DNA from: Thalassobaculaceae bacterium
GTDB lineage: Bacteria > Pseudomonadota > Alphaproteobacteria > Thalassobaculales > Thalassobaculaceae
Reading direction: 5' to 3'
DNA: 64,000 nt
Assembly (NCBI GenBank): GCA_965228875.1
Contig: OZ245843.1
Location: forward strand, 4,880,616 to 4,944,615
A program made the translations under genes and the position numbers. A model generated the notes under the pieces. It was not told the DNA's origin, did not search any database, and worked only from the letters and a program-made list of their open reading frames with translations. Positions 1-64,000 of the stretch are shown piece by piece. How positions within the stretch are numbered: the stretch's first letter is position 1; each line of letters opens with the position of its first letter.

Positions 1-386
1 GAGCCGTCGGGCTGGGTGGCCTGACGCTCGAAGTCGAACGGATCGTAAACGTGCAGGCCTCGCGACCGCCAGTCGGCGAGATCGCCGTCGCGGTTGTTGC
101 TGGCCAGCACCAGCATCGACATGCCCTCGCCGCGTATCGCCAGAAAGTCGAGGTTGTGCGCGGCGAAGGAGAAGCGGTTGTCGTCGCCGCGGGTGATCCG
201 CGACTCGTCGTCGATCTCCAGCAACTCGATGAAGTTGCCCTGCATCTGGATCAGCGAGTTGGCGGTGCCGAACGGATGCACCGCGCGCGGCGTGCAGGTG
301 AAACCGCAGGCGGACCAGGCGGCCTGGGCGGCGGCGAGATCGCGGGTCATGACCACGATGTGGTCGATATCGCGGGGTTCGGTCAT
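1..386 (-). CDS. VOC/glyoxalase-like family protein (partial, runs off window start)
   Basis: Manual translation from ATG at 386: MTEPRDIDHIVVMTRDLAAAQAAWSACGFTCTPRAVHPFGTANSLIQMQGNFIELLEI..., with the DH...HPFGTAN...IELL pattern of Glyoxalase_3 proteins. Not in the ORF track. Confidence 0.8.
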   Translation of the reverse strand, partial: MTEPRDIDHIVVMTRDLAAAQAAWSACGFTCTPRAVHPFGTANSLIQMQGNFIELLEIDDESRITRGDDNRFSFAAHNLDFLAIRGEGMSMLVLASNNRDGDLADWRSRGLHVYDPFDFERQATQPDG

Positions 387-522
387 CGCGTGGCTCCGAG
401 GTGGGGACGTGGACGGCCGAGCCTGGGGTCGACGGCCTGGTCAAGGCAACGTAGAAATCCCGCGATGTGCGGCGCGCGAAATTTTCTGTCTGTCGCCGTA
501 GCGCTATTGCAGCGGGGTAGAT

Positions 523-1764
523 ATGGCGCAGCTTCATTCCGGGTTAGGCCTGCTCGCGATTTTCGCGATCGCCTGGGCCTTGAGCGAAGGCCGTTGGCGG
601 GTCGGCTGGCGCATTCCCGTGGTGGGTATCCTGATGCAACTCGGCCTCGCCCTGGCGATGCTGCGCGTCCCGATGCTGCGCGACGGGGTGGCGACATTGA
701 ACGATGCGATCCTCTCGCTGCAGACGGCTACAAAGGCGGGAACCTCGCTGGTGTTCGGCTATCTCGGCGGAGCGCCGCTGCCGTTCCAGGAGAGCTACCC
801 CGGTGCATCGTTCGTCCTCGCCTTTCAGGCGTTGCCGCTGGTGATCGTCGTCAGCGCGCTGACCTCGGCGCTGATCTATCTGCGGATCCTGCCGTGGATC
901 GTGCGCGGCTTCGCGGCGTTGCTGGAGCGGGCCTTCGGCATCGGAGGACCGGTCGGCCTGGCCTGCGCCGCCAACGTGTTCTTCGGCATGATCGAGGCCC
1001 CCGTCCTGGCCCGCGACTACCTGCACCGCCTCGACCGGGGCGAGATGTTCATGGTGATGACCACGGGCATGGCCACCATCGCCGGCACGGTCCTGGCACT
1101 TTATGCCGGATTCGTGGCGCCGGTGGTCGACAACGGCATCGGCCATCTCATCTCGGCGTCGATCATCAGTGTGCCGGCCGCCATCGCGATCGCCGCCATC
1201 ATGGTGCCGCGCCAGGGACCGCCCACGCCCGGCGATCTCGAAATCGTCTCGCCGGCAGCTAACCTGATGGACGCGATCACCCAGGGCACCGAACAGGGGC
1301 TGCGTCTGTTCCTGTCGATTGTCGCCATGCTGCTGGTGATGGTCGCGCTGGTGAGCCTCGTCGATGCGATTCTGGGCCTCCTGCCGGAGGTGCTTGGCAG
1401 CCCGGTGTCGACCGGTGCGATGCTCTCCTGGATCTTCCGCCCGGTCGTCTGGCTGATCGGCATCCCCTGGGCCGAGGCGGGCGAGGCGGCGCGGCTGATG
1501 GGGATCAAGACCGCCCTCAACGAACTGCTCGCCTATCTCGAGTTCTCCAAGCTTCCGGAGGAGGCGATGAGCGAGCGTTCCAAACTGATCCTGCTCTATG
1601 CGCTGTGCGGCTTCGCCAATTTCGGCAGTCTCGGCATCATGATCGGAGGACTGGCAACCCTGATGCCGGACCGTCGTGGAGAGATCGCCGGCCTCGCTCC
1701 GAAGTCTCTGATCGCCGGAACCCTGGCGACCCTGGCGACCGGGGCGGTCGTGGGGGTGGTCTGA
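523..1764 (+). CDS. Concentrative nucleoside transporter (CNT, NupC family)
   Basis: Multi-TM protein with FVLAFQALP, ANVFFGMIEAP, GMATIAGTVL, KTALNELLAY and ALCGFANFGS motifs. Confidence 0.92.
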   Translation: MAQLHSGLGLLAIFAIAWALSEGRWRVGWRIPVVGILMQLGLALAMLRVPMLRDGVATLNDAILSLQTATKAGTSLVFGYLGGAPLPFQESYPGASFVLAFQALPLVIVVSALTSALIYLRILPWIVRGFAALLERAFGIGGPVGLACAANVFFGMIEAPVLARDYLHRLDRGEMFMVMTTGMATIAGTVLALYAGFVAPVVDNGIGHLISASIISVPAAIAIAAIMVPRQGPPTPGDLEIVSPAANLMDAITQGTEQGLRLFLSIVAMLLVMVALVSLVDAILGLLPEVLGSPVSTGAMLSWIFRPVVWLIGIPWAEAGEAARLMGIKTALNELLAYLEFSKLPEEAMSERSKLILLYALCGFANFGSLGIMIGGLATLMPDRRGEIAGLAPKSLIAGTLATLATGAVVGVV

Positions 1765-1983
1765 ACCGCGCCGGGCAGGACCCGCAGCCTGCACGTCGTC
1801 GGGTACACGCGCATTGACGCGCCGGATGACACCGGCTTAAGTGCCTCTCATGTGACGGGCGGGGGCCCGTCGCCAACGATGCGAGCGTCGGCCTCGCCTG
1901 CCGCGCCTCCGGAATGTCAATCCGGGAGCGGGCTATCGGGCGGTGAACCGACGACCATTGGCACACACGTGGGAGCTAATGAG

Positions 1984-3570
1984 ATGCGTAAGACTCTGCT
2001 GGCCGCCGCCGCGGCCGCCACGTTCCTCGGCGCGTTCGGCGCCGGGACGGTGGATGCGAAGACATTCCGATGGGCGTTCCAGGGCGATGCCCAGTCGCTC
2101 GATCCGTATTCCCTGAACGAGACCTTCACTCTCGGCCTGCTGGGCAACGTGTACGAGGGGCTGATCCGTCGCGGTCCGGAGCTCGATATCCAGCCGGCGC
2201 TGGCCGAAAGCTGGGAAATCCTGGAGCCGACGAAGTGGCGCTTCCACCTGCGCAAGGGTGTGAAGTTCGCCAACGGCAACGACTTCACCGCCGATGACGT
2301 GCTGTTCTCGGCCGAGCGCGTCGCCGCCGACGGCTCCGACCTCAAGACCCGCCTCGCCGGCGTGACGGACATCGTCAAGGTCGACGACCATACCGTCGAC
2401 TTCATCACCGAGACGCCCAACCCGATCCTCCACTACGAGTGGGCGACCTGGTACATCATGGACAAGGAGTGGTCGGAGGAGAACGGCGCCCTCTCGCCGA
2501 CCGACGTGACCGCTGGCAAGGAGAACTACGCCACTCGTAACGCCAACGGCACCGGCCCGTTCATGATCCAGTCGCGCGAGACGGACGTGAAGACGGTCAT
2601 GGTTCCGAACCCGAACTGGTGGGATCAGCCGAAGCACAACCTGAGCGAGGTCGTGTTCACTCCGATCGGTTCCGACGCGACCCGGGTCGCCGCCCTGCTC
2701 TCGGGCGAGATCGACATGATGTACCCGGTCCCGGTTCAGGACATGAAGCGCATCGAGGGCGACGCGAACACCGAGGTGCTCGCCGGTCCGGAACTGCGGA
2801 CGATTTTCCTCGGCATGGACCAGATGCGGGACGAGCTTCTGTACTCCAACGTCAAGGGCAAGAACCCGTTCAAGGACGTGCGGGTGCGCGAAGCGTTCTA
2901 CCGGGCGATCGACGTCGACCTGATCAAGGCCAAGGTGATGCGGGGCCTGTCGACGCCGTCGGCGATCATGATCTCGCCGTTCCTGTTCGAGCACTCGGGT
3001 GAGTTCACCCGCCTGAAGGCCGACCAGGACATGGCGCTGAAGCTGATGGAAGAGGCCGGCTACAAGGACGGCTTCGAGGTCACCATGGACTGCCCGAACA
3101 ACCGCTACGTCAACGACGAGGCGATCTGTCAGGCGGTCGTCGCCATGCTGGCCCGGATCAACGTCAAGGTGAACCTGCTGGCCCAGCCGAAGGCGCAGTA
3201 CTTCGCCAAGGTCCTGGCGCCGAAGCTGGACACCAGCTTCTACCTGCTCGGCTGGACCCCGGGCTCGTTCGACAGCTGGAACGTGATGTTCAACATCATC
3301 GGCACCCCGGAGGCCGACAGCGGCCGCGGCAAGTTCAACCTCGGCGGCTACTCCAACACCGAGTTCGACGCGCTGACCGACAAGGTGCTGTCGGAGACCG
3401 ACGCGGCCAAGCGCGACATCATGATCCGCGACGCCTTCACCATCCTGCACAACGAGCGTGGCTACATCCCGCTGCACCAGCAGGGTCTGGCCTGGGGCAA
3501 GCGGTCCAACGTGTCGCTCGAGCAGCGTGCCGACAACCAGTTCATGCTGTACTACGTCAACATGAACTGA
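1984..3570 (+). CDS. Peptide/nickel ABC transporter substrate-binding protein (family 5), copy 1
   Basis: Signal peptide MRKTLLAAAAAA after GGAG; SLDP, VYEGL, LRKGVKF, GTGPF, RVAALLSGEID motifs. Confidence 0.93.
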   Translation: MRKTLLAAAAAATFLGAFGAGTVDAKTFRWAFQGDAQSLDPYSLNETFTLGLLGNVYEGLIRRGPELDIQPALAESWEILEPTKWRFHLRKGVKFANGNDFTADDVLFSAERVAADGSDLKTRLAGVTDIVKVDDHTVDFITETPNPILHYEWATWYIMDKEWSEENGALSPTDVTAGKENYATRNANGTGPFMIQSRETDVKTVMVPNPNWWDQPKHNLSEVVFTPIGSDATRVAALLSGEIDMMYPVPVQDMKRIEGDANTEVLAGPELRTIFLGMDQMRDELLYSNVKGKNPFKDVRVREAFYRAIDVDLIKAKVMRGLSTPSAIMISPFLFEHSGEFTRLKADQDMALKLMEEAGYKDGFEVTMDCPNNRYVNDEAICQAVVAMLARINVKVNLLAQPKAQYFAKVLAPKLDTSFYLLGWTPGSFDSWNVMFNIIGTPEADSGRGKFNLGGYSNTEFDALTDKVLSETDAAKRDIMIRDAFTILHNERGYIPLHQQGLAWGKRSNVSLEQRADNQFMLYYVNMN

Positions 3571-3590
3571 CGTTCCGGACGGACACCGGA

Positions 3591-3619
3591 CCCCGGCCCG
3601 CCTGATGGCGGGTCGGGGC
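3591..3619 (+). other. GC-rich stem-loop after binding-protein gene (mRNA stabiliser or attenuator)
   Basis: ccccggcccgcc-tgat-ggcgggtcgggg inverted repeat, no adjacent U tract. Confidence 0.5.
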
Positions 3620-3659
3620 CGTGCACTTTCTGTTATTCGGTTTTCAGGTCGCGCGCCCT

Positions 3660-4649
3660 ATGGTCGCTTTCATCCTCAGACGCCTGATTCAGTCGCTGTT
3701 CGTCATGTTCTTCGTGGCGCTGGTGTCGTTCTCCATGTTCCGGTTCGTCGGCGATCCGGTGCACCAGATGGTCGGCATCGAGACGAGCCTGCAGGAGCGT
3801 GAGGCGCTGCGCGAGCGGCTCGGCCTCAACGACCCGGTGATCGTCCAGTTCGGGACCTATATCGCCAAGGCCGCGGTCGGCGAGTTCGGCGTCTCCTACC
3901 AGCACAAGCGTCCGGTCACCGAGATGCTTGTGGAGCGCATGCCGGCGACCCTGGAACTCGCGTTCATATCGGCGCTGTTCTCCCTCGTGGTGGGGGTCCC
4001 CATGGGGGTCTACACCGGGCTGAACCGGGACGGATTCTTCTCCAAACTGTTCCTGTCGATATCGCTGGTCGGCATCAGCCTGCCGACGTTCCTGATCGGC
4101 ATCCTGCTGATCTTCTTCTTCTCCGTTCAGCTCAACTGGCTGCCCTCGTTCGGACGCGGCGGCGTGGTGGACCTCGGGTGGTGGACCACCGGCTTCCTGA
4201 CGTTCGACGGCTGGAAGTCGCTGATCATGCCCTCCATCACCCTCGGCATGTTCCAGCTGACGCTCATCATGCGGCTGGTGCGCTCCGAGATGCTCGAGGT
4301 CCTGCGCACCGACTACATCAAGTTCGCGCGGGCCCGCGGACTGACCAACCGGGCGGTCCATTTCGGCCATGCGCTGAAGAACACCCTGGTGCCGGTCATT
4401 ACCATCACCGGCCTGCAGCTCGGTTCGCTCATCGCCTTCGCGATCATCACCGAGACCGTGTTCCAGTGGCCGGGCATGGGCCAGATGTTCCTGCAGGCGG
4501 TGACCACCGTCGACATCCCGATCATGGCGGCCTACCTCATGCTGATCGCGTTCTTCTTCGTGGTGATCAACCTGATCGTCGACCTGCTCTACTACGTGGT
4601 CGATCCGCGCCTGCGCGTGGACACCGGAAAGGCCAACGGTCATGGCTGA
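3660..4649 (+). CDS. ABC transporter permease (DppB/OppB-like), copy 1
   Basis: LGLNDP, ERMPATLELA, EAA loop DYIKFARARGL, HALKN, ETVFQWPGMG. Confidence 0.93.
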   Translation: MVAFILRRLIQSLFVMFFVALVSFSMFRFVGDPVHQMVGIETSLQEREALRERLGLNDPVIVQFGTYIAKAAVGEFGVSYQHKRPVTEMLVERMPATLELAFISALFSLVVGVPMGVYTGLNRDGFFSKLFLSISLVGISLPTFLIGILLIFFFSVQLNWLPSFGRGGVVDLGWWTTGFLTFDGWKSLIMPSITLGMFQLTLIMRLVRSEMLEVLRTDYIKFARARGLTNRAVHFGHALKNTLVPVITITGLQLGSLIAFAIITETVFQWPGMGQMFLQAVTTVDIPIMAAYLMLIAFFFVVINLIVDLLYYVVDPRLRVDTGKANGHG

Positions 4650-5589
4650 CAGCTCCGCCACGCCCCGGGCCGGCCTCGGCGATTCCCTGCGCCGGTTCTT
4701 CGACGGCGACATCTGGTACAGCTTCACGCGCTCGCCGATCACGATGCTGTCGGCGGCGGTGACCGCGCTCTACTTCTTCATCGCCGCCTTCGGCCATCTG
4801 GTGGCGCCGCACGACCCGTTCGACCTGGCGTCGATCTCGCTGCTCGACGCGTCGCTGCCGCCGGCCTGGATGGAGTACGGCGACTCCCGCTACCTGCTCG
4901 GGACCGACATCCAGGGGCGGGACGTCCTGTCGGCGATCATCTACGGCAGCCGGGTCTCGCTGCTGATCGGCTTCGCCAGCGTGATCCTGTCGCTGGTCCT
5001 CGGCGTCGGCCTGGGGCTGATCTCCGGCTTTGTCGGCGGGGCGCTGGATGCTTTCATCATGCGCGTCGCCGAGATCCAGCTGACGTTTCCCGCGATCCTG
5101 ATCGCGCTGCTGATCAACGGCGTCCTGCGCGGCGTGATCGAGGTGCAGAATCAGGCCGACCTCGCCTACACCGTCCTGATCCTGTCGATCGGCCTATCGA
5201 ACTGGGTGCAGTACGCCCGCACGGTGCGCGGCTCGACCATGGTCGAGCGCAACAAGGAGTACGTGCAGGCGGCCCATGTGATCGGCATCCACCCGACGCT
5301 CATCATGTGGCGTCACATCCTCCCGAACGTGCTCGGCCCGGTGCTGGTGATCGCCACCATCCAGCTGGCTCTGGCGATCATCGCCGAGGCGACCCTGTCC
5401 TTCCTCGGCGTCGGCCTGCCGCCGACCGAGCCGTCGCTCGGCACCCTGATCCGGGTCGGCAACGACTACCTGTTCTCCGGCGAGTGGTGGATCACCATTT
5501 TCCCCGGCGCGGCACTGGCGCTGCTGGTGCTCGCCGTCAACCTCCTGGGCGACTGGCTGCGTGACGCCCTGAACCCGAAGCTGCGCTGA
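4642..5589 (+). CDS. ABC transporter permease (DppC/OppC-like), copy 1
   Basis: LLGTDIQGRD, EYVQAA, HILPN, EATLSFLGVG, NLLGDWLRDALNP. Confidence 0.93.
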   Translation: MADSSATPRAGLGDSLRRFFDGDIWYSFTRSPITMLSAAVTALYFFIAAFGHLVAPHDPFDLASISLLDASLPPAWMEYGDSRYLLGTDIQGRDVLSAIIYGSRVSLLIGFASVILSLVLGVGLGLISGFVGGALDAFIMRVAEIQLTFPAILIALLINGVLRGVIEVQNQADLAYTVLILSIGLSNWVQYARTVRGSTMVERNKEYVQAAHVIGIHPTLIMWRHILPNVLGPVLVIATIQLALAIIAEATLSFLGVGLPPTEPSLGTLIRVGNDYLFSGEWWITIFPGAALALLVLAVNLLGDWLRDALNPKLR

Positions 5590-6629
5590 TGCCCCTTCTC
5601 GAAGTCGAAAACCTGGTCGTCGAGTTCCCCACCCGCAAGGGCGCGCTGACCGCGGTCAACGATATCTCGCTGCATATCGATGAGGGCGAGGTGCTTGGGG
5701 TCGTCGGTGAGTCCGGGGCCGGAAAGTCGATGACCGGTGCCGCCATCATCGGCCTGCTGGAGCCTCCGGGGCGGATCGCCTCCGGGCGGATCCTGCTCGA
5801 GGGCGAGCGGATCGACAACCTGCCCTACGAGAAGATGCGGCGGATCCGCGGCAAGAAGATCGGCGCCATCTTCCAGGACCCGCTGACGAGCCTGAACCCG
5901 CTCTACTCGGTCGGGCGCCAGCTGGTCGAGACCATCCAGACCCATACCGACCTGTCGCCGACGCAGGCGCGGGCGCGGGCGATCGAGCTGCTGACCGAGG
6001 TCGGCATTCCCGCGCCGGAGCGGCGGATCGACCAGTATCCGCATCAGTTCTCAGGCGGAATGCGCCAGCGGGTGGTGATCGCCCTCGCGCTCTGCGTCAA
6101 TCCGCGTCTGATCATCGCCGACGAGCCGACCACGGCGCTCGACGTTTCGATCCAGGCGCAGATCATCGCGCTGCTGAAGCGCCTGTGCCGTGAGCACGGA
6201 ACGGCGGTGATGCTGGTCACCCACGACATGGGCGTGATCGCCGAGACCGCCGACCGGGTCGCGGTGATGTATGCCGGCCGCATCGCTGAGATCGGGCCGG
6301 TGCGCGAGGTGATCAAGAACGCCAAGCACCCCTATACCCACGGCCTGATGGGCTCGATCCCGGCGATCGGCCACGAGTCCGAGCGTCTGGAGCAGATCCC
6401 CGGAGCGATGCCGCGCCTGACCGACATTCCGGTCGGCTGCGCCTTCAATCCGCGCTGCCCGCATACCTTCGCGAAGTGCACGACCGTGCGGCCCGACCTG
6501 CTGCCGGTGGAGGACAGCTGGACCTCGTGCTGGCTCTACGACGGCGAGGAAGGGCGGTCGATCGAGGCGTCGAAGACGCTGGTGGCCGAGACCAAGGCCG
6601 ATGCGCTGCTGGAGAGGACCGATGGCTGA
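5589..6629 (+). CDS. ABC transporter ATP-binding protein (DppD-like)
   Basis: Walker A GESGAGKS, FSGGMRQR, ADEPTTALD, HPYT and C-terminal GCAFNPRC. Confidence 0.95.
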   Translation: MPLLEVENLVVEFPTRKGALTAVNDISLHIDEGEVLGVVGESGAGKSMTGAAIIGLLEPPGRIASGRILLEGERIDNLPYEKMRRIRGKKIGAIFQDPLTSLNPLYSVGRQLVETIQTHTDLSPTQARARAIELLTEVGIPAPERRIDQYPHQFSGGMRQRVVIALALCVNPRLIIADEPTTALDVSIQAQIIALLKRLCREHGTAVMLVTHDMGVIAETADRVAVMYAGRIAEIGPVREVIKNAKHPYTHGLMGSIPAIGHESERLEQIPGAMPRLTDIPVGCAFNPRCPHTFAKCTTVRPDLLPVEDSWTSCWLYDGEEGRSIEASKTLVAETKADALLERTDG

Positions 6630-7731
6630 CGCGGCGACCAAGACCGGGACCCGAACGGCACGGCCGGTGATGCAGGATGCCGGCGGGCACGCGATCCCGA
6701 TGCTCAAGGTGCAGGGCCTGAAGCGCTATTTCGACGTGTCGGCCCCGTGGCTCAACCGGGTGATCGAGGGCCAGCCGAAGCAGACCCTGCGAGCGGTCGA
6801 CGGCATCGATTTCGAGATCGGTCAGGGCGAGACCTTCGGCCTGGTCGGCGAGTCCGGCTGCGGCAAATCGACGGTGGCCCGGCTGATCGTCGGCCTGTAC
6901 CCGCCGAGCGACGGGTCGATCGAACTGGAGGGCCGCGATATCGCCGGCCTGACGCGCCAGCAGATGGCGCCGATGCGCCGCCGTCTTCAGATGATCTTCC
7001 AGGATCCGTACGCCAGCCTGAATCCCCGCTGGCGCGTCCGCGACATCATCGCCGAGCCGATCCGCGCCTTCGGTCTCGCCCAGGGACAGGCGGCGATCGA
7101 CGCCCGGGTCGGCGAACTGCTGGAGACGGTGAAGCTCACCGCACGGGATGGCGAGAAGTTTCCGCACGAGTTCTCGGGCGGTCAGCGCCAGCGTATCTCG
7201 ATCGCCCGCGCGCTCGCCTCCGAGCCGGAGTTTCTGGTCTGCGACGAGCCGACCTCGGCCCTCGACGTCTCGGTGCAGGCGCAGATCCTCAACCTGATGA
7301 AGGACCTGCAGCGCGAGTTCGGGCTGACCTACCTGTTCATCAGTCACAACCTGGCCGTCGTCTATCACATCAGCGACCGGGTCGGCGTGATGTATCTCGG
7401 GCGTCTCGCGGAGGTGGCACCGGCCAAGACCCTGTTCGCGACGCCGCGGCATCCCTACACCCGGCTGTTGCTGGACACGATCCCGGATCTCGACATGACC
7501 GGGCGCGAGCGCATGCCGGTGGCGGGCGAGGTGCCGAACCCGATCACCCCGCCGCCGGGCTGCACGTTCCACCCGCGCTGTCCGTTCGCCAACGACCGCT
7601 GCCGCGCCGAGATCCCGATGCCCCGCCCGCTCGGCGACGGCGCCATCGTCGCCTGTCATGGCGTCGAGGAGGGCCGCATCCCCGATGGGCCGCCCCTGGA
7701 GCCGCCGGCGCGGCCGCAGGGACTGGCCTAG
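6622..7731 (+). CDS. ABC transporter ATP-binding protein (DppF-like)
   Basis: GESGCGKS, FSGGQRQR, CDEPTSALD, GCTFHPRC. Confidence 0.95.
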   Translation: MADAATKTGTRTARPVMQDAGGHAIPMLKVQGLKRYFDVSAPWLNRVIEGQPKQTLRAVDGIDFEIGQGETFGLVGESGCGKSTVARLIVGLYPPSDGSIELEGRDIAGLTRQQMAPMRRRLQMIFQDPYASLNPRWRVRDIIAEPIRAFGLAQGQAAIDARVGELLETVKLTARDGEKFPHEFSGGQRQRISIARALASEPEFLVCDEPTSALDVSVQAQILNLMKDLQREFGLTYLFISHNLAVVYHISDRVGVMYLGRLAEVAPAKTLFATPRHPYTRLLLDTIPDLDMTGRERMPVAGEVPNPITPPPGCTFHPRCPFANDRCRAEIPMPRPLGDGAIVACHGVEEGRIPDGPPLEPPARPQGLA

Positions 7732-7861
7732 CGATCGGCGGAGCGTTCGGCGCGGTCTTGCCCCTAGCCGCGATCCGCCCGCATCTCTAGATTACAGGTC
7801 AACCATGCCGCATGCCGGCATGCGACTGAGCGAACGAAAACGCCGAACAGGGGATCAACCG

Positions 7862-9451
7862 ATGAAATCGACCGTCTATGCGCTCGGTCTCGGGGTCGCG
7901 ATCGCGACCGCCGCGGCCGGGACTCTCGGGGCCGGAATGGCCGAGGCGAAGACCCTGCGCTGGGCCAGCCAGGGCGACGCGCTGACCCTCGATCCGCATG
8001 CCCAGAACGAGGGGCCGACCACCACGATGAACGCGCAGATCTATGACGCGCTCATCCTGCGCGACAAGGAACTGAAGAAGATCCCGGGCCTGGCCACGTC
8101 GTGGTCGCCGGTGGAACCGACCGTGTGGGAGTTCAAGCTCCGCGAAGGTGTCACCTTCCACGAGGGGCAGCCGTTCACCGCCGACGACGTCGTGTTCTCG
8201 TTCAACCGGGCGCTGAGCGAGACTTCCGACTTCAAGAACTACATCAACTCCGTCCAGGAGGTCCGCAAGGTCGACGACTACACCGTACAGATCGTCACCA
8301 ACGGCCCGAACCCGATCCTGCCCGACCAGATCACCTCGATCCGCATCCTGGATCAGGAATGGTCGGTGGAGCATGGCGTCGAGAAGCCGCAGGACTACGC
8401 CGGCGAGGAAGAGACCTACGCGGTCCGCAATACCAACGGCACCGGGCCGTTCATCCTGGAGAAGCGCGATCCCGGCATCGAGACCGTGCTCAAGGTCAAT
8501 GACGGCTGGTGGGGCTGGGGCGTCTCCGACCCGAAGACCAACGTCACCGAGGTGGTCTACAAGCCGATCGCCAATCCGGCGACCCGCGTCGCCGCCCTGC
8601 TGTCCGGCGAGGTCGACTACGTCCTCGACCCGCCGCTTCAGGATCTCGCCCGCATCGGCGCCACGCCGTCGCTGAAGGTTGTCCAGATCAACCAGATCCG
8701 CACGATCTTCTACGGCCTCGATGTCGGCCGGGACGAACTGCGCAACTCCAGCGTCAAGGGCAAGAACCCGTTCGCCGACCCGAAGGTTCGCGAGGCGATG
8801 TACCGCGCGATCGACGTCGAGACGATCCGGAAGAAGACCATGCGCGGCCTGTCCTTCCCGGCCGGCATCATCACCTCGCCGGGCGTGCACGGCTTCACCG
8901 CCGAGTTGGACGAGCGGCTGCCCTACGATCCGGACGCGGCCAAGGCGCTGCTGGCCGAGGCCGGCTATGCGGACGGCTTCGAGGTGCAGCTCGAGTGCCC
9001 GAACAACCGCTACAACAACGACGAGGCGATCTGCCAGGCGACCGTCGGCATGCTGGCGAAGATCGGCATCAAGGTGAACCTGAACGCGCGCCCGAAGAGC
9101 ATCCACTTCAAGGCGCTGCAGAACAAGGAGAGCGACTTCTTCATGCTGGGCTGGGGCGTGCCGACGCTGGACAGCCACTACGTCTTCTCCTACCTGGCGG
9201 CGACCGAAGGCAGCTGGAACTTCACCGGCTTCTCCGACGCCCGCCTGGACGAGCTGACGACCGCCATGGAGGTCGAGACCGACGCCGCCAAGCGCGACGC
9301 GATGATCGCCGAGGCGTGGGATATCCTGAAGGCGTCCAACGCCTATCTGCCGCTTCACCACCAGGTCATCGCCTGGGGCATGTCCGACAAGCTCGAACTG
9401 CCGATCGTGCCGAACGACAGCCCGTCGTTCCGCATGGCACAGATGCAGTAA
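7862..9451 (+). CDS. Peptide/nickel ABC transporter substrate-binding protein (family 5), copy 2
   Basis: Signal peptide; KTLRWASQGDALTLDP, GTGPF, VKGKNPFAD, CPNNRY; clear paralog of 1984-3570. Confidence 0.93.
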   Translation: MKSTVYALGLGVAIATAAAGTLGAGMAEAKTLRWASQGDALTLDPHAQNEGPTTTMNAQIYDALILRDKELKKIPGLATSWSPVEPTVWEFKLREGVTFHEGQPFTADDVVFSFNRALSETSDFKNYINSVQEVRKVDDYTVQIVTNGPNPILPDQITSIRILDQEWSVEHGVEKPQDYAGEEETYAVRNTNGTGPFILEKRDPGIETVLKVNDGWWGWGVSDPKTNVTEVVYKPIANPATRVAALLSGEVDYVLDPPLQDLARIGATPSLKVVQINQIRTIFYGLDVGRDELRNSSVKGKNPFADPKVREAMYRAIDVETIRKKTMRGLSFPAGIITSPGVHGFTAELDERLPYDPDAAKALLAEAGYADGFEVQLECPNNRYNNDEAICQATVGMLAKIGIKVNLNARPKSIHFKALQNKESDFFMLGWGVPTLDSHYVFSYLAATEGSWNFTGFSDARLDELTTAMEVETDAAKRDAMIAEAWDILKASNAYLPLHHQVIAWGMSDKLELPIVPNDSPSFRMAQMQ

Positions 9452-9487
9452 GCATGGCTGGAGCGAGACGCTCGGCCTGATACAACG

Positions 9488-9519
9488 GGGGCGGTCCGGT
9501 CGTGCGGCCGGGCCGCCCC
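9488..9519 (+). other. GC-rich stem-loop after second binding-protein gene
   Basis: ggggcggtccggtcg-tg-cggccgggccgcccc inverted repeat. Confidence 0.5.
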
Positions 9520-9554
9520 GATATCGAGGGATTGCCCAGTTTGGAAGCGACGTC

Positions 9555-10547
9555 GTGATCTCTTTCCTGATCCGTCGGATTGTGCAGGCGGTCCTGGTGA
9601 TGCTCGCCGTCGCCTTCCTGTCCTTCTCCATGTTCAACTACGCCGGCGATCCGGTGAACAACATGGTCGGCCAGGAGGCGAGCCGGGAGGACCGGGCCGA
9701 GCTGCGCGAGCGCCTTGGGCTGAACGATCCGTTTCCCGTGCAGTTCGCCCGCTTCGTGGCCAACGCCACGCGCGGGGAGTTCGGCATCTCCTATCAGATG
9801 CAGCGTCCGGTCGAGGACCTGATCGCCGAGCGCATGCCGGCGACGCTGGAACTGGTGCTGGTGTCGGCGATCCTGGCGCTGGCGACCGGTATTCCGCTCG
9901 GCGTGTACTGCGGCATCGCCCGCAATTCCTGGCTCTCCCGCTTCTTCCTGACCGTCAGCCTGGTCGGCGTGTCGCTGCCGACCTTCGTGATCGGCATCTT
10001 TCTGATCTACGTCTTCGCCGTGACGCTCGGCATGCTGCCCTCGTTCGGACGCGGCGGCGTGGTCGATCTCGGCTGGTGGAAGACCAGCTTCCTGACCGTC
10101 GACGGCTGGCGTTCGCTGATCATGCCGTCGATCACCCTGAGCCTGTTCCAGACCACGCTCATCATGCGTCTGGTGCGGGCGGAGATGCTCGAGGTCATGC
10201 GGACCGACTACATCAAATTCGCCCGCGCCCGCGGTCTGTCGAACCGGGCCATCAACTTCGGCCACGCGCTGAAGAACACGCTGGTGCCGGTAATCACCAT
10301 CGCCGGCCTCAACATCGGCGCGCTGATCGCCTTCTCGATCATCACCGAGACGGTGTTCCAGTGGCCGGGCATGGGGCTGCTGTTCATCCAGGCCGTGTCC
10401 TTCGCCGACGTGCCGATCATGTCGGCCTATCTGGTGATGGTGGCCCTGGTCTTCGTGACCATCAATCTGGTCGTCGACCTGCTGTATTATGCCGTCGATC
10501 CCCGCCTCAAGGTCGATCACGGCGCCGCCGCCGGGAGGATCTCGTGA
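9555..10547 (+). CDS. ABC transporter permease (DppB-like), copy 2
   Basis: Paralog of 3660-4649, DYIKFARARGL. Confidence 0.93.
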   Translation: MISFLIRRIVQAVLVMLAVAFLSFSMFNYAGDPVNNMVGQEASREDRAELRERLGLNDPFPVQFARFVANATRGEFGISYQMQRPVEDLIAERMPATLELVLVSAILALATGIPLGVYCGIARNSWLSRFFLTVSLVGVSLPTFVIGIFLIYVFAVTLGMLPSFGRGGVVDLGWWKTSFLTVDGWRSLIMPSITLSLFQTTLIMRLVRAEMLEVMRTDYIKFARARGLSNRAINFGHALKNTLVPVITIAGLNIGALIAFSIITETVFQWPGMGLLFIQAVSFADVPIMSAYLVMVALVFVTINLVVDLLYYAVDPRLKVDHGAAAGRIS

Positions 10548-11476
10548 GCGTCGGCGCCAGCGCCCGGGCGGCGATCGGGCGTTTCCTCGACAGCGACCTG
10601 TGGTTCAGCTTCACCCGCTCGCCGGTCGTAGTCGTGGCGGCGATCGTCACGGTGGTCTACTTCCTCGCCGCGATCTTCGCCCCGTTCGTCGCACCGCAGA
10701 ATCCGTTCGATCCGGCCAGCCTGTCGCTCGGCGACAGCTTCACCGCCCCGGCCTGGACCGAGGACGGGCTGCCGCAGTACCTGCTCGGCACTGACGATCA
10801 GGGCCGCGACATTCTCTCCACCCTGATCTACGGGGCGCGGATCTCGCTGCTTGTGGGCTTCGCCGCGGTGATCCTCTCCGCCTTCATCGGCATCAGTCTC
10901 GGCGTCACCGCCGGCTATGTCGGCGGCTCGTTCGAGAGCGTGGTGATGCGTGTCGCCGATGTGCAGCTGACCGTGCCGGGCATCCTCGTGGCGCTCATGA
11001 TCGACGGCGTGGCGCGCACCGCCATGCCGCGCGACCTGCACGACCAGATCGCGATCTACGTCGTCATCTTCGCCATCGGCGTCTCCGACTGGCCGCAATA
11101 CGCCCGCGTGACCCGTGGCGCGACCCTGGTGGAGAAGGGCAAGGAATACGTCCAGGCGGCGAAAGTGATCGGCATTCACCCGTTGCTGATCATGATCCGC
11201 CATATCCTGCCGAACGTGATGGGGCCGGTGCTGGTGCTCGCCACCATCGGCCTGGCCCTGGCGATCATCGCCGAGGCGACCCTGTCCTTCCTCGGCGTCG
11301 GCGTGCCGCCGACGACGCCCAGCCTCGGCACCCTGATCCGCATCGGAAACAACTTCCTGTTCTCCGGCGAGTGGTGGATCACCCTCTTCCCCTGCCTGGC
11401 CCTCGTCGGCCTGGTGCTGAGCGTGAACCTGCTCGGCGACTGGCTACGGGACGCGCTCAATCCGCGTCTGAGGTAG
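10544..11476 (+). CDS. ABC transporter permease (DppC-like), copy 2
   Basis: GTG start overlapping upstream TGA; LLGTDDQGRD, EATLSFLGVG. Confidence 0.92.
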   Translation: MSVGASARAAIGRFLDSDLWFSFTRSPVVVVAAIVTVVYFLAAIFAPFVAPQNPFDPASLSLGDSFTAPAWTEDGLPQYLLGTDDQGRDILSTLIYGARISLLVGFAAVILSAFIGISLGVTAGYVGGSFESVVMRVADVQLTVPGILVALMIDGVARTAMPRDLHDQIAIYVVIFAIGVSDWPQYARVTRGATLVEKGKEYVQAAKVIGIHPLLIMIRHILPNVMGPVLVLATIGLALAIIAEATLSFLGVGVPPTTPSLGTLIRIGNNFLFSGEWWITLFPCLALVGLVLSVNLLGDWLRDALNPRLR

Positions 11477-11483
11477 CCGCGCC

Positions 11484-12404
11484 ATGATCACCGTCTTCGG
11501 CTCGCTGAACGCCGACCTGTTCTTCACCGTCGAGCGTCTGCCGGAGCGGGGGGAGACGGTGCTGGCGCCGAGCGTGGTGCATCAGCCCGGCGGCAAGGGC
11601 GCGAACCAGGCGGCGGCGGCGGCACGGGCCGGGGCGGCGACCCGCTTCGTCGGCTGCATCGGCGAGGACGGACTCGGCGAGCGGGTGCTCGGCGCCCTGC
11701 GCGCGGCAGGCTGCGACGTCGCCTGCGTGCGGCAGGTACCCGGCGCCACGGGCATGGCGGCGGTCATGGTCGAGCAGTCCGGTGAGAATCAGATCGTCGT
11801 CGGCAGCGGTGCCAACCTGGCCGTGGCCGCCGACCAGCTCGATGCCGTTGCGTTCGGCGCCGGCGACACGCTGGTCTGCCAGATGGAGGTTTCGGTCGAG
11901 GCGACGGCGGCCGCCCTGGAGCGGGCGCGGACGCGGGGCGCGCGCACCGTGCTTAATCTCGCTCCGGCCCGTGCGCTGGCGGCCGAGACTCTGGCCACGG
12001 TGGACGTGCTGATCCTGAACGAAGGAGAGGCGGCGGTCCTGGCCGGCGACCAGGCGGCGCCGGTGGACGCCGCCCGGCGTCTGGCCGCGGCCCACGACCT
12101 CGCCTGTATCGTGACGCTGGGCGGCGATGGGGCGATCGCGGTCGCCCCCGGCGGCGAGGGTTGGCAGGTCGGAAGCCTGGCGATCGAGGCTGTCGACACC
12201 GTGGGAGCGGGCGATGCCTTCGTCGGCGGTCTGGCGGCGGCGCTGGATCGGGGTGCGACGCTGGAGGAGGCGCTCCATCGCGCCTCGGTCGGCGCGGGAC
12301 TGGCCTGCACGCGGCCGGGAGCGATGGCGGCCCTGCCGGACGCGGCGGCGATCGACGGGCGGCTCTCAGCCCTGGCCCGCCCGGTGCATCTCGGTAACGG
12401 ATAG
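11484..12404 (+). CDS. rbsK: Ribokinase / PfkB family carbohydrate kinase
   Basis: GSLNAD, PGGKGANQA, ILNEGE, DTVGAGDAFVGG signatures. Confidence 0.85.
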   Translation: MITVFGSLNADLFFTVERLPERGETVLAPSVVHQPGGKGANQAAAAARAGAATRFVGCIGEDGLGERVLGALRAAGCDVACVRQVPGATGMAAVMVEQSGENQIVVGSGANLAVAADQLDAVAFGAGDTLVCQMEVSVEATAAALERARTRGARTVLNLAPARALAAETLATVDVLILNEGEAAVLAGDQAAPVDAARRLAAAHDLACIVTLGGDGAIAVAPGGEGWQVGSLAIEAVDTVGAGDAFVGGLAAALDRGATLEEALHRASVGAGLACTRPGAMAALPDAAAIDGRLSALARPVHLGNG

Positions 12405-14330
12405 CGGGAACCCCTCGCCCCAGAACGCTTTCTGAAGCCACGCGGCGTTGACGCGGAAGGCGGTCACGGGCGTTCCGGTCGGCGTCCCCTCGAACAGCGC
12501 CTTCATGTCGGCCGGGGTTTGCAGGATCGGCGAGATCGGGAACCCGGCGCCGAACTGACCCGGCACCAGCCGGTGGGTCTGCTCCCCACCGTCGGCCCGC
12601 CGCAGGGTGATCGTGATCCGCGGCGGCTTGTAGACCAGCCCGACAAGGCGACCGAGAGCGGTCGGCCGGATCGCGCCCTGAACCTGCAGGATGGTCCCGG
12701 CCCCCGGCTCCGGCAACGCGACCCAGGTGTTGTAGGCGACCTGTTCGGCGGCGAGCACCTGGCGCGACTCCAGCACTGCGGGCGCGTCGCGGCGTTCCAG
12801 AACCAGGCCGAGCGGCACAAGATCGACCGTGTCGTACAGCGACAGGAGCTCCGGCCAGAGATGACCGCCGTCGGCGAGGGGCGGACGGTTGTCGATGCTG
12901 CCGGCATGCAGCAGGTGGACTTCGGCGCCGTCGGTCCGCATGTGGGTGACATCGCGGGCGGCCAGGGCCGGGGAGTAGGCCTGGTAGGACTGGATCACCG
13001 GCCTTGGATGATACGGCAGGCCGCCGAGGATCGGCGCGCCGATGAGATAGGACTGGACGTCGACGCTTTCGGCCTCGGCGATCCTGGGATGCGGCCCGCC
13101 CAACATCTCGCGGGCGCGCTGGGCCTGCGCGTTGTAATGGGCCGTCCGACCCTGCTCCGACAGCAGGTCGTCGACGATGTTGACGACGAGGCCGGGAGCC
13201 CTGCGCACGGAGCTGGCGATCTGGGTTCCGACGCCGGTCACTCCCGGCATGAGGCGCTGGTGCGCCTCGAACAGCCAGCCGAAGGCGAACACCAGCGCGA
13301 GCGCCTGGGTGGCGACGCGCAGGCGTTGTTCCGGAGCCGGCGGGACCGCGCGGACGACAACCAGAACGAGGGCAACCGTGGCCATCTCGAACGGGAAGAC
13401 GCCGTGGCCGTCATGGCGCACGAACCCGGCCTTGGCGACGAACATGAACAGCCCGAGCCACCCCAGGATCACCACCAGCCGGACGAGCCAGGACGTCTCC
13501 CGGCGGAACTCCAGCCAGAGGCCGACCAGCAGAACGGCGACGAGGGCGGCGTAGACCTGCAGGTCGCTCCAGTGGCTGGGCAGCGACATGGCGGCGCCGT
13601 AGCCGCTGCCAACCTGGAAGGAGACCCGCACCCAGTCGACGAAACCGGCAACCGGCTGCCCGGCCAGCGTCCACAGGGCGGCGACCAGGAGGGCGTAGAG
13701 CGGCAGGGCTATGGCGGCGTCGCGGTCGCGCCGGGCGGCGGCGGCGACGGTCCACGCGATCAGCGCCGTCACGCCCATGACCAGGAACGAGAACTTGGCC
13801 AGGGTGGCGAGCGCAATCGCCGCGACAAGCAGGACCAGCAGGGGCCGCGGCGTGGCCCTGTCGTCGAGGGCGAGACCGATCAGCAGGAAACTGGCCAGCA
13901 TCCAGATCGCGTCCTGGCCCGGCACGGTCGCGGCGGCGGCGAGCACCGCCAGCGCGCTGGCGAGCGCCTGGAGCCCGAGGTCGCCGCCGGCGCGCACCCG
14001 CACGGTCCAGACCACGGCGACCGCCAGGACCAGCGCATGCGGGAGGCGGATCAGGTACCAGAGCCCGGCCAGATCCGGGTGGTAGGTCTGGGCATAGAAG
14101 GCGCCGTAGGGGCCGTGCGGAAAGACGATGTCGCGGCCGAACCGGAGGTCGTTCAGCCAGGCGAACTGCATCGCCGCCTGCCAACCGCCGTCGAGGGAGT
14201 CGGGCGACGTGGCGTGGAACGAGCCGAACTTCTGGATCAGGGCGAAGCAGAAGGCGACTGCGACGGTCCAGAGAACGGCGTCCAGAACCCGGGCGGCACC
14301 GGGCGCGGCGGAAAGTGTGTCTTTTGTCAT
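12366..14330 (-). CDS. Large polytopic membrane protein with soluble C-terminal domain, possibly GT-C-fold glycosyltransferase-like
   Basis: 654 aa, about ten hydrophobic segments, first loop LDGGWQ...FGRDIVFPHGPYG. Confidence 0.7.
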   Translation of the reverse strand: MTKDTLSAAPGAARVLDAVLWTVAVAFCFALIQKFGSFHATSPDSLDGGWQAAMQFAWLNDLRFGRDIVFPHGPYGAFYAQTYHPDLAGLWYLIRLPHALVLAVAVVWTVRVRAGGDLGLQALASALAVLAAAATVPGQDAIWMLASFLLIGLALDDRATPRPLLVLLVAAIALATLAKFSFLVMGVTALIAWTVAAAARRDRDAAIALPLYALLVAALWTLAGQPVAGFVDWVRVSFQVGSGYGAAMSLPSHWSDLQVYAALVAVLLVGLWLEFRRETSWLVRLVVILGWLGLFMFVAKAGFVRHDGHGVFPFEMATVALVLVVVRAVPPAPEQRLRVATQALALVFAFGWLFEAHQRLMPGVTGVGTQIASSVRRAPGLVVNIVDDLLSEQGRTAHYNAQAQRAREMLGGPHPRIAEAESVDVQSYLIGAPILGGLPYHPRPVIQSYQAYSPALAARDVTHMRTDGAEVHLLHAGSIDNRPPLADGGHLWPELLSLYDTVDLVPLGLVLERRDAPAVLESRQVLAAEQVAYNTWVALPEPGAGTILQVQGAIRPTALGRLVGLVYKPPRITITLRRADGGEQTHRLVPGQFGAGFPISPILQTPADMKALFEGTPTGTPVTAFRVNAAWLQKAFWGEGFPLSVTEMHRAGQG

Positions 14331-14517
14331 AGTGACGCTCCGCAGGCCGGTGCAGGTTGCGAGCGGCGATTCGTTCGCCGGCTCAAGCTGTATAAACGTT
14401 AGCCGGTGCGGTCGACCAGGGTCTGGACGTTTCCCCTTCCCGCTGCCGGAGCCTGTTCACGGCGGTTCGGATCGGGTAAGCGGACCTCCAACGACGCGAT
14501 GATCAGGAGAGTGCTGG

Positions 14518-15747
14518 ATGGCCACCTTGTATTCCGGCGGACGCGTGGTCGACGGGGCGGGCGGAGTGCTGGACGGGCACGGCGTACTGGTCGAGGGGGC
14601 GGCGATCCTGCGCGTCGCTCCGCTCGGCGAGTTCGCCGGCTTCGAGGGCGACCGCGTCGACACCACCGGCGCCACGCTGCTGCCGGGGCTGATCGATTGC
14701 CATGTCCACCTCTGCTACGGCGCCGAAGGAAACCCGTGGGCGGCGATGGTCGCGCTCAGGGAAAGCCAGATCACCATGAAGGCCCTGGACAACGCACAGA
14801 CAACGCTGCGCGGCGGGGTGACGGCGATCCGCGACTGCGGCGGCAAGGACTATCTGGAGTTCGCCGTGCGCGACGCCTGCAACGAGGGTCGCCAGCTCGG
14901 CCCGACGATCCGCGCCTCCGGGCGGGTGATCTGCATGACGGGGGGGCACGGCAACCGCAACGGCCGCATCGCCGACGGCCCCCAGGAGGTGGTGAAGGCG
15001 GTGCGCGAGCAGATCCACGCCGGCTCCGACCTGATCAAGCTCATGGCCACAGGCGGCGTCATGACCCCGGGCGTGAACCCGGAGGACGCGCACTACACCT
15101 TCGAGGAGATTTCGGCCGGCATCGCCGAAGGCCACCGGTTCCACCGCACCTGCGCCAGCCACGCCCAGGGATCGGAAGGGATTCTGAATGCGGTGCGCGG
15201 CGGCATCGACTCGATCGAGCACGGCATCTTCATGACCGAGGAGTGCGTCGAGGAGATGACGGCGCGCGGGACGTATCTCGTGCCGACCCTGGCGGCGGTC
15301 AAGAACATCATCGCCCACAAGGATCAGGGCGTTCCGGCCTATGCCGTGGAGAAGTGCGAACGCGTGACCGTCGAGCACGTGAAGTCGATCCGCATGTTCT
15401 ACGAGGCCGGCGGCAAGATCGCCATGGGGACCGATGCCGGCACCCCCTACAACCGGCACGGCGAGAACGCGCTCGAGCTCGAGTACATGGTCGAGTACGC
15501 CGGGATCTCCCCCGCCGACGCCATCGTCATGTCGACCCGCAACGGCGCCGATCTCATGCGTCTGGCCGACCGCGGCACGATCGCCGACGGCAAGGCCGCC
15601 GACCTGCTGATCGTCGACGGCGACCCGACCGCGGACATCACCAGGGTCTCGCGTCGCCAGAACCATCGGATGGTGGTGAAGAATGGCATTCCGGTCTCCG
15701 GCGTTTCAGCTCCGCGACGGGTTCTGGGACCGACGATGACGCCGTGA
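14518..15747 (+). CDS. Metal-dependent amidohydrolase (prolidase-like subgroup)
   Basis: LLPGLIDCHVH, IKLMATGGV, SHAQG, SIEHG, MGTDAG motifs. Confidence 0.9.
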   Translation: MATLYSGGRVVDGAGGVLDGHGVLVEGAAILRVAPLGEFAGFEGDRVDTTGATLLPGLIDCHVHLCYGAEGNPWAAMVALRESQITMKALDNAQTTLRGGVTAIRDCGGKDYLEFAVRDACNEGRQLGPTIRASGRVICMTGGHGNRNGRIADGPQEVVKAVREQIHAGSDLIKLMATGGVMTPGVNPEDAHYTFEEISAGIAEGHRFHRTCASHAQGSEGILNAVRGGIDSIEHGIFMTEECVEEMTARGTYLVPTLAAVKNIIAHKDQGVPAYAVEKCERVTVEHVKSIRMFYEAGGKIAMGTDAGTPYNRHGENALELEYMVEYAGISPADAIVMSTRNGADLMRLADRGTIADGKAADLLIVDGDPTADITRVSRRQNHRMVVKNGIPVSGVSAPRRVLGPTMTP

Positions 15748-15857
15748 GAACACGGGCTCCGCTGTTCCCGATGGGAAATTCGTCGGTGCCGCTGACCGTT
15801 GATGACACCGGTCCGGGGCGGTTCTAATCTTTTCCGTCTTCAACCGGAGTCCGCCCC

Positions 15858-17036
15858 ATGCCCGTCAACAACCGTATCGCCGATTTCCACGCCGAGATGA
15901 CCGAGTGGCGCCGCTACCTGCACCAGCATCCGGAACTGTGCTTCGAGGAGGTGGAGACCTCGAACTTCGTCGCCAGCAAGCTCGAGGAGTTCGGTATCGA
16001 GGTGCATCGCGGGCTGGCGAGGACCGGCGTCGTCGGCAAGCTGGTGGGCCGGACCGATAACGGCCGGGCGATCGGTCTGCGCGCCGACATGGACGCGCTG
16101 CCGGTGACCGAGATCAACGACGTGCCCTACAAGTCGAAGACCGAGGGCAAGATGCACGCCTGCGGCCATGACGGCCACACCACGATGCTGCTGGGCGCGG
16201 CCAAGTACCTGTCCGAGAACCGCAATTTCGACGGTACCGTCTATTTCATCTTTCAGCCGGCGGAAGAGGGCGGCGGCGGCGGCGACGTGATGATCAAGGA
16301 AGGCCTGTTCGAGCGGTTTCCGGTCGAGAGCGTGTGGGGCATGCACAACTGGCCGGGGATGGAGGTCGGCGAGATCGCCGTGATGGCCGGGCCGATGATG
16401 GCCGGTACGGCGACCTTCGACGCGGTCATCCACGGCAAGGGCGGACACGCGGCCATGCCGAACGAGACCGTCGATCCGGTCGTGGTCGCCAGCGAGGTCG
16501 TCGGCGCTCTCCAGTCGATCGCCGCGCGCAACGTGCATCCTGTCGACAGCCTCGTCGTCTCCGTAACGCAGATCCACGGCGGCGACGCCTACAACGTGAT
16601 CCCGCCGCATGTGGTGCTGCGCGGCACGGTCCGGGCCTATTCCGACGCGGTCATGGCGAAGGCCGAGGAGCGGATGCGCGCCCTCGTCGAGGGCATCCCG
16701 GCGGCCTATGGCGGACGCGGCGAGCTCGATTTCCGCTACGGCTACCCGGCGACCGTGAACAGCGAGGCCGAGACCGGGGTCGCGGCCGGGGTTGCCGCCC
16801 GGCTGGTCGGCGACGAGAACGTGAAGACGGACCTGCTGCCGAGCATGGGCGGCGAGGATTTCGCCTACATGCTGAAGGAAAAGCCGGGGTCCTACATCTG
16901 GATCGGCAACGGTCAGGCGGGCGCCGGCCAGGGTCTGCACAACCCGGGCTACGACTTCAACGACGAGACCCTGACCTGGGGGGCCAGCTACTGGTCGCAG
17001 CTCGTCGAGAACGTGCTCGGCGACAAGGCGGCGTAG
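15858..17036 (+). CDS. M20D amidohydrolase (hippurate hydrolase/aminoacylase-like)
   Basis: HQHPEL, RADMDALP, MHACGHDGH, FQPAEEG, EDFAY, LHNP. Confidence 0.93.
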   Translation: MPVNNRIADFHAEMTEWRRYLHQHPELCFEEVETSNFVASKLEEFGIEVHRGLARTGVVGKLVGRTDNGRAIGLRADMDALPVTEINDVPYKSKTEGKMHACGHDGHTTMLLGAAKYLSENRNFDGTVYFIFQPAEEGGGGGDVMIKEGLFERFPVESVWGMHNWPGMEVGEIAVMAGPMMAGTATFDAVIHGKGGHAAMPNETVDPVVVASEVVGALQSIAARNVHPVDSLVVSVTQIHGGDAYNVIPPHVVLRGTVRAYSDAVMAKAEERMRALVEGIPAAYGGRGELDFRYGYPATVNSEAETGVAAGVAARLVGDENVKTDLLPSMGGEDFAYMLKEKPGSYIWIGNGQAGAGQGLHNPGYDFNDETLTWGASYWSQLVENVLGDKAA

Positions 17037-17056
17037 CTGGAGGGCGATTGAAGGTC

Positions 17057-17105
17057 GAGCAAATTCACACGATCAGATGTTTCCATCTGATCGTGATTTG
17101 CTCTA
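17057..17105 (-). repeat. Palindromic intergenic repeat (RIME/BRU-RS-like), half copy
   Basis: Reverse complement tagagcaaatcacgatcagatggaaacatctgatcgtgtgaatttgctc matches the first hairpin of the copies at 58572 and 61458. Confidence 0.85.
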
Positions 17106-17109
17106 CGGC

Positions 17110-17520
17110 CTACTGCCGGCAGGTGGCGGAGTAGGTGAAGCCGTCGCCGTTCGGGCGGGCGAAGATCTCGATCGCCTCGTTGACCGTGGTGTAGCAGCTG
17201 AACAACGGCATGGTGACGAAGTTGGTCACCACCAGTGCCACCGTGTAGTTGCCGAAGGTGGTCCCGCTCACGCACAGCCGCGTCGTCTTGTTGCGGGCCA
17301 GACGGAAGGTCGCCCGCTTGTGGTCCTTCAGCTCGATCCGGCCGGTGACGGTGAACGGCGCGCGGTTGCGCACCACCGCGCACAGGTCGCCGGAGTACTC
17401 CGGGCCCTTGGGCGCGACGCCGGCGCGGAAGTTGCGCGGCGCCGCGGTCGGCTCCTCCTCGCAGGCGGCGAGACCGAGGGAGAGGGCGAACAGGATCAGC
17501 AGGGCAAGGGCGCGAAGCAT
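17110..17520 (-). CDS. Small hypothetical lipoprotein (136 aa)
   Basis: MLRALALLILFALSLGLAAC lipobox signal, beta-rich mature part with 4 more Cys; C-terminal part of track ORF 17110..18525. Confidence 0.75.
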   Translation of the reverse strand: MLRALALLILFALSLGLAACEEEPTAAPRNFRAGVAPKGPEYSGDLCAVVRNRAPFTVTGRIELKDHKRATFRLARNKTTRLCVSGTTFGNYTVALVVTNFVTMPLFSCYTTVNEAIEIFARPNGDGFTYSATCRQ

Positions 17521-17579
17521 ATCCGCAGAGTGGGGAGAGGGTCGGCGTTCGTCAACGGACTGGGTGGCCGCTTGGCGCG

Positions 17580-18452
17580 CTACCGTCGCGCGGTTCTGGG
17601 ATCGAAGCGGTCGCGCAGGGCGTCGCCGAGCAGGTTGACGCTGACCACCGTGACGAAGATCAGCGCGCCGGGCCAGACCGCGAGGCGCGGCGCCTCCCAG
17701 ATCAGTTCCTGGGCGCCGGTCAGCATGTTGCCCCAACTCGGCGTCGGCGGGCGGACGCCGAGGCCGAGGAAGGACAGCACGCTCTCGAACAGGACCACGT
17801 TGCCGACCGCCAGGGTGGCGGCGACCAGGATCGGCCCCATGGCGTTGGGCAGCACGTGGCGCAGGGCGATGCGCCAGGGCGAGAAGCCCAGCGCCCTTGC
17901 CGCCTCGACGAACTCCCGCCGACGCAGGCTGAGCGTCGAGGCCCGGACCAGGCGCGCTGTCACCGGCCACCCGACCAGCGACACCAGGACCACCAGGCGG
18001 ACCATGGCGGCGCTCTGCGACTGGGCGACGTCCGGCGCCAGGCCGAGTTTGGACAGATCGACCGCCGCCAGCACGATCAGCAGCGGCAGCAGCGGCAGGG
18101 CGATCACCCCGTCGGCGATCCGCATCAGGATGGCGTCGAGCCTCCCGCCGACATATCCGGAGGCGAGGCCGATCAGCGTGCCCACGGCCGAGGCCGCCAG
18201 GGCGGCGGAGAGGCCGACGGCGAGCGAGACCCGTCCCCCCTCCAGCAGCCGCAGCAGCAGGTCGCGTCCCAATTCGTCGGTGCCGAGCGGGTGATCCGGC
18301 GACGGCGGGGCGAGGCGGTTGAAGAGATCCACGGCGTCGGCGTCCAGGCCCATGGCCGCCTCGATCAGCGGGGCGCCTGCCGCCGCCAGGGCGAGTGCCG
18401 CGAGCACCAGACCGGCCACCAGGGCGATCGGATCGCGAAGCGCCGCCCTCAC
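17580..18452 (-). CDS. Peptide ABC transporter permease (OppC-like)
   Basis: HPLGTDELGRD, EFVEAARALG, ESVLSFLGLG, PSWGNML. Confidence 0.92.
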   Translation of the reverse strand: MRAALRDPIALVAGLVLAALALAAAGAPLIEAAMGLDADAVDLFNRLAPPSPDHPLGTDELGRDLLLRLLEGGRVSLAVGLSAALAASAVGTLIGLASGYVGGRLDAILMRIADGVIALPLLPLLIVLAAVDLSKLGLAPDVAQSQSAAMVRLVVLVSLVGWPVTARLVRASTLSLRRREFVEAARALGFSPWRIALRHVLPNAMGPILVAATLAVGNVVLFESVLSFLGLGVRPPTPSWGNMLTGAQELIWEAPRLAVWPGALIFVTVVSVNLLGDALRDRFDPRTARR

Positions 18453-19420
18453 GACCCCGGCTCCGCCCTGTAGACGATGCGTGGGTCGAGCCGGGCATAG
18501 GCGAGATCGGCCGCCAGGTTGCCAACGAGGGTCGCCGTCGCCGCCGTCAGCAGGCCGACCAGGGCGAGGTTGTAGTCGTTGCCCATCACTGCGTCGTAGA
18601 TCGTCTTGCCCATGCCGAGTTGGGAGAACATCGTCTCGGTGATGAGGGCGCCGGAGACCAGGGAGCCGAGGTCTACGCCGATCAGCGTGACGACCGGCAG
18701 CAGCGCGTTGCGCAGCGCGTGGCGCGTCATGACCCGCCGCTCGGGCACGCCCTTGGCGCGGGCCGTGCGGATGAAGTCCTCGCCGAGCACCTCGATCAGG
18801 GCCGAGCGGAGGTGGCGGGTATAGGCGGCGATGGTCGCCGCGGAGAGGGTCAGAACCGGCAGCACGAGGTGACGTGCGCGGTCGAGCAGATCGCCGTCGC
18901 CGGTGGACGACCGCATCCCGCCCGCCGGCAGCCAGCCGAGCGTGACCGCGAACAGGATGATGAGAAGCAGCGCCAGCCAGAACGGCGGCACCGACACGCC
19001 GGCGAAGCAGGCCAGGTTGATCGCCCGGTCGGCCAGACTGCCGGGATGGCGCGCCGCCAGGATCGCGGCGGGCAGGGCGATGGCGAGCGCGAGCAGCAGC
19101 GACAGGCCGATCAGCAGGACGGTGGTCGGCAGCCGGTCCGCCACGATGTCCAGCACCGGCTGGGCGTAGAGCCTGGAATACCCGAAATCCCCCTGCAGCG
19201 CCGAGGAAAGCCAGGTCAGGTAGCGCTCCCAGATCGGGCGGTCGAGGCCGTACAGCGCCTTCAGGCGGGCGATGTCGGCGGGCGTGATGTCCGGGTCCGC
19301 GCCGGTCATCAGATCGACCGGGTCGCCGGGCATCAGGCCGAGCAGCCCGTAGGTCGCCGCCGACAGCAGGACCAGAACGGCGAGGGTCTGAAGCAGCCGT
19401 CCGGTCAGGTACCGGGTCAT
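18449..19420 (-). CDS. Peptide ABC transporter permease (OppB-like)
   Basis: PGDPV, GLDRP, DFIRTARAKG, HALRNALLP. Confidence 0.92.
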   Translation of the reverse strand: MTRYLTGRLLQTLAVLVLLSAATYGLLGLMPGDPVDLMTGADPDITPADIARLKALYGLDRPIWERYLTWLSSALQGDFGYSRLYAQPVLDIVADRLPTTVLLIGLSLLLALAIALPAAILAARHPGSLADRAINLACFAGVSVPPFWLALLLIILFAVTLGWLPAGGMRSSTGDGDLLDRARHLVLPVLTLSAATIAAYTRHLRSALIEVLGEDFIRTARAKGVPERRVMTRHALRNALLPVVTLIGVDLGSLVSGALITETMFSQLGMGKTIYDAVMGNDYNLALVGLLTAATATLVGNLAADLAYARLDPRIVYRAEPGS

Positions 19421-20667
19421 CGCGCCGCTTCGGTTCCCGCGTCGCCGAGCAGGGCGGCGAAGGCGGCGGCGCTCTCGGGTCCCGGCCGGTTGAACGCCAT
19501 GGCCTGCTGGCGGTCGCGCAGGTCGAGGCGGTGCGCGTACTCTTCGGGCATCAGCCGGTTGGCGCCCGGCACGCCGAGCGTCTTGGCGGCGTGGGCCGGC
19601 CAGTCGGCGTTCCAGATCAGCTCGCGGGCGATGGCGACGATGTCCGCCCGCTCTCGGACCAGGATGTCCTCGGCGTGGCGCGGGTCGGTGATCATGCCGA
19701 CGGCGACGACGGGCAGGCCGGTGGCGGCGCGGACCCGCTCGGCGAACGGAACGTGGTAGCCCGGCGTGCGCGGCAGGGCGGGCATGGCGGTGTCGCCCGA
19801 GATACCGCCGGAGGAGATGTCGAGCACGTCCACATCGCGCTCCTTCAGCGCCACGGACAGGGCCAGGCTGTCCTCGAGGCCCCAGGCCCCGCCCTTGCCG
19901 TCGACAACCGAGAACCGCACAAAGACCGGCTTGTCGGCGGGCCAGTCCCGGCGCACCCGCTCCGTCACCTCGAGCAGCAGGCGCATCCGGCCCTGCCGGT
20001 CGCCGCCATAGCCGTCGGTCCGCTTGTTGGTGATCGGCGAGAGGAACTGGTGCAGCAGATAGCCGTGGGCGCCGTGCACTTCGATGATGTCATAGCCGGC
20101 ATCGACCGCGCGTCGTGTCGCCTCGCCGAAGGCGTCGAGCAGGTCGCGGATATCGTCCGTGTCCATTTCCTTCGGTGCCATGAAACCGGGGACGTAGGGG
20201 ATCGGGCTCGGCGCGATGCCCTGCCAGGGGGGGCGTCCCTCGGCGGCATCGGCCTCGGTCAGCGGCGCCCAGTCCTTCACCGCGCCGTTGCAGGCGGCCT
20301 TGGCGCCGCAGTGTCCGATCTGGACGGCCGGTACGGTGCCCTGGGCGCGCATGAAGTCGGTGAGGCGGCGGTAGTGCGGGATCTGGGAATCGTCCCACAG
20401 GCCGGCGCACTCGTAGGTCTTGCGGCCGCGCGCTTCGACGGCGGTCTCCTCGCCGAACAGAATGCCGGGGCCGCCGACAGCCAGACGGCCCAGATGCATC
20501 ATGTGCCAGTCGGTCGGGCTGCCATCGACCGAGTGGTACTGGCACATGGGCGCGACCATGACACGGTTCCGCGCCGTCACCCCGCGCAGGGAGATCGGCG
20601 TGAACAGCTTGGGCGGGTCGATGGCCGGGCTCTCGGTGGAGCGGCCGGTCGGGGAGCGTTCGTTCAT
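19417..20667 (-). CDS. NADH:flavin oxidoreductase, Old Yellow Enzyme (YqjM/NamA-like)
   Basis: NRVMVAPMCQY, EVHGAHGYLLHQFLSP, NKRTDGYGG. Confidence 0.92.
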   Translation of the reverse strand: MNERSPTGRSTESPAIDPPKLFTPISLRGVTARNRVMVAPMCQYHSVDGSPTDWHMMHLGRLAVGGPGILFGEETAVEARGRKTYECAGLWDDSQIPHYRRLTDFMRAQGTVPAVQIGHCGAKAACNGAVKDWAPLTEADAAEGRPPWQGIAPSPIPYVPGFMAPKEMDTDDIRDLLDAFGEATRRAVDAGYDIIEVHGAHGYLLHQFLSPITNKRTDGYGGDRQGRMRLLLEVTERVRRDWPADKPVFVRFSVVDGKGGAWGLEDSLALSVALKERDVDVLDISSGGISGDTAMPALPRTPGYHVPFAERVRAATGLPVVAVGMITDPRHAEDILVRERADIVAIARELIWNADWPAHAAKTLGVPGANRLMPEEYAHRLDLRDRQQAMAFNRPGPESAAAFAALLGDAGTEAAR

Positions 20668-20694
20668 GCGGGATCCTCGGGTTGCCCGGTAACG

Positions 20695-20859
20695 CTAGCC
20701 CCAGGCCGTCCGATCCGGCAACCGCCCTCGCGCCCGTCGGCAGCGCTCCGAGCAGTAGCGTACCCGTTCCCAGTCCCGCGCCCACTTCCGGCGCCAGGAG
20801 AACGGCCGGCCGCAGACGGCGCAGATCTTCGTCGGTTGGGTCGGCTTGGCATGGGCCAT
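20695..20859 (-). CDS. DUF2256 family small Cys protein
   Basis: [31 protein letters not shown]. Confidence 0.88.
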
Positions 20860-20997
20860 GGCGCAGGCGATCCGCAAGGGGCGCTGCGACCGATATGGCG
20901 CAGCGCCCCACAGCGTCTATGGCGTAGCGCGCCACTGCGTCCATTCATCTCGACCCATCCTGGCGCGAGCGCTCGCGCCGATGGCGGGGGGGCGGAT

Positions 20998-21741
20998 CTA
21001 GCCGGCGACCGCCAGGCAGCGCCGGTAGGCGCCGACCGTCTCGGTCAGTCCGAGCCAGAGCGCCTCGCCGATCAAGTGGTGGCCGATCGAGACCTCATCG
21101 ATCCACGGCACCGCGCGGGCCAGGGTCGGCAGGTTGTCGAGCGTCAGGTCGTGGCCGGCGTTGATCCCGAGACCGCGGTCGCGTGCGGCGGTGGCGGTAT
21201 CGACCACGGCTTTCAGCGCGGCCTCGCCCTGCGGCGTGCCAAAGGTCTCGAAATAGGGACCGGTGTAGATCTCGATCCGGTCGGCGCCGGTCGCCGCCAT
21301 GGCCTCGGCGACGGCGGGATCGGCATCGGCGAACAGCGATACCCGGCAGCCGAGTTCCCGAAGCCCGGCGATGATGGGCGCGAGGAACTCCTGCTGCGCG
21401 GGCAGGTCCCAGCCGTGGTCGGACGTCGCCTGATCCGGCGCGTCGGGGACCAGGGTCACCTGATCCGGACGGACCCGCCGGATCAGGTCGAGGAACCGGT
21501 CGTCGGGATAGCCCTCGATATTGTACTCGCGCCCGGCATAGGCCGGTTCCTTCACCACCTCGGCCAGGTCGAGCACGTCCTGCTCGCGGATATGGCGGGC
21601 GTCGGGACGGGGGTGGACGGTGATGCCCGCCGCCCCGGCGTCGAGCACCGTGCGGGCGGCGCGGACGACGTTGGGGTCGTCGTGCGGGCGGGTGTTCCGC
21701 AGGGTCGCGACCTTGTTGAGGTTGACGCTGAGCGCGATCAT
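20998..21741 (-). CDS. pdxJ: Pyridoxine 5'-phosphate synthase
   Basis: LSVNLNKVATLRN, GITVHPRPDARHI, EYNIEG, TSDHGW, NAGHDL, EVSIGH. Confidence 0.95.
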   Translation of the reverse strand: MIALSVNLNKVATLRNTRPHDDPNVVRAARTVLDAGAAGITVHPRPDARHIREQDVLDLAEVVKEPAYAGREYNIEGYPDDRFLDLIRRVRPDQVTLVPDAPDQATSDHGWDLPAQQEFLAPIIAGLRELGCRVSLFADADPAVAEAMAATGADRIEIYTGPYFETFGTPQGEAALKAVVDTATAARDRGLGINAGHDLTLDNLPTLARAVPWIDEVSIGHHLIGEALWLGLTETVGAYRRCLAVAG

Positions 21742-21833
21742 CGGGGACTCCAGGCTTTTGGCTCGGTCATTCTAGCAAATTGAGCGGGTGGGGATGGGCC
21801 ATCGATTGCCGCTGCCGCTTGGTCCAAGGCGGC

Positions 21834-23243
21834 TCAGCGATGTTCGGGGACGGGGCGCAACGCGTTTCCGGCGGCGCCGAGGATGGCGACGCCCACCGCC
21901 GGAAGCAGGGCGAGATAGGTCCAGCGCGCCGCCGCCTCGATCACCGGGAGTTCGGGCGTGCCGGCCAACCCGACGCGGTCGCCGACGACTCCGACCGCCG
22001 CAGCGCCGAAGGCCATGCCGAGGGACTGCATCGTCGGCATGGCCGACCCGACACGGTCGCGATCCGCCTCGCCGGCGGCGTCGAACACCCGTTTTGCCAC
22101 ATGGCCCCACGCCGTGCCGATGCCGAAGCCCAGCAGTCCGATCGAGGCGATGGCCAGCCAGAGCGGACCCTGCGGCAGGAACACCACGGTGCCGATGCAG
22201 CCGGCGGCGGTCATGACCGGCCCGGCGACGATGGCGATCCGCGCCCGGTCGGCCGAAAGGCCGGAGAACAGGATCGCGGCGGTGGTCCAGCACACCGACT
22301 GGGCGGTGACAGTGTACCCGGCGACCAGAGGCGGCACGTCGTGCAGGAGCTGCAGGAAATAGGGACCGTAGACGCCCGTGGCCACGGTGCCGAGCGAGAT
22401 GAAGAAGAAGAAGGCCACGCCGGAACCGAGCGGCGTGCTCGGCCGGAACATGTCGCGCGGGAAGATCGGCATCGTCGACCTGCGCTCCCAATACACGGCG
22501 GCGGCGAGCACCAGGAGCGCACCCACGGCGAGGCCGATCTCCTGTTGCAGGTGGGCGCCCTTTCCGGTGGCCCCGACCAGCAGGGCGGCAAGGCCGATCA
22601 GCGCCAGCCGCAGGACCGGGGTGAGGCCCGTGCTTTCCGCGTGCTCGGGATCGCTGACGGTGTGAAGCACCAGCGCCAGAAACACGGCGCAGACCGGCAC
22701 CATCGCGAAGAAACCCCAGCGCCAGTCCTGCAGTTCGGCGAAGATGCCGCCGATCAGCGGCCCGGACAGGGCGGCGATGCCCCAGGCGGCGGAGACGGCG
22801 GCAAACAGCCGGGCCCAGCTCTTCGGTGGGAACAGGTCGCGGATCAGGCCGTGGGAGTTCGCGACCAGAAGGCCGGATCCCAGGCCCTGCAGCGCGCGGG
22901 CGGCCAGCAACCACTCCATCGTCGGCGCCAGGCCGATCCCCGCCGACCCGGCGGCGAAGCCGAGGATCGACAGGGTCAGCGCCCGGCGAGGACCGATCTG
23001 CGCCCGCACGAGGCCACCGGCCGCGGTGGAGACGATCGAGCAGACGACGTAGAGGGTCGTCGCCCAGGGCAGCAGTTCCAGCCCGCCGATATCGCGCACG
23101 ACGCTCGGTGCCAGGGAGGAGAAGACGAAGAAGTTGACGGCGTTCAGCAGGATGCCGAGGCTGATCATCACCGTGGCGACACGGTATCGCGCGCCCAGCA
23201 ACTCGCTCCATTGCAGCAAGCGGTCTTCGGCAGGATCAGTCAT
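21834..23243 (-). CDS. MFS transporter (drug:H+ antiporter-like)
   Basis: Many TM helices, ARALQGLGSG, GPLIGG, WRWGFF; start taken at MTDPAED. Confidence 0.88.
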   Translation of the reverse strand: MTDPAEDRLLQWSELLGARYRVATVMISLGILLNAVNFFVFSSLAPSVVRDIGGLELLPWATTLYVVCSIVSTAAGGLVRAQIGPRRALTLSILGFAAGSAGIGLAPTMEWLLAARALQGLGSGLLVANSHGLIRDLFPPKSWARLFAAVSAAWGIAALSGPLIGGIFAELQDWRWGFFAMVPVCAVFLALVLHTVSDPEHAESTGLTPVLRLALIGLAALLVGATGKGAHLQQEIGLAVGALLVLAAAVYWERRSTMPIFPRDMFRPSTPLGSGVAFFFFISLGTVATGVYGPYFLQLLHDVPPLVAGYTVTAQSVCWTTAAILFSGLSADRARIAIVAGPVMTAAGCIGTVVFLPQGPLWLAIASIGLLGFGIGTAWGHVAKRVFDAAGEADRDRVGSAMPTMQSLGMAFGAAAVGVVGDRVGLAGTPELPVIEAAARWTYLALLPAVGVAILGAAGNALRPVPEHR

Positions 23244-23262
23244 CGGCTCGGCGTTCCCTTTT

Positions 23263-23283
23263 ATGGCAAGTTTTTTCTTGTTA
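23263..23283 (-). promoter_or_regulatory. Putative operator TAACAAG-N6-CTTGCCA upstream of the MFS gene
   Basis: CAAG-tttttt-CTTG palindrome at 23267-23280, about 23 bp before the MFS start. Confidence 0.65.
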
Positions 23284-23400
23284 TAATATCGAATCGACGG
23301 ATCGCGATACCCCTCATCGCCGTCCGGACGCGGGCGGGTTCGGATGCCGGACCGTCGCACGCCCCCTGGTCCGCTGGAAGTCCCGGCACAGATTGGCTAT

Positions 23401-23420
23401 TAACAAGGCTATTCTTGGCA
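23401..23420 (+). promoter_or_regulatory. Putative operator TAACAAG-N6-CTTGGCA upstream of the regulator gene
   Basis: CAAG-gctatt-CTTG at 23404-23417, 18 bp before the regulator ATG. Confidence 0.65.
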
Positions 23421-23435
23421 AAACGGGAATCCCAG

Positions 23436-24062
23436 ATGTCCGAGACCACCGCCGACCGTATCCTGTTCCGTCTGAAGACGCGCGGTCCGGAAAGTATCGC
23501 GGCGTTGAGCGAGACCTTCGGCGTGACCACGGAGGCGGTCCGCCAGCTTCTGGTCAAGCTGGAAACGGAGGGTCTGGTGGCCTTCGAGGACCAGCGGGCC
23601 GGTCGCGGGCGGCCGAAGCGGCTCTGGCGACTGACCGAGACGGGGCATGCCCGGTTTCCGGATCGTCACGCGGAGCTGACCGTCGGTCTGCTCGACGCGG
23701 TGCGCGCCGAGTTCGGTGACGATGGGCTCGAACGGCTGATCCTGCGCCGCGAGGACGAGCAGCGCGCCTCCTACCGGGCGGCCACCGACGGGGCGGCCGA
23801 TCTGGAGGAGAGGGTGGCCCGCCTGGCCGAGCTGCGCGACCGCGAAGGCTACATGGCGGAGTGGCGTCGCGAGGCGGACGGATCGCTGCTTCTGATCGAG
23901 AATCACTGCCCGATCTGCGCGGCGGCCGCCAAGTGCCAGAACCTGTGCCGTTCCGAACTGTCGGTATTCCGGGAAGCGCTTGGGGCGGACGCCACGGTCG
24001 AGCGGGTGGACCATGTTCTGGCCGGTGGGCGACGCTGCGCCTATCGGGTGACCGCCGCCTGA
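23436..24062 (+). CDS. SufR-like winged-HTH transcriptional regulator (COG2345-like)
   Basis: N-terminal HTH with GRGRP; C-terminal ENHCPIC...CQNLCRSE...RCAYRV Cys cluster. Confidence 0.85.
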   Translation: MSETTADRILFRLKTRGPESIAALSETFGVTTEAVRQLLVKLETEGLVAFEDQRAGRGRPKRLWRLTETGHARFPDRHAELTVGLLDAVRAEFGDDGLERLILRREDEQRASYRAATDGAADLEERVARLAELRDREGYMAEWRREADGSLLLIENHCPICAAAAKCQNLCRSELSVFREALGADATVERVDHVLAGGRRCAYRVTAA

Positions 24063-24100
24063 GGCACACTCGCCGCAATCATCCGAACAGGGAGGAAAGC

Positions 24101-25075
24101 ATGCGTGCCGTGCTGTGCAACGCCTACGGCCCGATCGACGATCTGACGGTGGAGGAGGTGGCGCCGAAGCCGCTGGAGGCCGGACAGGTCCGCCTGAAGG
24201 TGGGGGCCTGCGGGGTGAACTTCCCCGACGTCCTGATTACCGAAGGCAAGTATCAGTTCAAGCCGGAGCCGCCGTTCTCGCCCGGTGGCGAGGTTGCGGG
24301 CACGGTGACCGAGGTGGCGCCCGACGTCACGGACGTCTCGGTCGGCGACCCGGTGATCGCGACCACCATCTGGGGCGGATTCGCCGAGGAACTGGTGACC
24401 ACGCCGGACCGGCTGATGCGGCGTCCGGACACCATGGACGAGGTGACGGCGGCCGGCTTCGCCATCACTTACGGCACCTCCTACCATGCCCTGGTGCAGC
24501 GGGCGGCCATCCGGGCGGGCGAGACCCTGCTGGTGCTCGGCGCCTCGGGCGGTGTCGGCGTGGCGGCGATCCAGATCGCCAAGGCGCTGGGCGCGCGGGT
24601 CATTGCCGCCGCGAGCACGGCCGAGAAACTGGAGGTCGCCCGCGCGCAGGGCGCCGACGAGACCGTGAACTACGCAGAGGACGGGTTCCGCGACCGCCTG
24701 AAGGAACTGACCGGTGGGCGCGGGGTCGACGTGGTCTACGATCCGGTCGGCGGCGACCTGCTGCAGCCGAGCCTGCGCTCGATGGCGTGGAACGGGCGTT
24801 ACCTCGTCGTCGGCTTCGCCAGCGGCGAGATCCCCAAGGTGCCGGCGAACCTGACCCTGCTGAAGGGGTGCTCGGTGGTCGGCGTGTTCTGGGGCCAGTT
24901 CCGGCGCAACGAGCCGGAGGTCGACCGCGCCAACTTCGAGGCGCTGTTCGCGCTGCACGCGGAGGGGAAGATCGCGCCGCTGGTCAGCGCGACCTACCCG
25001 CTGGAGAAGGCGCGCAACGCGCTCGCGGCGCTGTCCGCACGCGCTGTCACCGGCAAGCTGGTCCTGACGGTTTAG
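24101..25075 (+). CDS. NADPH:quinone oxidoreductase (zeta-crystallin/MDR family)
   Basis: GVNFPD, PFSPGGEVAG, LGASGGVG, GVDVVYDPVGG, GFASG. Confidence 0.92.
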   Translation: MRAVLCNAYGPIDDLTVEEVAPKPLEAGQVRLKVGACGVNFPDVLITEGKYQFKPEPPFSPGGEVAGTVTEVAPDVTDVSVGDPVIATTIWGGFAEELVTTPDRLMRRPDTMDEVTAAGFAITYGTSYHALVQRAAIRAGETLLVLGASGGVGVAAIQIAKALGARVIAAASTAEKLEVARAQGADETVNYAEDGFRDRLKELTGGRGVDVVYDPVGGDLLQPSLRSMAWNGRYLVVGFASGEIPKVPANLTLLKGCSVVGVFWGQFRRNEPEVDRANFEALFALHAEGKIAPLVSATYPLEKARNALAALSARAVTGKLVLTV

Positions 25076-25093
25076 AGACCGGCGGCGCCTCCG

Positions 25094-25118
25094 CCTCCCC
25101 GGCGCAGTGCCGGGGAGG
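25094..25118. terminator. Hairpin between convergent genes
   Basis: cctccccggc-gcagt-gccggggagg. Confidence 0.5.
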
Positions 25119-25148
25119 AGCGGGATGTCGGGCCGGCTGCGGGCAGGC

Positions 25149-25784
25149 TCAGGTCGGACCCGGCGCGCTTTTCGGGCGGAACATCTCGAACACCTCGGTG
25201 ACCGTGGCGTAGTCGAAGTAGCCCAGCCGCGAGACCGGCTGCCACTTGGTGACATCGGCCAGGCCGTCGACCACGACGTTCTCCGAGACATGGATGCCGA
25301 TCACCTTGCCGATCAGCACGAAATTGCGGTGGTTCGGCTCCCAGCACTCGAGCTCGATGGTCTGCTTGTAGACGCATTCGAACGCGATCGGTGCCTTGGC
25401 CACCCGCAGCGGCTTGATGAGCCGGCTCGGCGCACCCTCGATGCCGGCCGCCTCGTATTCGCTCTCGCCGTGGGCCAGGGCGGCGGACGTCTCGTTCATG
25501 GCGTCCTTGAGCGCGTGGGCGACGATGTTGACCGTGAACTCGCCCGTCTGCTCGATGTTGAGCTGGCTGTCCTTCTTCGAGCCGTCGGGTCGGCTGCCGG
25601 TGCCGAACAGCACCTGCGGCGGGTTGGACGCCATGGCGTTGAAGAAGCTGTAGGGGGCGAGGTTGGTGCGGCCCTGGTCGTCGACCGAGCCGATCCAACC
25701 GATCGGGCGCGGGCTGACGAAGGCCTTGAACGGGTCGTGCTTGAAACCGTGTTCCTTGTGGTGACCCGGTTCGTAGAAGATCAT
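25149..25784 (-). CDS. Flavin reductase-like protein (DIM6/NtaB family)
   Basis: PRPIGWI, NLAPYSFFN, KDSQLNIEQTGEF, SRLGY. Confidence 0.9.
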   Translation of the reverse strand: MIFYEPGHHKEHGFKHDPFKAFVSPRPIGWIGSVDDQGRTNLAPYSFFNAMASNPPQVLFGTGSRPDGSKKDSQLNIEQTGEFTVNIVAHALKDAMNETSAALAHGESEYEAAGIEGAPSRLIKPLRVAKAPIAFECVYKQTIELECWEPNHRNFVLIGKVIGIHVSENVVVDGLADVTKWQPVSRLGYFDYATVTEVFEMFRPKSAPGPT

Positions 25785-25959
25785 CCGCCCCTCCTGGTGC
25801 TGCAAATCGTGTGGCAGCAGAGGTGACGCACCGCCCGGCGTTTGGCAAGTGCCGGCGGGGAACGGGTGTCTGCAGCGCCGGACGCTGCGGTGCAGCATCC
25901 GGCGTGACGGCGGCGCGGGCTTCGGCTAAACCTGTCGGCCCGCGTGCCCGGAGACCGCC

Positions 25960-26850
25960 TTGCTGATCCTGTTCGACCTGCTCGCCCTCGTATCGCCCGT
26001 TTTCGCCTGCGCGGCGATCGGCTGGGTGTGGCGACGCATGGATCGGCCGTTCGACAGCGAGACGGTCACCGGTCTGACGGTGAACATCGGCACGCCGTGC
26101 ATCGTGTTCGACACCCTGACCAGGCTCGACGTCTCGCTGGCCGATTTCGGGCTGATGGCGGCGGCGTCGCTGACGGCGATCGCCGGGTTCGCGGTGGTCG
26201 GGCTGGTCTGGCTGCTGATCGCCGGGTTCTCGCGCGCCGCGTTCCTGCCGGCATTGATGTTCCCCAACTGCGGCAATATCGGCCTGCCGGTGTGCCTGTT
26301 CGCGTTCGGCGAGGCAGGGCTCGGATTCGCGGTCTCGTTCTTTGCCGTGATGATCGTCCTGCAGTTCACCGTCGGCGTGGCGATCGCCGCCGGCAAGGCC
26401 TCGTTCCGCCTGCTGCTGACGTCGCCGGTGGCCTACGCCCTGGTGCTGGCGCTGATCGTGATGAGCCTGGACCTCACCGTGCCGGAGCCGATCGCCAAGA
26501 CCACGCAGCTGCTCTCAGGGGTGACGATCCCGGTCATGCTGATCGCGCTCGGCGTGTCCATCGCCCAGCTCCGGATCTCCTCCCTCGGCGAGAGCCTGGC
26601 GGTGGCGGTGACGCGGATGGTGCTCGGTTTCGGCGTCGGCACGGCGACGGCCTGGGGCTTCGACCTGCCGCCGGTGATGGCCGGCGTGCTGATCATCCAG
26701 TCGTCGCTGCCGGTGGCGGTGTTCACCTACCTGTTCGCCCTGCGCTACGGCCGCTCGCCGGAGACCCTGGCGGGCGCGGTGGTGCTGTCCACCCTGTTCA
26801 GCTTCGTCTCGCTGCCGGTGGTGCTGTACCTGGTGATGCCGTCGGGCTGA
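25960..26850 (+). CDS. AEC (auxin efflux carrier) family transporter
   Basis: PNCGNIGLP, IPVMLIALG, SLPVAV, STLFS; about 10 TM. Confidence 0.88.
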   Translation: MLILFDLLALVSPVFACAAIGWVWRRMDRPFDSETVTGLTVNIGTPCIVFDTLTRLDVSLADFGLMAAASLTAIAGFAVVGLVWLLIAGFSRAAFLPALMFPNCGNIGLPVCLFAFGEAGLGFAVSFFAVMIVLQFTVGVAIAAGKASFRLLLTSPVAYALVLALIVMSLDLTVPEPIAKTTQLLSGVTIPVMLIALGVSIAQLRISSLGESLAVAVTRMVLGFGVGTATAWGFDLPPVMAGVLIIQSSLPVAVFTYLFALRYGRSPETLAGAVVLSTLFSFVSLPVVLYLVMPSG

Positions 26851-26871
26851 AGCCGGCGCCGACCCGCCGGC

Positions 26872-28023
26872 TCACGCGAATTCCAACGCCAGATAGCTGT
26901 TGATGATCCGCTCCAGCGCGGCCTGTTCGATGTCGCGGGCGATGATGACCAGCTTGGAGCGGCGGTCGTCGTCCGGCCACTCTTCGAGCTTGGCCGGCGG
27001 GTGGAACAGGTGCTGGACGGCGTGCACCACAACCGGGTGATCGATCTCCACGACGTTGAGGATGCCCTTCATGCGCAGCAGGTTGGCGCCGTGGGTCTGC
27101 ACCAGCATGTCCAGCGCCGGGGCGATCTTGTTCCAAGGGAACGGTTCGTCGAAGGTCAGGCAGAAGGCGCGGATGTGGTCGTCGTGCCGGTTGACGTCGT
27201 GATGGTGGTGGTCGTGCCCGTGGTGATGCCCATGGTCATGCCCGTGACCGTGTCCATGCCCATGGTGATGACCGTGGTCATGGTGGTGCCCGTCCTCTCC
27301 GTGGCGGTGATAGACGTGGCCCTCGGTGTCGCGATAGGCCTCTTCCTTCAGCCAGCGCTGAACGTCGGCCGACTTGGTCATCGGATTGTAGAGCCCGGCG
27401 TCGAACAGATCGGCCGGATCGACATCCCCGCTCACCACCGGCAGGATCGGGGCGGCCGGGTTGATTGCCGCCAGCCGCGCCTCGACGGTCCGCACGGCGT
27501 CCCGGTCGATCAGGTCGGTCTTGGTCAGCACGATGCGGTCGGCGACGGCCGCCTGCTTCACGCTCTCGAACTGCTTGTCGAGCTGGGTCATGGCGTTGAC
27601 CGCGTCGACCACGGTGATCACGCCGTCCAGGGTGAAGCGGGTCACCAGGAACCCGTCCGACATCATCGTGTGCAGGATCGGCGCCGGATCGGCCAGGCCG
27701 GTGGTCTCGATCACCACCCGGTCGAAATCCGCCACCTCGCCCATCGCCCGGCGCTTGTACAGCGACTTCAGGGTGTCCAGCAGATCGCCGCGCACGGTGC
27801 AGCACAGGCACCCGGAGTTCAGCAGGATGGCGTCCTCGTCGACCCGCTCGATCAGTGCGTGATCGAGGCCGATCTCGCCGAACTCGTTGATGATGACGGC
27901 GACCCGGTTCATGCCGGAATGGGCGAGCAGTGCCTTCAGCAGGGTGGTTTTGCCGCTGCCCAGGAAGCCGGTGAGGATCGAGACCGGCAACCGGTCCAAT
28001 GGCGAGGGGGCGTCGTCGGGCAT
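26872..28023 (-). CDS. CobW/COG0523 GTPase metallochaperone with His-rich insert
   Basis: GFLGSGKTT, NEFGEIG, GCLCC, ETTGLADP, long His/Gly/Asp tract, LLRMKG. Confidence 0.93.
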   Translation of the reverse strand: MPDDAPSPLDRLPVSILTGFLGSGKTTLLKALLAHSGMNRVAVIINEFGEIGLDHALIERVDEDAILLNSGCLCCTVRGDLLDTLKSLYKRRAMGEVADFDRVVIETTGLADPAPILHTMMSDGFLVTRFTLDGVITVVDAVNAMTQLDKQFESVKQAAVADRIVLTKTDLIDRDAVRTVEARLAAINPAAPILPVVSGDVDPADLFDAGLYNPMTKSADVQRWLKEEAYRDTEGHVYHRHGEDGHHHDHGHHHGHGHGHGHDHGHHHGHDHHHHDVNRHDDHIRAFCLTFDEPFPWNKIAPALDMLVQTHGANLLRMKGILNVVEIDHPVVVHAVQHLFHPPAKLEEWPDDDRRSKLVIIARDIEQAALERIINSYLALEFA

Positions 28024-28048
28024 GGGGGGCTCCCGGGGTAAGCGTGTG

Positions 28049-28549
28049 TCAGGTCTCGGCCGCGGCGCTGCACTCGGCGCAGAGCCCGGCCACTTCGATG
28101 GTGATCCGCCGGATCTGGAAGTCCAGGGCCTCGGCGCGGGTCCGCAGCTCCCGGTCGACGGTGCCGCCGGCAAGTTCGTGGGCCGCGCCGCAGCCGTCGC
28201 AGATCAGGAAATAGCCGCGGTGCGGACGCCCCGGTTCCGGACAGCCGACGAAGGCGTTGAGGCTCTCGATGCGGTGTACCAGACCCTGGTGGATGAGAAA
28301 GTCGAGGGCACGGTACACGGTCGGCGGTGCCACCCGCGAGTCGCCGCCGTCATCGGCGCGCGCCCGACTGAGCTTGTCGATCAGGTCGTAGGCGCCGATC
28401 GGTGCGTGGCTGTCCCAGATCAGTTCCAGGACCCGGCGGCGCAGCTCCGTCAGGCGGGCGCCGCGTTGCGTGCACACGATTTCTGCCGAAGACAGCGCCT
28501 CGGCGACGCATCGGTCGTGATCGTGATTGTGGTCGGGAAAACTGGTCAC
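28049..28549 (-). CDS. zur: Fur family regulator, Zur-like
   Basis: N-terminal HNHDHDRC, GAYDL, PPTVYRALDFL, HRIESLNAFVGC, ICDGC and CAEC; upstream of cobW. Confidence 0.85.
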   Translation of the reverse strand: MTSFPDHNHDHDRCVAEALSSAEIVCTQRGARLTELRRRVLELIWDSHAPIGAYDLIDKLSRARADDGGDSRVAPPTVYRALDFLIHQGLVHRIESLNAFVGCPEPGRPHRGYFLICDGCGAAHELAGGTVDRELRTRAEALDFQIRRITIEVAGLCAECSAAAET

Positions 28550-28635
28550 CGGATCCCCGTTGGCCGAAGAGGTCGTCTTTGAAGATATAGCGCACCCTCC
28601 CTGCCCCCACCACCGGACAACCGGAGGGTCGGCGA

Positions 28636-28661
28636 TGATCCAATGGGCGACGATCCACGTA
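28636..28661 (+). promoter_or_regulatory. RpoE (ECF11)-type promoter TGATCC-N16-CGTA
   Basis: tgatcc-aatgggcgacgatcca-cgta, 47 bp upstream of the 28709 operon. Confidence 0.8.
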
Positions 28662-28708
28662 AACCTCATATGGTTATGCACCCGGGGAATTCGATGACGG
28701 GAGATTCA

Positions 28709-29461
28709 ATGGGCGGTCTCGCGACCCGACGATCCGTACTGGGCGGCATGGCGGCGACCGGCGCGATGGCGGTGCTCGGCAGCGGCCCGGCCGACGCGGC
28801 GCCGGAGCTCGCCGCCGCGTATCCCGAGATCCTGAAGTTCAGGGTCGAGCGCGAAGGCGGTTTCATCGGCCACGTGCTGGAGCGGTACACGCCGGCCGGG
28901 GACGATCTCCGGGTGGACATCTACATCGCATTCCAGGTCAAGATCGCCTTCATCACCGTGTTCCGCTACGAGCACCGCGCCCGCGAGATCTGGCGCGCCG
29001 GTCGGTTGGCGCGGCTGGACAGCGTCACCAACGACAACGGCGACCCGCAGGCGGTTACCGGCCGGGTGTCCGCGGGCGGCTTCTCGGTCGTCGGACCGTC
29101 TGGCGGACTGATCGCCCCGGCGGACATCCTCCCATCCAGCTACTGGCATCCGCGCTTCACCGAACAGTCGCGGATGCTGGACAGTCAGAAGGGTCGGCTG
29201 CTGGAGTTCGACATCTCCAGGATCGGCACCGAACGGATCGAGACGCTGGGCAAGCCGGTGCCGGCCGACCGCTTCGCCATGCGTGGCGATGTGGATCTCG
29301 ATTTCTGGTACGACGCCGACCGCGTCTGGCAGAAGATGGCGTTCACCATCAAGGGCGGGTTCATGGAGTACACCCGGGTCGTTCCCGGTCCGCTGGACTC
29401 CGGCCTGTTCGAGATGCCGCTCAGCACGGGGGTCGTCCTGCCGGCGCTGGAGACGGCGTGA
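28709..29461 (+). CDS. Tat-exported DUF6134-like protein
   Basis: TRRSVL twin-arginine signal; FITVFRYEHRAREIW, TNDNG, PSSYW motifs. Confidence 0.72.
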   Translation: MGGLATRRSVLGGMAATGAMAVLGSGPADAAPELAAAYPEILKFRVEREGGFIGHVLERYTPAGDDLRVDIYIAFQVKIAFITVFRYEHRAREIWRAGRLARLDSVTNDNGDPQAVTGRVSAGGFSVVGPSGGLIAPADILPSSYWHPRFTEQSRMLDSQKGRLLEFDISRIGTERIETLGKPVPADRFAMRGDVDLDFWYDADRVWQKMAFTIKGGFMEYTRVVPGPLDSGLFEMPLSTGVVLPALETA

Positions 29462-30981
29462 CGGTTCTGCGCTTCGTTCTCGGCGACCAGCTCGACCGCT
29501 GCGTATCCAGTCTGCGGGGCCTCGACCCGGAGCGCGACGTGGTCCTGATGGCGGAGGTGGCCGACGAGACCACCTACGTGCCGCACCACCCCAAGAAGAT
29601 CGCGCTGATCCTGTCGGCGATGCGCCATTTCGCCGCCGCGTTGGAGGAGGAGGGGGTGCGCGTCGACTATGTCCGCCTCGATGACCCGGACAACACCGGC
29701 AGTTTCCGTGGCGAGCTTCGCCGGGCGGTCGAGCGCCACGACGTCCGGTCGGTCGTCGTCGCCGAGCCGGGCGAGTGGCGGGTCGAGAACGACATGCGCT
29801 CCTGGAGCGATGCCATCGGCTGCGCGGTGGAGATCCGCGGGGACGACCGGTTTCTATGCTCGCGCGACGATTTCGCCGCCTGGGCCGGGGACCGCAAGCA
29901 GTTGCGGATGGAGTACTTCTACCGCGAGATGCGCCGCCGGACCGGCATTCTTATGGACGGTGATGCGCCCGAGGGCGGGCAATGGAACTACGACCAGGAG
30001 AACCGCAAGTCCCTGCCCAAGGGGGTGCAGCCGCCATCCCCCGCGGTGTTCGAGCCGGACCGCGCGACGCGGGCGGTCCTGGACCTCGTCGCCGAGCGGT
30101 TCGGCGATAACTTCGGCGATCTCGACGGCTTCGCCTTCGCGGTGACGCGCGATCAGGCGCTTGGCGTTTTCCAGCGGTTCCTGGACGACGGGCTGGCGCG
30201 GTTCGGCGACTACCAGGACGCCATGGCGGCGGAGGAGCCGTTCCTGTTCCATGCGCTGATCGCTCCGTACCTGAACATCGGTCTGTTGCGTCCGCGCGAG
30301 GTCGTCGAGCGGGTCGAGGAGGCCTGTCGCGCCGGACGGGCGCCGCTGAACGCGGCGGAGGGGTTCATCCGCCAGATCCTCGGATGGCGCGAATACGTGC
30401 GCGGGATCTACTGGCTGAAGATGCCGGACTACGCCGAAACCAACGCCTTCGGCGCCGACCGGCCACTGCCGGACTTCTTCTGGACGGGCGACACCGGGAT
30501 GCGGTGCCTCGCCGAGGTGATCGGCCAGACCAGGCGCGAGGCCTATGCCCATCACATTCAACGCCTGATGGTCACCGGCTGTTTCGCCCTGCTGATCGGC
30601 GCCGATCCGAAGGCGGTCAACGACTGGTATCTGGCGGTCTATGCCGACGCGTTCGAATGGGTGCAGCTTCCCAACACCCACGGCATGGTGCTGCACGCCG
30701 ATGGCGGTCTGCTGGGCTCGAAGCCCTATGCGGCGTCGGGCAAGTACATCGACCGGATGTCCGACTACTGCGGACGTTGCCGCTACGACGTGAAGAAGAC
30801 GGTGGGCGACGACGCCTGCCCCTTCAACGCGCTGTACTGGCGGTTTCTCGACCGTCACCAGGACAGCCTGCGCGGCAACCGGCGCATGGCGATGATCTAC
30901 CGCACCTGGGACCGGTTCGACGACGACCGCCGCGCCGGCATTCTGGAGCGGGCCGACTCCGTGCTCGACGACCTGCAGTGA
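29458..30981 (+). CDS. cryB: FeS-BCP cryptochrome/(6-4) photolyase (CryB/PhrB-like)
   Basis: VLGDQL, HHPKKI, MEYFYREMR, GGQWNYD, YAHHIQRLMV; 4Fe-4S Cys in MRCL and DYCGRC...DACPFN. Confidence 0.92.
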   Translation: MTVLRFVLGDQLDRCVSSLRGLDPERDVVLMAEVADETTYVPHHPKKIALILSAMRHFAAALEEEGVRVDYVRLDDPDNTGSFRGELRRAVERHDVRSVVVAEPGEWRVENDMRSWSDAIGCAVEIRGDDRFLCSRDDFAAWAGDRKQLRMEYFYREMRRRTGILMDGDAPEGGQWNYDQENRKSLPKGVQPPSPAVFEPDRATRAVLDLVAERFGDNFGDLDGFAFAVTRDQALGVFQRFLDDGLARFGDYQDAMAAEEPFLFHALIAPYLNIGLLRPREVVERVEEACRAGRAPLNAAEGFIRQILGWREYVRGIYWLKMPDYAETNAFGADRPLPDFFWTGDTGMRCLAEVIGQTRREAYAHHIQRLMVTGCFALLIGADPKAVNDWYLAVYADAFEWVQLPNTHGMVLHADGGLLGSKPYAASGKYIDRMSDYCGRCRYDVKKTVGDDACPFNALYWRFLDRHQDSLRGNRRMAMIYRTWDRFDDDRRAGILERADSVLDDLQ

Positions 30982-30991
30982 GGAAAAGTCC

Positions 30992-31744
30992 ATGACCGAC
31001 CGTCTCGTCTGGATCACCGGCGCCAGTTCCGGTATCGGCCGCGCCGTGGCGCTTGAGATGGCCCGCGACGGCTGGCGGGTGGTCGCCACGGCCCGTCGCC
31101 AGGAGGAACTCGACCGGCTCGCCGCCGAGGGGCCGGCCGGGCGCATCACCGGTATGTCCGCCGACGTCACCGATCTGGAGGCGATGCAGGCGACGGTCGC
31201 GCGGATCGAAGCGGAGATCGGCCCCGTGCACTGTGCGGTTCTGGCCGCGGGCACTCACATCCCGACCTCGGCCGACGACTTCCGCCCGGACGACTTCCGC
31301 TCACTGGTCGACATCAACGTGATGGGCGTGGTCAACGCCGCCGCGGCAGTGCTTCCCGGCTTCAAGGCCCGCCGCGCCGGCCACCTGGTGGTGGTCGCCA
31401 GTGTCGCCGGTTACCGTGGTCTGCCCACGGCCGCCGGTTACGGCGCGACCAAGGCGGCGCTGATCAACTTCACCGAGGCGATGAAGTTCGACCTCGATCC
31501 CTGGGGGGTGAAGACGCAGCTTGTCTGCCCGGGCTTCGTGCGCACGCCGCTGACCGACAAGAACCCGTTCGAGATGCCGTTCCTGATGGAGGTCGAGGAC
31601 GCGGCGCGGGCCATGGTCGCCGGCATGCGCGCCGGCGGGTTCGAGATTACCTTTCCCCGGCGGTTCACGGTGCTGGTGAAGCTGATGTCGCTGTTGCCCT
31701 ACGCGGCCTATTTCCCGATCATCCGGCGCGGAACCAGGACGTGA
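30992..31744 (+). CDS. Short-chain dehydrogenase/reductase
   Basis: TGASSGIG, SVAGYRGLP, YGATKAA, PGFVRT. Confidence 0.92.
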   Translation: MTDRLVWITGASSGIGRAVALEMARDGWRVVATARRQEELDRLAAEGPAGRITGMSADVTDLEAMQATVARIEAEIGPVHCAVLAAGTHIPTSADDFRPDDFRSLVDINVMGVVNAAAAVLPGFKARRAGHLVVVASVAGYRGLPTAAGYGATKAALINFTEAMKFDLDPWGVKTQLVCPGFVRTPLTDKNPFEMPFLMEVEDAARAMVAGMRAGGFEITFPRRFTVLVKLMSLLPYAAYFPIIRRGTRT

Positions 31745-32163
31745 GCCGCATGCGCGCGCACCTCGACGCCTATCTCGCCGCCATCGAGGCGATGACGCCG
31801 GGCACGCTGGACGTGTTCGACGCCGTCTGCGCGCCCGATGTGCGCTTCGTCGACCCGTTCAACGACGTGCGCGGCCTCGACCGGTTCAAGCGGATCTTCC
31901 GCCACATGTACGACACGCTGGAGGATCCGCGCTTCACCGTGCTGGACAGCACGGTCGGCGCACGCGCGTCCTATGTCCGATGGCGGTTCGATTTCGCCGT
32001 GCGCGGGCGGACGATGTCGATCGACGGCATGTCGGAACTGACGTTCGGTTCCGACGGCCGGCTGGTCGAGCATGTGGATCATTGGGACGCCGGCCAGATT
32101 TACGCGCGGGTCCCGGTGATCGGGGCGCTCGTCCGCTGGGTGCGGGGGAAGCTGGCGGCCTAG
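31741..32163 (+). CDS. SnoaL-like/NTF2 family protein
   Basis: DVRFVDPFNDVRG, IFRHMY, HVDHWD, YARVPVIG. Confidence 0.85.
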   Translation: MSRMRAHLDAYLAAIEAMTPGTLDVFDAVCAPDVRFVDPFNDVRGLDRFKRIFRHMYDTLEDPRFTVLDSTVGARASYVRWRFDFAVRGRTMSIDGMSELTFGSDGRLVEHVDHWDAGQIYARVPVIGALVRWVRGKLAA

Positions 32164-32169
32164 GAACGC

Positions 32170-32739
32170 CTACGCGGCCTCGCGCGTTCCTGCGCCGCTC
32201 GGACCGGTCGCGGCGGCCTTCGTGAAGAAAATGGTGACCGTGCCCAGTTCGAGGCCGAACTTCGTCACCTTCGCCCTGTTCACCATCACGCCGCCGGGCT
32301 GCAGGAACATCCAGTCGTCGAACCGGACCGTCAGGTCGCGACCCTGGATCGCCAGGGTCATCTCGTAGGTCCAGGTGAACGCTTTTCCCGTGGTCCGGCC
32401 CTCGGCTGTCCCGATGATGTCGTCGGCGCGGCCGATATACCGGTTCTCGCCGACCTTCTCGATCCGCCATACGCGGCGGTCCTTCTCGCCGTCGGCGTAG
32501 TCGAAGCGTTCGTCGAGGGTCAGTGTCCGGCCGTCCCAGGTTCCGGAAATGTCGACCACGAACTCGCGGCGCAGGTTGCCGAAGCGGTCCTCGAAGATGC
32601 CCCAGGCCTTGGTCTCGCCCTCGAAGTAGCGCTCGAGGACGAGTTCGGGGGTGGTTCCCTGGAAATCGTCGATCTTCATGGACTGGCACGCTCCCATGGA
32701 AAGCAGAAGTACCAGTGCATACGTCAGCCGTGTGAGCAT
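32170..32739 (-). CDS. DUF3833 family lipoprotein
   Basis: SMGAC lipobox; YFEG, LDERFDYADG, FDDWMF, NRAKVTKFG. Confidence 0.85.
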   Translation of the reverse strand: MLTRLTYALVLLLSMGACQSMKIDDFQGTTPELVLERYFEGETKAWGIFEDRFGNLRREFVVDISGTWDGRTLTLDERFDYADGEKDRRVWRIEKVGENRYIGRADDIIGTAEGRTTGKAFTWTYEMTLAIQGRDLTVRFDDWMFLQPGGVMVNRAKVTKFGLELGTVTIFFTKAAATGPSGAGTREAA

Positions 32740-32742
32740 GGA

Positions 32743-34086
32743 TCAGGGTCCGTCCTGGGTTTGGCCGTGTTTACGGTGGATCTCGGCGCGCAGATCTGCC
32801 TGGGCGGCACGATCCAGCGGAAATCGCCACATCAATGCGATCGCCACCGCCTTCAGCGCCACCGGCAGGCCGGCATAGAGCAGGGCCAGCGCCAGGAGCG
32901 GGCCGTCGGCATTGTCCGCCGCCGCCGCGAACCCGGCGAGGTCCAGCAGGCCGAAGCCGATGCCGACCGCAAGCGCCAGTGCGAGCTTGGTCGCCATGCC
33001 CCAGAACGCGAAGTAGAGGCCGGTGCGCCCGCCGCCGCCTCGGGCCGTGTCCAGGTCCACGACGTCGGCCTGGATCGCGCTCGGCAGGGTCAGGTCGGCG
33101 CCGAGGCACAGGCCGGTGGCGACGCAGATCGCCAGAAACACCGCCGCATCGCCCGGACCGAGCAGTGGAACGAAGGCGAAGATCGCGGCATTGATCGACA
33201 TGGCGACGCACCAGGTGCGGTGCTTGCCCAGACGGCGCGCGACGCGCAGCCACAGCGGGACGCCCAGGATGCCGAACAGGAAGTACACGAACAGCAGCGT
33301 TCCCTGACGCTCGGGTGCTGCCAGGACGTGTTCGACGAACAGCAGGAACAGCGTGGCCGGCAGGCCATTGGCCAGGCCGTTGATGAGGTAGGCGGCGATC
33401 AGGCGGAGAAACGGTCGGTTCCCCAGCAGCAGCCGGCGGGATTGCGTCCAGGGGACCGGGCGGTGGGCCGGAGTCCGATGATCGGGCACGCCGATGGAAG
33501 CGGCAGCCACGCAGGCCGGCAGCACCACCATCAGCGCCACCGCCAGGGCCGCCAGGGTGGCACCCGGCCGCAACTCCCCGTCGATGCCGAGCAGAACCGG
33601 CGCGCCGGCCGCCAGCAGTGTCCCGGCGACGACGAAGGCCTCGCGCGACCCGGCGATGCGGCTGCGCTCGTCGTAGTCCTCCGACAGTTCAGCGCCCCAC
33701 GCGCCATGGGGGAGCTGAATCATGGTCCAGCCGAGATACAGGACGAGGCTCCAGACCAGCAGGTGGAGCCCGCCGGCGTCCTCCGGCGGCCGAAACACCA
33801 TCCATACCGCCAGTATCAGGATCGGCAGGGCGGCGAGCAGCCAGGGCCGGCGCCGGCCGAGCCGGCCGCGCGTCCGGTCCGACAGCGCGCCGATCACCGG
33901 GTCCGTCACCACGTCCCACAGCCTCGCCGTCAGGAGGATGGCGCCGACCGCCGAGAGCTCCAGCCCGATCTCGCGCGAGTAGAAGGTCGGCAGGAAGATG
34001 AACAGCGGCACGCCCAGCGCGCCGATCGGCAGGCCGGGAAGGCCATAGGCGATCAGGCGGACCGGTGACAGCCGTCGGGCCGGCAT
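32743..34086 (-). CDS. MFS transporter (GPH/MFS_2-like)
   Basis: DVVTDPVIGALSD, GRRRPW, GAELSEDYDERSR. Confidence 0.88.
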   Translation of the reverse strand: MPARRLSPVRLIAYGLPGLPIGALGVPLFIFLPTFYSREIGLELSAVGAILLTARLWDVVTDPVIGALSDRTRGRLGRRRPWLLAALPILILAVWMVFRPPEDAGGLHLLVWSLVLYLGWTMIQLPHGAWGAELSEDYDERSRIAGSREAFVVAGTLLAAGAPVLLGIDGELRPGATLAALAVALMVVLPACVAAASIGVPDHRTPAHRPVPWTQSRRLLLGNRPFLRLIAAYLINGLANGLPATLFLLFVEHVLAAPERQGTLLFVYFLFGILGVPLWLRVARRLGKHRTWCVAMSINAAIFAFVPLLGPGDAAVFLAICVATGLCLGADLTLPSAIQADVVDLDTARGGGGRTGLYFAFWGMATKLALALAVGIGFGLLDLAGFAAAADNADGPLLALALLYAGLPVALKAVAIALMWRFPLDRAAQADLRAEIHRKHGQTQDGP

Positions 34087-34090
34087 GGTG

Positions 34091-35314
34091 TCAGCTGCGC
34101 TGGAAGGCGAAATGCCGCACGTCGATGTTGCCGGACCGGAACCCGCCCTCGCAGTAGGCGAGGTAGTAGAGCCACATCCGACGGAACCGGTCGTCGAAAC
34201 CGAGGGCCTCGATCTCCGGCCAGGCGGCGAGGAAGCGGTCGCGCCACTCGGCCAGGGTGCGGGCGTAGTCGAGGCCGAAGGCCTGCTCGTCGCGATGGCT
34301 CAGGCCGGCGCGTCCGGCGTGGTCGAGCACGTGCTCGCGGGTCGGCAGCATGCCGCCCGGAAAGATGTAGCGCTGGATGAAGTCGGGGTGCCGGCGATAG
34401 TCGTCGAACGAGGCCGCGTCGATGGTGATGATCTGCAGCGCGGCCCGGCCGCCGGGATTGAGCCGGTCGGCCACCGAGGAGAAGAAGGTCGGCCAGTAGC
34501 TCTCGCCGACGGCCTCGAACATCTCGATCGACGCGATGGCGTCGTATCGCCCCTCGACGTCGCGGTAGTCCCGCAGGTCGAACGTCATCCGGTCGCTCAG
34601 TCCGGCCTTCGCCGCACGCTCCCGGGCGTAGGCGAGCTGCTCGGTGGACAGGGTGATGCCGTGAACGTGGGCGCCGTAGTCGCGCGCCGCCACCTCCGCG
34701 AACCCGCCCCAGCCGCACCCGATCTCGAGCACCCTGTCGCCGGGTTTCAGCTCTAGGTCTTGGGCCATCCGGCGGTACTTGGCCTCCTGCGCCGCCTGCA
34801 GATCCTGGTGCTCGCCGTCGAACAGGGCCGAAGAATACGTCATGCTCGGGTCGAGCCAGCGCTCGTAGAACGCGTTGCCGAGATCGTAGTGGAAGCGGAT
34901 GTTGCGCCGCGAGCCGCTGCGCGAATTGCGGTTCAGCAGATGCAGCGCCCGGCGCAGCAGCTTGGCCAGCGGGTGGGCTCGGGTGTGATGCTCGATCGCC
35001 GCCTTGTTGCGGCAGAACAGCTCGATCAGGGCCGGCAGGTCCGGACTGTCGGCGGCACCGTCGATGAACGCCTCCGCGAAGCCGAGGTCGCCACCGAGCA
35101 TGAAGCGGCGGACCACGCCGGTGCTGCGCAGGCGAACCGTCGCCGACGGCCCGGGTTCACGGCCCTCGAAGGTGGCCTGCCGTCCGTCGGGCAGCACGAC
35201 CGTGAGCCGGCCGATGGCGAGCCGGGCCAGCAGCGCCATCCCTCGGCGGGTCCAGTTGTCGAGCCCGCTCAGGTCGATCCGGGCGAGCGGCTGGGAAAAC
35301 GTGGTGTCTGACAT
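34091..35314 (-). CDS. cfa: Cyclopropane-fatty-acyl-phospholipid synthase family methyltransferase (CfaS/UfaM-like)
   Basis: HYDLGN, MTYSSA, LEIGCGWGG, SIEMFEAVG, YIFPGG, YLAYCEGGF. Confidence 0.93.
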   Translation of the reverse strand: MSDTTFSQPLARIDLSGLDNWTRRGMALLARLAIGRLTVVLPDGRQATFEGREPGPSATVRLRSTGVVRRFMLGGDLGFAEAFIDGAADSPDLPALIELFCRNKAAIEHHTRAHPLAKLLRRALHLLNRNSRSGSRRNIRFHYDLGNAFYERWLDPSMTYSSALFDGEHQDLQAAQEAKYRRMAQDLELKPGDRVLEIGCGWGGFAEVAARDYGAHVHGITLSTEQLAYARERAAKAGLSDRMTFDLRDYRDVEGRYDAIASIEMFEAVGESYWPTFFSSVADRLNPGGRAALQIITIDAASFDDYRRHPDFIQRYIFPGGMLPTREHVLDHAGRAGLSHRDEQAFGLDYARTLAEWRDRFLAAWPEIEALGFDDRFRRMWLYYLAYCEGGFRSGNIDVRHFAFQRS

Positions 35315-35354
35315 GAGGGCTCTCCCGCGTGTCTGGCATCCGAGATGAAGAGGA

Positions 35355-36188
35355 TCAGGCGGCGTTGATGGTGCCGGCTCTGACGGTGCTGACGGCGTCG
35401 GCCTGGTCGTGGCCGCGCGACACCGGCTGGTCCGGCGGCGTCGGCCGGGGATGGTAGGCGGCCCGCTTCAACCAGAGGCGCAGCGCCTCCCAGTGGATTC
35501 CGGCGATCACCTTGAGGGTGTTCAGCGGATGGGTGACCAGTGTCGCGGCCAGCGCCGCGTCGGTGAGCCGCCGACGTTCGGCCGCGTGGGTCGCGATCAT
35601 CCGGTCAGCGCCGTCCGGCCCGACCAGCCGGATCAGCAGACGCAGGGTCTCGCCCGGCTCGTCCGTGCGGAACCGGTAACCGCCGGCGAGGTCGAAGAAC
35701 GGCGAGACATGGAAGACCTTGTCGGCGGCCTGGGTCAGCGGCGTACCGGGCTTCCGATCCGCGTCCGCCGCCACGAAATAGCAGTGCTGGTCGCCGAAGG
35801 TGTTCTTGACCTCGTACAGGACGCCGGCGAGGCGGCCGTCGGCGCGATAGCCCCAGTAGACGGTCAGCGGGTTGAACGCGTAGCCGAGGGTGCGCGGCAT
35901 GGCGAGACAGAGGACCCGGCCGCCCTCGATCGACATGCCCTGTCCGGCGAACACATGCTCGACCCAGGGTTTGAGGGGCGTGCCGTCGCGCGGGCCGTGA
36001 TCGCGCTGATGGAAGGAGAACAGATTGAACCGATCGACGGAGAAGCTGCGGAGATCCCTGTCGAGCCGGGGAAGGTCGTCGAGGTCGAGCAGCAGCGACG
36101 CCATACGGTAGCGGAATCGGTGCCGCATGGGCGTCATGCGGCAGTGCATCACCTGGCCGAGATAGAGGGCTGAGGCGCGGTCGGTCAT
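35355..36188 (-). CDS. DUF1365 family protein (UfaO-like)
   Basis: HRFRY, PRTLGYAFNP, YEVKNTFG, KVFHVSPF, IHWEALRLW. Confidence 0.9.
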   Translation of the reverse strand: MTDRASALYLGQVMHCRMTPMRHRFRYRMASLLLDLDDLPRLDRDLRSFSVDRFNLFSFHQRDHGPRDGTPLKPWVEHVFAGQGMSIEGGRVLCLAMPRTLGYAFNPLTVYWGYRADGRLAGVLYEVKNTFGDQHCYFVAADADRKPGTPLTQAADKVFHVSPFFDLAGGYRFRTDEPGETLRLLIRLVGPDGADRMIATHAAERRRLTDAALAATLVTHPLNTLKVIAGIHWEALRLWLKRAAYHPRPTPPDQPVSRGHDQADAVSTVRAGTINAA

Positions 36189-36196
36189 CGTCAGCC

Positions 36197-37525
36197 TCAG
36201 TCGGCCGCTTCGAGCGGGCGGTGGTCGGCGGTCGCCGGATGCGGGCGACCGTCGGCCGGAGTGACGGTCTCCGCCCAGGGCGGGGTCGCGCCAAGTGCCT
36301 TGGCCACGGCGATACCGGCGCGCAGGCCGTCCTCGTGGAAGCCCCAGCCGCAATAGCTGCCGCAGAACCAGGTACGGCGCCGGCCCTGAATCTCCGGCAG
36401 GCGGGACTGGGCGGCGACGGCGGCGGCATCGAACACCGGATGCTGGTACTCGATACGCCGGAACACGGTGTCGGGGCGCGGCTCGGCGAGCGGGTTCAGG
36501 CTGACGAACAACGGATATCGGCGGTCGATGTTCTGCAGCCGGTTCATCCAGTAGGTGACGGCCACGTCCCTGTGGCCGGCCTCGCCCTCGGTCAGGTAGT
36601 TCCACGAGGCCCAGGTCCGACGCCGTTTCGGCATCAGCGCCGGATCGCGATGCAGGTAGGCGATGTTATGCTGGTAGCCGAAGCAGCCGAGGACCGCGCG
36701 CTCGCGCGCGTCGGGCGTGTCGAGCAGCGACAGCGCGGTGTCGCCATGGGCGGCGATGACCACCTCGTCGAACCTCTCGCTGCCGTCGTCGGTGACGACG
36801 TCGACGCCGAACTGATCGCGCACCACGCGGCGCACCGGCGTCGCCAGCCGGATCCGGTCCGCGAGAGGCGCCGAGAGCTTGCGCACGTATTCGCGCGAGC
36901 CGCCCGTGACCGTGTACCACTGCGGTCTCGCGACGAACTCGAGCAGACCGTGGTTCACGAAGAACCGCACGAAGGAGCGGGCCGGGAAGGCGAGCATGGT
37001 CTCGACCGGGCACGACCAGATCGCCGCCGCCATCGGAAGCAGGTGATCCTCGACGAAGCCGTCGCCGTAGCCTTCGCGGGTCAGGTACTCGCCGAGACTG
37101 GGCATGTCGGCGCCGGCGGGGGTGTCGAGGAGGGCGGGCGCGGTACGATAGAACCTGGCCAGGTCGCGAAGCATGCGCCAGTAGCGGGCGCTGACCAGGT
37201 TGCTCGGCTGCGCGGTCAGTCCGGCGAGAGATCCCTCGTACTCGAGGCGGCCGCGGTCCACCGACACGGCGAAGGACATGTCGCTGAGCTCGGTGGCGAC
37301 GCCGAGTTCGGCGAACAGGGCGATCAGGTTCGGATAGGTGCGCTCGTTGTAGACGATGAAGCCGGTATCGACCGCGATCGTCGTGCCGTCGTAGTCGATC
37401 TCGACCGTGTTGCTGTGACCGCCCAGGCGATCCTCGGCCTCGAAGACGGTAACCTCATGCTCGCGGTTGAGAAGCCAAGCGGCAGACAGGCCGGAAATTC
37501 CGGACCCGATGACGGCTATGCGCAT
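36197..37525 (-). CDS. FAD-dependent oxidoreductase (COG2907, UfaD-like desaturase)
   Basis: GSGISGL, RLGGH, DTGFIVYNERTYP, WASWNY, TYWMNRLQ, GFHEDG. Confidence 0.9.
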   Translation of the reverse strand: MRIAVIGSGISGLSAAWLLNREHEVTVFEAEDRLGGHSNTVEIDYDGTTIAVDTGFIVYNERTYPNLIALFAELGVATELSDMSFAVSVDRGRLEYEGSLAGLTAQPSNLVSARYWRMLRDLARFYRTAPALLDTPAGADMPSLGEYLTREGYGDGFVEDHLLPMAAAIWSCPVETMLAFPARSFVRFFVNHGLLEFVARPQWYTVTGGSREYVRKLSAPLADRIRLATPVRRVVRDQFGVDVVTDDGSERFDEVVIAAHGDTALSLLDTPDARERAVLGCFGYQHNIAYLHRDPALMPKRRRTWASWNYLTEGEAGHRDVAVTYWMNRLQNIDRRYPLFVSLNPLAEPRPDTVFRRIEYQHPVFDAAAVAAQSRLPEIQGRRRTWFCGSYCGWGFHEDGLRAGIAVAKALGATPPWAETVTPADGRPHPATADHRPLEAAD

Positions 37526-37557
37526 TGGCAGTCTCTCCCCTCGGTGTACCCGTAGTG

Positions 37558-37583
37558 TACGGGCGGATATCGCCGGTGGATCA
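37558..37583 (-). promoter_or_regulatory. RpoE (ECF11)-type promoter TGATCC-N16-CGTA
   Basis: Plus strand tacg-ggcggatatcgccggt-ggatca, 32 bp upstream of the oxidoreductase ATG. Confidence 0.8.
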
Positions 37584-37597
37584 GGCGCCGGCGAGAA

Positions 37598-39055
37598 TCA
37601 CCCCTTCTTGATCGTATCGAGGGCGGCGAGCGCCCGCGTCCGGGCGGCGGCGTGGTCGACGATGCGCTCCGGATAGGTCCGTCCGAGGGTGATGCCGGCA
37701 TCGTCGAGATCGACCGGGTTCGCCTCCCACGGCTTGTGGATCATCCGGTCCGGCAGGCCGGACAGCTCCGGCAGCCAGCGACGCACGTAAGCCCCGTCGC
37801 CGTCGAACTTCTCGCCCTGCAGCACCGGATTGAAGACACGGAAGTACGGGGCCGCGTCGGCGCCGCAGCCGGCCACCCACTGCCAGCTCGCCGCGTTGTT
37901 GGCGAGGTCGGCGTCGACCAGCGTATCCCAGAACCAGGCTTCGCCCTCCCGCCAGTGGACGAGCAGGTCCTTGATGAGGAAGGAGGCGACGATCATCCGC
38001 ACCCGGTTGTGCATCCAGCCAGTGTGCCACAGCTCGCGCAGGCCGGCATCCACGATGGGGTAGCCGGTCCGCCCGCGGCGCCAGGCCTCCAGACCGTCGG
38101 GGTCTTCGCGCCAGGGGAACGCTTCGAACTCCGGCTTCAGCGAGGTGTCGGGCAGATCGGGGTTGTGGAACAGCAGGCTGTAGGAAAACTCGCGCCAGCA
38201 GATCTCGGACAGGAAACTGGCGGTGCCGCGATCCATCGCCTCGCCGCTGCGGACCTCGCTCGCCAAGCGGGCCGCATGCCAGATCTGGCGCGGCGAAATC
38301 TCGCCGAAATGCAGGTGCGGCGACAGTGCCGAAGTGGCGGCGACCCCCGGCAGGTCCCGGTCCGCCTTGTAGCCGGCGACGCGGTCGTCGAGGAAGGTCT
38401 CGAGGCGCTCAGCCGCGCCGGCCTCGCCGGGCGTCCAGGTGTCGCGCAGCCCCCCGGCCCAGTCCGGCGCCGTCGGCAGCAGGGACCAGTCGGCGAGGGC
38501 GTCGCCGGTCGGCGGCTCGCCGGGAGCGGTCAACCGGTCGGGGACGGGCAGCGGATCGGCCGGATCGCCCTTGGCCTGCACCGCCCGCCAGAACGGCGAG
38601 AACACCTTCAGCGGCGTGCCCTGCTTTGAGCTTATCTCCCAGGGCTCGTACAGCAGGCTCGCGTTGAAGCTCCGAACGTCGAGGCCGCGCTTCTTGAGGC
38701 TGTCCTTGATGCGACCGTCCCGCTCGGTCGCCCAGGGCTCGTAGCGCCGGTTCCAGTAGACCGCCGACGCTCCGCTCTCGGAGACCAGACGGTCGAGCGC
38801 GTCGGCCGCCGATCCGCGGCGCAACACCAGCGGCAGGCCGCGCTCCGCCAGCGCCGCCGCCAGACGATCGAGGCTGTGGTGCAGCCACCAGCGCGACGCG
38901 CCGCCGGGGCGGCGCCCACCGGCATCCTCGTCGTCGAGGATGAACACCGGCAGGATCGGCCGCCCGGTCTCGGCGGCGGCATGCAGGGCGGGATTGTCGG
39001 CCAGGCGCAGGTCGCGGCGCAGCCAGACGATGATGGTCGGCTCGGAAGTGGACAT
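37598..39055 (-). CDS. phrA: Deoxyribodipyrimidine (CPD) photolyase
   Basis: WLRRDLRLADNPAL, SALSPHLHFGEIS, GRTGYPIVDAG, WMHNRVRM, PYFRVFNP. Confidence 0.95.
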   Translation of the reverse strand: MSTSEPTIIVWLRRDLRLADNPALHAAAETGRPILPVFILDDEDAGGRRPGGASRWWLHHSLDRLAAALAERGLPLVLRRGSAADALDRLVSESGASAVYWNRRYEPWATERDGRIKDSLKKRGLDVRSFNASLLYEPWEISSKQGTPLKVFSPFWRAVQAKGDPADPLPVPDRLTAPGEPPTGDALADWSLLPTAPDWAGGLRDTWTPGEAGAAERLETFLDDRVAGYKADRDLPGVAATSALSPHLHFGEISPRQIWHAARLASEVRSGEAMDRGTASFLSEICWREFSYSLLFHNPDLPDTSLKPEFEAFPWREDPDGLEAWRRGRTGYPIVDAGLRELWHTGWMHNRVRMIVASFLIKDLLVHWREGEAWFWDTLVDADLANNAASWQWVAGCGADAAPYFRVFNPVLQGEKFDGDGAYVRRWLPELSGLPDRMIHKPWEANPVDLDDAGITLGRTYPERIVDHAAARTRALAALDTIKKG

Positions 39056-39087
39056 CGGGATCGGGCGGTTTGTTGATGTGGCCTTCC

Positions 39088-39113
39088 TACGTCCGGTCGG
39101 CCCCGGTGGATCA
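39088..39113 (-). promoter_or_regulatory. RpoE (ECF11)-type promoter TGATCC-N16-CGTA
   Basis: Plus strand tacg-tccggtcggccccggt-ggatca, 32 bp upstream of the photolyase ATG. Confidence 0.8.
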
Positions 39114-39285
39114 GTCCCGGCGCGGCGTGGTGGCGTCCCCGGACATTGGCTCCCAGAGAACGTTGACTCCCGGAGAACGCTGTCTCCCGGCGACCGTTGA
39201 TCTGCGTCAAGGTTCGGGCGAGCACCGTATGCGAGCCTTCGGACCTGAGGGATGACGGGTCTGAAACGCGGGAGTGTTCCGGTAA

Positions 39286-40062
39286 ATGCGCAACACCATG
39301 GCATCGACGATCTTCGGCCTGCTCGGAGTTTCGTCCCTGGCGCTGTTCGTGTTCGTGTTCTCGACCGACGAGGCCGAGTACTTCTGGAATCCCATCGGTC
39401 TGATCGTCGTGCTCGGCGGCACCATCGCCGCGACCCTGCTGGCCTTTCCCTCCGCCCAGCTCTGGTCGATGTTCAGCGCCTTCGCCGCCATTTTCCGCGA
39501 CGAACGGTCGATCAGCGCTGATATCCGCCGGATCGTCGAGATCGCCCGGCTGCACAGCGCCAAGGACATCCAGGGCTCGCAGGACGCGATCAACAAGCTG
39601 TCCAACCCGTTCCTGCGCCTTGGCCTGCAGTTCGCCATCGACGGAACCCCGGTCGAGGACATCATGCACGTCATGAACTGGCGTATTCAGCGGTTGATCG
39701 AGCGCGAGACCTCGGACGCCAAGCTGTTCCGTATGCTGGCGGCCTTCGCGCCCGCCTTCGGGATGCTCGGCACGCTGATCGGCCTGATCGGCATGCTCAG
39801 CGACCTTGGCTCCGGCGACCTCGGCGCCATCGGCCAGAACATGTCCGTCGCCCTCATCACCACGGTCTACGGACTGATGCTGGCCAACATGGTGTTCAAG
39901 CCCATCGCCATCAAACTGGAGCAGCGCACGGCGCAGCGCGTGGCGCTGATGAACGTGCTCCTGGAGGGCGTGATCCTTCTGCGCATGGGGCGCGGACCGG
40001 CGACGATCGACGACGCCATGCACAACCTGGTCCGCACGTTCCGGGACGAGATCCATGACTGA
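39286..40062 (+). CDS. MotA/PomA-like stator subunit
   Basis: IVVLGGT, FLRLGLQFAIDG, APAFGMLGTLIGLIGML, ALITTVYG, MVFKPIA. Confidence 0.88.
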   Translation: MRNTMASTIFGLLGVSSLALFVFVFSTDEAEYFWNPIGLIVVLGGTIAATLLAFPSAQLWSMFSAFAAIFRDERSISADIRRIVEIARLHSAKDIQGSQDAINKLSNPFLRLGLQFAIDGTPVEDIMHVMNWRIQRLIERETSDAKLFRMLAAFAPAFGMLGTLIGLIGMLSDLGSGDLGAIGQNMSVALITTVYGLMLANMVFKPIAIKLEQRTAQRVALMNVLLEGVILLRMGRGPATIDDAMHNLVRTFRDEIHD

Positions 40063-40086
40063 GCGCGATCCGGCGGGGGATCGGCG

Positions 40087-40974
40087 ATGATGCTCGGCTC
40101 GAGCCTGCGGGAGGCGTCGGAGAAGGCCGAGCGGCGTTCGATCGCGTCGGGCATGAAACGCGCGCGGGGCGGACCGCGGAACGGCGGCGGCGGAACCGGC
40201 GGCGTCGAGATGCCCTCGGCCGGCGCCGGCGAAGAGGAGTGGATGGTCACCTACACCGACCTGGTGACCCTGCTCCTGACCCTGTTCGTGATCCTGATCT
40301 CGCTGGCGACGTTCGAGGAGCCCGGCGACGCGCCGGGTACCGAGCAGGGCGTGCTCAACGGCAGCTCGACGGCGATCGTCGTGCCCGACCCGGAATTCGG
40401 CCGCGCCGAACCGGAAGAGGTGGCCGAGGAGGACCCGCGCGAGACTCTGACGGACGAGCAACTGCGTCGGGTGGCGGAGCTGGAGGCGTGGAGCGAGCGG
40501 GTCGCCCGGCTGCTGCGATACCATCTGCAGGAGAACGATCTCCTCGACGGCGTGGAGCTCGAGATCGTCAACTACCAGGTGGTCATGCAGATGCGCGATC
40601 GCATCCTGTTTTCCTCCGGCTCCGCGGAGTTGGCGCCGGCCGGCCGCGCCGTGCTCGACAAGATGGTGCAGGCGTTGCAGTTCGTGGACTCCCGTGTCGA
40701 CGTCGAGGGGCATACCGACAACGTGCCGATCGCCACGACGCTCTATCCGTCGAACTGGGAACTGTCGACGGCGCGGGCGGCGGCGGTCGCGCGCTTTCTG
40801 ATCGATGCCGGGATGACGCCGGGTCGGCTTCGCGCTGTCGGCTTTGCCGATACCAGACCGCAGGCGCCGAATGATACTTTCGAGGGCCGCGCCCGGAATC
40901 GGCGGGTCTCGCTCGTGGTGGTGCCGGAGATCGATATCGAGACCGGGCGGCTGGTCGAGGGCACGGCGCGGTAG
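40087..40974 (+). CDS. MotB/PomB-like stator subunit with OmpA-like peptidoglycan-binding domain
   Basis: WMVTYTDLVTLLL with conserved Asp; VEGHTDN, NWELSTARA, NRRV. Confidence 0.9.
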   Translation: MMLGSSLREASEKAERRSIASGMKRARGGPRNGGGGTGGVEMPSAGAGEEEWMVTYTDLVTLLLTLFVILISLATFEEPGDAPGTEQGVLNGSSTAIVVPDPEFGRAEPEEVAEEDPRETLTDEQLRRVAELEAWSERVARLLRYHLQENDLLDGVELEIVNYQVVMQMRDRILFSSGSAELAPAGRAVLDKMVQALQFVDSRVDVEGHTDNVPIATTLYPSNWELSTARAAAVARFLIDAGMTPGRLRAVGFADTRPQAPNDTFEGRARNRRVSLVVVPEIDIETGRLVEGTAR

Positions 40975-41004
40975 CGGGCCTGTCTGACGGCGGATCGGAG
41001 GAGC

Positions 41005-42300
41005 ATGCGTACTCAGGAAGTCGAGCTGCTGATGCGGGCCACCGAACTTCGGGACGCGCCGGCCGGGCGGTGGGCGGCGCTGATCGACATGGACCACATT
41101 CCGCATGTGGACGACCGGTTCTTCTTCCGGGTCCTCAAGAACCGCGTGCTGGAGAGCCTGAACAGGGACAGGGTCGAGGTGTTCCTCCTGTCCCACCACC
41201 GCATCTGCGTCATCGGCTCGCGCCATGACATCGGCGTCGTCCAGCAGAAGATGGCGCATCTGTCGAACCTGCTGCTCGAGCACAGCAAGGCGGCGATCGA
41301 GTGCCAGGTCTTTGACCCGTCGAGCCGGCCCGAGGAGTTCGCCGAGCGCTGCCGCAAGCTGGTCGAGGAGGTCCGCGAGGAGAATCCGGAGGAGGAGGAC
41401 GCGTCGTTCAGCGACGAGGACGAGAACCTGGCACGCTACCTCACGATCGAGGAGACGCTGCATTCGGCGGACCTGTCCAGCCTGGTGCGCGAGCATCCGA
41501 TCTACGATTTCGAGGACCCGGGCCAGCCGAGGATCATTGCCTACGAACTGTCCTCCGACATCGAGAACCTGGAGGACATGTTCGGCACCTCTATCCGGCA
41601 GAACCCGTGGCTCTTCGACCGTGTCACCGAGATCCTCGACAAGCGGATGCTGTTCCACTTGATGCGGGACCGGGCCAGCACGGAGCGCATGATCTCGATC
41701 AACATCCACATGGCCAACGTCCTGTCCGACGAGTTCAAGGCCTTCGCCCAACGCTCCAGTTTCGGCTGGCAGCATCACTTCATCTTCGAGATCCCCTTCA
41801 TCGAGATGAACGACGATCCCGACCGTTATCGCCACGTGGTCGAGCGTTTCCGCACCTATCACGCCATGGGGGCGATCGACGGCGTTCCCTGGTCGTCGCT
41901 GAAGGAACTGCACAACTCGGCCGACACGATCCAGTTCATCAAGGTCCCCTGGTCGGAGGCGTTGCGCGGTCTGTCGGACGCCCAGTCGGAGCTCATGAAG
42001 GAGGATATCGAACGTCTCGGGACGGCGCGCTGCGTCCTCTACCACTGCGACGACAGCGAGGCCGCCGCCGTCGGTCTGGACCTCGGCTTCCGTTTTCTCC
42101 AGGGCCAGGGGGTGGACGCGGACGTGGCCGAGAGGCACCGTCAACTCGTCGACCGCAAGGTGGCCGAGGTTCGCGCGCTGTCCGAGATCGAACGGCATGA
42201 CCGCGAGGAGGAGGAACCGAGGAGCGGTTTCGTCGCCTGGCTTCGGCGACTGCTCGGCGGCGGTCGCCGGCGGCGCGACGAGGATGACGAGGACTACTGA
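41005..42300 (+). CDS. Hypothetical protein with degenerate EAL-like C-terminal domain
   Basis: EHPIYD, ISINIH, FIFEI, GAIDG, FIKV, GFRFLQG follow EAL barrel order but the EAL and DDFGTG motifs are absent. Confidence 0.6.
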   Translation: MRTQEVELLMRATELRDAPAGRWAALIDMDHIPHVDDRFFFRVLKNRVLESLNRDRVEVFLLSHHRICVIGSRHDIGVVQQKMAHLSNLLLEHSKAAIECQVFDPSSRPEEFAERCRKLVEEVREENPEEEDASFSDEDENLARYLTIEETLHSADLSSLVREHPIYDFEDPGQPRIIAYELSSDIENLEDMFGTSIRQNPWLFDRVTEILDKRMLFHLMRDRASTERMISINIHMANVLSDEFKAFAQRSSFGWQHHFIFEIPFIEMNDDPDRYRHVVERFRTYHAMGAIDGVPWSSLKELHNSADTIQFIKVPWSEALRGLSDAQSELMKEDIERLGTARCVLYHCDDSEAAAVGLDLGFRFLQGQGVDADVAERHRQLVDRKVAEVRALSEIERHDREEEEPRSGFVAWLRRLLGGGRRRRDEDDEDY

Positions 42301-43028
42301 GCGTCGGCCGTATCGGGCCGGGCCGGTACCGCGCGCTGCGCCGGTGGCGGAGACAGAAGCTGGGACGAGGGCACCCGCCAGATCCTGCGGGCGTGAATCA
42401 GGCCGACCTCGAAGCGCCGCGCGAATAGCCGCCGCAGATCCGGGACGCCGACGTCGAGCCCGCCGGTATACGCGCCGAAGGCCGGCAAGATCATCCGGGC
42501 GCCATCGTTGACGAAGCAGCGGCCGGACACCGTGCGCCCCCTGACCCGGAGGCGGGTGACCGGATGGTAGTGTCCCGAGACCTCGCCGGCGGCGCTGTCG
42601 GCGAGAGCCTCGTGCCGGAAGGTCAGGGGGCCGTCGATCAGCCGATCCGCCACCGTGCCGCCGAGGCCGTGGGGCGGGCCCGGATCGTGATTGCCGGTGA
42701 TCCAGATCCAGTCGACCCGGTCCACCATCGCGGCCAGTTCGGCCCTGTCCCCGGCCGACAGGCGCTGCGCCCCGGTGCTGTCGTGAAAACTGTCGCCGAC
42801 GCAGATCACCCGGGCCGGCGCATAGGCCTCGACGGTGGCGCGCAGGCGGTCGATCGTCGCCATGGTGTCGTAGGGGGGGAGCAGGGTGCCCTTGCGCGCC
42901 AGGCTGGATCCCTTCTCCAGATGGAGATCGGCGACCACCAGCGTGTCCCGGTCGGGCCAGTACAGCGCGCCGCCGGCATCGGCCAGCAGATCGACGCCGT
43001 TGAGAGTCAGTGTGATGGGGGTGGTCAT
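42294..43028 (-). CDS. pdeM: Ligase-associated DNA damage response metallophosphoesterase/endonuclease
   Basis: VADLHLEKGS, LPPYDT, GDSFHD, GNHD, SGHYHP, LPAFGAYTGGL. Confidence 0.88.
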   Translation of the reverse strand: MTTPITLTLNGVDLLADAGGALYWPDRDTLVVADLHLEKGSSLARKGTLLPPYDTMATIDRLRATVEAYAPARVICVGDSFHDSTGAQRLSAGDRAELAAMVDRVDWIWITGNHDPGPPHGLGGTVADRLIDGPLTFRHEALADSAAGEVSGHYHPVTRLRVRGRTVSGRCFVNDGARMILPAFGAYTGGLDVGVPDLRRLFARRFEVGLIHARRIWRVPSSQLLSPPPAQRAVPARPDTADAQ

Positions 43029-43041
43029 GGCGGCGTGGCGA

Positions 43042-43890
43042 TCACGGCCAGCGCACCGCCGGGGGCAGGCTCATCAGGATCGCCTCGACATTGCCGCCGG
43101 TCTTCAGCCCGAACAGCGTCCCGCGGTCGTAGAGCAGGTTGAACTCGACGTAGCGACCCCGGCGCACGAGCTGGTGCTCGCGCTCCTCGTCGCTCCAGGT
43201 CTCGTTCATCCGCCGGCCGACGATCTTCGGATAGGTCTCCAGGAAGGCGAGGCCGACGTCCCTGGTAAAGGCGAAGTCGCGATCGAAATCGCCGTCGACG
43301 TAGTCGTAGAAGATTCCGCCGACGCCGCGTGGCTCGTCGCGGTGCTTGAGATAGAAGTACTCGTCGCACCAGCTCTTGAACTTCGGATAGTAGTCGGGAT
43401 CGTGTTTGTCGCAGGCGCCCTTGAGACCGGCGTGGAAGGCGTCGGTATCGACCTGCTCCTCGACCATCGGGGTGAGGTCGGCGCCGCCGCCGAACCAGCT
43501 CTTGGTGGTGGCGATATGGCGGGTGTTCATGTGCACCGCCGGCACCAGCGGCGACTGCATGTGGGCGACCAGGGAGATGCCGGTCGCGAAGAACTTCGGA
43601 TCGGCGTCGGCGCCCGGAATCTGCTTGCGGAACTCCTCGCTGAACTCGCCGTGCACGGTCGAGACGTTGACCCCGACCTTCTCGAACACCCGGCCCTTCA
43701 TGACCGACATCACGCCGCCGCCGCCGCCCTCGCGGTTCCAGGCGGTGCGCTCGAACCGGCCGGGGGCCTGGTCCTTCAACGGACCGTCATACGCATCCTC
43801 AAGGGCTTCGAAGGCGGCGCAGATGCGGTCGCGCAGCGACTCGAACCAGGAGCGCGCGGCGTCTCGTTGCGCATCGGTGGACAGGTACAT
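43042..43890 (-). CDS. hemF: Oxygen-dependent coproporphyrinogen III oxidase
   Basis: [52 protein letters not shown]. Confidence 0.96.
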
Positions 43891-44104
43891 GGCCGGTTTC
43901 CGCACGGTGAGCTTATCGACGCGGGAGAGAACCACCGCGGGGCCGGGAGGGCAAGGGCGGCGGCGGGGCTAGGCGTCTCCTCTCCGGGCCTCACACCGTC
44001 CTGACCGACACGTGAACCCGCGTGTCCGCGGGACCGGGATACCGTTCCGGATGACCGGCGGATCAACTGCCGGCGGCCATGCCATCCGACGAGGGAGGAA
44101 GCCC

Positions 44105-44713
44105 ATGACCCAGTTCCTGCGCCTGCTGACGCTTGCCGCTGCGGTGACCTTTGGCGGGGTGTTCAGCGCCACGTCTTCCGCCCATGCCGCCTGCGAGGCC
44201 GGCAAACCCGGATCCGAACTTACCGGTGATGAAGCACAGACGGTCTACGACTGCCTCAAGGACTCGCTGCTCGCGGGCTACATGGAGGGCGACAAGCGCT
44301 GGATCCCGGCGGCATACGTCGCCGACTACCGGTCCTGGGCGGCGGCCAGCACCTTTCCCGCCGCCCCCGGCTTTCACGGCGAACGGTTCCTGCTGACCTA
44401 CGTCAACGCGGTCGGGGCCGAGGAATACCTGAAGTTCGAGGAAGAGGGCGTGACGATGCCGGCCGGTACGGTCATCGCCAAGGAGTCGTTCGCAGTGAAC
44501 GATGCGGGCCGCGCCGTGCCCGGTCCGCTGTTCTTCATGGAGAAGACCGCCGCCGGGGCGTCGCCCGAGACCGGCGACTGGTACTACATGATGGTCGCGC
44601 CGGACGGCACGCCTCAGGCGGTCAATGTGGTGGAGGCCTGTCATGCCTGTCACGCCGGTTTCGACTACCGCGACAGTCTCGGATATCCGGTCGAGGAAGC
44701 CCGGGTGAAGTGA
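44105..44713 (+). CDS. Cytochrome P460/c'-beta family protein
   Basis: Signal peptide; DYRSW, PAGTVIAKE, FMEK, GDWYY and C-terminal CHACH heme motif. Confidence 0.8.
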   Translation: MTQFLRLLTLAAAVTFGGVFSATSSAHAACEAGKPGSELTGDEAQTVYDCLKDSLLAGYMEGDKRWIPAAYVADYRSWAAASTFPAAPGFHGERFLLTYVNAVGAEEYLKFEEEGVTMPAGTVIAKESFAVNDAGRAVPGPLFFMEKTAAGASPETGDWYYMMVAPDGTPQAVNVVEACHACHAGFDYRDSLGYPVEEARVK

Positions 44714-44726
44714 CCTCGGTCCGGCC

Positions 44727-45515
44727 TCAATGCGCCTTGTGCCGCGGTCTCGTGGCGTAGAGCGCGGAGAAGGCGAGCTGCTCCTCGAACAGGCCGGACG
44801 GCTCCATGTCCAGCAGGCGCGAGCGGGCGTCGATCTCGAACATGTCGGCGCGGTCGCCGAGCCGCTGTGGGCTGAAGTAGGAGGTGGAGAGCATGTGGCC
44901 GACCGCGTCGTCCACGCTCCACCGCCGGGTCACCGGAAAGAGGACGCGCTCGACCTCGCGGAACGATGACGCCCGCAGGTGGTCCTCGTGGTTGCCGCGG
45001 TTCGCCGCCGCCGGGATGCCGTCCGGGCACCAGTCCCGCTTGAGCGCCTCGACCACCTGTCCGATCCGGGTCTGCGATCTCGTCGAGCCGTCCTCGTGGA
45101 CGACCACCACCCCGCCGCCCGGCTCGATGACCGCGTCGAGCGTGGCGAGCACCCGCGCCCGGTCGGTCCAGTGGAACGAGCGGCCGAACAGGGCGACCCG
45201 GGCCGGACCATCCTCCGGTCCGACCTCCTCCGCCGTCTTGTGCAGGAACGGGATGTCGGCGCCGCTTTCCCGCGCGGCGCGTCGCGCGGCGGCCAGCATC
45301 GGCCGGTTAGGCTCGACCCCGGTCACCCGAACGCCGAGGCCATGCAGGCGAAAGGAGAGGGTGCCCGGCCCGCAGCCGATGTCCAGCACCCGGCCGGTGC
45401 CGTCGGCGAGGTCGAAGCGGTTGACGATGTCAGCGATCATCTCGCCCGGATAGGCGAGGCGGAAGCGCACGTAGTTGTCGACGGCGCTGTCGAACAGGGT
45501 GGTGGTGTCGGTCAT
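44727..45515 (-). CDS. Class I SAM-dependent methyltransferase
   Basis: VLDIGCGPG, GVEPN, SFHW. Confidence 0.88.
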   Translation of the reverse strand: MTDTTTLFDSAVDNYVRFRLAYPGEMIADIVNRFDLADGTGRVLDIGCGPGTLSFRLHGLGVRVTGVEPNRPMLAAARRAARESGADIPFLHKTAEEVGPEDGPARVALFGRSFHWTDRARVLATLDAVIEPGGGVVVVHEDGSTRSQTRIGQVVEALKRDWCPDGIPAAANRGNHEDHLRASSFREVERVLFPVTRRWSVDDAVGHMLSTSYFSPQRLGDRADMFEIDARSRLLDMEPSGLFEEQLAFSALYATRPRHKAH

Positions 45516-45760
45516 CCGGTCGTGTCCCGGTCGGTTGGCGGCCAGCGTCCATCATAGCCGATCCGGGCGCCGGGACGACGATCGGCGGACGTCCCCGTCT
45601 CCGGTCCGCGCGGTGCGGCTGGCGGTCGATGGTTCGACGCTAAACCATATGCCGGGTGGACCGACGCAGTTGGCCCCTTGGGCGCGCCACTCTGCGCCTG
45701 TATCCTGAGGCGAACCGGGATTTGGAACCGGATACAGAATCCATCGATGGAGGGACCGCC

Positions 45761-46165
45761 ATGACGACCGCATTCGCCGACGTCACCGAGTTGATGCAGC
45801 GCTATTTCGACGGCTTCTACAACGGTGACGTGGACCTGCTGAAGACCGTGTTCCATCCGAGCTGTCATCTGCTGTCGGCCCGCGACGGCGGCCTGACCGA
45901 CGACGACATGGAAGCGGTGTACAAGCGGGTCGCCAACCGCACGGCGCCGGCGGCGAACGGCGAGGTGAATTGCGACCGTATCCTGTCGATCGATCTCGCC
46001 AATCCGGAGCTGGCGCTGGCCAAGGTGCAGATCGCCATCGGCCAGAAGCTGTTCACCGATTATCTGAACTGCATCCGCATCGACGGCGAGTGGAAGATCA
46101 TCTCCAAGGTCTTCACCTACGACCTGATGGAGGAGGCCGCGGCACCGGCGCAGGCGGCCGAGTAA
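45761..46165 (+). CDS. NTF2-like protein (putative lumazine-binding family)
   Basis: YFDGFY, VFHP, FTDYL, WKIISKVF. Confidence 0.8.
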   Translation: MTTAFADVTELMQRYFDGFYNGDVDLLKTVFHPSCHLLSARDGGLTDDDMEAVYKRVANRTAPAANGEVNCDRILSIDLANPELALAKVQIAIGQKLFTDYLNCIRIDGEWKIISKVFTYDLMEEAAAPAQAAE

Positions 46166-46174
46166 GCGCCACCC

Positions 46175-46903
46175 GTGACCGCGACTGCCGACACGCTCAG
46201 CGTCGAGGTCTGGCGCGGGCGCGAGGAGGGACGGTTCGAGACCTTCGCCGTCCCGCAACGCGCCAACCAGACGGTGCTCGACGTCGTCACCTGGATCCAG
46301 CGCCACGCGGAGCCGGCGCTGGCCTATCGCTTCGCCTGCCGGGTCGGGGTCTGCGGGTCCTGCGCGATGACGGTCAACGGCCGCCCGCGCTGGACCTGCC
46401 GCACCCATGTCTCCAAGGTCGCCGGCGACGGCCGCCTGAGGATCGAGCCGCTGCGCAACCTGCCGCGGATCAAGGATCTCGCCGTCGATCTCGCGCCGTT
46501 CTTCGAGAAATGGCAGCGCGCCCAGGGACGGTTCACGCCGAGCCGCACGCGCCACGACCCGCTGGCGCCCGTCAGCCCCGACTCGCCCGGGCGCAAGGCG
46601 GCGGATGCCGGGATCGAGTGCATCAACTGCGCCGTCTGCTACGCGGCGTGCGACGTGGTGGCCTGGGATGAGACGTATCTGGGACCCGCCGCCCTCAACC
46701 GGGCCTGGACGCTGGTCAACGACGAGCGTGACGCCGACCGCAGGGGCGTGCTCCGCGCCGCCGGACAGGGCGGCGGCTGCCACACCTGTCACAGTCACGG
46801 CTCCTGCGTCGAGCACTGTCCGGTGGGCATCAATCCGACGGCCGGCATCGCCGGGCTGAAGCGGTTGTCGCTGGTCGCCCTGCTGGGGGGAGGGCCGGCG
46901 TGA
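46175..46903 (+). CDS. Succinate dehydrogenase/fumarate reductase-like iron-sulfur subunit
   Basis: CRVGVCGSC...C, CINCAVCYAAC, CHSHGSCVEHCP. Confidence 0.9.
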   Translation: MTATADTLSVEVWRGREEGRFETFAVPQRANQTVLDVVTWIQRHAEPALAYRFACRVGVCGSCAMTVNGRPRWTCRTHVSKVAGDGRLRIEPLRNLPRIKDLAVDLAPFFEKWQRAQGRFTPSRTRHDPLAPVSPDSPGRKAADAGIECINCAVCYAACDVVAWDETYLGPAALNRAWTLVNDERDADRRGVLRAAGQGGGCHTCHSHGSCVEHCPVGINPTAGIAGLKRLSLVALLGGGPA

Positions 46904-47235
46904 TGGCCGCGGCAATGTTCGCGCTCCAGCGGCTGACCGCGCTGATCCTCGCGCCGCTGGTGATCGTTCACCTGGTGGTCATCCTGGTGGCGGTGGAGGG
47001 CGGGTTGAGCGCCGCCGAGATCCTGGAGCGTACCCGCGGCAGCGTGGGTTGGGCCCTGTTCTACGGTCTGTTCGTGGTCGCCGCCTCGATCCACGCCCCG
47101 ATCGGATTGCGCTCGGTGCTGCGGGAGCACGCCGGCTGGAGCGGACGATCGCTCGACGTCGCGATGGCCCTCGTTCTGATCATGCTGCTGGTGCTGGGGT
47201 TCCGGGCCGTGTTTGCGGTGGTGGGGGCGCCATGA
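46900..47235 (+). CDS. SDH/FRD-like membrane anchor subunit
   Basis: QRLTA, three TM helices, His in VHL and IHAPIG. Confidence 0.8.
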   Translation: MMAAAMFALQRLTALILAPLVIVHLVVILVAVEGGLSAAEILERTRGSVGWALFYGLFVVAASIHAPIGLRSVLREHAGWSGRSLDVAMALVLIMLLVLGFRAVFAVVGAP

Positions 47236-47573
47236 AGGTTCGTTCGCACAGTCATTTGGGATACTGGGCTTCGATCGCGCATCGACTTTCTGGTGTGCTG
47301 CTCGCGCTGTTTCTGCCGATACATTTCCTTGTGCTGGGATTGGCCATCGAGGGTGAGGCGCGGCTCGACGGCTTTCTGGCGCTGGCCGAGAACCCGCTGG
47401 TCAAACTGGCCGAATGGGGGCTGGTGATCCTGCTGACCGTGCACCTGGCCGCCGGCCTGCGGGTGCTGGCGCTCGAGTTCCTGCCCTGGCGCGATACCCG
47501 CAAGGGGCTGATCGGTCTCGGCGCCCTGGCCGCGGCGGCCGTCGGCGCGGTCTTCCTGGCGCAGGTGCTGTGA
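47232..47573 (+). CDS. SDH/FRD-like cytochrome b membrane subunit (SdhC-like)
   Basis: AHRLSG, LPIHF, VHLAAGLR; ATG overlaps upstream stop. Confidence 0.8.
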   Translation: MKVRSHSHLGYWASIAHRLSGVLLALFLPIHFLVLGLAIEGEARLDGFLALAENPLVKLAEWGLVILLTVHLAAGLRVLALEFLPWRDTRKGLIGLGALAAAAVGAVFLAQVL

Positions 47574-49330
47574 TGCGGATCGACCGGCACGACACCGATA
47601 TTCTGATTCTCGGCTCCGGCGGCGCCGGCCTGTTCGCCGCGCTCCACGCGGTGCAGACGAACCCGGACCTGGAGGTGACCGTCGCCTCGAAGGGGCTGCT
47701 CGGCAAGAGCGGCTGCACCCGCATGGTCCAGGGGGGCTACAACGTGGCGCTCAACCCCGAGGACAGCCTCGAGCGCCACTTCATGGACACCATCGTCGGC
47801 GGCAAGTGGCTGCCGCGCCAGGATCTCGCCTGGCGGCTTGTGGAGGGGGCGGTCGAGCGGGTGCGGGAACTGGAGAACGAACTCGGCTGCTTCTTCGATC
47901 GCAACGCCGATGGCTCGCTGCACCAGAAGGCCTTCGCCGGGCAGTCCTTCGACCGCACGGTGCACAAGGGCGACCTCACCGGCATCGAGATCATCAACCG
48001 GCTGATGGAACAGGTCTGGGCCCGCGACATCAAGCGGCTCGAGGAGCACCGGGCGGTCGAGCTTGTCCCCACCGCCGACGGTTCCGGCATCGCGGGCGTG
48101 TTGATGATCGACATGCGCACCGGCGGCTATCGTCTGGTGCGCGCGAAGGCGGTCCTTCTGGGGACCGGCGGCGGGCCGACCATGTACCTCTATCACACCC
48201 CGTCCGGCGACAAGTCCTGCGACGGCATGGCGATGGCGCTGCGCGGCGGGCTGGCCCTGCGCGACATGGAGATGGTGCAGTTCCATCCGACCGGCCTGCT
48301 CGCCGGTCCGGACACGCGCATGACCGGCACGGTGCTGGAGGAGGGGCTGCGCGGCGCCGGGGGCTGGCTGCTGAACGGCGATGGCGAGCGGTTCATGACG
48401 ACCTATGACAGGGCGGGCGAGCGCGCGACCCGTGACGTCGTCAGCCGGGCGATCTATGCCGAGATGCGCGACGGTCGCACCACGCCGATGGGCGGCGTCT
48501 ACATCCAGATGAGCCATCTAGGTCCGGAGGACGTGGCGAAGCGCTTCCCCGGCATGGTGACGCGCTGCGCCGACTGCGGATTCGACCTCGCCGGCGGCCG
48601 GGTCGAGGTGGTGCCGACCGCCCACTACATGATGGGCGGCGTCGAGTTCGAGATCGACGGGACGACGGCGATGCCGGGTCTGTTCGCGGCGGGTGAGGAT
48701 TGCGGCGGGGTGCACGGCGCCAACCGGCTCGGCGGCAACGGCGTGGCCAACTCGACCGTGTTCGGAGGCATCGCCGGCGCGGCGATGGCCGCCTATGTGG
48801 CGCGGGAAGGGATGTTCAGGGATCCGGACCCGACCGCGCTCGAAGCCGGGGTCGCCCGTGCCGAGCAACCCTTCGCCCTCAAACCGGGCGACCTTGGAGC
48901 GCTGCGCGAGACGCTCTGGGGCCTGATGTGGGACGAGGTCGGCATTCTGCGGACCGATGCCGGGCTGCGGCGCGGCCTCGAACGCCTCGACGCGCTGGAG
49001 GAGGAGCTGGGGCGGACGGGTCTTGCCGACGGCGACCGGGCGTTCAATCTCATCTGGCATGACTGGCTGAATCTGGAGAGCCAGATCGCGGTCTCCAGGG
49101 TGATCGCGACGGCGGCGCTGGCCCGCGAAGACAGCCGCGGCGCCCATTTCCGCGAGGACTTCCCGGAGACCGGGGACCTGAACGCCACGGCGTTCACGCG
49201 GGTCACGGCGCCGGATACGGGGGCCGTCCGGTTGGAGATGGTGCCGGTCGATTTCACCGTCGTTAAGCCCGGCGAGAGCCTGATCGACGACGAGGCCGGC
49301 GCGCCGCCGACCTCGGCGGCCGTGCGCTGA
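47573..49330 (+). CDS. SDH/FRD/NadB-family flavoprotein subunit (non-canonical)
   Basis: GSGGAG, QFHPT, TRDVVSRAI, PTAHYMMGG, HGANRLGGN, REDSRGAH. Confidence 0.9.
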   Translation: MRIDRHDTDILILGSGGAGLFAALHAVQTNPDLEVTVASKGLLGKSGCTRMVQGGYNVALNPEDSLERHFMDTIVGGKWLPRQDLAWRLVEGAVERVRELENELGCFFDRNADGSLHQKAFAGQSFDRTVHKGDLTGIEIINRLMEQVWARDIKRLEEHRAVELVPTADGSGIAGVLMIDMRTGGYRLVRAKAVLLGTGGGPTMYLYHTPSGDKSCDGMAMALRGGLALRDMEMVQFHPTGLLAGPDTRMTGTVLEEGLRGAGGWLLNGDGERFMTTYDRAGERATRDVVSRAIYAEMRDGRTTPMGGVYIQMSHLGPEDVAKRFPGMVTRCADCGFDLAGGRVEVVPTAHYMMGGVEFEIDGTTAMPGLFAAGEDCGGVHGANRLGGNGVANSTVFGGIAGAAMAAYVAREGMFRDPDPTALEAGVARAEQPFALKPGDLGALRETLWGLMWDEVGILRTDAGLRRGLERLDALEEELGRTGLADGDRAFNLIWHDWLNLESQIAVSRVIATAALAREDSRGAHFREDFPETGDLNATAFTRVTAPDTGAVRLEMVPVDFTVVKPGESLIDDEAGAPPTSAAVR

Positions 49331-49386
49331 ACACCCCGCGCCGTTTCCTTTTGCCCGTCGCAACGAGTTCCCCGCGGCAACGACAA

Positions 49387-49407
49387 AGGCCCGCGCGGAG
49401 CGGGCCT
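49387..49407 (-). terminator. Hairpin between convergent genes
   Basis: aggcccgc-gcgga-gcgggcct, followed by a short T run on the minus strand. Confidence 0.55.
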
Positions 49408-49430
49408 CTGGTACGGTGATGTGATCGGGG

Positions 49431-49799
49431 TCAGGCGGGACCGGCCTGCGGGGCCGGGCCGTCGGCGGGACGGTTGCGGCGGCCGGCCATGAACTGATCG
49501 AACTCGGCCTTGTCCTTGGCGCGGCGGAGCTGCTCCAGGAAATCCTGAAACTCCTGCTGCTCCTCCTCCAGCCGCTTCAGGGTCTCGGCCCGGTAGTCGT
49601 CGAAGGCGGAATTGCCGCTCGACCGGCTCTCGCTCTTCCACCACTGACCGCGGCTACGCTTCCAGCATCCCATTCTTCCACTCCATAGCAGGTAACCCAG
49701 GACCGCGAGGCCGATCGGCCAGAACAAGACGAATCCGACGACCATGAGTGCGATCCAGGCCGGTTTCCCGTAGTCGTCGAGCTTTTGAACGAGCTCCAT
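49431..49799 (-). CDS. DUF2852 family membrane protein
   Basis: FWPIGLA TM, SGNSAFDDYRAETLKRLEEEQ, AKDKAEFDQFM. Confidence 0.88.
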   Translation of the reverse strand: MELVQKLDDYGKPAWIALMVVGFVLFWPIGLAVLGYLLWSGRMGCWKRSRGQWWKSESRSSGNSAFDDYRAETLKRLEEEQQEFQDFLEQLRRAKDKAEFDQFMAGRRNRPADGPAPQAGPA

Positions 49800-49809
49800 A
49801 GGGCCTCCG

Positions 49810-49828
49810 ATGTAAATGTTCATTACAT
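49810..49828. promoter_or_regulatory. Putative TetR operator ATGTAA-N7-TTACAT
   Basis: Perfect 6-bp inverted repeat in an AT-rich patch 10 bp upstream of the DUF2852 start. Confidence 0.6.
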
Positions 49829-49883
49829 TCACATAAGGGCGGCACGAGCGCCGATCAAGAGTGTCGTGCGGGTATTTCGCTAA

Positions 49884-50531
49884 TTAGGGACGGCTGACCG
49901 GAAGCCCAAGGCCCTGCAGGTAGACCAGCACCCCGGCCTCGAGCAGTTCCTCGGGCGTCATCGGCAGGGATCGGGCGCCGGCGTCGCTGCGGGTGAACAG
50001 CGATGCTGTGCCGTGGGCCAGGCTCCAGACGTGCAGTGCCACCATCATCGCCGGCGGGCGCTGGCCCTGGGGCGCCAGCGCGCACAGCGTCTCGGCGGCG
50101 CGGCGCAGCACGGCGAAGGCCTGGTCCGAGGCGCGCCGGAGTTCCGGCGTGGCATTGCGGTCGATCCCGGCCTCGAACATGGCCGAGTAGTGCGCCGGCT
50201 CGTCCCGCGCGAAGGCGAGATAGGCTTGGCCGGTGCGTTCGAAGGCGGTGACGGGGTCGGGCCGGCCGTCGTCCCAGGCGGCTTCCAGACGGTCGGTGAA
50301 CAGGGAGAACCCGCGTCCGGCGACGTCGGCGAGCAGGGCGTCGCGGTCGCGGAAATGGCGATAGGGGGCGGCCGGGCTGACCCCGGCGGAGCGCGCCGCG
50401 TCGGCGAAGCTGAACCCGCTCGCGCCCTTCTCGGCGATCAGGCTCAACGCCGCCTGAATAAGCGCCTCGCGCAGGTTGCCGTGATGATAGCCGCGACGCC
50501 GGCCGCCGGACTCGCCTTTCGACCAGTTCAT
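49884..50531 (-). CDS. TetR/AcrR family regulator (WHG-type C-terminus)
   Basis: YHHGNLREAL, GVSPAAPYRHF, WSLAHG. Confidence 0.92.
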   Translation of the reverse strand: MNWSKGESGGRRRGYHHGNLREALIQAALSLIAEKGASGFSFADAARSAGVSPAAPYRHFRDRDALLADVAGRGFSLFTDRLEAAWDDGRPDPVTAFERTGQAYLAFARDEPAHYSAMFEAGIDRNATPELRRASDQAFAVLRRAAETLCALAPQGQRPPAMMVALHVWSLAHGTASLFTRSDAGARSLPMTPEELLEAGVLVYLQGLGLPVSRP

Positions 50532-50598
50532 GCAGGCTAATTAGGGCATCGGCGCGGGGAATGCAGCCGCAATCGACAGCGCGGCGCCCGGTGGCGGT

Positions 50599-50742
50599 TC
50601 AGGGCCGGTCCGACTCGGGTTGCCGGGGCTTGCGGCCACCGGTCAGGAACCTCAGCGCCATCGAGACGGCGACGTAGGAGAACAGGAAGAAGCCGATCGC
50701 GATGAGGATCTCGACCTCGATGATGTGCAGGAGCGACTGCAT
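50599..50742 (-). CDS. Putative 47-aa single-pass membrane protein
   Basis: Manual translation MQSLLHIIEVEILIAIGFFLFSYVAVSMALRFLTGGRKPRQPESDRP; mostly G/C third positions; below ORF-track cutoff. Confidence 0.55.
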   Translation of the reverse strand: MQSLLHIIEVEILIAIGFFLFSYVAVSMALRFLTGGRKPRQPESDRP

Positions 50743-50940
50743 GCGCCGTATCCGGGTTCCAATCTGGAGAGGGGGCGGACCATGCTCCCGATGTGTCGGC
50801 GGGCGAAGGAGTCACGTCGTCGCACCATGCGGACGCACGCCGGGCGTTCGACGTGCGGCGGTTGACGTGCGGCGGGGCCGGCGGCATCACTTGCCCGGCG
50901 ATCACTCCCCTGGTGATCGCTCCACCGACGGGATGTTCCG

Positions 50941-51639
50941 ATGGCCACTGTTCTGAACTGCTTCCCGCTGACCGTCTTCAAGGACCGGCTGGGCCTCGAT
51001 GCGACCTACCGGCACGGGATCGGCCAGGCGATCATCGACTCCTACCGCGACGGGCCGAAGGCCGGGGTGACCAAGACCAGCGCCTGGACTGGCGACAGAA
51101 ACGGCCGCGAGTTCCTGCATCTGGAGCCGACCATGGCGCCGTTCTTCAAGGCGGTGCACCAGCGCATGGTCGAGTACCTGCGGGCGTTGAAGATCGACGC
51201 CGGCAAGCTGGACCTGCACTATACCCGGTCATGGGGCACGGTCAGCGAGCCGGGCCAGTCGATCCGACGCCACCGGCACAACCAGAGCCACATCTCGGTC
51301 GTGTACTACCCGATCAAGGACGAGAACACCGGCAACCTGGTGTTTCACCTGCCCGACCCGCTGAACGAGTTCTCCCCCGGCCTGTTCGAGCAGCACTCCC
51401 GCGACATGGGGCTGATCACCGAGAGCAACATCCTCAATTCGGAGATGGTCGACCTGCCGGTCGCGGAGGACGACATCGTGGTCTTTCCGTCCAAGACCTT
51501 CCACGGGACCGAGCCCAACAACACGCCGGGCCGGCGGGTGTCGATCGCCATCGACGTGGTCGTCACCCTCAAGGACAGCGGCGGCGTCGAATACCTGATG
51601 CCGCCGGTGGAGAAGTGGCGCAGGTCGGCAGACCTGTAG
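50941..51639 (+). CDS. Putative 2OG-Fe(II) oxygenase (TIGR02466-like)
   Basis: HRH...HISVVYY, VFPSKTFH, RVSIA. Confidence 0.75.
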   Translation: MATVLNCFPLTVFKDRLGLDATYRHGIGQAIIDSYRDGPKAGVTKTSAWTGDRNGREFLHLEPTMAPFFKAVHQRMVEYLRALKIDAGKLDLHYTRSWGTVSEPGQSIRRHRHNQSHISVVYYPIKDENTGNLVFHLPDPLNEFSPGLFEQHSRDMGLITESNILNSEMVDLPVAEDDIVVFPSKTFHGTEPNNTPGRRVSIAIDVVVTLKDSGGVEYLMPPVEKWRRSADL

Positions 51640-51646
51640 GCCGGAC

Positions 51647-52582
51647 CTACTCCCCCTCCGCCGCCACCGGCCGGAAGAACTCGACGGAGAAGGCGTCGCC
51701 GGGGGTCGCCGTCAGGTCGAAGGCGAGCTTGAGGCTCACCGCCAGCACCATCAGCGCCAGCAGGCCGCGCAACTGCTCGCCGCGCAGGTTGGCGCCGAGG
51801 CGGGTTCCAATCTGCGCGCCGACGACGCCGCCGATGAGCAGCACGAAGGCGAGCACCACGTCGACGGTCTGGGAATTCACCGCCTGCAGGAAGGTGACGT
51901 TGGCGGTGACGAAGATGATCTGGAACAGCGAGGTGCCGACGACCACGCTGGTCGGCATCCCGAGCAGATAGATCATGGCCGGCACCAGCACGAAGCCGCC
52001 GCCCACCCCCATCATGGCCGTCAGCGCGCCGATCGCGACCCCGACGCCGAGCGGCAGCAGCAGGCTGATGTAGAGTTTCGACTTGCGGAACCGCATCTTC
52101 AGCGGCAGGCCATGCATCCAGGTGTGCTGGTGGATCTTGCCGCGCCGCGGGATCGCCGAGCGGGTGCGACGGATCGCCCGGATGCTCTCGCTCAGCATCA
52201 GGCCGCCGATGCTGCCGAGCAGCACCACGTAGCTCAGGCGGATGACGAGGTCGATCTGGCCGACCGCACGCAGCAGGTTGAACAGAACGACGCCGATGGA
52301 CGAGCCGATCAGGCCGCCGACGAGCAGCACCACCCCCATCTTCAGGTCGACATTGCCGCGCCGCCAATGCGCCAATACGCCGGAGACCGAGGCGCCGACG
52401 ATCTGGTTGGCGCTGGTGGCGACGGCGACCGCCGGCGGGATGCCGATAAAGATCAGCAGCGGCGTCATCAGGAACCCGCCCCCGACCCCGAACAGCCCCG
52501 ACAGCACGCCGATCCCGCCGCCGAGCCCGAGGATCACCAGCAGATTCACGGAGACCTCGGCGATGGGCAGGTAGACATGCAT
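51647..52582 (-). CDS. Sulfite exporter TauE/SafE (TSUP) family permease
   Basis: SGLFGVGGGFLMTP and MGVGGGFVLVP repeats, GTSLFQ. Confidence 0.9.
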   Translation of the reverse strand: MHVYLPIAEVSVNLLVILGLGGGIGVLSGLFGVGGGFLMTPLLIFIGIPPAVAVATSANQIVGASVSGVLAHWRRGNVDLKMGVVLLVGGLIGSSIGVVLFNLLRAVGQIDLVIRLSYVVLLGSIGGLMLSESIRAIRRTRSAIPRRGKIHQHTWMHGLPLKMRFRKSKLYISLLLPLGVGVAIGALTAMMGVGGGFVLVPAMIYLLGMPTSVVVGTSLFQIIFVTANVTFLQAVNSQTVDVVLAFVLLIGGVVGAQIGTRLGANLRGEQLRGLLALMVLAVSLKLAFDLTATPGDAFSVEFFRPVAAEGE

Positions 52583-52786
52583 GGCGGACACGGACCGGAC
52601 GGCGGCGACGGGATGGCTGTTATGCGCCTGCGAGTGCGGTGCGTGTCAACGGACGGTGGCAATTGGCCGCGTTCCGGTCCTCCGGCGGCAACGCACGTCT
52701 TGCCCGCTCCCCTCAACCCTGCGAGCCTTTGCGAAAACGAACGGTCGGGCGACAAGCCCCCGGACAACGAACGGGAGGACACGGCG

Positions 52787-53752
52787 ATGGCCACCATCGC
52801 GGCCGACACGGTCGAGCAGGCCGCCTACGAGATCATGTGCAAGGCCGGGATCGAGATCCCGGACGACTATCTCGGCGGCATCCAGGCCATGGCGAACACC
52901 GAGGAGGGCGATCTCTCCGCCTTCGTGCTCCGCGCCATGCTGGAGAACTACGAGGCGGCGAAGCAGGATCGCCGGGCCATGTGCGCCGATACCGGCGTGC
53001 CGCGCTACTACGTGAAGTACGGCAACGAGGCCCGGATCGAGGGCGGCCCGGTCGAGGTCGAGCACCGGATCCGGCGGGCGACGGCGCGGGCCACCCACGA
53101 GGTGCCGCTGCGACCGAACCGCGTCCACCCGCTCTCGCGCCGGGACAACGACAACAATGTCGGCGTCAACGCGCCGGAGATCGAGTACAGCTTCGAGCCG
53201 GACGCGGACTGGGTCGACATCACGACCGTCCACAAGGGCGGCTTGTTCGGCACCGACTACCGCATGCTGTTTCCGGCCGACGGGCTCGACGGCATCCGCC
53301 GGTTCTACCTCGACACCCTGATCGCTTTCGGCAAGCGGGGCCTCGCCTGTCAGCCGGCGATCGTCGGTATCGGCCTCGGCGGCTCCAAGGATATCTGCTC
53401 GGTGCTGGGCAAGCAGGCGGCCTGCCTGCGCACGGTCGGCGACCGCCACCCAGATCCGGAGATCGCCGCCCTGGAACTGGAGCTCAAGGAACTCGGCAAC
53501 TCCATCGGCATGGGGGCGATGGGCTTCGTCGGTTCGTCCATGGTCGTCGATTGCCACATCGAGGTCGGCTACACCCATACGGGGGGCATGCCGATGAGCG
53601 TGCACTGCTTCTGCCTGTCGTCGCGGCGGGCGACCGCCCGCATCTTCTCCGACGGCGAGATCGAGTACCGCACCGACCCGCGGTGGTTCACCCCCTACAT
53701 GCGGCGCGACACCGTCGACTGGGCGCCCGGACGGATGGAGGCGGCGGAATGA
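52787..53752 (+). CDS. Fe-S hydro-lyase alpha subunit (fumarate hydratase/tartrate dehydratase family)
   Basis: MCADTG, PLRPN, ACQP...GIGLGG, GIGMGAMG-like, C-terminal HCFC; RBS GGAGG. Confidence 0.88.
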   Translation: MATIAADTVEQAAYEIMCKAGIEIPDDYLGGIQAMANTEEGDLSAFVLRAMLENYEAAKQDRRAMCADTGVPRYYVKYGNEARIEGGPVEVEHRIRRATARATHEVPLRPNRVHPLSRRDNDNNVGVNAPEIEYSFEPDADWVDITTVHKGGLFGTDYRMLFPADGLDGIRRFYLDTLIAFGKRGLACQPAIVGIGLGGSKDICSVLGKQAACLRTVGDRHPDPEIAALELELKELGNSIGMGAMGFVGSSMVVDCHIEVGYTHTGGMPMSVHCFCLSSRRATARIFSDGEIEYRTDPRWFTPYMRRDTVDWAPGRMEAAE

Positions 53753-54423
53753 GCGGGGCGCTGAAGGAGGTCCGGCTGCAGACGCCCGTGCGGCACGAGG
53801 ACCTGGTGGGCCTGGAACTCGGTACCGTCGTCTATCTCGACGGCCTGATCTACACGGGGCGCGAGGGCGTCTACAAGAGCGTGCTGGAGGACGGACGCGA
53901 GCCGCCGGAGGATCTGCGGCAGCTCACCAACGTCAATTTCCACTGCTCGCCCGCCGCCTCGGTGAACCATAACGGCAGCCTGACGGTCGGCGCGGTGACG
54001 GCGACGGCGAGCTTCCGGTTCTCCAAGTGGCTGCCCCGATGGTTCGACGTGTCCGGCGCGAAGGTCATCGTCGGCAAGGGCGGCATGAGCGAGAGCGACT
54101 ACCGCAAGGTCTTCGTGCCGGCTGGGGCGATCTACCTGACCACGGTCGGATACGGGACCGGGGCGCTGCTCGGCCGCGGCATCAAGCATGTCCGCGCCGC
54201 CCACTGGCTCGACGAACTCGGCATCGCCCAGGCCATGTGGGTGCTGGAGGTGGAGAAGTTCGGGCCGCTGCTGGTCGAGAGCGATCTGGAGGGCAACTCC
54301 CTGTTCGAGCGGCAGAACCGGATCGTCAACCAGGGCATCGGCCGGCTCTACGAGGGCCTGAAGGCGCCGAGCCTCAGCCGTTACGGCGAGACCGACGACC
54401 GGGGTGAGGAACTGATCGGGTAG
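53749..54423 (+). CDS. Fe-S hydro-lyase beta subunit
   Basis: YTGREG, FHCSP, ATASFRF, IVGKGGM, FGPLLV. Confidence 0.88.
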   Translation: MSGALKEVRLQTPVRHEDLVGLELGTVVYLDGLIYTGREGVYKSVLEDGREPPEDLRQLTNVNFHCSPAASVNHNGSLTVGAVTATASFRFSKWLPRWFDVSGAKVIVGKGGMSESDYRKVFVPAGAIYLTTVGYGTGALLGRGIKHVRAAHWLDELGIAQAMWVLEVEKFGPLLVESDLEGNSLFERQNRIVNQGIGRLYEGLKAPSLSRYGETDDRGEELIG

Positions 54424-54430
54424 GCGGGGA

Positions 54431-54985
54431 TCAGTCGGGCGCGGCCGGCACGCCGGCCCCGATGTCCAGATATCGGCGGCTCAACACGTCGGTCACGGTC
54501 GCCACCCCGTCATGACTGAGGTCGAAATCCGGTCGGTCGTCCGGGTCCGTGGTCGAGCACGAGTAGAACCAGCGCACGCCGCTCGCGTCGCGCAGCGGGA
54601 GGCCGATCGATTCCCGGCGCATGGTCCGCCCGCGCGACGCCACCGTGCGCATGCGCGTGTACATGCCGCAGGGGTACCCGCAGGCGAGGAAGAACGGCCG
54701 GGCGGCCGCGGCCCGCCGCTCGGGTGAGACCATGTCGAGGTAGTTCCGTCCGGTGATCTCCTCGTCATAGGCGGCGGCGACGGTCGAGCCGACCAGACGC
54801 AGCCGGATATCGGTCGGGGAGACCAGTTCGTGGACCACCATGTGCGCCAGCGCGCCGCCCAGCGCCTCCGGCCGGAAGTCGCGGCGTTCCGGCACGAGCC
54901 CGACACGCGGCAGGGCCGTCCAGTGGTCTGCGAAGGCACGCAGAGTCCGGTTGAGATCGAGGATGTCGAAGTCGGGATCGGGCAC
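54431..54985 (-). CDS. Stand-alone PAS-domain protein (PAS_5/DUF1457-like), paralog A
   Basis: W...PERRDFRP, IRLRLVGS, EITGRNYLD, LPL; start uncertain. Confidence 0.75.
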   Translation of the reverse strand: MPDPDFDILDLNRTLRAFADHWTALPRVGLVPERRDFRPEALGGALAHMVVHELVSPTDIRLRLVGSTVAAAYDEEITGRNYLDMVSPERRAAAARPFFLACGYPCGMYTRMRTVASRGRTMRRESIGLPLRDASGVRWFYSCSTTDPDDRPDFDLSHDGVATVTDVLSRRYLDIGAGVPAAPD

Positions 54986-55115
54986 GTCGGGGTCCTGGTC
55001 GCTGCAAGGCAGCCTTCCAGAAGCCGAGCGAGGCCTCAATCCGTAATATCCGACACCGTGGCGGCAGAAACCTGCCGAGGGACCCGAGGCCGTGCTTGCG
55101 GTACCGGCGTCTGTC

Positions 55116-56453
55116 TCAGTCCAGTCCGTAGGCCTCGGGCAGGTCGGGGGTCCGCAGGCCGGTGGTACTGACCCCGATCCCCTTGATGAGGGCCAGATCG
55201 TCCGCGTGCAGGTCCTTGATCGGCTTGAAGCCGCGCCGGCCCAGCACGTTGTTGCCGCCGGCCGATACGGCGACCGCCGAGTCGAAGCCGAACCCGAGCG
55301 TCTCTCGCGACTTGGGGGTCAGCCTGCCGGAGGCATCATCGAAATTCGGATGGATCCGGTCGCTGACGGGGACGTTGACGGTGGTGTGCGGCCCGTAGTC
55401 CGGCAGATTGCCGGGCGAGAAGCTGATGGCATTGTGCAGGCGCTGCGCGGCATCGGTCAGACCTTCCCAGCTATCCGACATCGAGAGATCGCCATAGGCG
55501 GCGTCGATCTCGGCGTTCGACCGGTCGATGGCCTGGTTGCTGTCGATGTTGTTCTTCGACTTCCGCTTGGCGTTGGGCATGAGGCGGAAGGGGACGGGCA
55601 GCCGCATCTCCTCATTGCGGCCCTTCGCGTGCTCGACGAGCTTGTCGAGGACATCGAAGGACTCGGACTGGCCGGCCCAGAACCCGCGCGTCGCGTGCTT
55701 CTCGATGAAGTGCCGGTAGCCGGCGTCCGGCCCGATATGGGTCGCCGCGAGGTCGTTCACCTTTGGCGACCCGACTTCGCTCTGCTTGAAATGGCCGAGC
55801 CGGACGGAGTTCTGAGCCGCGAACAGGTAGGCGACCGACGGGATCTCCTCCCGTCCCAGGCGGATGAAGTCCGGGTCGTCGGGGTCCTCCGCGTCCATGC
55901 GCTGGACGACGGACCCGTGCCGGAACCCGACGCCCATGCGCATCTGCGGCTGAACCTGCCCGGATGCCCGCCGTTCATGCGGAAGAAGCGGCCTCGTCGT
56001 GGCGGCGCCGAGGGGCGCGATCGCCGGTTGGCCGACCGCGGCGCCGGCCATCGCCCGTTGCTCGTGCGGCAACAGCGGTCGGCCGGGGGTTGGCGGTCCG
56101 GAAACGGCGGGCTGGAGCCCGGAACCGCCCGATCGCCCCTGGGCCCGGATTTCGTGCGGCAGCAGCGGGCGGGGGACGGCGGCGGGAAGCGCCGGCATCC
56201 GCGGTTGGCCGACGCCGACCGGCGCAATCGCCCGCGTCTCGTGCGGCAGGAGGGGGCGAGCGGTCGCCGCGGCAAGGGGCTGCATCCGCGGTTGGCCGAC
56301 GTCCGAAGGATGCCCGGCGACCCGCGCTTCATGCGGCAACAGGGCACGGCCTCCCAGAGACGACGGCGGTCCCGCGATCAACGGTTGGCCGACTGCCGCG
56401 GCGCCGAGCGCCCGTTGTTCGTGAGGCAGCATAGGACGGCCCGAACTCGGCAT
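55116..56453 (-). CDS. Hypothetical protein: six N-terminal RPLLPHE repeats plus ~260 aa unknown C-terminal domain
   Basis: Long ORF; ATG at 56453 preceded by GAGG; repeats visible in the translation. Confidence 0.8.
   Translation of the reverse strand: MPSSGRPMLPHEQRALGAAAVGQPLIAGPPSSLGGRALLPHEARVAGHPSDVGQPRMQPLAAATARPLLPHETRAIAPVGVGQPRMPALPAAVPRPLLPHEIRAQGRSGGSGLQPAVSGPPTPGRPLLPHEQRAMAGAAVGQPAIAPLGAATTRPLLPHERRASGQVQPQMRMGVGFRHGSVVQRMDAEDPDDPDFIRLGREEIPSVAYLFAAQNSVRLGHFKQSEVGSPKVNDLAATHIGPDAGYRHFIEKHATRGFWAGQSESFDVLDKLVEHAKGRNEEMRLPVPFRLMPNAKRKSKNNIDSNQAIDRSNAEIDAAYGDLSMSDSWEGLTDAAQRLHNAISFSPGNLPDYGPHTTVNVPVSDRIHPNFDDASGRLTPKSRETLGFGFDSAVAVSAGGNNVLGRRGFKPIKDLHADDLALIKGIGVSTTGLRTPDLPEAYGLD
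55899..56438 (-). repeat. Intragenic tandem repeat, 6 units of ~87-90 bp (RPLLPHExR...QP)
   Basis: Units of 30, 30, 29, 30 and 29 aa plus a final unit ending in VVQR. Confidence 0.9.
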
Positions 56454-56748
56454 GCTGTTGGCCTCGATGGAGAGACGGTGCGTCAATGTCGCTTAATGAT
56501 TGTCTTTGAGCAAGCTTGCGATGCAGGTATCGGTCACAGGGGCGACGCACCGTCCAGTACCGCCGAACCGATGGTCTGGAACTGGTCCGGGTAAAGGGAA
56601 CCATGTGGCAGTCGCTTGAACGGGATCGGTTCAGGTGGAGTCGACCTGGACCATGTGTCGTCGTTTGCATCGTTTTAGGTAGGTCAAACTCAGACGTTTG
56701 CCGCAGCTCAGACACTTTCGGATCGACCTGGATGCCAGGATCAACTTG

Positions 56749-57777
56749 TTATTTTTCCCCGCCTTTCCTGGACAGGTCCCAGCCCTCGCCGCCAAAATTG
56801 AACCTAACCTCTCCAGACCACCCACGTTTTGCCGCTTCGCCGATCGGGGTCCCGTTGAACCTCGGGTCGATCTGAACGAATTCGATCGGACGTGCGTTCA
56901 AATTCTCCAGGTCGGCCTCGAAGTCGGGAATCGTTTCCGAACGTCCCGCATCGGACTGACTCTCGAGTTGTGATCCCTCACCGATGCGCTGGAAGCTTGA
57001 CTCGCTTCGCATGGTGTCACGCTCGGCATCGTAGGATCGCTGGTCGTCCGAATCGCTATATTGATCGTGCTCATTGTTATAGAACGCCGTTGGGTGAGTG
57101 TTCACCGGATCTCTTGTGGATATATTGGAACCTTTGAATCTCAATTGATGGAAAAGTCGAGTGTGATCTCCGAATTCAGTTGTAGTATATCCTTGATTCG
57201 ATTTCATTTTCTCATCGAGTTCGAAAAACTTTTTGGCCTTCTTCGTGCGTTCTCTCGTTACTATGTAAAATTTCCTGTTGGCGTCCGCATAATGGCCTTG
57301 CCCGGACGGATTCCACTTATCATTGCCGCCACCGCCACCGCCACCGCCACCGCCACCGCCACCGCCACCGCCACCGCCACCGCCACCAATGCTGCCGCCT
57401 CGCTCGGCGATCATTGCAGGCTGCACGGCACGTCCGCTGAGCCGGTGAACTGGACTCGGCGCTGAGGGCGGTGCGACACGATGCGCCGTCATGGACTGTC
57501 GCTGTGTGAGAGCAGCGGCACGGCCGGCATCGTGCGTGGGCCGCTGGTTGGCCGCTCCGGCAAGTTGTACGAGAGGCGTGGCTACCGACGCAGACGGGTG
57601 TATCGGCAGCGCTTGACGATGCGGTTGAACGGTCGACGGAAGTGGCTGTGTTGCCCTCGCTTCGTGCGGGAGCAGAGGCCGGTTGGGCATCACCCCATTG
57701 TTCAGTCTTGGCTGTGCTGCCGGACCGTTGATACCGAGCGCACGCAACTCATGCGGCAGGAGCGGCCGATTGACCAT
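56749..57777 (-). CDS. Hypothetical protein: two RPLLPHE repeats, Gly21 linker, low-GC unknown C-terminal domain
   Basis: ATG at 57777 after GGGGAGAG RBS; 342 aa. Confidence 0.78.
   Translation of the reverse strand: MVNRPLLPHELRALGINGPAAQPRLNNGVMPNRPLLPHEARATQPLPSTVQPHRQALPIHPSASVATPLVQLAGAANQRPTHDAGRAAALTQRQSMTAHRVAPPSAPSPVHRLSGRAVQPAMIAERGGSIGGGGGGGGGGGGGGGGGGGGGNDKWNPSGQGHYADANRKFYIVTRERTKKAKKFFELDEKMKSNQGYTTTEFGDHTRLFHQLRFKGSNISTRDPVNTHPTAFYNNEHDQYSDSDDQRSYDAERDTMRSESSFQRIGEGSQLESQSDAGRSETIPDFEADLENLNARPIEFVQIDPRFNGTPIGEAAKRGWSGEVRFNFGGEGWDLSRKGGEK
57328..57387. repeat. Perfect hexanucleotide microsatellite (GCCACC)10 encoding poly-Gly
   Basis: Directly visible; in frame as GGT-GGC on the minus strand. 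Confidence 0.95.
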
Positions 57778-57996
57778 GGCTATACTCTCCCCCAACAGGA
57801 ACACACGATCACAGGAAGGCATATGATCGCGTGAAGCTTTCCCACCTTCAATAGATCAGAGGACGGCCAATAGGTCAGAGGAAGGCGCCCGGTTTAAGGC
57901 GATTGGATCTGAGGCGACCGTGCTCTGCGGACCCGCTAAGTTGAGTATGCGCTGGTGATCCGATCAGCCTTTGGCCGCTGGGTTTCAGAGTTCCCT

Positions 57997-58557
57997 TCAA
58001 TCCGCGAACTCCGGCACGCCCGCTCCGATGTCGATGAAGCGCCGGTCCAGGACCTTCATCACCGTCAGGGCGTCGCGTTCGTCGAAATAGGTTTCCCGCT
58101 CCACCGCCGGGCTGGAGCAGAAGTAGACCAGACGCGCCCGGCCGTCGTCGTCGCGCATGGGAAAGGCGATCGACTCGCGGGTGAGCATCTTCCCGCTCTC
58201 CGTGGTCGAGCGGAGCTTCACGAGCATGCCGGCCGGCTGCTCGCAGACGAGGAAGATCGCCCGGGACGCGATCGGTCGCCGGGACTCCTCCACGAAATCC
58301 AGGTAGTTCCGGCCGGTGATCTCCTGGCCATAGTCGTCCACCACCGCCGTCCCGACGAGGCGGAGGCGGATCTGCTCCGGCGAGATGAGGTCGTGGATCA
58401 CCAGGTTGGGCAGCAGGCCCGCGACCCTGCCCGGATCGAAATCCGCACGGGACGGGATCAGGTCGCGGCAGGGCAGGGACAGCCAGTAACGTGCGAACTC
58501 GACCGAGCGCTCGCCCGCATCCCAAATCGCTGCCAGTACCGACGCGTCCCGTGACAC
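57997..58557 (-). CDS. Stand-alone PAS-domain protein (PAS_5/DUF1457-like), paralog B
   Basis: PSRADFDP, IRLRLVGT, EITGRNYLD, C-terminal IDIGAGVP shared with paralog A; start taken at GTG. Confidence 0.78.
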   Translation of the reverse strand: MSRDASVLAAIWDAGERSVEFARYWLSLPCRDLIPSRADFDPGRVAGLLPNLVIHDLISPEQIRLRLVGTAVVDDYGQEITGRNYLDFVEESRRPIASRAIFLVCEQPAGMLVKLRSTTESGKMLTRESIAFPMRDDDGRARLVYFCSSPAVERETYFDERDALTVMKVLDRRFIDIGAGVPEFAD

Positions 58558-58571
58558 CGCCCCCACCCCCC

Positions 58572-58685
58572 AGAGCAAATCACGATCGGATGGTATCATC
58601 CGATCGTGTGGATTTGCTCTATCGTTAACAGCTTGGAGAGCGATTCACGATGCTGATCGAGTTGACCTGAGCCAATCGCGCTCCA
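58572..58685 (+). repeat. ~115 bp two-hairpin palindromic element (RIME/BRU-RS/MITE-like)
   Basis: agagcaaatcacgatcggatggtatcatccgatcgtgtggatttgctcta, then a second weaker hairpin ending gcgctc. Confidence 0.8.
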
Positions 58686-58734
58686 GCGAGGACCCGACGA
58701 AGACCCAGCGAGGACCGGGGCTGTGCCGACGCCC

Positions 58735-60675
<1,941 letters not shown>

Positions 60676-60856
60676 GCGATCGCTCCCTCTGCCCTACGCG
60701 TTTGTCCTCCCTGCCAGGGGAGGTTGTCAGGCGCAGTATCGACATCGCGCGGGTGGTTAACAAGGTGTGGGGCGGCAGATTCACCGGCGGCGGGCGGATT
60801 CTGTCAATGACTGCCAAACCTTGAGGCGGCGTAAGTCAAAAAGTTTACAGCCGGCT

Positions 60857-61447
60857 TTACACGTCCCCGCCATCCGTCCGCCCGCTCGCGGTATCGTCCA
60901 GCGCGCCGGCATCGTCCAGGTCCAGGACCCGGCGGGCGACGTCGAGGGAGAAGCCCGCGCGGGCAAGGGCGGCGAGATCGCGGTCGCGGCGCGCCTCGCG
61001 GTCCGCCGGCGGGCGCATCGGGCCAAGACGGCGACGGCGGGCGAACCGGCAGGCGGCGGCGAACTCGGCCGCCGTGCGGTCGGCGCCGTCCTCCTCCGCC
61101 AGCACGCTGTCGATCAGGTCGCCGTCGACGCCCTTCTCGCGCAGGGTCAGCGCGATGCGCCGGGCGGATTCCCCGCGCCGGCGCAGGCTCGCGGCCCGGC
61201 CTTCCGCGAAGGCGCGATCGTCGACCAGACCGACCTCGGCGTAGCGGGCGACGACCGCCTCGACCCACGGCGCCGCCTCGTCCGGGTCGCAGCGCCCCTC
61301 CCGCGCCGCCTTGTCGACCCGGCGCATCAGTACCCGCCGCAGCCCCTCGACGGAGCTGGCATAACGCTCCAGGTAATGCAGCGCGGCACGCTCCAGATAG
61401 GTCTTGGTGAGCGGGCCGCGTTTTCGCCGGCGGTCGGTTCTGTCCAT
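60857..61447 (-). CDS. recX: Regulatory protein RecX
   Basis: ALHYLERYASS, LVDDRAFA, ARRRRLGP, LARAGFS. Confidence 0.85.
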   Translation of the reverse strand: MDRTDRRRKRGPLTKTYLERAALHYLERYASSVEGLRRVLMRRVDKAAREGRCDPDEAAPWVEAVVARYAEVGLVDDRAFAEGRAASLRRRGESARRIALTLREKGVDGDLIDSVLAEEDGADRTAAEFAAACRFARRRRLGPMRPPADREARRDRDLAALARAGFSLDVARRVLDLDDAGALDDTASGRTDGGDV

Positions 61448-61457
61448 GACCGGACGC

Positions 61458-61572
61458 TAGTGCAAATCACGGCCAGATGGAAACATCTGATCGTTTGAAT
61501 TTGCCCTATCTCTAATGACTTAGAGGGCCGGTCGCGTTTCAGGTCGATCAGGTCTGAACCGGGCGCGCTCTA
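61458..61572 (+). repeat. ~115 bp two-hairpin palindromic element (RIME/BRU-RS/MITE-like), diverged copy
   Basis: tagtgcaaatcacggccagatggaaacatctgatcgtttgaatttgcccta...ttagag...gcgcgctcta. Confidence 0.78.
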
Positions 61573-61743
61573 ACACGGAGCTCGGGGGGCGCGACATGGA
61601 ACCGCCGGACCGCCGCCGCCCGTCATCGAACAATCACCCGGTTCACGTTGACAAGGGCCGGGCGCATACTGACTATCGCCGTTTTCGCCGGTCGGGAGGC
61701 GATTCGCGTGAACCCGGCGGCAACAACCGAGGAGTGACGTGTC

Positions 61744-62931
61744 GTGGTGAGCAGCGTGATGCCGACCTATGGCCGGATCGACATCGCTTTCGAGCGGGGT
61801 GAGGGACCCTACCTGTACAGCACCGACGGCCGACGATTCCTCGATTTCGCCACCGGCATCGCCACCAATTCCGTGGGCCACGCCCATCCCAAGCTGGTGC
61901 AGGCGATCGCCGACCAGGCCGCCCGTGTCATGCACGTCTCCAACCTGTACCGGATCCCGGAGCAGGAGGCGTTGGCCGACGCGCTGGTCGCGACGTCCTT
62001 CGCCGACACCGTGTTCTTCTGCAACTCCGGGGCGGAGGCGCTGGAGGGGTCGATCAAGGTGGCGCGGCGTTACCAGTTCCATGTCGGCCAGCCGCACCGC
62101 ACCAAGGTGATTTGCTGCAGCCATTCCTTCCACGGCCGGACCATGGCGACCCTGTCGGCGACCGACAAGGATGCCTACCGCGAGGGTTTCGGGCCGCGCG
62201 TGCAGGGGTTCCAGCATGTGGCCTTCGGCAACCTGAACGAGATGCGCGACGCCGCCGCGGCGGACGATGCCGCTGCCATTCTCGTCGAGCCGGTCCAGGG
62301 CGAGGGCGGGATCTTCGTCGCGCCGACCGAATATCTCCAGGCACTCCGCGAGATCGCCGACGAGTTCGGCCTGATGCTGGTGTTCGACGAGGTTCAGTGC
62401 GGCATGGGGCGTACCGGCCGGCTGTGGGCGCATGAGTGGGCCGGCATCGCGCCGGACATCATGGCTTCGGCCAAGGGGCTTGGCGGCGGCTTTCCCGTCG
62501 GTGCGGTGATGGCCAGCGAGAAGGCGGCATCCGGCATGAAGCCGGGCCTGCACGGCTCGACCTATGGCGGCAACCCTCTGGCAATGGCGGCGGCGAAGGC
62601 CGTGCTCGACATCGTCACCGAGCCCGATTTCCTGCCGCATGTGGAGACGATGTCCGCGTCCTTCCACGACAAGCTCGAAGGGCTGGCGGCGAAGCATCCG
62701 GGCGTGATCGCCGAGGTGCGCGGCAAGGGGCTGCTGCTCGGCCTCAAGTGCGTCGTGCCGGCGGGTGACCTGCAGACAGAACTGCGCGAGAAGCAGGGCA
62801 TGCTGACCGTCGGCGCGGCCGAGAACGTGCTTCGGCTTCTGCCGCCGCTCACCATCGACGAGAGCCATGTCGCGGAGGCGATCGAGAAGATCGACGCGGC
62901 GTGCGCCGGGCTGGCGCGTCATGCCGCTTGA
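61744..62931 (+). CDS. argD: Acetylornithine aminotransferase
   Basis: [48 protein letters not shown]. Confidence 0.95.
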
Positions 62932-63862
62932 TCGGGTGGGAGAACCGGGGGACGGCGGCGTGCGGCATTTTCTCGATCTGGACCAGATAGACGCACCGAC
63001 GCTGCGGGCCATGATCGAGCAGGCCAACGCCTACAAGCGCGGCGACGGCCTGGCGGAGAAGCCGCTGGACGGCAAGGTGCTCGCGCTGATCTTCGAGAAG
63101 CCGTCGACCCGGACCCGCGTGTCGTTCGAGTCCGGGATGAAACGGCTCGGCGGCGACGTCGTGGTGCTGAACGGCTCGGATCTGCAACTCGGCCGAGGCG
63201 AGAGCGTCGCCGACACCGCGCGGGTGCTGTCGCGCTACGTCGACTGCATCATGATCCGCACCTTCTCGGAGGCGACGCTGCACGAACTGGCGGAGAACGC
63301 CACGGTCCCGGTGATCAACGGGCTCACCGACCAGTCGCACCCGTGTCAGCTCATGGCCGATATCATGGCCTTCGAGGAGCATCGCGGTCCGATCAAGGAC
63401 AAGGTGATCGCCTGGTCCGGCGACGGAAACAACATGGCGGTGTCCTGGATCCAGGCGGCGGTGCAGTTCGATTTCGTGTTGCGCATCGCCTGTCCGCAGG
63501 AGCTCATGCCGCCGCAGGAGGTGCTGGCCTGGGCCCGCGCCAAGGGCGGACGGATCGAGGTGACGCAGGATCCGGCGGCCGCGGCGGCCGCGGCGGATGC
63601 GGTCGTCACCGACACCTGGGTGTCCATGGGCGACGACGATTCGAACCGTCACAACCTTCTGGCTCCGTATCGCGTGGATCAGGCGCTGATGGACCATGCC
63701 AAGCCGGAGGCCGTCTTCCTGCACTGCCTGCCGGCCCATCGCGGCGAGGAGGTGACGGCGGAGGTGATCGACGGTCCGCAGTCCATCGTGTTCGACGAGG
63801 CGGAAAACCGCCTGCACAGTCAGATGGCGATTCTCAGCTGGTGCCTGTCGGAGCCGAGATGA
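62921..63862 (+). CDS. argF: Ornithine carbamoyltransferase
   Basis: [25 protein letters not shown]; start could be GTG at 62960. Confidence 0.95.
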
Positions 63863-64000
63863 GGGAACGCGAGGCCCTGTTCGAGCACACCGGCCGCGAC
63901 GACATCATCCTGCCCTTCCAGATCGATCCGTACGGGCTGCGTGGGCGGCTCGTGCGGCTCGGTTCCGTCGTCGATGGCATTCTGAACCGTCACGACTATC
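63859..64000 (+). CDS. hslO: Hsp33 redox chaperone (partial)
   Basis: [47 protein letters not shown]; follows argF as is common in alphaproteobacteria. Confidence 0.8.

Follow-up and report, generated by a model that had tools for sequence, protein, structure and literature searches.

It is an established concept that orphan T6SS effectors can be marked by an N-terminal delivery domain, as with RIX (PMC10435454), WHIX (PMC12135965) and PIX (10.1101/2023.07.16.549128). According to two further sources, T6SS effectors have no universal signal, the choice of cargo by contractile injection machines is an open question, and DUF4157 accompanies many eCIS and T6SS effectors in a role that is unknown (PMC8213781; 10.64898/2026.05.27.728243). 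Another source reports DUF4157 proteins both as T6SS cargo and as specialised effectors (PMC6899460). The likeness of MIX, FIX, RIX, PIX and WHIX to the gene family described here lies in a common N-terminal region carried by unrelated, often orphan effectors that are scattered over the genome. These five are folded domains or single regions which occur once per protein and in many genera. The present family differs in that its disordered leader strings a short motif in tandem, in its restriction to one species and in a T6SS export which is putative. Another close parallel is DUF4157 itself (PF13699, also eCIS_core or 'PVC-metallopeptidase'), which, like the repeats, has a Pro/Ala-rich Q-P-[KR] linker and stands N-terminal to swappable toxin-like domains; it is a domain of ~80 aa, whereas here a 9-residue motif is repeated 2-6 times.

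The window, a stretch of 64,000 nucleotides from a Thalassobaculaceae bacterium (assembly GCA_965228875.1, contig OZ245843.1, positions 4,880,616 to 4,944,615), carries two such genes, designated W1 and W2, with the following features (positions within the window):

55116..56453, minus strand: W1, 445 aa from the ATG at 56453; six-repeat leader and orphan C-terminal domain
55908..56447, minus strand: leader of W1, six units of ~30 aa; pI 12
55116..55907, minus strand: C-terminal domain of W1, 263 aa, acidic, no family
56749..57777, minus strand: W2, 342 aa; two-repeat leader, Gly21 linker and orphan C-terminal region of lower G+C
57595..57777, minus strand: the two repeat units of W2
56749..57321, minus strand: C-terminal region of W2, 190 aa; G+C 55-57% against 68% for the genome
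57326..57387: (CCGCCA)x10.3 microsatellite, a perfect repeat which encodes the Gly21 linker of W2
57849..57886: 19-bp direct repeat, two copies, ~70-110 nt upstream of the W2 start

The open frame of W1 extends to a TTG at 56486 (55116-56486), with GAGG preceding the likely ATG start at 56453; that of W2 (56749-57822) offers an alternative ATG at 57822, the likely start being the ATG at 57777 with GGGGGAG before it. The sequence-only reading had described a repeat near the N-terminus of both proteins in 6 + 2 copies with a 29-30-aa period, and this was confirmed: the nine-residue motif R-[PA]-[LM]-L-P-H-E-x-R stands at residues 6, 36, 66, 95, 125 and 154 of W1 and at residues 4 and 33 of W2, counted from these likely starts. 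The spacers between the motifs of W1 consist of Pro/Ala/Gly, often with G/V-Q-P-R/M. The leader ends are likewise as previously given, with ...GSVVQRMDAED in W1 (the VVQR end) and ...GRAVQPAMIAERGGSI followed by 21 Gly in W2. Neither W1 nor W2 showed a signal peptide or a TM helix, in agreement with the earlier statement; Kyte-Doolittle hydropathy over 19 residues peaks at 1.06 in W1 and at 0.91 in W2, and the N-termini are not hydrophobic. Pfam and NCBIfam searches returned no match for either protein, PADLOC and PHROGs nothing meaningful, and the repeat can indeed be regarded as belonging to no named family. A literature text search on LLPHE, a weak one that returned unrelated words only, found no description of the motif.

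Outside W1 and W2 the repeat recurs at four more loci of the same genome. A profile HMM of 23 repeat units, a kind of search the sequence-only reading had called for, recovered 8 ORF pieces from 49,226 ORFs at E<=1.1e-5 (next best E 0.031), and scanning all six frames of the 4.96-Mb genome for [PA][LMIV]LPHE yielded 18 matches, 17 of them at family loci. The motif thus exceeds what chance would give. The family comprises seven genes at five loci: five further genes (L001b, L001c, L002, L003, L004) at the four additional loci join W1 and W2, and each protein bears 2-6 repeats. Six of the frames are intact (342-525 codons) and have SD-like sites, while in this genome L001b is split over three frames. 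In every family gene the first motif lies 3-13 residues from the initiator Met, with an SD-like sequence just ahead of the start; the six gene starts have no upstream DNA motif in common. The leaders are predicted to be disordered and are very basic, with multivalent, evenly spaced, Pro-flanked motifs, which usually follow one another at ~30 residues on Pro/Ala/Gly spacers. The C-terminal regions are distinct and measure 263-427 aa. All-vs-all BLASTP of six C-termini found them unrelated (best E 0.04), and those of W1 and W2 gave no alignment at E<=10. The proposed architecture of a common N-terminal tag on swappable C-termini, as in polymorphic toxins and effectors, thus holds for seven genes, whose C-termini are all unrelated.

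The range of the family is narrow. Searched against 1.84 billion representatives, the 23-unit profile found only proteins of this species. The lack of other occurrences, which the sequence-only reading had named as a refutation, does not apply within this genome, where four more loci carry the repeat, but does apply to all other species searched; among 62 genomes of the same GTDB family the repeat family was found in none. Ten other species of the genus were compared, of which one carries TssC and none DUF4157 or the repeat; within its genus, this species stands out by its T6SS, its DUF4157 and the repeat family alike. The W1-W2 locus is present in seawater, coral and aquaculture metagenome runs and is nearly identical in several of them. 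The metagenome contigs break at the microsatellite of W2.

Judged from its codons, conservation of the motif acts on the peptide and does not stem from recent DNA duplication, because many synonymous codons are used and the array is not a DNA tandem repeat. For the invariant R, L, H, E and R, 6, 4, 2, 2 and 5 different codons are in use, respectively; the invariance is partly built in by the choice of repeat units with a regular expression. Third-position identity in the motif core is 49%, and tandem-repeat detection at the DNA level did not pick up the motif array. Substitutions between strains affected 3 of 128 sites of the motif core, 18 of 481 spacer sites and 23 of 1492 C-terminal sites; such low counts cannot reveal additional constraint on the core, whose rate is not clearly lower.

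The C-terminal parts have few relatives. The C-terminal domain of W1 is 99% identical in its strain ortholog P0003 and has a sole remote relative, P0009, with 36% identity; conserved are DLAATH, KLVE[HN]AK and PGNLPDYG..PVSDR.H..DASGR. Its structure prediction (pLDDT 44, from a 3-row alignment) was too poor for a structure search. A pattern search with the W1 C-terminal alignment gave 96 matches in genome contigs and 592 in metagenome contigs, none of them confirmed, with near-genome records possibly excluded from both. No relative of the W2 C-terminal region was found anywhere. The ESM Atlas held a usable match for neither of these two C-termini, and PDB sequence searches returned chance-level matches only.

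Wherever a family gene sits, it interrupts an otherwise conserved synteny as a clean insertion. At the W1-W2 locus the insertion and its borders are:

55040..57996: species-specific insertion of ~2.96 kb with W1 and W2, which separates two PAS_5 genes
54431..55039, minus strand: PAS_5 (PF07310) gene flanking the insertion, genus-conserved and outside the repeat family
57997..58599, minus strand: second PAS_5 gene on the other flank, genus-conserved

The insertions have no flanking repeats in common, and DNA similarity between them amounts to 16-33 nt, only inside the motif-coding parts. Downstream of the members we found PAS_5, a family gene, SIMPL, an AMP-binding enzyme, an unassigned opposite-strand 142-aa ORF and a Paar-like gene, and at no locus an immunity-like gene, which would suggest a non-bacterial target or no toxicity. 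Four of the five loci, that of W1 and W2 included, have no secretion-system neighbour. PAS_5 was considered as a functional partner of W1 and W2 and dropped, because the two PAS_5 genes adjoin each other in sister species which lack the W1-W2 insertion and because PAS_5 has 34 matches genome-wide.

The exception is L004, which closes a 26.0-kb block (genome positions 4,521,635-4,547,659) that is missing in the sister species G049 and G050 and represents T6SS-3, one of three T6SSs in this species. Besides L004, the block contains DUF4150 (Paar-like), DUF3540, PPR, DUF2169-PPR, VgrG, TssG, F, E, Hcp, a fused TssBC and TssA, M, L and K, and thus a complete T6SS. According to one source, DUF2169, PPR, DUF3540 and DUF4150 are spike-assembly accessories rather than effectors (PMC13373197), so that the rest of the island contains no recognisable effector. 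Of the co-occurrence with eCIS and T6SS loci which the sequence-only reading had asked about, there is one case, L004 in the T6SS-3 island; four loci have no T6SS neighbour, and no eCIS was found in the genome. A search for relatives of the Paar-like gene turned up a single locus, in Marinibaculum pumilum, which has another island layout and no gene with a Pro/Ala-rich leader. Binding prediction paired the repeat-unit alignment with the TPR protein of T6SS-3, with the DUF4123 adaptor that belongs to T6SS-2 and with the Paar-like protein, and gave no answer (score 0.00).

A second connection to T6SS comes from the cargo domain of L001b. In another alphaproteobacterial family, 7 genomes encode a domain of this type behind DUF4157 (48-52% identity), and all 8 sequences of an alignment have the same AGH...C pair. 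The L001b domain itself has no Pfam match. The best VIA-align match of its C-terminal model was TseH (PDB 6v98_A; Z 8.9, rmsd 3.6 A, 135/154 residues), a T6SS effector of Vibrio cholerae, followed by RID, YiiX and 3kw0 (Z 6.5, 6.1 and 5.3), which belong to the same superfamily of permuted papain-like folds. The model was computed from one sequence and is of low confidence (pLDDT 58.7), and Foldseek found nothing significant with it (best E 0.16); with correspondingly low confidence, we propose that the domain may adopt a TseH-like fold. Its likeness to TseH and YiiX-like permuted NlpC/P60 proteins lies in this predicted fold and the AGH...C pair, at a sequence identity to TseH of 9%, and concerns a paralog, neither W1 nor W2. 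In 3 of 5 genomes checked, which are all of the seven but G499 and G506, the DUF4157-TseH-like gene follows tssC at a distance of ~5 kb and in the same orientation. In G289 it ends a TssM-A-B-C-Hcp-E-F operon.

The sequence-only reading had also linked the repeat to DUF4157, and the comparison supports this in part. DUF4157 HExxH helices read LLGHE, LLAHE and even HLPHE, and the L001b-type cargo domain stands behind DUF4157 elsewhere; MAFFT aligns the last L001b unit to the DUF4157 helix, at the equivalent position before the common cargo domain. On the other side, PF13699 (~79 positions, 22-bit cut-off) has no match in W1 or W2 at E<=1 and none in the L001c, L002, L003, L004 and L001b proteins at E<=5; the one DUF4157 protein encoded in the genome scores 92.5 bits. 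hhalign placed the repeat unit on KLLAHELTHV of DUF4157 with a probability of 1.7% over 10 columns, which is not significant. When LLxHE was left in place, 6 of 200 shuffles reached the actual mean score, 6.77 bits. Together, these alignments support homology between the repeat tag and DUF4157 only weakly. The second His of HExxH is present in 1 of 23 units (L003 unit 3, HELRH), the others reading H-E-x-R; since 22 of 23 units are without it, metal binding or catalysis is not expected. A strict Q-P-[RK...] motif scan singled out only the DUF4157 protein, which may serve as a lead; a looser version was unspecific.

We give an even chance to the proposal that W1, W2 and their five paralogs are T6SS cargo effectors in which a multivalent N-terminal tag replaces, and may derive from, the HExxH helix of DUF4157. 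In favour of it are the leader common to seven genes, its conservation at the peptide level, the position of L004 in the T6SS-3 island, the confinement of T6SS, DUF4157 and the repeat to this species within its genus, and the cargo domain that L001b has in common with DUF4157 proteins of T6SS clusters. The leader would act as a multivalent address tag read by a component of an acquired T6SS, T6SS-3 being the likeliest, and the unrelated C-terminal domains would be the delivered activities; candidate receptors are Hcp, the VgrG tip with the Paar-like protein, the DUF4123 adaptor of T6SS-2 and the TPR protein of T6SS-3. The tag would fill the slot which DUF4157 (zincin-like, HExxH) occupies in related effectors of other alphaproteobacteria, and it may have arisen from the LL-x-HE helix of that domain by reduction and amplification. 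That the zincin-like module was indeed reduced to an LL-x-HE...R helix peptide and amplified, so that the array alone directs unrelated proteins to the T6SS, appears doubtful to us; if so, DUF4157 would give effector delivery a recognition peptide, not catalysis, and an effector tag could be just nine residues. Several observations count against delivery by T6SS. A T6SS island is contacted at one of five loci and by one of seven genes; L004 and the Paar-like gene converge rather than run in the same direction; W1 and W2 lack a T6SS neighbour, and all members lack an immunity-like gene downstream; the co-occurrence of the repeat with T6SS-2/3 represents a single lineage; the TseH-like model is of low confidence, and the gene it comes from is broken; the similarity of the tag to DUF4157 is weak; and we found the repeat in no other T6SS-bearing organism. 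Moreover, the family proteins, of 35-55 kDa, are large for cargo of the Hcp lumen. The 9-residue motif is the only feature common to seven otherwise unrelated proteins, which makes the family a compact test case. If it is a loading signal, it would provide a minimal transplantable tag, a handle on the receptor of the machine and a clue to the role of DUF4157, along with six to seven new candidate effector domains without known relatives.

The repeat might instead be a short linear motif which engages a protein of a eukaryotic host or of the bacterium itself, as scaffold, localisation element or regulator, without being a secretion tag, the proteins taking any export route or none. A disordered, basic region with Pro-flanked motifs in a multivalent, even array suits this explanation, as do the absence of immunity genes, the occurrence of the locus in seawater, coral and aquaculture metagenomes and the four of five loci without a secretion-system neighbour. 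It is possible but unlikely in our view: the first motif always stands within 13 residues of the start, one member lies inside the T6SS-3 island, one cargo domain is common to DUF4157 proteins of T6SS clusters, and a candidate partner was not found. Retention of the motif in 23 units although synonymous sites are saturated, together with six intact frames with SD-like sites and near identity of the locus across several metagenome runs, makes it rather improbable that the genes are young lineage-specific orphans of little or no function, with a decaying leader spread by recombination. Restriction to one species, a member broken over three frames, the hypervariable Gly microsatellite and orphan low-G+C tail of W2, and the motif-core substitution rate among strains (3/128 against 18/481 in spacers), which is not clearly lower, would fit such orphans. 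If the proteins are not secreted, they still form an unusual species-restricted motif-array family that arose by single-gene insertions.

Two alternatives from the sequence-only reading fared less well than T6SS delivery. It had pointed to an eCIS as possible delivery machine, and eCIS cargos are indeed reported to be loaded through disordered N-terminal sequences which are specific to each system and in many cases precede DUF4157 (10.64898/2026.05.27.728243, PMC8213781); the leaders of PVC Pdp1/Pnf and AlgoCIS Cgo1/Cgo2 resemble ours in being disordered, specific to a system and common to all cargos of a given machine, and no motif array was noted in their description (10.64898/2026.05.27.728243). 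The one DUF4157 protein of the genome would agree with eCIS loading, and G118, which has a DUF4157-TseH-like gene, contains tandem gp19-type tube genes ~5 kb from another DUF4157 gene. In our genome, however, no eCIS was found: the sole Phage_sheath_1 gene belongs to a Mu-like prophage (terminase, capsid, Mu gp27/45/48), Phage_T4_gp19 tube proteins (PF06841) have no match compared with 2 in G118, and the DUF4157-TseH-like relatives sit in T6SS operons. The context thus points to T6SS and renders eCIS delivery very unlikely. Still harder to credit is a multi-core RiPP precursor with repeats excised as peptides, for which a short motif at regular spacing speaks. None of the five loci adjoins a maturase, protease or transporter, the neighbours being of housekeeping type; each gene has a distinct long C-terminal region; and the motif stands at the extreme N-terminus with no leader peptide before it.

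Regulatory features of the locus are few. Rfam had no matches in 54000-59500, and a promoter/terminator scan at the W1-W2 locus performed no better than on shuffles. The duplicated 19-bp direct repeat upstream of W2, which is absent from the other family genes, is possibly a regulatory site. RNA datasets were not listed for the W1-W2 locus; two runs gave contigs over 55945-56465 (X19) and 57542-57793 (X20), but their RNA label is only a guess and they do not count as evidence of expression.

The two tandem genes noticed in the sequence-only reading of this DNA, here called W1 and W2, are real minus-strand open reading frames and agree with its description in starts, motif counts and positions. 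Their leaders consist of units of about 29-30 residues carrying the nine-residue motif R-[PA]-[LM]-L-P-H-E-x-R, and the genome contains five further genes of this kind at the loci L001 to L004:

W1, window 55116-56453, minus strand: 445 residues from an ATG with GAGG upstream, the open frame extending to a TTG at 56486; six motif copies (residues 6, 36, 66, 95, 125 and 154)
W2, window 56749-57777, minus strand: 342 residues from an ATG with GGGGGAG upstream, a further ATG at 57822; two motif copies (residues 4 and 33)
L001:8154-9338: intact downstream gene of a tandem pair
L001:9338-10340 (genome 3,597,337-3,598,340): upstream gene of this pair, here broken up among three reading frames
L002:8315-9454, plus strand: three units; C-terminal part with an HERAH motif
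L003:8023-9600, minus strand: three units; weak Pribosyltran match (26.9 bits, cut-off 26.3)
L004:8700-9875, plus strand: two units

The leader is common to all seven genes and the C-terminal parts are unrelated in pairwise comparison (best E 0.04), which bears out the proposed combination of a shared N-terminus with swappable C-termini. The leader is read as a candidate tag for effector delivery that consists of arrayed copies of a nine-residue linear motif, in a family restricted to one species. N-terminal tags on swappable cargo are already known; a candidate delivery tag in the form of such an array appears to be new. The spacers between the motifs are Pro/Ala/Gly-rich with frequent [GV]-Q-P-[RM], the leaders are strongly basic (pI ~12) and the C-terminal parts acidic. 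No family member contains a 19-residue stretch with a mean Kyte-Doolittle value >1.25. In W2, a perfect (CCGCCA)x10.3 microsatellite encodes the 21 glycines that connect leader and C-terminal part. W1 and W2 gave no matches in Pfam, NCBIfam, PADLOC or PHROGs.

The motif array is the product of neither chance nor recent DNA duplication. Scanning all six frames of the entire 4.96-Mb genome for [PA][LMIV]LPHE returned 18 matches, of which 17 fall within family genes, and an HMM built from 23 units detected eight ORF pieces at E<=1.1e-5, the best of the remaining 49,218 ORFs reaching E 0.031. The invariant residues R, L, H, E and R are encoded by 6, 4, 2, 2 and 5 different codons, respectively, and third-position identity in the motif core is 49%. 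At the DNA level the array was undetected by Tandem Repeats Finder, and similarity between loci is confined to 16-33 nt within the motif. As the units were picked by a regular expression, their invariance is partly circular; their synonymous diversity is not.

The seven-gene family is confined to one species. Among 1.84 billion representative proteins the 23-unit profile matched six at E<=0.001, all near-identical strain versions of the genome's own paralogs. Searched with the W1 leader, 62 other genomes of the GTDB family, 10 of them from the same genus, yielded no credible match; four hits had E 0.003-0.009, three of them with internal stops. The expectation that the repeat occurs elsewhere thus held within the genome and failed for other species in both collections.

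Every family member is an insertion. The two PAS_5 genes flanking W1 and W2 are direct neighbours beside acs in five same-genus genomes, and therefore window 55040-57996 represents a 2.96-kb insertion. The genes at L001, L002 and L003 are clean insertions of 2.2, ~1.35 and ~1.7 kb, respectively, in conserved synteny, with matching gaps of 11-324 bp in relatives. At L004, the break in synteny with two other genomes (G049 and G050) coincides exactly with the beginning of the paralog, and synteny returns after 26.0 kb. Neither mobile-element genes nor common flanks were found at the insertions. Several metagenome runs (aquatic, seawater and coral) contain the W1/W2 locus in nearly identical form.

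Two separate lines of evidence tie the family to type VI secretion, the first being the 26.0-kb block that begins with the L004 paralog and carries the system T6SS-3. Convergent with the paralog lie genes for a Paar-like DUF4150 protein, DUF3540, a pentapeptide-repeat protein, DUF2169-PPR and VgrG, followed by TssG, TssF, TssE, Hcp, fused TssB-TssC, TssA, TssM, TssL and a SPOR protein; a TPR protein, TssK and a 152-aa ORF are encoded on the opposite strand at the end of the island. Since PMC13373197 describes the DUF2169/PPR/DUF3540/DUF4150 set as a class III Tvp spike-assembly system and not as effectors, the island contains no recognisable effector except the repeat protein. ClpV and TssJ were not seen in the 26-kb island. 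T6SSs are uncommon in this clade, TssC being present in 1/10 other species of the genus and 9/62 of the family; in the rest of the genus neither of this genome's two other T6SS types was found.

The second line concerns the last 154 aa encoded by the broken L001 gene. A single-sequence model of this domain (pLDDT 58.7, pTM 0.64) matched best, at this low pLDDT, TseH, a T6SS effector of Vibrio cholerae (Z 8.9, rmsd 3.6 A, 135 residues), followed by the MARTX RID domain (6.5), YiiX (6.1) and a Bacillus cysteine peptidase (5.3), all permuted papain-like proteins; Foldseek alone gave no significant match. In another alphaproteobacterial family, DUF4157 proteins of seven genomes (G118, G289, G466, G484, G496, G499 and G506) end in this same domain, at 48-52% identity, and its AGH...C pair is invariant. 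In three of the five genomes checked for position (G289, G484 and G496) the DUF4157-TseH-like gene follows tssC in the same orientation at a distance of ~5 kb, in G289 directly after TssM-TssA-TssB-TssC-Hcp-TssE-TssF; it is 183 kb from tssC in G118 and on a separate contig in G466. Wood et al. (PMC6899460) report that DUF4157 metallopeptidases serve as T6SS cargo and specialised effectors.

[quoted passage not shown] No eCIS was found in the genome: its only Phage_sheath_1 gene lies amid terminase, capsid and Mu gp27/gp45/gp48 genes, and a search for a gp19-type tube gene, positive in G118, was negative here. The earlier interpretation stands as to kind, namely a shared N-terminal tag, swappable cargo and some relation to DUF4157 effectors, and fails as to the likely machine.

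The likeness to DUF4157 noted earlier was apt. The genome's one DUF4157 protein reads KLLAHELTHVVQQR, with VIQPR/VIQPK in its N-terminal region, and one DUF4157 subclass reads HLPHE[AL]WHVVQQ. Aligning the shared TseH-like proteins places the last repeat unit of the broken L001 gene on the DUF4157 helix, at the equivalent position before a Q-P-rich linker. The repeat proteins have no DUF4157 match in Pfam, hhalign gave a probability of 1.7%, the real score was reached by 6/200 shuffles with LLxHE fixed, and the second His is absent in 22/23 units. As these statistics are weak, the tag is regarded as sitting in the place of DUF4157 and may have descended from it, but is not counted as a member of the family. 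DUF4157 occurs in 0/10 other species of the genus. The sole protein here (L010:856-1920, genome ~4,046,000-4,047,070) lies between GST-like and nitroreductase-like genes, lacks a large C-terminal toxin domain and is the only ORF with three [VILMA]QP[RKM] motifs in 150 aa.

For the C-terminal domain of W1 the one remote relative is P0009 (36% identity), whose Pro/Ala-rich leader contains [VL]QPR repeats, ends in IQRA and lacks LLPHE. Conservation of DLAATH, PGNLPDYG and PVSDR.H..DASGR suggests an enzyme; structure prediction gave no fold. For the W2 tail (G+C 55-57%) no relative was found. The L004 C-terminal part contains three copies of a ~15-aa motif, [YL]R[KR][YFA]M.GTL[LV]D[VL][LF], ~55-65 residues apart and without family match. 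P0006 (85 aa, related strain) reads through the first break of the upstream L001 gene and stops at the end of the second frame here; the breaks could reflect decay or a tolerated frame change. At L001:13727-14305, ~3.4 kb away from the family genes of that locus, is a stand-alone Pesticin-family gene (phage-lysozyme-like toxin).

TssB and TssC of T6SS-3 form a single 820-aa ORF (VipA + VipB + VipB_2; L023:2826-5288, genome ~4,533,826-4,536,288). In T6SS-2, VgrG is followed by a DUF4123 gene and no effector gene (L029:9872-12981, genome ~4,429,870-4,432,980), an adaptor without cognate effector in cis; beyond it lie OmpA and a TonB/ExbBD set on the opposite strand. A Mu-like prophage at L021-L022 (genome ~2,236,000-2,262,000) encodes terminase, capsid, sheath, tube, tape measure, gp45, Baseplate_J and gp48.

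PAS_5 (PF07310, MopJ-like single PAS domain) has 34 matches genome-wide, unusually many paralogs. In metagenome run X2, one low-depth contig (depth 2.3, short side 43 letters) links window 54424 to 58005, skipping 3,580 bases; it may represent a related organism without the insertion and without one PAS_5 gene, or an artefact. Window 58569-58688, overlapping a PAS_5 gene start, holds a dispersed ~115-bp element with a long palindromic hairpin, which occurs in dozens of copies (74-90% identity) in this and same-genus genomes and resembles a MITE or REP-type repeat.
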